From IMG/VR virus record IMGVR_UViG_2711768031_000001: a DNA stretch of 12,100 nt; one strand, given 5' to 3'. This DNA comes from a virus. Its lineage: Duplodnaviria; Heunggongvirae; Uroviricota; Caudoviricetes. Of the stretch, positions 1-12,100 are shown piece by piece (the first letter of the stretch is position 1; the number at the start of each line of letters is the position of its first letter). Below the pieces are notes generated by a model. That model saw only the letters and a list, made by a program, of their open reading frames with translations, did no database searches and was not told the DNA's origin. The translations under genes and the position numbers were made by a program.

Positions 1-1254
1 ATGCTGGAACAAATGGGCATTGCCGCGAAGCAAGCCTCGTATAAATTAGCGCAACTCTCCAGCCGCGAAAAAAATCGCGTGCTGGAAAAAATCGCCGATG
101 AACTGGAAGCACAAAGCGAAATCATCCTCAACGCTAACGCCCAGGATGTTGCTGACGCGCGAGCCAATGGCCTTAGCGAAGCGATGCTTGACCGTCTGGC
201 ACTGACGCCCGCACGGCTGAAAGGCATTGCCGACGATGTACGTCAGGTGTGCAACCTCGCCGATCCGGTGGGGCAGGTAATCGATGGCGGCGTACTGGAC
301 AGCGGCCTGCGTCTTGAGCGTCGTCGCGTACCGCTGGGGGTTATTGGCGTGATTTATGAAGCGCGCCCGAACGTGACGGTTGATGTCGCTTCGCTGTGCC
401 TGAAAACCGGTAATGCGGTGATCCTGCGCGGTGGCAAAGAAACGTGTCGCACTAACGCTGCAACGGTGGCGGTGATTCAGGACGCCCTGAAATCCTGCGG
501 CTTACCGGCGGGTGCCGTGCAGGCGATTGATAATCCTGACCGTGCGCTGGTCAGTGAAATGCTGCGTATGGATAAATACATCGACATGCTGATCCCGCGT
601 GGTGGCGCTGGTTTGCATAAACTGTGCCGTGAACAGTCGACAATCCCGGTGATCACAGGTGGTATAGGCGTATGCCATATTTACGTTGATGAAAGTGTAG
701 AGATCGCTGAAGCATTAAAAGTGATCGTCAACGCGAAAACTCAGCGTCCGAGCACATGTAATACGGTTGAAACGTTGCTGGTGAATAAAAACATCGCCGA
801 TAGCTTCCTGCCCGCATTAAGCAAACAAATGGCGGAAAGCGGCGTGACATTACACGCAGATGCAGCTGCACTGGCGCAGTTGCAGGCAGGCCCTGCGAAG
901 GTGGTTGCTGTTAAAGCCGAAGAGTATGACGATGAGTTTCTGTCATTAGATTTGAACGTCAAAATCGTCAGCGATCTTGACGATGCCATCGCCCATATTC
1001 GTGAACACGGCACACAACACTCCGATGCGATCCTGACCCGCGATATGCGCAACGCCCAGCGTTTTGTTAACGAAGTGGATTCGTCCGCTGTTTACGTTAA
1101 CGCCTCTACGCGTTTTACCGACGGCGGCCAGTTTGGTCTGGGTGCGGAAGTGGCGGTAAGCACACAAAAACTCCACGCGCGTGGCCCAATGGGGCTGGAA
1201 GCACTGACCACTTACAAGTGGATCGGCATTGGTGATTACACCATTCGTGCGTAA
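1..1254 (+). CDS. proA: gamma-glutamyl phosphate reductase (glutamate-5-semialdehyde dehydrogenase), apparently complete
   Basis: 417-aa ORF beginning at the ATG at position 1 and ending with TAA at 1252-1254. The translation ([21 protein letters not shown] ... [15 protein letters not shown]) matches E. coli ProA as I recall it. Position immediately upstream of thrW matches the known proA-thrW arrangement. Confidence 0.95.
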
Positions 1255-1299
1255 ATAAAACCGGGTGATGCAAAAGTAGCCATTTGATTCACAAGGCCA

Positions 1300-1328
1300 T
1301 TGACGCATCGCCCGGTTAGTTTTAACCT
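1300..1328 (+). promoter_or_regulatory. candidate sigma70 promoter for thrW (-35 TTGACG at 1300-1305, 17-bp GC-rich spacer, weak -10 TAACCT at 1323-1328)
   Basis: Hexamers read directly from the sequence about 40 nt upstream of the tRNA. The -10 element is weak, so the call is tentative. Confidence 0.3.
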
Positions 1329-1368
1329 TGTCCACCGTGATTCACGTTCGTGAACATGTCCTTTCAGG

Positions 1369-1444
1369 GCCGATATAGCTCAGTTGGTAGAGCAGCGCAT
1401 TCGTAATGCGAAGGTCGTAGGTTCGACTCCTATTATCGGCACCA
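1369..1444 (+). tRNA. thrW: tRNA-Thr (anticodon CGT), 76 nt with encoded CCA
   Basis: Sequence GCCGATATAGCTCAGTTGGTAGAGCAGCGCATTCGTAATGCGAAGGTCGTAGGTTCGACTCCTATTATCGGCACCA has a 7-bp acceptor stem (GCCGATA/TATCGGC), D-loop AGCTCAGTTGGTAGAGC, anticodon loop TTCGTAATG and T-arm GGTTCGACTCC. It matches E. coli thrW as recalled. Confidence 0.95.
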
Positions 1445-1458
1445 TTTAAATCAATAAG

Positions 1459-2622
1459 TTACACATCATTAGTACCTTCCTTATTTTTTGACTGGGACAA
1501 ATTTGGGACCGATGGGTTCAGAATCGAGTCTATTTGCCGTGCGTGTTCGGTAAGGTGATTAGGCGCGAGGTGAGCATATCGACGAACCATTTCGATAGAC
1601 TCCCAGCCACCCATTTCCTGTAACACTGACAACGGGACTCCGGCTTGAACCAGCCAACTTGCCCAGGTGTGTCTCAAGTCGTGAAATCTGAAATCATCAA
1701 TACCAGCTCGTCTCAGCGCCGCTTTCCAGGCTGTGTTTGCGTCATACCGCATCTTCCTTACTGTTGGCGCTTTCGTTCCGTCTGGTTTGGTACAGCTTTC
1801 CTTGTACACAAATACCCAACGGTGATGATTCCCGATTTGTTTTTTCAAAACGCGACATGCAGTATCATTCAGCGCAACGCCGATTGCGCGGTTTGATTTA
1901 CTCTCTTCCGGGTTTATCCATGCCACCCGGCGCTGCATATCTATTTGTTGCCATTCAAGGTTGATGATGTTCGAGCGTCTTAAACCTGTTGCCAGTGCAA
2001 ATTCAACAACAGACTTTAATGGCTCCGGACATTCATCAATCAGCCTTTGTGCTTCATGGGGCTCCAGCCAGCGGATCCGTTTATTCTTTGGTTGAGGCAC
2101 TTTAATAATTGGTGCCTTATCCAGCATTTTCCATTCACGCTCTGCGGCTCTTAGTAGGGCCTTTATAAATGAAAGATGCGTAGCCTTCGTTGCAACGGAC
2201 GCTGGTTTTGGCGTGTATTCTGGAACAGGTTTCCCTTTTTTTCTGCATGCTTCTGCCCTGAGTTTCCAGTTTTCCTCATGACGCCGGTTCGTCATTTTCT
2301 GCATTGCTGAATAAATTTTTGATTCAGTAATGTCTCTTAGTTGCATTCCTGCGAAATGTTGAAGCCAGAATCCGATCCGGCTTTTGTCATCGTCCAGTGA
2401 TTTTTTATGTGCTTTCTCTTCGAGCCACCTGATACACGCCTCCTCGAACGTCATATCAGGTATTTCACCAAGTTTGCTGACCCGCCATGCTTCAGCCTTT
2501 AGCTTGTCATGGAGCTCTGTCGCCTGCCTTTTGTCCTTTGTTCCAAGAGACTGTTTAAATCTTTTACCGTTCGGCAATGTGAAACTGGCGTACCATATTT
2601 CACTTCTGCGGAAGAGTGACAT
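1459..2622 (-). CDS. int: tyrosine site-specific integrase, P22-type
   Basis: 387-aa ORF ([33 protein letters not shown] ... [11 protein letters not shown] ... RRYAHL) closely resembling the P22 integrase as recalled, including the C-terminal catalytic R/H-x-x-R/Y region. Shine-Dalgarno GAGGAAAG lies about 6 nt upstream of the ATG at 2622. The stop is 14 nt from the 3' end of thrW, the known P22 attB. Confidence 0.93.
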
Positions 2623-2849
2623 TTTCTTTCCTCTGTTATGCCATCACCCGCGCTCACCTTGATAGTATGCAGCGGAGACTGAAGCGCCGCAATGCAGGCT
2701 TGTCGCGTTGTGAGGTAAGGAGATTTTGGTTTAGTGGGGTCTTTGCGTGTTGCCTGTAGGCGGCCTGTTCGTATCCAGTTGGTGGCGGTTGGTCTGGATA
2801 TCTTAAGAAACTGACAGGCCTCATCGAGTGTGAGGCTGTATGATTCCAT
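2499..2849 (-). CDS. xis: excisionase, P22 Xis-like with HTH
   Basis: ORF track gives 2499-2879 from a GTG; the first ATG at 2849 gives a 116-aa protein ([32 protein letters not shown]...). It sits immediately upstream of and overlapping int, has an excisionase-type helix-turn-helix near the N-terminus, and resembles P22 Xis as recalled. Confidence 0.8.
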
Positions 2850-3099
2850 GGTTACCTCTGCTTTTTGAACGCATGTCACGTAACTTCTTAATGTGTTCTG
2901 CCGTTTCGATCTCTTCTGCTATCCGATCTGCATCAGCTTTATTCACAGGTTCAAAGTCATGATTAAAGCGGAACATGCTGGCGATACATGTTCTGCCTTT
3001 TCGGATGTAGTGAACTTTGTTGTGGGTAGAACGCAGGATTTTGCAGGGAGTGCCGTGGTGGTCGACGTACCAGGTGTTAGGAAAAATGATTCTGAACAT
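2821..3099 (-). CDS. hypothetical early-left accessory protein (92 aa)
   Basis: ORF with ATG at 3099 preceded by GAGGTG about 6 nt upstream; its stop overlaps the xis start by about 29 nt in the same transcriptional direction. No motif recognised. Confidence 0.5.
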   Translation of the reverse strand: MFRIIFPNTWYVDHHGTPCKILRSTHNKVHYIRKGRTCIASMFRFNHDFEPVNKADADRIAEEIETAEHIKKLRDMRSKSRGNHGIIQPHTR

Positions 3100-3146
3100 T
3101 TTTACACCTCAGTTGGACGATGTTGAAATTTGCTGCTTTGAGGCCA

Positions 3147-3365
3147 TCACAATCCCCATTGTTTGTTCTTAAGTTCGATCTCCTCCTGGCAACTTGCACA
3201 AGTCCGACAACCCTGAACGGCCAGGCGTCTTCGTTCATCTATGGGATCGCCACACTTACAACAATGAGTGGCAGATATAGCCTGGTGGTTCAGACGACGC
3301 ATTTTTATTGCTGTATTGCGCTGTAATTCTTCGATTTCTGATGCTGAATCAATGATGTCTGCCAT
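3147..3365 (-). CDS. TraR/DksA-family C4 zinc-finger protein (72 aa)
   Basis: Translation contains CCKCGDPIDERRRLAVQGCRTCASCQ, a CxxC-x17-CxxC arrangement typical of the DksA/TraR zinc finger, in a protein of the small phage-encoded TraR-like size. Confidence 0.7.
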   Translation of the reverse strand: MADIIDSASEIEELQRNTAIKMRRLNHQAISATHCCKCGDPIDERRRLAVQGCRTCASCQEEIELKNKQWGL

Positions 3366-3418
3366 CTTCCATTAATCCCTGAATTGTTGGTTAATACGCT
3401 TGAGGATGAATGCGAACA

Positions 3419-3443
3419 ATAAAAAAGGAGCCTGTAGCTCCCT
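3419..3443 (-). terminator. candidate intrinsic terminator on the minus strand inside the early-left operon
   Basis: On the minus strand: GGAGC-TACAG-GCTCC stem-loop (plus coordinates 3427-3441) immediately followed by TTTTTT (plus A-run 3421-3426), located between the stop of the upstream small ORF (3464) and the TraR-like gene. Confidence 0.4.
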
Positions 3444-3463
3444 GATGATTTTGCTTTTCATGT

Positions 3464-3745
3464 TCACCGTTCCTTAAAGACGCCGTTTAACATGCCGATC
3501 GCCAGGCTTAAATGAGTCGGTGTGAATCCCATCAGCGTTACCGTTTCGCGGTGCTTCTTTAGTACGCTACGGCAAATGTCATCGACGTTTTTATCCGGAA
3601 ACTGCTGTCTGGCTTTTTTGATTTCAGAATTAGCCTGACGGGCAATGCTGCGAAGGGCGTTTTCCTGCTGAGGTGTCATTGAACAAGTCCCATGTCGGCA
3701 AGCATAAGCACACAGAATATGAAGCCCGCTGCCAGAAAAATGCAT
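3464..3745 (-). CDS. hypothetical small protein; start ambiguous (ATG at 3745 or 3679; ORF track begins at TTG 3778)
   Basis: Open frame ending with a stop at 3464. The ATG at 3745 is 11 nt downstream of the methyltransferase stop; the alternative ATG at 3679 gives a 71-aa product (MTPQQENALRSIARQ...). No strong Shine-Dalgarno for either. Confidence 0.4.
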   Translation of the reverse strand: MHFSGSGLHILCAYACRHGTCSMTPQQENALRSIARQANSEIKKARQQFPDKNVDDICRSVLKKHRETVTLMGFTPTHLSLAIGMLNGVFKER

Positions 3746-3755
3746 TCCGTGGTTG

Positions 3756-4313
3756 TCATGCAGCCTCCCGACGGGCAAGAATCCTTGAGCCGAACGCCAT
3801 CAACTCTCCACGATCAACGGTCGTAAAGTGGCAGTGTGTACGGGGGTATGGGTGCCAGATAATGAGCATCGAGCCTTTATTATTTCCACTGACGGGTTTC
3901 TCAGTGAGTGGGTTAATAAATGCCAGTCGTCCTGCCGTGATGAATCTGACCTCACTGGCGGTTTGTATCGCTTCATGAAACCATCCGACAGATGTGTCAG
4001 CAGGCAATAACATTACACATCCCACACTACTGAATTTGTTTTCAGTGGCTGCCTTTTTCACAAAAGGGGAAATATTGCTGTATGGTGGATTCAACCAGAC
4101 ATAACCAGAGGCATATCCCATTGCTTCAGGCCATGAAGTGGTTAATGTGTTCTGCTCCTGTGAGATAAAAAGCCGACATAGTCGGTTTTTTTCGCTGGCG
4201 GCAGCATCAAGTTGAAAAACGAACTCTGCATTAAGCGCAGCAAAAATCTCTGGTGGTGTGCGCCAGCTGTCGCGATGTTCGGCAGGAGTATTGCTTCCGG
4301 TGAAATCAGTCAT
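3756..4313 (-). CDS. phage-type DNA N6-adenine methyltransferase (Dam-like, NPPY motif)
   Basis: 185-aa ORF with GGGGAG Shine-Dalgarno about 5 nt upstream of the ATG at 4313. It contains WLNPPYS, the catalytic (D/N)PPY motif of N6-adenine methyltransferases, and is the size of the small phage Dam family. Confidence 0.8.
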   Translation of the reverse strand: MTDFTGSNTPAEHRDSWRTPPEIFAALNAEFVFQLDAAASEKNRLCRLFISQEQNTLTTSWPEAMGYASGYVWLNPPYSNISPFVKKAATENKFSSVGCVMLLPADTSVGWFHEAIQTASEVRFITAGRLAFINPLTEKPVSGNNKGSMLIIWHPYPRTHCHFTTVDRGELMAFGSRILARREAA

Positions 4314-4354
4314 ACAGCTCCCCGTTTATTATTTATCTCCTCAGCCAGCCGCTG

Positions 4355-4468
4355 TGCTTTCAGGGGATTTCGGATAACAGAAAGGCCGGGAAATACCCAG
4401 CCTCGCTTCGTAACGGAGTAGACGAAAGTGATCGTGCCTACGCGGATATTATCGTGAGGATGTTTCAT
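4355..4468 (-). CDS. small ORF (37 aa) translationally coupled to exo; possible truncated lambda orf60a-like gene
   Basis: Hand translation gives [37 protein letters not shown]. Its ATG (4466-4468) overlaps the exo stop (4465-4467) in an ATGA arrangement. Resemblance to a lambda small ORF downstream of exo is only a vague recollection. Confidence 0.3.
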
Positions 4469-5145
4469 CGCCATTGCTCCCCAAATACAAAACCAATTTC
4501 AGCCAGTGCCTCGTCCATTTTTTCGATGAACTCCGGCACCATCTCGTCAAAACTCGCTATATACTTTTCATCCCGCTCAACCACGACATAATGCAGGCCT
4601 TCACGCTTCATACGCGGGTCATAGTTGGCAAAGTACCAGGCATCTTTTCGCGTCACCCACATGCTGTACTGCACCTGGGCCATGTAAGCCGACTTTATGG
4701 CCTCGAAACCACCGAGCCGGAACTTCATGAAATCCCGGGAGGTAAACGGGCATTTCAGCTCAAGACCATTGCCGTCACTGCATAAACCATCGGGAGAGCA
4801 GGCGGTGCGCATACTTTCGTCGCGATAGATGATCGGGGATTCAGTAACATTCACGCCGGAAGTGAATTCAAACAGGGTTCTGGCGTCGTTCTCGTACTGT
4901 TTTCCCCAGGCCAGCGCTTTAGCATTAACTTCCGGAGCCACACCGGTGCAAACCTCAGCCAGCAGGGTGTGGAAGTAGGACATTTTCATGTCAGGCCACT
5001 TCTTTCCTGAGCGGGGCTTTGCTATCACGTTGTGAACTTCTGAAGCGGTGATGACGCCGAGCCGTAATTTGTGCCATGCATCATCCCCCTGTTCGACAGC
5101 TCTCACGTCGATCCCGGTACGCTGCAGGATAATGTCCGGTGTCAT
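4465..5145 (-). CDS. exo: lambda-type 5'-3' exonuclease (Red alpha)
   Basis: 226-aa translation ([65 protein letters not shown] ... FGEQWR) is near-identical to lambda Exo as recalled. Start overlaps the bet stop. Confidence 0.95.
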
Positions 5146-5927
5146 GCTGCCACCTTCTGCTCAGTGGCTTTCTGTTTCAGGAATCCAAGAGCTTTTACTG
5201 CTTCGGCCTGTGTCAGTTCTGACGATGCACGAATGTTGCGGCGAAATATCTGGGAACAGAGCGGCAATAAGTCGTCATCCCATGTTTTATCCAGGGCGAT
5301 CAGCAGAGTGTTAATCTCCTGCATGGTTTCATCGTTAACCGGAGTGATGTCGCGTTCCGGCTGACGTTCTGCAGTGTATGCGGTATTTTCGACAATGCGC
5401 TCGGCTTCATCCTTGTCATAGATACCAGCAAATCCGAAGGCCAGACGGGCACACTGAATCATGGCTTTATGACGTAACATCCGTTTGGGATGCGACTGCC
5501 ACGGCCCCGTGATTTCTCTGCCTTCGCGAGTTTTGAATGGTTCGCGGCGGCATTCATCCATCCACTCGGTAACGCAGATCGGATGATTGCGGTCTTTGCG
5601 GTAAATCCGGCATGTGCAGGATTCATTGTCCTGCTCAAAGTCCATGCCATCAAACTGCTGGTTTTCATTGATGATGCGGGACCAGCCATCAACGCCCACC
5701 ACCGGAACGATGCCATTCTGCTTATCAGGGAAGGCGTAAATTTCTTTCGTCCACGGATTAAGGCCGTACTGGTTGGCGACGATCAACAATGCGATGAACT
5801 GCGCATCGCTGGCATCACCTTTAAATGCCGTCTGGCGAAGAGTGGTGATCAGTTCCTGTGGGTCGACAGAATCCATGCCGACACGTTCAGCCAGCTTCCC
5901 TGCCAGCGTTGCGAGTGCTGTACTCAT
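5142..5927 (-). CDS. bet: lambda-type single-strand annealing protein (Red beta)
   Basis: 261-aa translation ([66 protein letters not shown]...) is near-identical to lambda Bet as recalled. Confidence 0.95.
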
Positions 5928-5932
5928 CCGTT

Positions 5933-6229
5933 TTATACCTCTGAATCAATATCAACCTGGTGGTGAGCAATGGTTTCAACCATGTACCGGATGTGTTCTG
6001 CCATGCGCTCCTGAAACTCAACATCGTCATCAAACGCACGGGTAATGGCTTTTTTGCTGGCCCCGTGGCGTTGCAAATGATCGATGCATAGCGATTCAAA
6101 CAGGTGCTGGGGCAGGCCTTTTTCCATGTCGTCTGCCAGTTCTGTCTCTTTCTCTTCACGGGCGATCTGCTGGTAGTGACGCGCCCAGCTCTGAGCCTCA
6201 AGACGATCCTGAATGTAATAAGCGTTCAT
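5933..6229 (-). CDS. gam: Gam, host RecBCD inhibitor (98-aa short form)
   Basis: Translation [60 protein letters not shown] ... [10 protein letters not shown] matches the lambda GamS sequence as recalled. The upstream in-frame region has no ATG before a stop, so only the short form can be made. Confidence 0.9.
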
Positions 6230-6304
6230 GGCTGAACTCCTGAAAATGGCTGTGAAAAAATCGCCCGCGGAATGCCAGGCTGATTCGGAAAACAGGAAAG
6301 GGGA

Positions 6305-6463
6305 TTAGTGATTCAGACCGTTGCCGCGTCCGTCGAGAAAAACTTCCACGAGCAAGTCACGGGTATAAGTGCGCTCAATGCCGCGATGCAGATAAAGTCG
6401 TCCGCGTAAATTAGCTGATGCAGTCCAGGTACCATCTTTGTGTTTGACCAGCATTCCTGGCAT
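6305..6463 (-). CDS. Kil-position small protein (52 aa from ATG 6463; alternative 68 aa from ATG 6511); function not established
   Basis: Open frame ending 75 nt upstream of the gam start. ATG at 6463 is preceded by GAGGTG at 7 nt; ATG at 6511 is preceded by AGGAG at about 6 nt. The Kil assignment rests on position relative to gam only; I cannot confirm sequence similarity. Confidence 0.45.
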   Translation of the reverse strand: MPGMLVKHKDGTWTASANLRGRLYLHRGIERTYTRDLLVEVFLDGRGNGLNH

Positions 6464-6476
6464 GACCGCACCTCGA

Positions 6477-6716
6477 TTAACGGTCTGCGTTCCGTAATGT
6501 TGATGAACCATAAAAAACTCCTGCCCGTAAGCTGGGCTGCTGAACATATTGAGACTTCTGCGCGTATTCAGGCGGTGGATGGCCGCCGGTTGTCATAACT
6601 AAGTCGCCTCGTTGAAGCGACTGAGGTATGAAGTGTTGAGTTGATTTCAGCTGGTCACACCGACGTTCACGCGTCCGTTTCACCCCTCGCACTCCCCGGA
6701 GCCTGCTGAAATTCAA
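6477..6716 (-). CDS. candidate N-like antiterminator with arginine-rich N-terminus (low confidence; non-ATG start)
   Basis: First ORF downstream of the putative pL. Frame opens at TTG 6716 with possible GTG starts at 6692 and 6683, the latter 8 nt after GGGGAG. The N-terminus (RLRGVRGVKRTRERRCDQLKS) resembles the arginine-rich RNA-binding motif of lambda N (QTRRRERRAEKQAQW). Stop at 6477-6479 lies just upstream of the Kil-position ORF. Confidence 0.3.
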   Translation of the reverse strand: MNFSRLRGVRGVKRTRERRCDQLKSTQHFIPQSLQRGDLVMTTGGHPPPEYAQKSQYVQQPSLRAGVFYGSSTLRNADR

Positions 6717-6789
6717 GCTGCGGATCTAAGCGGTCATCGCAACGGTGAATCAGGTGGTTGCCGTATCGTTGTGTTGTTGCGATATGGTG

Positions 6790-6840
6790 ATAATAGCTAT
6801 TGCTATTGGTGATATCAATACTTATTGCTATTAGTTGATG
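6790..6840 (-). promoter_or_regulatory. candidate pL promoter with OL operators
   Basis: On the minus strand: -35 TTGATA (plus 6813-6818), 17-bp spacer, -10 TATTAT (plus 6790-6795). Two copies of TATTGCTATT on the plus strand (heptamer TTGCTAT at 6800-6806 and 6825-6831, 25 bp apart) mirror the same motif pair in the cI-cro intergenic region. Confidence 0.4.
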
Positions 6841-6965
6841 TGTTTTGATATTAAATGTTTGATAGCAAAAAGAATTAATTTTGTGACTTGAATCGCATAG
6901 CGATAACTGAAGCGAGGTTATGGTGGTTTTTTTAACGGTGTGTGTGATGAGGGGAGGGCAAAAGA

Positions 6966-6994
6966 AAACCCGGCACGGTGGCCGGGGGCTTTTT
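6966..6994. terminator. bidirectional intrinsic terminator downstream of the 304-aa gene
   Basis: Stem CCCGGC (6969-6974), loop ACGGTG, stem GCCGGG (6981-6986). On the minus strand the stem is followed directly by TTTTCTTTT; on the plus strand by GGCTTTTTAT. It lies 25-50 nt beyond the stop (7019) of the 304-aa ORF. Confidence 0.6.
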
Positions 6995-7018
6995 ATAGTG
7001 TGTTAGGTAAATAGAATA

Positions 7019-7933
7019 TCAGCCTACTGTTCTAAAGATGAGAAGTGGTGTCATCCCATACGAATCACTTCCTCTACCAGCTTGTACCTTGACCATATCC
7101 AGGAAGGATTGTAATCCTGACTTGAGATCGTGTTCAGGGAAATCAGGGTTATTGATATTCTGATCTTGTACAGAATCTGGCAAGGCATCAATCAATCCAA
7201 TGACATGCCAGGTACCCGGTATGGTGCCACCATATTTTAAGGCTAAGTCATCAGGATTAATTGTTAAATATTCTTTATCAATAGACATCCACATCAGGTT
7301 GCCATTCTCATCAATAAAATCAACCTGGAGGATGTTGGGAACGATATTAATGAGTTTCTTAACTACACCAATGGTAAGCCCTGGAGATATCTCAATTTCA
7401 TCTGGGGTGAGTTTCCCTTTAAGCTTCGCTTTGGCTTTTGGGGGAAGGTTGACCGTGTTTAATTGTGCTTGGGCTATCTCACCAAAAATAGGCATAATTT
7501 TCTGAATAGTTGACACATCAAAAATGCGCATTTTTCCAACAGAATGAACAACTGAACCAAGATTCTCACCATTAAGTCCAGTTTTAATCATTCCTGCTTC
7601 ATCTAATTTATCGAGAAAATTAATTGGTAATGACCATGAAGCGTCGAAAGTTTTCTCTTGCGAATGTGTTAAGGTGTCGTCAGTCCCCACTTTTCCTTTA
7701 AGAATCTTGACGCTTAATTCAACGGATTTATTAGATTTATCTGTGTCAGAAGTAGTTTGTTTTACGCTCGTCACTACACCAGCATTGTGAAGCTGGGCTG
7801 TGAGGGAGCTAACGCGTACACGGTCTATGTAAAGAAAATCAAATAGTGAATCTGTGCTTTGTTGTTCGAGCTCCATTTTGCCAATCCTCTCTAAATTTTT
7901 CTTTTTCCTCGCGAATTCTTTTTTGCTTTTCAT
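7019..7933 (-). CDS. hypothetical protein of unknown function (304 aa; alternative start ATG 7876 gives 285 aa) at the rexAB-equivalent position; candidate phage-exclusion protein
   Basis: Long uninterrupted ORF in visibly AT-rich DNA between the cI stop and the putative OL/pL, on the same strand as cI. AGAGG lies about 9 nt upstream of the ATG at 7876. No catalytic or nucleotide-binding motif recognised by eye. A strong terminator follows. Confidence 0.7.
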   Translation of the reverse strand: MKSKKEFARKKKNLERIGKMELEQQSTDSLFDFLYIDRVRVSSLTAQLHNAGVVTSVKQTTSDTDKSNKSVELSVKILKGKVGTDDTLTHSQEKTFDASWSLPINFLDKLDEAGMIKTGLNGENLGSVVHSVGKMRIFDVSTIQKIMPIFGEIAQAQLNTVNLPPKAKAKLKGKLTPDEIEISPGLTIGVVKKLINIVPNILQVDFIDENGNLMWMSIDKEYLTINPDDLALKYGGTIPGTWHVIGLIDALPDSVQDQNINNPDFPEHDLKSGLQSFLDMVKVQAGRGSDSYGMTPLLIFRTVG

Positions 7934-8018
7934 CTATCTCATCGAAAAGTTGAATGAGTTCATCCACACCATGTGAAGGCGTCTCTGATTTCACTTTCTT
8001 CAAAATTTTCTTGAACAT
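7839..8018 (-). CDS. small highly charged ORF (59 aa) upstream of and overlapping the 304-aa gene
   Basis: First ATG at 8018 gives MFKKILKKVKSETPSHGVDELIQLFDEIDEKQKRIREEKEKFREDWQNGARTTKHRFTI, which is Lys/Glu-rich. The 3' end overlaps the start of the large ORF in another frame. The ORF-track extension to 8096 uses a TTG and would cover the candidate promoter. Confidence 0.35.
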   Translation of the reverse strand: MFKKILKKVKSETPSHGVDELIQLFDEIDEKQKRIREEKEKFREDWQNGARTTKHRFTI

Positions 8019-8049
8019 GATGATTTTCCATAGAGAACTGACTGTACAA

Positions 8050-8078
8050 ATTATGTTCTCTTTGTCACATGAAAGCAA
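8050..8078 (-). promoter_or_regulatory. candidate sigma70 promoter for the accessory two-gene insert
   Basis: On the minus strand: -35 TTGCTT (plus 8073-8078), 17-bp spacer, -10 CATAAT (plus 8050-8055), about 30 nt upstream of the small-ORF ATG at 8018 and downstream of the cI stop. Confidence 0.3.
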
Positions 8079-8167
8079 CTGTACCAGGACAAGCAAAGTG
8101 TGTCTCCAAAGATCGCTTTAATCACATGTTACAGCTTTTTTGTCAGCTTTGGTCCCATGAAGACGCT

Positions 8168-8860
8168 TTACCCATGCTTCCTGTATGTCTGCGGCATGCT
8201 CCCAATAACCTTACCGAAGATGAACACCCGGTTCATCTCGTCTTTCTCGATCGGGTCCCACGGTGAGTAGCTTTTGTTATCAGAGATGACCAGCAGCTTA
8301 TCCTTCATCATTTGCAGGCGCTTTACATGGGCTGTGTCGTCGTACAGAAACGCATAGATACCATCACCGTCGAAAGATTTAACTGTGATATCAACGAACA
8401 GCAGATCACCTGGTTCGATCGTTCCTGACATGCTGTCACCACGCACGTTAATGATGCGGATATTTTCCGCCTTCCTGCCATCGAACATGTGACGAGCATC
8501 GTCAAACGAGTACTCAACCGAGCGTAGAACTTCTACAAACTCACGGTTGATTACACCCGGCCCGGCACTGACTTCTATATCAAGAACGTCAATCTTGAAG
8601 TATTTTGAATGGCTGACAGCAGGCTTCCCTGATTGTTGACCGTCATTTCTCATCGGGCCTATGCCTGATGAGAGCCATTCTGTTCGAACACCCAATGCAT
8701 TAGCTATTTCAACAATTTTTGTTGAGCCGCGCGCGTTGCCGCTTGTCAGTCTCCAGATTGTGGGTTGAGCTACGCCAGACGCCTTTGCAAGAGCGCCTTG
8801 AGACATTCCAGATTGTTCCATCGCTAGGTTTAAGCGATCAGCAAGAGTTTCTTTTTTCAT
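8168..8860 (-). CDS. cI: CI-type prophage repressor (N-terminal XRE helix-turn-helix, C-terminal S24 LexA-like autopeptidase)
   Basis: From ATG 8860: MKKETLADRLNLAMEQSGMSQGALAKASGVAQPTIWRL (helix-turn-helix), a candidate Ala-Gly cleavage site in EVSAGPG, Ser nucleophile in VRGDSMSGTIEPGDLLFVD and Lys in HVKRL. The ATG at 8860 has no Shine-Dalgarno and sits 10 nt after a TATAAA -10, consistent with a near-leaderless pRM transcript. The ORF-track start at 8896 is probably too long. Confidence 0.88.
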   Translation of the reverse strand: MKKETLADRLNLAMEQSGMSQGALAKASGVAQPTIWRLTSGNARGSTKIVEIANALGVRTEWLSSGIGPMRNDGQQSGKPAVSHSKYFKIDVLDIEVSAGPGVINREFVEVLRSVEYSFDDARHMFDGRKAENIRIINVRGDSMSGTIEPGDLLFVDITVKSFDGDGIYAFLYDDTAHVKRLQMMKDKLLVISDNKSYSPWDPIEKDEMNRVFIFGKVIGSMPQTYRKHG

Positions 8861-8970
8861 AAGTTTTAATTTATACGCTTGCGTATTGATGGTCAAAACA
8901 CGTTTTGCTATTGCTTGGATTAATACGCATTGCTATTATTCATTCATTGCAATACCAATAGGAATTGATA
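8861..8970. promoter_or_regulatory. OR region: divergent pRM/pR promoters with operator motifs
   Basis: pR on the plus strand: -35 TTGCTT 8911-8916, 17-bp spacer, -10 TATTAT 8934-8939. pRM on the minus strand: -35 TTGACC at about 8890-8895 and -10 TATAAA at about 8870-8875. Perfect 14-bp palindromes ATACGCTTGCGTAT (8873-8886) and CAAAACACGTTTTG (8894-8907). TTGCTAT heptamers at 8905-8911 and 8930-8936, 25 bp apart as in the OL region. Confidence 0.55.
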
Positions 8971-9198
8971 ATGACAAATCAAACCATTCAACTCGCAATC
9001 AGTATTACAGGTAGTCAAAAACGACTGGCAGATCTATGCGGTGTAGCCCAACCCACAGTTTGGCGTTGGCTACACGGTGGCGGAATTGATGCCCGCTATG
9101 TAATGAAAATTGTCTCAGCCACTGGTGGAAAGATTAAACCAGCAGATATTCGTCCCGACCTCGCACCATTGTTTAACGCGAGTAATTCTGCCGCCTAA
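8971..9198 (+). CDS. Cro-like helix-turn-helix regulator of the YdaS family
   Basis: ATG at 8971 (ORF track begins at TTG 8965). Translation MTNQTIQLAISITGSQKRLADLCGVAQPTVWRWLHGG ... KIVSATGGKIKPADIRPDLAPLF follows the YdaS pattern of Rac prophage as recalled. Divergent from cI across the operator region. Confidence 0.8.
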   Translation: MTNQTIQLAISITGSQKRLADLCGVAQPTVWRWLHGGGIDARYVMKIVSATGGKIKPADIRPDLAPLFNASNSAA

Positions 9199-9222
9199 AC
9201 TGCGGCGTTAACTGATAAGGCA

Positions 9223-9768
9223 ATGACTATGCAACCACTTACATACCAACAGACTAGCGGATTTAGCCCGACTGCGGTGATAAATCGTTCTCAAACAAAA
9301 CAGGCGCCAGGCCACGAAAAAATCCGTGATGCCGTTCGCGCCTGGTCGGCTGCAGATAATCAGGATGTTGTTGCCGCACTCATTGTGAATGAGTATCGGG
9401 AGCAGGGCGGCGGCACCATCGATTTCCCTGATGATGTCAGCCGTGCACGCCAGAAGCTGTTCCGCTTCCTCGATAACAAATTCGATTCTGAAAAATACCG
9501 AAATAACGTGCGTGAACTGACCCCGGCAATTCTGGCGGTACTACCGCTGGAATATCGCGGCCACCTGGTTGAGCAGGATAGCTACATGGCTCGGCTGGCT
9601 GAAATGGAAAAGGAACTCAGTGAGGCAAAACAGGCTGTCATTCTCAACGCACCACGCCACCAGAAACTGAAGGAAATTAGTGAAGGTATTGTGTCGATGT
9701 TTCGTGTGGACCCAGATCTGGCTGGTCCACTGATGGCGATGGTCACCACCATGCTGGGGGCAATATGA
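9223..9768 (+). CDS. YdaT-like protein at the CII position (181 aa; alternative start ATG 9229)
   Basis: Translation contains EYREQGGGTIDFPDD ... LTPAILAVLPLEYRGHL, resembling the EEYLRQGGG ... LIPAILAILPRELRHRL region of Rac YdaT as recalled. It immediately follows the YdaS-like gene. Confidence 0.7.
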   Translation: MTMQPLTYQQTSGFSPTAVINRSQTKQAPGHEKIRDAVRAWSAADNQDVVAALIVNEYREQGGGTIDFPDDVSRARQKLFRFLDNKFDSEKYRNNVRELTPAILAVLPLEYRGHLVEQDSYMARLAEMEKELSEAKQAVILNAPRHQKLKEISEGIVSMFRVDPDLAGPLMAMVTTMLGAI

Positions 9769-9854
9769 CAGGTTCAGAAATGGCGAAAGCCGGTCTGCTG
9801 GAACAGAACCGACTTTCAGGTGCAAATCGTAACACACTCATTGCGGGAGGAATT

Positions 9855-10784
9855 ATGGCAAACACTGCTGAGATATTCAATTTTCCAGTGCCGGATGTGG
9901 CACAAAAGGAGCCGCGTGTGGCAGATCTCGATGATGGTTATACGCGCATTGCAAATGAGTTGCTGGAAGCTGTGATGCTGGCCGGATTAACACAGCACCA
10001 GCTTCTGGTCTTCCTGGCTGTCATGCGCAAAACATATGGCTTTAATAAAAAACTGGATTGGGTGAGCAACGAGCAACTTTCCGAGTTGACCGGGATATTG
10101 CCGCACAAGTGTTCTGCTGCAAAAAGTGTTCTGGTAAAGCGTGGGATTTTTATTCAGAGCGGGCGGAATATCGGCATTAATAATGTGGTCAGTGAATGGT
10201 CAACATTACCCGAATCAGGTAAGAAAAATAAAGTTTACCTGAAAGAGGTAAATTTACCTGAATCAGGTAAGAAAAGTTTACCCAAATCAGGTAAAGGCGT
10301 TTACCCGAATCAGGTAAACACAAAAGACAAACTAACAAAAGACAATATAAAACCTTTTTCGTCCGAGAATTCTGGCGAATCCTCTGACCAGCCAGAAAAC
10401 GATCTTCCTGTGGTGAAACCGGATGCTGCAATTCAGAGCGGCAGCAAGTGGGGGACAGCAGAAGACCTGACCGCCGCAGAGTGGATGTTTGACATGGTGA
10501 AGACCATCGCGCCATCAGCCAGAAAACCGAATTTTGCAGGGTGGGCTAACGATATCCGCCTGATGCGTGAACGTGACGGACGTAACCACCGCGACATGTG
10601 TGTACTGTTCCGCTGGGCATGCCAGGACAACTTCTGGTCCGGTAACGTGCTGAGTCCGGCCAAACTCCGCGACAAGTGGACCCAGCTCGAAATCAACCGA
10701 AACAAGCAACAGGCTGGCGTGACAGCCGGCAAACCAAAACTCGACCTGACGAACACTGACTGGATTTACGGGGTGGAGCTATGA
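9855..10784 (+). CDS. O: replication initiator O (lambda-type C-terminal domain, divergent N-terminal iteron-binding domain)
   Basis: ATG at 9855 preceded by GGGAGG. The C-terminal two-thirds (YSSENSGESSDQPENDL ... DLTNTDWIYGVEL) is near-identical to lambda O as recalled; the N-terminal third is related but clearly diverged. The ORF-track start at 9765 overlaps the upstream gene and lacks a ribosome-binding site. Confidence 0.93.
   Translation: MANTAEIFNFPVPDVAQKEPRVADLDDGYTRIANELLEAVMLAGLTQHQLLVFLAVMRKTYGFNKKLDWVSNEQLSELTGILPHKCSAAKSVLVKRGIFIQSGRNIGINNVVSEWSTLPESGKKNKVYLKEVNLPESGKKSLPKSGKGVYPNQVNTKDKLTKDNIKPFSSENSGESSDQPENDLPVVKPDAAIQSGSKWGTAEDLTAAEWMFDMVKTIAPSARKPNFAGWANDIRLMRERDGRNHRDMCVLFRWACQDNFWSGNVLSPAKLRDKWTQLEINRNKQQAGVTAGKPKLDLTNTDWIYGVEL
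10206..10360. repeat. ori-lambda-type replication origin inside O: iteron array plus AT-rich region
   Basis: Four near-identical 17-bp iterons, each an inverted repeat TTACC(C/T)(G/A)AATCAGGTAA, at 10206-10222, 10254-10270, 10278-10294 and 10301-10317, plus a degenerate copy TTTACCTGAAAGAGGTAAA at 10233-10252, followed by an A-rich stretch (ACACAAAAGACAAACTAACAAAAGACAATATAAAAC). Confidence 0.8.
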
Positions 10785-11482
10785 AAAACATCGCCGCACA
10801 GATGGTTAACTTTGACCGTGAGCAGATGCGTCGGATCGCCAACAACATGCCGGAACAGTACGACGAAAAGCCGCAGGTACAGCAGGTAGCGCAGATCATC
10901 AATGGTGTGTTCAGCCAGTTACTGGCAACTTTCCCGGCGAGCCTGGCTAACCGGGATCAGAACGAACTGAACGAAATCCGCCGCCAGTGGGTTCTGGCTT
11001 TCCGGGAAAACGGGATCACCACGATGGAACAGGTTAACGCAGGAATGCGCGTAGCCCGTCGGCAGAATCGACCATTCCTGCCATCACCCGGGCAGTTTGT
11101 CGCCTGGTGCCGGGAAGAAGCATCTGTTAACGCCGGGCTGCCAAACGTCAGCGAGCTGGTTGATATGGTTTACGAGTATTGCCGGAAGCGTGGCCTGTAT
11201 CCGGATGCAGAGTCTTATCCGTGGAAATCGAACGCGCATTACTGGTTGGTTACCAACTTGTACCAGAACATGCGGGCCAATGCGCTGGCTGACGCGGAAT
11301 TACGGCGCAAGGCTGCCGATGAACTGACCTGTATGACAGCGCGAATTAACCGTGGTGAGACGATACCTGAACCAGTAAAACAACTTCCTGTTATGGGCGG
11401 TAGACCTCTAAATCGTGCACAGGCTCTGGCGAAGATCGCAGAAATTAAAGCTAAGTTCGGACTGAAAGGAGCAAGTGTATGA
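10781..11482 (+). CDS. P: replication protein P (DnaB helicase loader)
   Basis: 233-aa translation (MKNIAAQMVNFDREQMRRIANNMPEQYDEKPQVQQVAQIINGVFSQLLATFPASLANRDQNE...) is near-identical to lambda P as recalled. The start overlaps the O stop. Confidence 0.95.
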   Translation: MKNIAAQMVNFDREQMRRIANNMPEQYDEKPQVQQVAQIINGVFSQLLATFPASLANRDQNELNEIRRQWVLAFRENGITTMEQVNAGMRVARRQNRPFLPSPGQFVAWCREEASVNAGLPNVSELVDMVYEYCRKRGLYPDAESYPWKSNAHYWLVTNLYQNMRANALADAELRRKAADELTCMTARINRGETIPEPVKQLPVMGGRPLNRAQALAKIAEIKAKFGLKGASV

Positions 11483-11781
11483 CGGGCAAAGAGGCAATTA
11501 TTCATTACCTGGGGACGCATAAGAGCTTCTGTGCACAGGACGTTGCCGCGGTAACAGGCGCAACCGTAACCAGCATAAATCAGGCTGCGGCTAAAATGGC
11601 GCGGGCAGGAATCCTGGTCGTTGATGGTAAGGTCTGGCGAACGGTGTATTACCGGTTCGCTACCAGAGAAGAATGGGAAGGAAAGGTGAGCACGAATCTG
11701 ATTTTTAAGGAGTGTCGCCAGAGTGCCGCGATGAAACGGGTATTGAGGGTATATAAAAGAACATCAATGGGAACACAATGA
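11479..11781 (+). CDS. ren: Ren (Rex-exclusion resistance protein)
   Basis: 100-aa translation (MTGKEAIIHYLGTHKSFCAQDVAAVTGATVTSINQAAAKMARAGILVVDGKVWRTVYYRFATRE...) matches lambda Ren as recalled. The start overlaps the P stop in an ATGA arrangement. Confidence 0.9.
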   Translation: MTGKEAIIHYLGTHKSFCAQDVAAVTGATVTSINQAAAKMARAGILVVDGKVWRTVYYRFATREEWEGKVSTNLIFKECRQSAAMKRVLRVYKRTSMGTQ

Positions 11782-11848
11782 TGAAACAGGTGAGTTGAGT
11801 TCAAACTGTAGTACAATTCTCTCCAGTTTGAACAGGAAAGAATATGCT

Positions 11849-12079
11849 ATGAACCCTTATATTTATCTTGGTGGTGCAATACTTGCAGAGGTCATTGGTA
11901 CAACCTTAATGAAGTTTTCAGAAGGTTTTACACGGTTATGGCCATCTGTTGGTACAATTATTTGTTATTGTGCATCATTCTGGTTATTAGCTCAGACGCT
12001 GGCTTATATTCCTACAGGGATTGCTTATGCTATCTGGTCAGGAGTCGGTATTGTCCTGATTAGCTTACTGTCATGGGGA
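11849..12079 (+). pseudogene. emrE: emrE (small multidrug resistance transporter), truncated after codon 77 by an IS2 end
   Basis: Hand translation from ATG 11849 gives MNPYIYLGGAILAEVIGTTLMKFSEGFTRLWPSVGTIICYCASFWLLAQTLAYIPTGIAYAIWSGVGIVLISLLSWG, matching E. coli EmrE as recalled. After SWG the reading frame continues as WICPYIS rather than the expected FFGQRLDL, coinciding with the IS2 terminal repeat. Confidence 0.8.
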
Positions 12080-12100
12080 TGGATTTGCCCCTATATTTCC
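12080..12100. mobile_element. terminal inverted repeat of IS2 (first 21 nt of the element; remainder outside the window)
   Basis: TGGATTTGCCCCTATATTTCC matches the IS2 terminal inverted repeat as I recall it (TGGATTTGCCCCTATATTTCCAGACA...). It begins exactly where the emrE reading frame departs from the EmrE sequence. Confidence 0.6.

What the first reader, a model, noticed from the sequence alone, without database searches (positions are those of the whole stretch)
6790..6870. Paired operator motifs shared between the OL and OR regions with identical 25-bp spacing
The 10-mer TATTGCTATT occurs twice in the putative OL (6798-6807 and 6823-6832), and close variants (TTTTGCTATT, CATTGCTATT) occur twice in the cI-cro intergenic region (around 8905-8914 and 8928-8937). 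The two copies are 25 bp apart at both loci, and the surrounding roughly 45 bp align in the same orientation. A reverse-complement copy (ATAGCAA) is at 6863-6869. This is the pattern expected for cooperative repressor operators and places pL at about 6790-6818, confirming that the accessory insert lies inside the immunity region between OL and cI.
Basis: seen in the sequence. Interest (0 to 1): 0.45.

Follow-up and report, generated by a model that had tools for sequence, protein, structure and literature searches.

The report
Repressor operators of a lambdoid prophage
The repeated motif is real and marks the binding sites (operators) of this E. coli prophage's cI/Cro switch, built like phage lambda's: an ordinary design, but for a common immunity type whose operators I found described nowhere.

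Summary
TATTGCTATT lies at 6798-6807 and 6823-6832, TTTTGCTATT at 8903-8912 and CATTGCTATT at 8928-8937, 25 bp apart at both loci. TTGCTAT occurs 6 times against 1.5 expected, five of them here.

The window is an E. coli lambdoid prophage at thrW. The two loci flank cI (8168-8860) plus a variable cargo.

The real unit is a 16-bp dyad, AATASS-N4-SSTATT; the 10-mer is its centre plus right half. OL has two (6792-6807, 6817-6832) and OR three (8872-8887, 8897-8912, 8922-8937), all 25 bp apart.

The geometry mirrors lambda:
- O1 overlaps the -10 and O2 the -35 of both pL and pR.
- OR3 sits inside pRM and OR2 abuts its -35.
- cI looks leaderless.

Nine lineages from six genera keep the sites and spacing while spacers and cargo vary. 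Sister phages with an identical cI C-terminal domain but a different HTH carry AACAAC-N4-GTTGTT at the same places.

Candidate extra sites are 6861-6876 and 8951-8966 (over the cro RBS).

This is a lambda-type switch of the unstudied 'ST104-type' immunity, found in 13% of complete E. coli genomes. No binding data exist.

The parts
6790..6818 (-). pL: -35 TTGATA (6818-6813), 17-bp spacer, -10 TATTAT (6795-6790). Inferred start about 6783, reading leftward into kil/gam/bet/exo.
   Evidence: Promoter scan, 10 of 12 matches, the best in 6500-9100. The left edge of the immunity-specific segment falls at 6783/6784.
6792..6807 (.). OL1, AATAGC-TATT-GCTATT. The most symmetric site in the window (7 of 8 dyad positions). 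Overlaps the pL -10 by 4 bp.
   Evidence: An OL1 site is present at this position in nine lineages.
6817..6832 (.). OL2, AATACT-TATT-GCTATT, 25 bp from OL1. Overlaps the pL -35 by 2 bp.
   Evidence: The 25-bp OL1-OL2 spacing is kept in all nine lineages.
6861..6876 (.). Candidate third OL site, GATAGC-AAAA-AGAATT: one good half-site and one weak one (AATTCT, T instead of A at position 4). It lies 44 bp from OL2.
   Evidence: TTGATAGCnAAnnGAATT is conserved at +44 from OL2 in all nine lineages. Only the GATAGC half lies inside the immunity-specific segment. Its PWM score is only 7.6, so it remains a candidate.
6784..6873 (.). Immunity-specific OL segment: the block replaced wholesale in sister phages of a different immunity.
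   Evidence: Alignment with PhiR5_1 and PhiR47_2. The flanks are near-identical up to 6783 and from about 6874, and the core is unrelated.
6969..6986 (.). Bidirectional intrinsic terminator. On the - strand it ends the cI-cargo operon before OL.
   Evidence: Terminator scan hits on both strands. Conserved across immunity types.
7019..8018 (-). Accessory cargo in the rexAB position: DUF6414 protein (7019-7876 in RefSeq) plus a 59-aa ORF (7839-8018).
   Evidence: Pfam DUF6414, E 2.4e-10. RefSeq annotation. Among loci with an identical cI, only 3 share this cargo, and the OL-cI interval takes about 20 or more different lengths, 616-1894 bp.
8168..8860 (-). cI repressor, 230 aa: N-terminal HTH (helix 3 AQPTIWRL) and C-terminal S24 autopeptidase (Ala99-Gly100, Ser143, Lys180).
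   Evidence: Pfam Peptidase_S24 1.3e-18 and HTH_3 1.8e-6. Invariant columns in the alignment. N-terminal domain nearest to the 434 repressor in PDB.
8868..8896 (-). pRM: -35 TTGACC (8896-8891), 17-bp spacer, -10 TAAATT (8873-8868). The inferred start falls at or next to the cI ATG (8860), so the mRNA would be leaderless.
   Evidence: Promoter scan. No Shine-Dalgarno sequence between the -10 and the ATG. Inference by analogy with lambda pRM.
8872..8887 (.). OR3, TATACG-CTTG-CGTATT (contains the 14-bp perfect palindrome ATACGCTTGCGTAT). Lies within the pRM spacer and -10.
   Evidence: Invariant in all nine lineages.
8897..8912 (.). OR2, AACACG-TTTT-GCTATT. Abuts the pRM -35 and overlaps the pR -35 by 2 bp.
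   Evidence: Conserved at +25 from OR3 in nine lineages.
8911..8939 (+). pR: -35 TTGCTT (8911-8916), 17-bp spacer, -10 TATTAT (8934-8939). Inferred start about 8946.
   Evidence: Called by eye; the -35 has 3 of 6 matches, below the scan tool's threshold. TTGCnn-17-TAT(T/C)AT is kept in the relatives.
8922..8937 (.). OR1, AATACG-CATT-GCTATT. Overlaps the pR -10 by 4 bp.
   Evidence: Conserved at +50 from OR3 in nine lineages.
8951..8966 (.). Candidate fourth OR site, AATACC-AATA-GGAATT, 29 bp from OR1, at about +5 to +20 of the pR transcript, covering the cro Shine-Dalgarno sequence.
   Evidence: It was not used to train the PWM yet scores 17.1, as high as OR2 and OR3. Matches the dyad with 1 mismatch. 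Present at +78/79 from OR3 in 8 of 9 lineages. The other immunity type has its own dyad, AACCAC-GGAG-GTTGTT, at the same place.
8971..9198 (+). cro, 75 aa, YdaS/P22-Cro-like HTH. Helix 3 is AQPTVWRW, nearly the same as in cI.
   Evidence: Pfam. Alignment.

Best explanation
The motifs are the operators of a lambda-type cI/Cro switch in an E. coli lambdoid prophage integrated at thrW.

Each operator is a 16-bp imperfect palindrome, 5'-AATASS-N4-SSTATT-3'. Positions 2 and 4 of the half-site AATASS are invariant and position 3 nearly so; positions 5-6 are C or G.

**Inferred mechanism, by analogy with lambda**
- Dimers of the HTH/S24 repressor bind OL1+OL2 and OR1+OR2 as cooperative pairs, 25 bp centre to centre. 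They occlude the -10 and -35 of pL and pR.
- The dimer on OR2 abuts the -35 of pRM and probably activates the leaderless cI transcript.
- OR3, inside pRM, shuts cI off at high repressor concentration, or when Cro binds it first.
- Cro has almost the same recognition helix and so probably uses the same sites.
- RecA-stimulated self-cleavage at Ala99-Gly100 would lift repression.
- Two weaker, fixed-position sites may add a third OL site and a fourth OR site: 6861-6876, 44 bp from OL2, and 8951-8966 over the cro ribosome-binding site.

**Shown here:** the sites, their statistics, their promoter geometry, their conservation, and their co-variation with the repressor HTH.

**Inferred:** binding, cooperativity, activation of pRM, order of occupancy, OL-OR looping.
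For: 1. **Statistics.** The dyad pattern hits only OL and OR: 6 of 6 matches against 0.94 expected and 4 of 4 against 0.26 expected.

2. **Context.** S24+HTH cI is divergent from an HTH cro, with kil/gam/bet/exo to the left and O/P/ren to the right.

3. **Promoter geometry.** pL and pRM are called by the scan. O1 overlaps the -10 by 4 bp and O2 the -35 by 2 bp at both pL and pR. OR3 fills the pRM spacer and OR2 abuts its -35.

4. **Phylogenetic footprint.** Across E. coli, Klebsiella and Salmonella phages, 35 of 36 OR1-3 half-site columns are conserved against 22 of 46 spacer columns. Nine lineages from six genera keep OR3/OR2/OR1 at 0/+25/+50 and OL1-OL2 at 25 bp. The 9-bp spacers change sequence and the OL-OR distance ranges from 1379 to 2903 bp.

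5. **Natural specificity swap.** The PhiR5_1 and PhiR47_2 cI is 100% identical to this one over residues 82-230 but differs in the HTH, and their cro differs too. Their OL core, equivalent to 6784-6873, is replaced. There and in their OR they carry AACAAC-N4-GTTGTT dyads: 5 hits against 0.36 expected, none in this window, and none of this window's motif in theirs.

6. **Shared recognition helix.** cI has GVAQPTIWRL and Cro has GVAQPTVWRW.

7. **Polymorphism.** Among loci with an identical cI, all common polymorphisms fall in spacers, and half-site variants are rare.
Against: - No binding, footprint, transcription-start or reporter data exist for this repressor. I found no paper that prints these sequences.
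- The within-population polymorphism contrast is weak: half-sites 10 of 60 columns against spacer plus centre 33 of 111, p = 0.067.
- Conservation of the GCTATT halves of O1 and O2 is confounded by their overlap with the -10 and -35 hexamers. OR3 is confounded by pRM.
- The pR -35 (TTGCTT) is weak and was not called by the scan tool.
- The two auxiliary sites each have a mismatch at an otherwise invariant position. One overlaps the cro Shine-Dalgarno sequence, which alone could explain its conservation.
- The OL core was found by megablast in only 260 complete E. coli genomes against 719 for OR. This may reflect variant OLs such as L064 or the short query; it was not resolved.
Confidence: 0.88

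Rival explanations
1. The functional unit is a head-to-tail direct 10-mer (TATTGCTATT) bound in tandem, collinear between OL and OR. The ATACGCTTGCGTAT palindrome is a separate site for a different protein, for example Cro only.
For: The 10-mer is exact twice in OL, and 50 nt align directly between OL and OR at 74%. OR3 uses CG where most other half-sites use GC at positions 5-6. Distinct CI and Cro preferences are therefore conceivable.
Against: - In eight related lineages with the same recognition helix, OL1 reads AATAGC-AATG-GGTATT and the like. The 10-mer is lost and the dyad kept.
- PhiR30_1, with an identical cI, has TATCGCTATT in OL2.
- The AATACG half-site of OR3 also forms the left half of OR1 and, in relatives, one half of OL2.
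- OR3 sits exactly 25 bp from OR2, in register with the others.
- HTH/S24 repressors of this class bind as symmetric dimers. This is established knowledge; the nearest solved domain is the 434 repressor.
Confidence: 0.06
2. The repeats are by-products of promoter elements and A+T-rich intergenic composition, not protein-binding sites.
For: GCTATTAT contains the -10 hexamer at both pL and pR, and TTGCT is part of the pR -35. Both regions are A+T rich.
Against: - Dinucleotide-preserving shuffles never reach the observed counts.
- The left halves of the dyads and OR3 are conserved although they lie outside the hexamers.
- The whole set is replaced by a different dyad when the repressor HTH changes, while the flanking DNA and the repressor C-terminal domain stay the same.
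Confidence: 0.03
3. The sites belong to another regulator, such as a product of the accessory cargo, an antirepressor-linked factor or a host protein, rather than to cI/Cro.
For: OL lies next to the cargo, and no binding data assign the sites to cI.
Against: - The same OL and OR accompany about 20 or more different cargo lengths behind an identical cI. Only 3 of about 70 loci share the DUF6414 cargo.
- The sites co-vary with the cI and Cro HTH, not with the cargo.
- The cargo proteins have no DNA-binding domain hit.
Confidence: 0.03

Closest known systems
Phage lambda immunity region (OL1-3 / rexAB / cI / OR3-1 / cro; pL, pRM, pR)
   Same: - Gene order; divergent pRM and pR across a tripartite OR.
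- O1 lies over the -10 and O2 over the -35 of the early promoters.
- OR3 lies inside pRM and OR2 next to the pRM -35.
- Apparently leaderless cI; S24 self-cleaving repressor.
- Cargo and a terminator lie between cI and OL; OL and OR are about 2 kb apart.

   Different: - The operator is a 16-bp AATASS-N4-SSTATT, where lambda has the 17-bp TATCACCGCCAGTGGTA type.
- Spacing is a uniform 25 bp; lambda's spacings are 24, 23 and 20 bp (from memory).
- No N gene follows pL.
- Only two clear OL sites, plus a distant half-strength one at +44.
- A possible fourth site over the cro RBS.
- Cro is a YdaS/P22-Cro-like all-helical HTH.
Phage 434 repressor and its 14-bp operators (ACAA-N6-TTGT)
   Same: - It is the nearest solved DNA-binding domain by sequence (1sq8, 2r63, 1per; E 1.6e-5 to 6.8e-5).
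- Short conserved outer half-sites flank a variable A/T-rich centre.
- Repressor and Cro share recognition-helix residues.
   Different: - Different half-site sequence (ATAS against ACAA) and a different helix 3 (QPTIWRL).
- The similarity is distant.
- Membership of 434 immunity is excluded by the operator sequences.
'ST104-type' prophage repressor of P22-like Salmonella phages (ST104, ST160, SE1, SW-70, Para1)
   Same: - cI is 86% identical with the same helix 3.
- OR3 and OR2 are identical and OR1 differs by 1 base.
- OL1-OL2 are 25 bp apart.
- Cro is 69% identical with the same HTH.

Casjens and co-workers list ST104 as its own, unstudied repressor specificity (PMC2629481).
   Different: - Different phage backbone (P22-like podovirus, with gene 24 antiterminator after pL).
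- Different cargo (ParA-like).
- OL1 is oriented as AATAGC-ATTG-AGTATT.
- The fourth OR site is degenerate.
Phage HK022 cI and operators
   Same: The closest classically studied cI by sequence: 40% identity over the full length, mostly in the C-terminal domain.
   Different: HK022-type operators read TGAAC-N5-GTTCA. The HTH is unrelated in sequence and has a 4-residue insertion. The immunity is therefore different.
Sister immunity type of PhiR5_1, PhiR47_2 and a Klebsiella grimontii prophage
   Same: - cI C-terminal domain 100% identical.
- Same 6-4-6 dyad geometry.
- Same positions of OL and OR, including a site over the cro RBS.
- Same flanking DNA.

   Different: - The half-site is AACAAC instead of AATAGC.
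- Helix 3 is SQAAIQKI instead of AQPTIWRL.
- Spacing is 23-24 bp instead of 25.

Membership tests
Lambdoid cI/Cro immunity switch | Repressor with an N-terminal HTH and a C-terminal LexA-like S24 autopeptidase (Ala-Gly site, Ser/Lys dyad) | tested here: met
   Peptidase_S24 E 1.3e-18 and HTH_3 E 1.8e-6. A99-G100, S143 and K180 are invariant across six homologues including HK022.
Lambdoid cI/Cro immunity switch | A divergently transcribed small HTH cro gene across a short intergenic region, followed by cII-like and replication genes | tested here: met
   cro at 8971-9198 (YdaS/P22_Cro-like HTH), 110 bp from the cI ATG, followed by a YdaT-like protein, O, P and ren.
Lambdoid cI/Cro immunity switch | Three dyad-symmetric operators in OR, interleaved with pR and pRM | tested here: met
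   8872-8887, 8897-8912 and 8922-8937. pRM from the scan and pR by eye. Conserved in nine lineages.
Lambdoid cI/Cro immunity switch | OL with two or more operators of the same family overlapping a leftward pL | tested here: met
   6792-6807 and 6817-6832 overlap pL (6818-6790). A third site at 6861-6876 is only a candidate.
Lambdoid cI/Cro immunity switch | Operator sequence co-varies with the repressor and Cro DNA-binding domains (immunity specificity) | tested here: met
   PhiR5_1 has the same C-terminal domain and flanks, a different HTH, and different dyads at the same places. Reciprocal motif searches are clean.
Lambdoid cI/Cro immunity switch | Physical, cooperative binding of repressor to adjacent operators; repression of pL and pR; autoregulation of pRM | not testable with these tools
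   Needs EMSA or footprinting and reporter assays. The conserved 25-bp spacing is compatible with cooperativity but is not proof of it.
ST104-type immunity (same specificity as Salmonella phages ST104, ST160 and SE1) | The same recognition helix in cI and Cro, and the same operator half-sites | tested here: met
   Helix 3 is identical in cI (AQPTIWRL) and Cro (AQPTVWRW). OR3 and OR2 are identical and OR1 differs by one base. Cross-immunity itself was not tested.
434 immunity | 14-bp operators ACAA-N6-TTGT | tested here: not met
   The operators here are AATASS-N4-SSTATT. Only a distant domain similarity to the 434 repressor was found.
HK022 immunity | Operators of the TGAAC-N5-GTTCA type and an HK022-like HTH | tested here: not met
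   The HK022 OR read has different sites. cI is 40% identical with a divergent HTH.

The most novel reading that the evidence does not exclude
This repressor family may run a larger operator set than lambda's 3+3.

- A fourth OR site sits on the cro ribosome-binding-site DNA, at about +5 to +20 of the pR transcript. It is 28-29 bp from OR1 in 8 of 9 lineages.
- The sister immunity type replaces it with its own dyad at the same place.
- A distal OL site sits a fixed 44 bp from OL2.
- Each auxiliary site pairs one strong half-site with one carrying the same A-to-T change at half-site position 4.

If real, these would be deliberately weak, phase-fixed auxiliary operators. They could act as a downstream roadblock on pR or cro, or as anchors for OL-OR looping.

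The two half-site flavours might also partition cI and Cro preference: AATAGC dominates in O1 and O2, and AATACG is paired in the invariant OR3.
Probability: 0.4. Interest if true: 0.4.

Novelty: new member of a known kind. Interest (0 to 1): 0.3.

Why it matters
It gives a testable operator consensus and promoter map for an immunity type that is common. It occurs in 719 of 5426 complete E. coli genomes and in more than 500 IMG/VR contigs, and also in Salmonella, Klebsiella, Kluyvera, Citrobacter and Raoultella prophages. The literature I could search lists it only as an unstudied specificity.

It also points to a natural matched pair of repressors. They have identical C-terminal domains and flanks but different HTH regions, and recognise AATAGC against AACAAC half-sites. 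This pair would be a clean system for studying how HTH specificity changes.

Finally, it fixes the boundaries of the variable cargo slot between OL and cI, which helps in annotating prophage accessory or defence genes. It does not change the understanding of how such switches work.

Tried and rejected
- **Rfam.** The whole window at gathering threshold and 6300-9000 at E of 1 or less gave only the tRNA and one chance miRNA hit. No known RNA element lies in OL, OR or the pL leader.
- **pL leader fold.** Folding 6513-6785 (- strand) gave z = -1.08, not distinctive.
- **Cargo.** PADLOC on the cargo proteins gave no convincing defence-system match; the only hits are marginal PDC-S46 matches on the small ORF (best E 0.0038, 13.9 bits).
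- **Literature.** Searches for the operator strings returned only unrelated primer hits. A search for GevT/lambdoid gave nothing useful. The search for the PhiR phage names found them only in passing in one unrelated paper.
- **Polymorphism test.** Among 26-31 haplotypes with an identical cI it is only suggestive (p = 0.067). I rely on the cross-genus footprint instead.
- **Rightward promoter at 6859-6886.** I considered that the conserved TTGATAGC...GAATTTATTTT element is the -35 of a rightward promoter for the small + strand ORF seen in relatives L005 and L006. The window has no acceptable -10 and no conserved ORF there, so this is left open.
- **ORF 6477-6716 (-).** Considered as an N-like protein. 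It has no family hit and a TTG start, so it is not supported.
- **Longer cI (TTG start at 8896, 242 aa).** Rejected in favour of ATG 8860, which RefSeq uses and which fits the pRM call.

Full report
**What the window is**

RefSeq annotation of a 98.7%-identical E. coli chromosome and Pfam scans show proA, tRNA-Thr (thrW) and then a lambdoid prophage. Its order is:
- integrase, exo, bet, gam and kil (6306-6512), all on the - strand;
- a non-coding stretch, 6513-7018;
- a DUF6414 gene (7019-7876) and a 59-aa ORF (7839-8018) on the - strand;
- an HTH + Peptidase_S24 repressor (cI, 8168-8860, - strand);
- a 110-bp intergenic region;
- a small HTH cro (8971-9198, + strand), a YdaT-like 'cII', O, P and ren.

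The finding therefore concerns the two places where a lambda-type phage should carry OL and OR.

**Checking the observation**

The spacing is 25 bp at both loci. The reverse-complement ATAGCAA is at 6862-6868.

TTGCTAT occurs 6 times against 1.46 expected. Five copies lie in the two regions and one at 5019. The collinear 50-nt alignment, 6784-6833 against 8889-8938 at 74%, is the top direct repeat in the region.

**What the unit really is**

Each 10-mer is the centre plus right half of a 16-bp imperfect palindrome, AATASS-N4-SSTATT.

| Site | Coordinates | Sequence |
|---|---|---|
| OL1 | 6792-6807 | AATAGC TATT GCTATT |
| OL2 | 6817-6832 | AATACT TATT GCTATT |
| OR3 | 8872-8887 | TATACG CTTG CGTATT |
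| OR2 | 8897-8912 | AACACG TTTT GCTATT |
| OR1 | 8922-8937 | AATACG CATT GCTATT |

All neighbours are 25 bp apart.

ATAS-N6-STAT matches exactly 4 times against 0.26 expected. AATAS-N6-STATT with at most 1 mismatch matches 6 times against 0.94 expected. Every hit is in OL or OR.

**Promoter geometry**

The scan tool calls pL on the - strand (TTGATA 6818-6813, 17 bp, TATTAT 6795-6790). It also calls pRM on the - strand (TTGACC 8896-8891, 17 bp, TAAATT 8873-8868).

I place pR by eye at TTGCTT 8911-8916, 17 bp, TATTAT 8934-8939. Its -35 is below the tool's threshold, but TTGCnn-17-TAT(T/C)AT is kept in relatives.

With these calls:
- O1 overlaps the -10 by 4 bp and O2 overlaps the -35 by 2 bp, at both pL and pR.
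- OR3 fills the pRM spacer and touches its -10.
- OR2 abuts the pRM -35.
- The pRM -10 lies 7 nt from the cI ATG with no Shine-Dalgarno sequence, so cI is probably leaderless, as in lambda.

OL is therefore a mirror image of OR (OL1 = OR1, OL2 = OR2), not a collinear copy. The direct alignment works only because the sites are near-palindromic and, in this lineage, the GCTATT half happens to lie on the right on the + strand.

**Comparative evidence**

The same cI is very common. There are 509 confirmed relatives in IMG/VR, and the best 80 are 100% identical. The OR/HTH segment occurs in 719 of 5426 complete E. coli genomes.

Behind an identical cI, the OL-cI interval takes about 20 or more different lengths (616-1894 bp), and only three loci share the DUF6414 cargo. 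In those loci all common polymorphisms fall in spacers, and half-site changes are rare singletons. The column test is only suggestive (p = 0.067).

The cross-genus data are stronger. Klebsiella phage ST11-VIM1phi8.2, Salmonella phage ST160 and prophages of Kluyvera (three), Citrobacter and Raoultella encode cI with the same helix 3. All of them carry:
- OR3/OR2/OR1 at 0/+25/+50;
- OL1-OL2 at 25 bp;
- unrelated 9-bp spacers;
- OL-OR distances of 1379-2903 bp.

In the three-way OR alignment, 35 of 36 half-site columns are conserved against 22 of 46 spacer columns. In these relatives OL1 reads AATAGC-AATG-GGTATT and the like. The 10-mer direct repeat is therefore specific to the window's lineage, and the dyad is the conserved feature.

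**A natural specificity swap**

Phages PhiR5_1 and PhiR47_2 are near-identical to the window up to 6783 and again from about 6874. The 90 bp between is unrelated.

Their cI is 100% identical to the window's over residues 82-230 but differs through the HTH, GVSQAAIQKI against GVAQPTIWRL. Their Cro changes in parallel.

Their OL and OR carry AACAAC-N4-GTTGTT dyads: 5 hits against 0.36 expected, all in OL or OR. That motif is absent from the window, and the window's motif is absent from theirs.

This ties the sites to the DNA-binding helices of cI and Cro rather than to the cargo, the promoters or composition.

cI and Cro of the window share almost the same recognition helix, AQPTIWRL and AQPTVWRW. 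This is the pattern known from 434 and expected if both read the same operators.

**Auxiliary sites**

Site 8951-8966 (AATACC AATA GGAATT) was not used to train my PWM, yet it scores as high as OR2 and OR3. It lies 28-29 bp from OR1 in 8 of 9 lineages. The sister immunity type has its own dyad, AACCAC-GGAG-GTTGTT, at the same place over the cro Shine-Dalgarno sequence.

Site 6861-6876 (GATAGC AAAA AGAATT) lies a fixed 44 bp from OL2 in all nine lineages. Only its GATAGC half is inside the immunity-specific block.

Both sites pair a good half-site with one carrying T instead of the invariant A at position 4. I treat them as candidates.

**Mechanism (inferred)**

As in lambda and most lambdoid phages, repressor dimers would fill O1 and O2 cooperatively and shut pL and pR. 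The general behaviour of such switches is reviewed in PMC5977221. The OR2-bound dimer would stimulate pRM. OR3 would turn pRM down at high repressor concentration or under Cro. RecA-stimulated cleavage at Ala99-Gly100, by the Ser143/Lys180 dyad (invariant), would induce the prophage. None of this has been measured for this repressor.

**Comparison with known systems**

- **Lambda.** The architecture matches. The operator sequence, length (16 bp) and uniform 25-bp spacing differ.
- **434.** The nearest solved DNA-binding domain is the 434 repressor (E about 1e-5), but the operators are not 434's.
- **HK022.** Its cI is 40% identical, with TGAAC-N5-GTTCA operators.
- **ST104 type.** The specificity is the one Casjens and co-workers listed as 'ST104', a distinct and unstudied repressor type among P22-like Salmonella phages (PMC2629481).
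- I found no paper printing these operator sequences.

**Verdict**

The finding is correct and its interpretation sound, with three corrections: the unit is a dyad rather than a direct repeat; OR has three sites and includes the 'rival' palindrome; and the OL/OR correspondence is mirrored. It is a new, uncharacterised member of a very well-known kind of switch. It is useful for annotation and as an experimental system, but not surprising.

Noticed in passing
window 6513-6790 (- strand), especially about 6571-6632: No N-like gene lies between pL and kil, only a leader of about 270 nt. A sub-element of about 60 nt is 95% identical to phage HK225 and 82% identical to the phi80 early region. It has no Rfam match and no unusual fold energy. 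It could be a nut- or put-like antitermination element.
   Followed up: partly
window 6877-6990: A block of about 110 bp between OL and the cargo is conserved across E. coli lambdoid phages of different immunity and different cargo. It holds the palindrome ATCGCATAGCGAT (6891-6903) and a bidirectional terminator (6969-6986). The apparent 28-aa ORF (ATG 6921) is broken by variation in T-run length in relatives, so it is probably non-coding.
   Followed up: partly
window 7019-8018 (- strand); loci L007-L086: The cargo between OL and cI is a DUF6414 protein plus a 59-aa ORF, with no PADLOC match. Behind an identical cI this slot holds about 20 or more different inserts. Related phages carry HipA/HipD, GevT/GevA, ParA-like, DUF3037 or ImmA/IrrE genes there. 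It is a rexAB-like hotspot for accessory or defence genes.
   Followed up: partly
L005 1355-1558 and L006 about 1131-1339 (+ strand): The Klebsiella and Salmonella relatives encode a 67-69 aa + strand protein between OL and the shared terminator. It sits just downstream of the conserved TTGATAGC...GAATTTATTTT element. The window lacks it. That element might serve as the promoter or operator for this gene.
   Followed up: no
L066 and L070, OL1-OL2 spacer (equivalent to window about 6808-6812): Two IMG/VR contigs carry a poly-G run that lengthens the OL1-OL2 spacer by 4-5 bp, to 29-30 bp. It is either an assembly artefact or a natural spacing variant that would test the 25-bp rule.
   Followed up: no
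E. coli complete genomes: The OR/HTH segment (8700-8975) is found in 719 of 5426 genomes, but the OL core (6784-6876) in only 260 by megablast. Either many prophages of this immunity carry a diverged OL, like L064, or the short query loses sensitivity.
   Followed up: no
L002 (PhiR5_1) 1893-1932 and 4541-4610: The sister immunity type has the same cI C-terminal domain but spaces its dyads 23-24 bp apart, where this window uses 25 bp. The same cooperativity domain therefore appears to tolerate spacing differences of 1-2 bp.
   Followed up: no

Follow-up and report, generated by a model that had tools for sequence, protein, structure and literature searches.

A DUF6414-family gene and its small partner form an exchangeable cassette in the immunity region of an Escherichia coli prophage

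Between the repressor gene and the leftward promoter of an Escherichia coli lambdoid prophage lies a self-contained, AT-rich cassette comprising a promoter, two overlapping genes and a terminator. The larger gene encodes a member of the DUF6414 family, and the smaller one a basic protein that is its conserved companion. We regard the cassette as best explained as accessory 'moron' cargo of the prophage. Sequence comparisons lead us to propose, with a probability of about one half (0.5), that the module is a lysogen-expressed, self-regulated, toxin-antitoxin-like anti-phage device of the abortive-infection or exclusion type. More tentatively, the pair may constitute a two-gene system of its own, widespread and unnamed, with an anti-phage (or addiction) role and separate from the defense system Dodola, that is carried next to the repressor genes of temperate phages in Proteobacteria and Bacteroidota and as a passenger of IS1595 elements; if it is a distinct system its mechanism would be new, since the predicted fold lacks a solved relative.

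Organization of the cassette

The window, by which we mean the whole stretch of 12,100 nucleotides that was analyzed (IMG/VR record IMGVR_UViG_2711768031_000001), covers the left end of a lambdoid prophage of E. coli, inserted beside proA and a tRNA gene (Table 1), and an Rfam scan of its entire length returned nothing besides that tRNA. The original prediction, made from the sequence alone, described a two-gene, AT-rich insert between the repressor gene and pL, and this description is borne out by the open reading frames, the base composition, the promoter and the terminator. The stop codon of the repressor gene had been correctly placed at 8168, as judged from the open reading frame list and the matches to Peptidase_S24 and HTH_3, and a pL-like promoter was located within the interval of about 6790-6840 that had been proposed for pL. 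The earlier by-eye estimate of base composition agrees with the computed values: GC content is 0.391 for 7019-8018 versus 0.496 for the remainder of the window, and in windowed form 0.37-0.40 over 6750-8100, with about 0.51 to either side.

Table 1. Features of the window, with positions counted from its first nucleotide
Feature	Position	Strand	Remarks
proA	1-1254		
tRNA	1369-1441		tRNA-Thr per annotation of the identical RefSeq locus
Integrase	1459-2622		
exo, bet, gam, kil		-	
Intrinsic terminator	6960..6986	-	Stem 6986-6969, then T-run; from terminator scan; plus-strand terminator too
Swappable cargo cassette	6987..8171	-	From cI stop codon to terminator hairpin
pL-like promoter	6818-6790	-	TTGATA-17-TATTAT; amid repeated operator-like sequences, downstream of terminator
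DUF6414-family gene	7019..7876	-	285 aa, acidic (pI 5.1), no transmembrane segment
Small partner gene	7839..8018	-	59 aa, basic (pI 9.4), charged; C-terminal tail ...GARTTKHRFTI
Palindrome	8032..8061	-	AGAGAAC-N16-GTTCTCT; arms flank -10 box, reaches start region; operator-like
Module promoter (predicted)	8050..8078	-	-35 TTGCTT (8078-8073), 17-bp spacer, -10 CATAAT (8055-8050)
CI-type repressor	8168..8896	-	HTH_3 and Peptidase_S24 (Pfam); directly upstream of module, same strand
cro-like, YdaT-like, O, P, ren genes		+	After the repressor

The two genes behave as an exchangeable unit. An IMG/VR locus derived from the same prophage (L054) is 97-98% identical to the window across positions 11754-8172 and 6986-3170. 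In the interval from the cI stop codon to the terminator, its version of the module has diverged to 52% identity at the protein level. Such an allele replacement in an isogenic prophage suggests diversifying pressure. In other prophage backbones, homology to the module extends from window position 8080 to 6948-6955, that is, from the promoter to just beyond the terminator. The GC content of the module is 38-40% in all hosts, and that of the flanks 51-56%.

The minus-strand open reading frame of 59 codons at 7839-8018, present in the original prediction, has the marks of a gene. Its product matches phrog_29688 from end to end, and in a comparison of three lineages restricted to the part that does not overlap the larger gene, dN/dS was 0.13-0.26 for the coding frame and 0.5-1.85 for the two remaining frames, which identifies it, at the level of sequence evolution, as a real gene under purifying selection. 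The small protein has no Pfam family. Matches to PhoR and LuxU were judged to be noise, as was a PADLOC match to PDC-S46 (E 0.004), which involves a Lys/Glu-rich stretch of a 719-position profile. The 304-codon open reading frame at 7019-7933 that had been proposed for the larger gene likewise exists, but its first codon is unlikely to be the gene start. A start at 7876, yielding 285 aa, is most likely because it is the RefSeq start, the match to phrog_9699 begins at residue 21 of the 304-aa form, and homologues begin there. A good Shine-Dalgarno sequence, GAGGA, lies 8 nt before this ATG, within the small open reading frame; the in-frame extension upstream of 7876 falls where the sequence is rich in Lys and Glu and more than one reading frame is open. 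The two genes overlap by 38 nt, which suggests that their translation is coupled.

This pairing is conserved. An equivalent of the small open reading frame, ending 11-38 nt within the DUF6414 gene, accompanies all 17 full-length genome loci (drawn from one-genome-per-species contigs) and at least 48 of the 51 viral loci from IMG/VR, and it is also found in Moraxella phage Mcat17 and, unannotated, in Bordetella phage vB_BaM-IFTN4. The equivalents in the genome loci are 55-75 aa long and share a basic-then-hydrophobic tail, G-A-R-x-x-x-x-[RK]-F-[RT]-[LIV]. Conservation of this tail may be due in part to dual-coding constraint, because its last codons, read in another frame, encode the conserved S-x-x-S-[VL]-[YF]-D at the start of the DUF6414 protein; as read from the sequences, the Gly codon of the tail contains the DUF6414 start codon.

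Regulatory signals travel with the genes. When the 60-95 nt upstream of the small open reading frame were aligned across diverged loci, a CATAAT box (TATAAT in L087) was present in 21 of 24 distinct upstream sequences, and a TTGnnn hexamer lay 17 bp upstream of the -10 box in every locus inspected by eye; the flanks are unrelated. The interval 8050-8078 originally proposed for a promoter thus contains the TTGCTT and CATAAT boxes and is retained. A GTGACA-16-TACAGT pair obtained by consensus scan was dropped, because related loci lack it and TTGnnn-17-CATAAT, by contrast, is conserved in them. The palindrome around the -10 box is kept in enterobacterial loci, and in diverged loci its arms change together (AAGGAAC/GTTCCTT in L056, GGAACA/TGTTCC in L060 and TGTAT/ATACA in L087). 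We read these elements as a putative sigma-70 promoter overlapped by an operator, the specificity of which moves together with the module, suggesting autoregulation by a module protein. The alternative that the palindrome acts as an RNA hairpin is not favored, since the left arm precedes the conserved -10 box; a hairpin could form in transcripts reading through from cI. Such read-through is likely, as no terminator was predicted between cI and the module. At the distal end, a hairpin at 6969-6986 is predicted as a terminator on both strands, in keeping with the bidirectional terminator earlier placed at 6966-6994, and from its position it would end the cI and module transcripts before pL. This terminator is conserved with the module in other backbones and is also common to sister phages that carry other cargo.

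The DUF6414 clade and Dodola

The larger protein had been thought to have no recognizable family. This proved wrong, as it matches Pfam DUF6414 (PF19952) with 41.1 bits against a curated gathering threshold of 25 bits (E 2.4e-10, profile positions 2-245 of 283), as well as phrog_9699, and RefSeq already labels it a DUF6414 family protein. No match to it was found in PADLOC 2.0.0 or NCBIfam. A match to HTH_27 on the 304-aa form (E 0.011) was below threshold and fell partly in the spurious N-terminal extension, and this match and a weak one to DUF7399 were judged to be noise. Neither module protein has a transmembrane segment (Kyte-Doolittle window maximum 1.33). Searching 1.84 billion cluster representatives (50% identity) with a profile of the clade returned 1421 proteins at E<=1e-3, 470 of them at <=1e-30; among the matches listed, the relatives are 257-350 aa long save for one fragment of 178 aa, and nearly all match end to end. 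The larger open reading frame is, on these comparisons, a real gene belonging to a large, uncharacterized branch of DUF6414.

DUF6414 is the family of DolA, which together with DolB constitutes Dodola (Millman et al. 2022), a validated defense system that protects B. subtilis and S. thermophilus. We used as a reference the experimentally verified DolA of B. cereus FM1, the sequence of which is given in Table S2 of the preprint by Millman et al. DolA and the window protein both score above the DUF6414 gathering threshold (78 and 41 bits, respectively), they are of similar size (256 and 285 aa), and each is encoded in a two-gene operon with overlapping genes. The PADLOC DolA model, which recognized the reference protein as a positive control (1.1e-76), matched neither the window protein nor any of the 144 clade members. 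Alignment with hhalign of 144 clade sequences against 72 DolA relatives gave a probability of 0.5% (E 0.11), the best cross-HMM E value between the window clade and DolA was 0.003, the clade profile scored about -1 bit on DolA, and single-sequence hhalign was also insignificant. Since the DolA model misses the clade and the profile comparisons are insignificant, the window protein is, by sequence, a member of the same Pfam family as DolA on a remote branch of it. The idea of a defense function thereby gains a link that is real but remote.

The operons differ in the identity and position of the second gene. DolB is a ClpB-like AAA+ ATPase of about 360-390 aa encoded downstream, and in true DolA loci an AAA_2 gene follows DolA with a 4-nt overlap, whereas here the partner is a basic protein of 59 aa encoded upstream. 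No comparable small open reading frame precedes DolA in Dodola loci. Conversely, no ClpB-like AAA_2 gene occurs within 5 kb of the module in the window, in annotated relatives or in the loci screened, and a Walker-A screen of 24 loci did not find an adjacent Clp-like ATPase. The hosts also differ, Dodola being carried by Firmicutes and the window clade mainly by Proteobacteria and their temperate phages.

An AlphaFold2 model of the larger protein, built from the 144-sequence alignment, has a pLDDT of 91.6 and a pTM of 0.83. Its N-terminal half (residues ~11-120) consists of a strand, a helix, a long hairpin (37-51/64-78; 15+15 residues with a low-confidence tip), a helix and two strands, an order of elements that reads as an OB-like topology; the C-terminal half is alpha/beta. 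The predicted fold shows a possible OB-fold similarity to ssDNA-binding and replication proteins. Residues D13, D18, R21, D78, D120, W196, W223, D230, R268 and R282 of the larger protein are nearly invariant. Foldseek searches of the PDB and BFVD returned nothing significant, and sequence-profile searches of the PDB with both the window and DolA clades yielded only noise; the predicted fold has no solved relatives beyond the OB-like domain. The DolA model is poorer (pLDDT 71, with residues 24-72 at low confidence), and, judged by order only, its elements are compatible with those of the window model at the N-terminus (a strand and a helix) and in the C-terminal half (a helix, two strands, a helix, a strand, helices and a final strand). 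Within the window clade the hairpin region is 40-61 aa long and rich in Ser, Gly, Thr and Ala, with hydrophobic/polar alternation at the tip only; the equivalent stretch in DolA relatives shows near-perfect alternation over about 30 positions.

The tail of the small protein presumably resembles the MuA-type C-terminal ClpX recognition signal. If it is such a signal, a host unfoldase would take the role that the Clp-like ATPase may have in Dodola, and the small protein would be a labile inhibitor. We find this version of the module attractive.

The cargo slot and the carriers of the module

In lambda, the exclusion genes rexAB occupy a repressor-adjacent slot that is expressed in lysogens, and by this analogy the original prediction identified the interval as a cargo site. 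Comparison of prophages supports that view, as the cargo is swapped or absent. The sister phages PhiR68_2 and Perceval have the pL side in common up to 6986 and hold in the slot an unrelated gene pair, encoding proteins of about 340 aa and 149-168 aa, neither of which has a family match; the smaller protein of Perceval is annotated as transmembrane. Some part of 6500-8900 is matched in 2225 complete E. coli genomes, and in many the slot is empty. Elsewhere in E. coli it contains an MqsA-like antitoxin with a SecB-like chaperone, an ASCH-domain protein, DUF7946, DUF6932, a PP2C phosphatase with a Ser/Thr kinase, or a BamE-like lipoprotein. Because other prophages carry varied cargo there, or nothing, the cI-to-pL slot can be considered a cargo hotspot.

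The target region itself is present at 100% identity in five complete E. coli genomes and at 99.4% in two more (5426 searched). At the DNA level it was found in none of the deposited phage genomes, whose matches end exactly at 6986, and a plasmid search produced a sole match, to one mislabeled Klebsiella chromosome. A comparison of gene neighborhoods among homologs, which the original prediction had proposed, shows that repressor-adjacent placement recurs: a repressor gene lies directly upstream of the module, on the same strand, in 43 of 72 loci. These repressors are of at least four unrelated types, namely a lambda-CI-like S24 protein, a second S24 type, a short HTH_3 protein of the Rac prophage kind and a Bordetella phage repressor.

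The pair occurs in Enterobacterales, Alphaproteobacteria, Neisseria and Alistipes, and in phages of Bordetella, Moraxella and Acinetobacter; in the Moraxella phages it adjoins tail genes. The 17 genome loci span several phyla and include Kluyvera, Citrobacter, Scandinavium, Nitratireductor, Rhizobium, Nitrobacter, Neisseria, Alistipes, a deltaproteobacterium and an acidobacterium, among others. Three alphaproteobacterial loci (L013 from Nitratireductor, and L026 and L018 from uncultured bacteria) carry the module within an insertion sequence, in which terminal inverted repeats of 25-29 nt with shared sequence bound a 2.1-kb unit consisting of an IS1595-family transposase gene, the small open reading frame and the DUF6414 gene. 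The small open reading frame of L013 and L026 overlaps the transposase stop codon by 4 nt. Toxin-antitoxin and defense genes are often passengers of such elements. Among 77 flanking open reading frames from 14 non-enterobacterial loci, the commonest neighbors were IS1595 transposases (six) and integrases (three), and no recurrent defense genes were seen.

The module resembles lambda rexAB in slot and orientation, lying downstream of cI and before the terminator that precedes pL, and in being a dispensable, presumably lysogen-expressed pair of genes. RexB is a multi-pass membrane protein. Unlike RexA and RexB, the module proteins match neither of the corresponding Pfam families and include no membrane protein, findings on which identity with RexAB was rejected, and the module has its own conserved promoter. 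BstA, to which the larger protein had been likened, is reportedly a single protein of about 300 aa with an N-terminal KilA-N-like domain. The two are of similar size and are both repressor-adjacent in prophages, but BstA is a single-gene system, its fold is unrelated to the one predicted here, and the suggested homology found no support in Pfam (no KilA-N or BstA-type match) or in PADLOC 2.0.0, which may hold no BstA model. A two-component system is favored over BstA because the partner gene is conserved. GiPD474 of Gifsy-1, an ATPase, was considered and is unrelated. In the literature searched, DUF6414 is named in a single paper, for Dodola, and the relevant accession numbers and PHROG ids are not mentioned; descriptions of the conserved small partner, of the cassette and its structure, of the preference for repressor-adjacent sites and of carriage by IS1595 elements appear to be absent from it.

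Proposed function and alternative readings

Under the reading that we favor, lysogens would express the module from the sigma-70 promoter within the cassette, probably supplemented by read-through from cI, and coupling through the gene overlap would deliver the two proteins in a fixed ratio. The small protein would bind the DUF6414 protein and keep it inactive and, alone or in complex, would use the palindrome around the -10 box to repress the promoter. Infection by another phage would remove or titrate the small protein, and the freed DUF6414 protein would then act on nucleic acid, or less likely on the membrane, via its OB-like domain and Ser/Thr/Gly-rich beta-hairpin, such that phage replication or cell growth is stopped. 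Such a toxin-antitoxin-like system, of the abortive-infection or exclusion type, would be the most economical functional reading of an exchangeable module in a slot of the kind usual for lysogen-expressed exclusion genes.

Several features of the module recall type II toxin-antitoxin systems. A small upstream gene encoding a basic protein overlaps a larger downstream gene encoding an acidic one, a palindrome covers the promoter, prophages and transposable elements serve as carriers, and strongly diverged alleles occur between otherwise identical elements. The correspondence is one of architecture only, namely the 38-nt overlap and the palindrome over the -10 box; neither protein matches a known toxin or antitoxin family, and the small protein has no recognizable DNA-binding fold. 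The main rival is a pure addiction module that has no primary anti-phage role and stabilizes its carrier element, with cells that lose the element being killed or arrested. It would account for this gene arrangement, and an addiction role is a live reading because IS1595 elements, too, carry the pair, enclosed by their terminal inverted repeats; that the chromosomal neighbors are transposases and integrases rather than defense genes points the same way. We nevertheless consider addiction as the sole role unlikely, since it does not explain the repeated use of a slot typical for exclusion genes, the family link to DolA, or the diversifying pressure suggested by the allele replacement. Another candidate is a housekeeping or regulatory accessory of the prophage, in which an OB-fold DNA-binding protein would influence induction, the stability of the repressor or recombination. 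Such a role is consistent with the close association of the module with repressor genes and with the similarity to ssDNA-binding and replication proteins, but the cassette is dispensable, most related prophages lack the module or carry unrelated cargo, it is present in just 7 of 5426 complete E. coli genomes, and its occurrence beside Moraxella phage tail genes and in insertion sequences misfits a part in immunity circuitry, making this account improbable.

A slightly weaker candidate, also improbable, is a membrane effector, in which the DUF6414 protein would oligomerize and its beta-hairpin would permeabilize the membrane in the manner of gasdermins or beta-pore formers, with the small protein as inhibitor. 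The modeled hairpin with its low-confidence tip, the composition and variable length of the hairpin region across the clade, and the alternating pattern in the low-confidence stretch of DolA are the observations that suggest it. By far the least probable is that the module represents a canonical Dodola system or the degenerate remains of such a system; despite the common Pfam family and the compatible order of secondary-structure elements in the models, we exclude it because DolB is missing and the DolA model fails to match, and the small upstream open reading frame is absent from Dodola loci.

These comparisons indicate that the DUF6414 component of Dodola belongs beside a sister clade of much greater size, found mostly in Proteobacteria, which lacks the Clp-like ATPase and has instead a tiny conserved partner. 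Prophage immunity regions and an insertion sequence carry members of this clade as ready-made cargo that includes a promoter, an operator-like palindrome and a terminator. The cassette is small, resides in E. coli and is directly testable. Should it prove protective, the defense catalog would gain a compact system of 1.1 kb, and the module would provide a tractable E. coli entry point to the mechanism of Dodola, and make the cI-to-pL slot of this prophage group a hotspot for defense and toxin-antitoxin genes comparable to those of P2 and P4. Should it not, it would be a clean addiction-type pair, borne by insertion sequences and prophages, with a fold that lacks a solved relative. Addiction and anti-phage roles are not mutually exclusive.

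Cargo in the repressor-adjacent slot

The slot between cI and kil, equivalent to 6987-8171 of the window, is a cargo hotspot in related E. coli prophages. In place of the small ORF and DUF6414 gene, some E. coli prophages carry there a different pair, namely an MqsA-like antitoxin with a SecB-like chaperone, a PP2C phosphatase with a Ser/Thr kinase, or two hypothetical proteins. Others have an ASCH-domain protein, DUF7946, DUF6932 or a BamE-like lipoprotein, and in many related E. coli genomes the slot holds no cargo.

The sister phages PhiR68_2 and Perceval bear in this slot a gene pair that is unrelated to the module and rexAB-like in shape, encoding proteins of approximately 340 aa and 149-168 aa, the smaller of which is annotated as transmembrane in Perceval. 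Neither protein was matched by Pfam or PADLOC, and the pair is a candidate for a further uncharacterised exclusion pair.

Coordinates of features in the window and in related loci
Feature	Sequence	Position	Remark
tRNA gene	window	1369-1441	tRNA-Thr by RefSeq annotation
Prophage integrase	window	1459-2622
kil	window	6305-6547
79-aa ORF	window	6477-6716	TTG start
pL-like promoter	window	6818-6790
cII-position gene	window	9223-9768	YdaT-domain protein
Low-GC stretch past ren	window	11700-12100	GC 0.39
Slot pair	PhiR68_2 (L088)	3786-5241
Slot pair	Perceval (L089)	3792-5342
IS1595-family unit with module	Nitratireductor (L013)	3836-5964
IS1595-family unit with module	uncultured alphaproteobacterium (L026)	3844-5940
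IS1595-family unit with module	uncultured alphaproteobacterium (L018)	2216-4264
Low-confidence alternating stretch	B. cereus FM1 DolA	residues ~24-72	alignment of DolA relatives and AlphaFold

Module carriage by IS1595 and the DolA clade

At the three alphaproteobacterial loci, an IS1595-family insertion sequence carries the small ORF and the DUF6414 gene as passengers. The transposase and both genes lie between the terminal inverted repeats (25-29 nt, approximately GGyAkTTATATACGTGyTTGACC) of a 2.1-kb unit, and in L013 and L026 the transposase stop and the small ORF start overlap by 4 nt.

In the clade of DolA, the DUF6414 protein of the Dodola defence system, an alignment of relatives revealed near-perfect alternation of hydrophobic and polar residues over 30 residues, in a stretch where AlphaFold confidence is low. 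This pattern resembles that of membrane-inserting or strongly amphipathic beta-hairpins, and may bear on the Dodola mechanism.

Flanking prophage regions

No N-like antiterminator gene is evident from the pL-like promoter to kil (6548-6790). The sole ORF there encodes 79 aa and has no family match, and Rfam detected no RNA family; in Perceval, a longer "phi80 Kil homolog" is annotated across the same stretch.

Rightward, the cII-position gene is named "toxin YdaT domain-containing protein" in RefSeq, and Rac-like prophages with the same module possess a YdaS/YdaT pair at the equivalent position. Past ren, GC content drops again, and the next genes in the RefSeq locus matching the window are those for a protein of 84 aa and a hypothetical one of 472 aa on the opposite strand. 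The low-GC stretch may represent a second insert of AT-rich cargo, located in the nin region and mostly beyond the window.

At the other end, the tRNA gene is likely the prophage attachment site, because it lies between proA and the integrase. Strain 13TMH22, otherwise identical, has an integrase split by an ISVsa5-family IS4-like element; that of the window is intact.

What the first reader, a model, noticed from the sequence alone, without database searches (positions are those of the whole stretch)
11849..12100. emrE in the prophage appears interrupted by an IS2 insertion
The EmrE reading frame matches through codon 77 (ending SWG) and then diverges exactly where the sequence becomes TGGATTTGCCCCTATATTTCC, which I recognise as the IS2 terminal inverted repeat. 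This would inactivate the transporter. Only 21 nt of the element are inside the window, so the call rests on a short match.
Basis: partly seen in the sequence, partly recalled or inferred. Interest (0 to 1): 0.45.

Follow-up and report, generated by a model that had tools for sequence, protein, structure and literature searches.

The report
emrE gene broken by IS2
A small drug-efflux pump gene (emrE) carried on an E. coli prophage is cut at codon 77 by the end of the common insertion sequence IS2; this is an ordinary gene-killing event already annotated in a few public genomes.

Summary
The ORF starting at 11849 is identical to E. coli EmrE for codons 1-77 (11849-12079). The last 21 nt (12080-12100) are exactly the right-end terminal inverted repeat of IS2.

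Three complete RefSeq E. coli genomes share an identical 501-nt junction. In each, it leads into a complete 1331-bp IS2 with its transposase antiparallel to emrE. The IS2 is flanked by a 5-bp duplication, GGGGA, and followed by the rest of emrE. PGAP already annotates both emrE halves there as partial pseudogenes.

The 21-mer is a reliable marker. Of 89 occurrences in species-representative genomes, 86 lie at the end of IS2 or an IS2-family element or remnant.

The truncation removes TM4, the dimerisation helix, so the transporter should be inactive.

What cannot be shown from the window is that the element beyond 12100 is complete and that the 3' part of emrE follows. I put that at about 0.8.

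The emrE::IS2 segment (11042-12100) is a DLP12-type patch. It is recombined, within gene P, into a thrW-integrated lambdoid prophage that otherwise lacks emrE in its closest relatives.

This is ordinary and of low interest.

The parts
11849..12079 (+). 5' part of emrE, codons 1-77 (TM1-TM3, including Glu14)
   Evidence: 100% identical to K-12/DLP12 emrE. Identical to PDB EmrE residues 1-77. PF00893 at E=1.5e-28, truncated at model position 75 of 93.
12075..12079 (.). GGGGA, the IS2 target site (left copy of the expected 5-bp target-site duplication)
   Evidence: In L001, L014, L015 and L016 the IS2 is flanked by GGGGA on both sides. GGGGA occurs once in intact emrE, at nt 227-231.
12080..12100 (-). 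Outermost 21 nt of the IS2 right inverted repeat (IRR). The element is oriented with its transposase genes antiparallel to emrE.
   Evidence: Exact match to the IS2 end next to the transposase 3' end in L001, L006, L011 and others. Of 89 occurrences in species-representative genomes, 86 are ends of IS2 or IS2-family elements or remnants.
11042..12100 (+). DLP12-type patch (3' two-thirds of gene P, ren, emrE'::IS2) recombined into the thrW prophage
   Evidence: 0 mismatches to the DLP12 loci L001, L004, L006, L007 and L011 from 11042 onward. 0 mismatches to the thrW prophages L003 and L030 up to 11100, then 37 mismatches up to 11745.
11479..11781 (+). ren gene, immediately upstream of emrE
   Evidence: ORF list. 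Annotated 'protein ren' in K-12-type genomes under the match.
1369..1444 (+). tRNA-Thr (CGU), thrW, the prophage integration site next to proA
   Evidence: ARAGORN. Annotation of the co-linear loci L002 and L003.
1459..2622 (-). Prophage integrase, marking the left end of the lambdoid prophage that carries emrE
   Evidence: 387-aa ORF. Annotated as a tyrosine recombinase/integrase in the co-linear loci.

Best explanation
An IS2 element (IS3 family) has transposed into emrE at the pentanucleotide GGGGA (emrE nt 227-231). It is oriented with its right inverted repeat toward the emrE start and its transposase genes antiparallel to emrE.

The emrE ORF now encodes residues 1-77 (TM1-TM3). By analogy with identical junctions elsewhere, it then reads 28 hydrophilic codons into IS2 before a stop. 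The 33 native C-terminal residues are lost: loop 3, the TM4 dimerisation helix and the C-terminal tail. The product should not form the antiparallel dimer, so this copy is a pseudogene.

The insertion most likely happened once, in a DLP12-type ren-emrE module. It then reached this thrW prophage by homologous recombination inside gene P.

Shown: identity of the emrE 5' part, identity of the IS2 end, the structure of identical junctions in other genomes, and the recombination breakpoint. Inferred: completeness of IS2 beyond 12100, presence of the emrE 3' part, and loss of function.
For: emrE is 100% identical up to 12079/12080 and then diverges.

The 21-mer is the IS2 terminus and is not expected by chance.

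Three complete genomes have the same 501-nt junction. There it leads to a 1331-bp IS2 with a GGGGA duplication and the emrE 3' end, and all copies are identical. That element has a 121-aa orfA, an A6G slippery site at nt 409, orfB in the -1 frame and imperfect terminal repeats.

The exact 105-aa fusion ORF (P0001) was found on 20 contigs read in public assemblies.

Of 89 occurrences of the 21-mer in GTDB representatives, 71 are followed by sequence at least 90% identical to IS2. Nine are full-length IS2-family relatives and six are truncated IS2 remnants.

TM4 is the dimerisation domain, with Gly90, Ile94 and Gly97 functionally critical (PMC6599891). The replacement tail is hydrophilic, mean Kyte-Doolittle -0.69 against +1.08 for the native C-terminus.

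The recombination breakpoint lies between 11041 and 11101.
Against: Only 21 nt of the element are in the window.

The exact combination of thrW prophage plus emrE::IS2 was not found in any collection, so nothing beyond 12100 could be read for this genome.

About 7 of 87 assessable occurrences of the 21-mer are truncated remnants. Of 46 full-length IS2 copies in IS-rich genomes, 17 lack matching 5-bp flanks, which indicates secondary rearrangements.

Loss of function has not been tested. Other emrE copies may exist in the genome (DLP12 at argU, or a fliE-adjacent paralogue) and could mask any phenotype.
Confidence: 0.85

Rival explanations
1. The 21 nt belong to an IS2 remnant, or to an IS2 that has since mediated a deletion, an inversion or recombination with another IS2 copy. 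In that case the 3' part of emrE is not on the other side. emrE is still disrupted, but not by a simple intact insertion.
For: Six of the 21-mer occurrences in species representatives are followed by only 41-234 nt of IS2, and one by nothing recognisable. 17 of 46 full-length copies lack identical 5-bp flanks. The locus already shows one recombination event about 1 kb upstream.
Against: All four complete-genome loci read through the identical junction (L001, L014, L015, L016, from three strains) have the complete element, the duplication and the emrE 3' part. The longest metagenome contig with the junction (L018) runs 1006 nt into IS2.
Confidence: 0.1
2. This is an assembly artefact. The join between the thrW prophage and the DLP12-type P-ren-emrE::IS2 segment would be a chimeric contig, formed across the near-identical P genes of two prophages in one genome. 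The real emrE::IS2 would then lie in DLP12 at argU.
For: The three complete genomes with this junction have it in DLP12 at argU. One of them (Br_178_kylling) also has a thrW prophage without emrE. The short metagenome contigs L020-L022 show similar switches between emrE paralogues at varying points.
Against: Some thrW prophages do carry ren-emrE: NH-21 (L002) and CUPS04 (H39). The metagenome scaffold L018 also shows a full O-P-ren-emrE::IS2 arrangement. Lambdoid prophages are known to be mosaic through such exchanges (general knowledge). Either way emrE is interrupted by IS2.
Confidence: 0.04
3. The match to IS2 is a chance resemblance, and the ORF continues into an alternative functional C-terminus.
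For: None beyond the shortness of the match.
Against: It is an exact 21/21 match beginning at the precise terminus of IS2, with no chance expectation. Identical junctions elsewhere run into IS2, and the ORF stops after 28 hydrophilic codons.
Confidence: 0.01

Closest known systems
emrE::IS2 pseudogene in the DLP12 prophage of E. coli LD27-1 (NZ_CP047594), YZ22MPE54 (NZ_CP139337) and Br_178_kylling (NZ_CP182383)
   Same: The sequence is identical from window 11042 to 12100, including the junction. The insertion site (GGGGA, after codon 77) and the IS2 orientation are the same. PGAP annotates a partial EmrE, an IS2 transposase and then a partial SMR transporter.
   Different: In those genomes the locus is DLP12 at argU, with an exo'-'P deletion. 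Here the segment is joined, within gene P, to a complete early region of a lambdoid prophage integrated at thrW next to proA.
Intact emrE (b0543) of the E. coli K-12 DLP12 prophage
   Same: 100% nucleotide identity for ren, the intergenic region and emrE codons 1-77.
   Different: K-12 continues with TTTTTCGGC... and encodes a 110-aa protein with TM4. The window switches to IS2.
Other IS2 insertions in emrE in public assemblies
   Same: The element and orientation are the same. One insertion follows codon 49 in DLP12 emrE (L034, GCA_003009265). Another follows codon 83 in the fliE-adjacent emrE paralogue (L033).
   Different: The insertion positions and target pentamers differ, so these are independent events.
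IS2-mediated gene disruption or activation at other efflux loci (acrR::IS2, and IS2 upstream of acrEF)
   Same: The element is the same, and 5-bp duplications are reported there as well (PMC9783932).
   Different: Those events raise efflux, either by inactivating a repressor or by supplying a promoter. Here the pump gene itself is broken.

Membership tests
EmrE / small multidrug resistance (SMR) family, PF00893 | Sequence match to the SMR profile and to EmrE itself | tested here: met
   PF00893 at E=1.5e-28. Residues 1-77 are identical to PDB 3b5d EmrE.
EmrE / small multidrug resistance (SMR) family, PF00893 | Complete four-helix protein of about 110 aa, including the TM4 dimerisation helix (G90/G97 motif) | tested here: not met
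   The frame leaves EmrE after residue 77, and the Pfam match stops at model position 75 of 93. By sequence it is therefore an emrE pseudogene, not a functional member.
EmrE / small multidrug resistance (SMR) family, PF00893 | Essential membrane-embedded Glu14 in TM1 | tested here: met
   MNPYIYLGGAILAEV has E at position 14.
IS2 (IS3 family insertion sequence) | Terminal inverted repeat sequence at the element end | tested here: met
   21/21 identity to the IRR terminus of annotated IS2 copies. 86 of 89 occurrences in GTDB representatives are IS2-family ends.
IS2 (IS3 family insertion sequence) | A 1331-bp element with orfA and orfB (HTH and rve DDE domains) joined by a -1 frameshift at A6G | not testable with these tools
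   This lies outside the window. It is met in the identical-junction loci L001, L014, L015 and L016.
IS2 (IS3 family insertion sequence) | 5-bp target-site duplication flanking the element | not testable with these tools
   Only the left copy (GGGGA, 12075-12079) is in the window. Both copies are present in L001, L014, L015 and L016.
   tRNA-Thr at 1369-1444. The window is co-linear with annotated prophages carrying int, exo, bet, gam, kil, a cI-like gene, O, P and ren.

The most novel reading that the evidence does not exclude
emrE may be a recurrent, possibly selected, target of IS2. At least three independent insertion positions (after codons 49, 77 and 83) exist in public assemblies, all in the same orientation. 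The codon-77 allele appears in several genomic contexts. Because EmrE can sensitise cells to some compounds, its loss might be adaptive. The allele might also spread between prophages by recombination, with a defective prophage (DLP12) donating an IS-carrying module to a prophage at another site.
Probability: 0.1. Interest if true: 0.3.

Novelty: already known. Interest (0 to 1): 0.1.

Why it matters
It matters little beyond correct annotation. This copy of emrE should be called a pseudogene, and it should not count as a resistance determinant in resistome screens, which often score emrE by partial matches. The recombination breakpoint in gene P is a clear example of a DLP12-type module, IS2 included, moving into another lambdoid prophage. 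That is a known kind of mosaicism.

Tried and rejected
1. I looked for the source genome so as to read past 12100, without success.
- The whole-window megablast against 5,426 complete E. coli genomes gave no full-length match. The best hit was the 13TMH22 thrW prophage, which lacks emrE.
- The exact 38-nt junction was absent from GTDB species representatives and from JGI metagenome contigs.
- A look-up of the window's P protein was unspecific, because it equals the common DLP12 P.
- A look-up of the DUF6414 protein returned only prophages without emrE.
It worked after a homologue search, but none of the contigs is the source.

2. I considered an IS2 insertion hot spot at GGGGA, because the same junction appears with fliE-type upstream sequence in L020-L022. 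I set this aside. In all of these contigs the last 70 nt or more before the junction are DLP12-type, and the switch points vary. That fits recombination or k-mer assembly chimeras better than independent insertions.

3. A literature search for emrE together with IS2 found nothing specific.

Full report
**Observation**

The window ends with an ORF whose ATG is at 11849. Translating 11849-12100 gives MNPYIYLGGAILAEVIGTTLMKFSEGFTRLWPSVGTIICYCASFWLLAQTLAYIPTGIAYAIWSGVGIVLISLLSWG followed by WICPYIS.

- The first 77 residues are identical to EmrE as deposited in the PDB (3b5d and others). The alignment degrades at residue 78.
- Pfam PF00893 (Small Multidrug Resistance) matches at E=1.5e-28 but covers only model positions 2-75 of 93. 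An intact EmrE covers 2-93.
- At the DNA level, window 11600-12080 is 100% identical to the ren-emrE region of K-12 and many laboratory strains. The match stops at 12080.
- Native emrE continues GGGGA|TTTTTCGGC, whereas the window continues GGGGA|TGGATTTGCC. The T at 12080 is common to both, so sequence alone fixes the breakpoint only to within 1 nt. The canonical IS2 end places it between 12079 and 12080.

**Is the 21-mer really IS2?**

- It occurs once in the window. None are expected in 200 dinucleotide shuffles, even with 3 mismatches allowed.
- Three complete RefSeq genomes match the last 501 nt of the window at 100% over the full length: LD27-1, YZ22MPE54 and Br_178_kylling.
- In all three, PGAP annotates in order a partial EmrE-family transporter (missing its C-terminus), an "IS3-like element IS2 family transposase" with a programmed frameshift on the opposite strand, and a partial SMR transporter (missing its N-terminus).
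- Reading LD27-1 shows an element of exactly 1331 bp. It starts TGGATTTGCCCCTATATTTCC and ends GGGGGCCAGTCTA, is flanked on both sides by GGGGA, and is followed by TTTTTCGGCCAACGG... to the emrE stop. The element and its flanks are identical in all four loci read.
- On its coding strand the element has a 121-aa orfA, an A6G slippery site at nt 409 and orfB in the -1 frame. It has imperfect terminal inverted repeats. The called products carry HTH_Tnp_1, HTH_21, rve and rve_3 domains.
- These are the defining features of IS2 as I know them from the literature: 1331 bp, IS3 family, 5-bp duplication. That description rests on my own knowledge.

To measure how diagnostic 21 nt are, I scanned one genome per GTDB species and found 89 occurrences.

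| What follows the 21-mer | Count |
|---|---|
| At least 90% identical to IS2 over the next 300 nt | 71 |
| Full-length IS2-family relatives, 68-79% identical (Symbiopectobacterium, Scandinavium) | 9 |
| IS2 remnants of 41-234 nt | 6 |
| Nothing recognisable (a Pseudanabaena MAG) | 1 |
| Too close to a contig end to judge | 2 |

The 21-mer therefore marks an IS2-type right end almost without exception. About 8% of such ends are not attached to a complete element. Of 46 full-length copies, 17 lacked matching 5-bp flanks, as expected in IS-rich genomes where IS copies recombine.

**Context**

- The window begins in proA (1-1254), followed by tRNA-Thr(CGU) at 1369-1444 and an integrase on the minus strand (1459-2622).
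- It is co-linear with annotated lambdoid prophages integrated at thrW. These carry xis-like, DUF4222, TraR/DksA, Dam methylase, exo, bet, gam, kil, a variable gene, a cI-like repressor, YdaS/YdaT-like genes, O, P and ren. "emrE in the prophage" is therefore correct.
- The window is a recombinant. Positions 2255-11100 have no mismatch to the thrW prophage of strain 13TMH22, and positions 8001-11100 have none to L030. Both of these prophages then accumulate 37 mismatches up to 11745 and lose similarity altogether; they have no emrE.
- Conversely, DLP12-type loci at argU differ from the window at ten sites between 10778 and 11041 (L004, L006, L007, L011; LD27-1, whose truncated P aligns only from 10876, differs at six). 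They are identical to it from 11042 onward. For LD27-1 the identity runs to 12100, junction included.
- The crossover therefore lies in gene P between 11041 and 11101. The emrE::IS2 allele sits in a DLP12-derived patch of at least 1059 nt.
- Some thrW prophages do carry an intact ren-emrE module: NH-21 (L002) at 97.5% identity and CUPS04 (H39), whose match also runs to 12079. The architecture is not unnatural.

**One event or several?**

- The 105-aa fusion ORF (EmrE 1-77 plus WICPYISRHLLSLNPLQARCRRYSRGER) exists as an exact protein, found on 20 contigs read in public assemblies.
- These contigs include a metagenome scaffold with a full O-P-ren-emrE::IS2 arrangement (L018). It is 98.6% identical to the window and runs 1006 nt into IS2.
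- Three short metagenome contigs (L020-L022) have the same junction but upstream sequence of a different emrE locus, next to fliE. Column-by-column comparison shows they switch from the fliE-type to the DLP12-type allele at different points. All are DLP12-type for at least the last 70 nt before the junction.
- That pattern fits recombination or assembly chimerism better than independent hits at a hot spot.
- Genuinely independent IS2 insertions in emrE do exist. One follows codon 49 in a DLP12 emrE (L034) and one follows codon 83 in the fliE-adjacent paralogue (L033). Both have the same orientation.

**Mechanism and consequence**

- IS2 inserted at GGGGA with its right end toward the emrE start, so the transposase is transcribed antiparallel to emrE.
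- The truncated ORF keeps TM1-TM3, including Glu14. It loses the 33 native C-terminal residues: loop 3, TM4 and the C-terminal tail.
- TM1-3 form the substrate-binding domain and TM4 is the dimerisation domain. Gly90, Ile94 and Gly97 are functionally critical (PMC6599891).
- The replacement tail is hydrophilic and basic, with mean hydropathy -0.69 against +1.08 for the native C-terminus. It cannot substitute for a transmembrane helix.
- Loss of function is therefore a strong inference, but it is untested. Other emrE copies elsewhere in the genome could mask any phenotype.

**What is not shown**

I could not find the source genome. For this genome, the completeness of IS2, the second GGGGA and the emrE 3' remainder are inferred from relatives. 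I put a simple, complete insertion at about 0.8-0.85, an IS2 remnant or IS2-mediated rearrangement at about 0.1, and a chimeric assembly join at about 0.04. In all of these cases emrE is disrupted at codon 77.

**Novelty**

The exact junction is already present, and annotated as a pseudogene plus IS2, in three RefSeq genomes. No paper in the searchable library discusses it. IS disruption of an accessory prophage gene is routine. Interest is low.

Noticed in passing
window 11041-11101 (within gene P, 10781-11482): There is a sharp recombination breakpoint here. Upstream, the window is identical to the thrW prophages of 13TMH22 and L030. Downstream, it is identical to the DLP12-type P-ren-emrE found at argU in other strains. 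The thrW prophage has acquired a DLP12 module, IS2 included.
   Followed up: yes
L020, L021, L022 (ENA metagenome contigs of 766-863 nt): These carry the same emrE::IS2 junction, but their upstream sequence is that of the fliE-adjacent emrE paralogue. They switch to the DLP12-type allele at different points. They are either real paralogue recombination or k-mer assembly chimeras.
   Followed up: partly
L033 (fliE-adjacent emrE) and L034 (DLP12 emrE, GCA_003009265): Two further independent IS2 insertions in emrE, after codon 83 and after codon 49. Both have the same orientation as in the window. Many E. coli also have a second emrE locus next to fliE.
   Followed up: partly
emrE codons 76-79 (window 12074-12079 and the native continuation GGGGATTTTTC); proteins P0003, P0004, P0006, P0010, P0012, P0014, P0019, P0021: Many public EmrE ORFs of 100-101 aa are frameshifted at the G4-A-T5 homopolymer run, the very site of the IS2 duplication. 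These may be homopolymer sequencing errors in long-read assemblies or real frameshift pseudogenes.
   Followed up: no
L036, L062, L069, L110, L108 (genome-contig hits): The IS2 terminal 21-mer occurs on tiny contigs, several labelled as low coverage, assigned to Brevibacterium, Nostoc, Sulfoacidibacillus and Paenisporosarcina. The Paenisporosarcina contig is 1333 nt, matching the length of a single IS2. It also occurs in a Pseudanabaena MAG. This looks like E. coli or cloning-host contamination of those assemblies.
   Followed up: no
window 7019-7876 (-) and the small ORF upstream of it (about 7839-8096, -): The slot between kil and the cI-like repressor holds a DUF6414 protein here. The otherwise co-linear NH-21 prophage has a HipA-family kinase plus a DUF3037 protein in the same slot. 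This is a variable cargo position, possibly defence-related.
   Followed up: no
L001/L014/L015 (LD27-1, YZ22MPE54, Br_178_kylling), DLP12 at argU: All three emrE::IS2 genomes share a DLP12 deletion that fuses a lambda-exonuclease-family gene to a 5'-truncated P gene. This suggests one lineage or one shared DLP12 allele, even though the isolates come from China (feces, pork) and Brazil.
   Followed up: no
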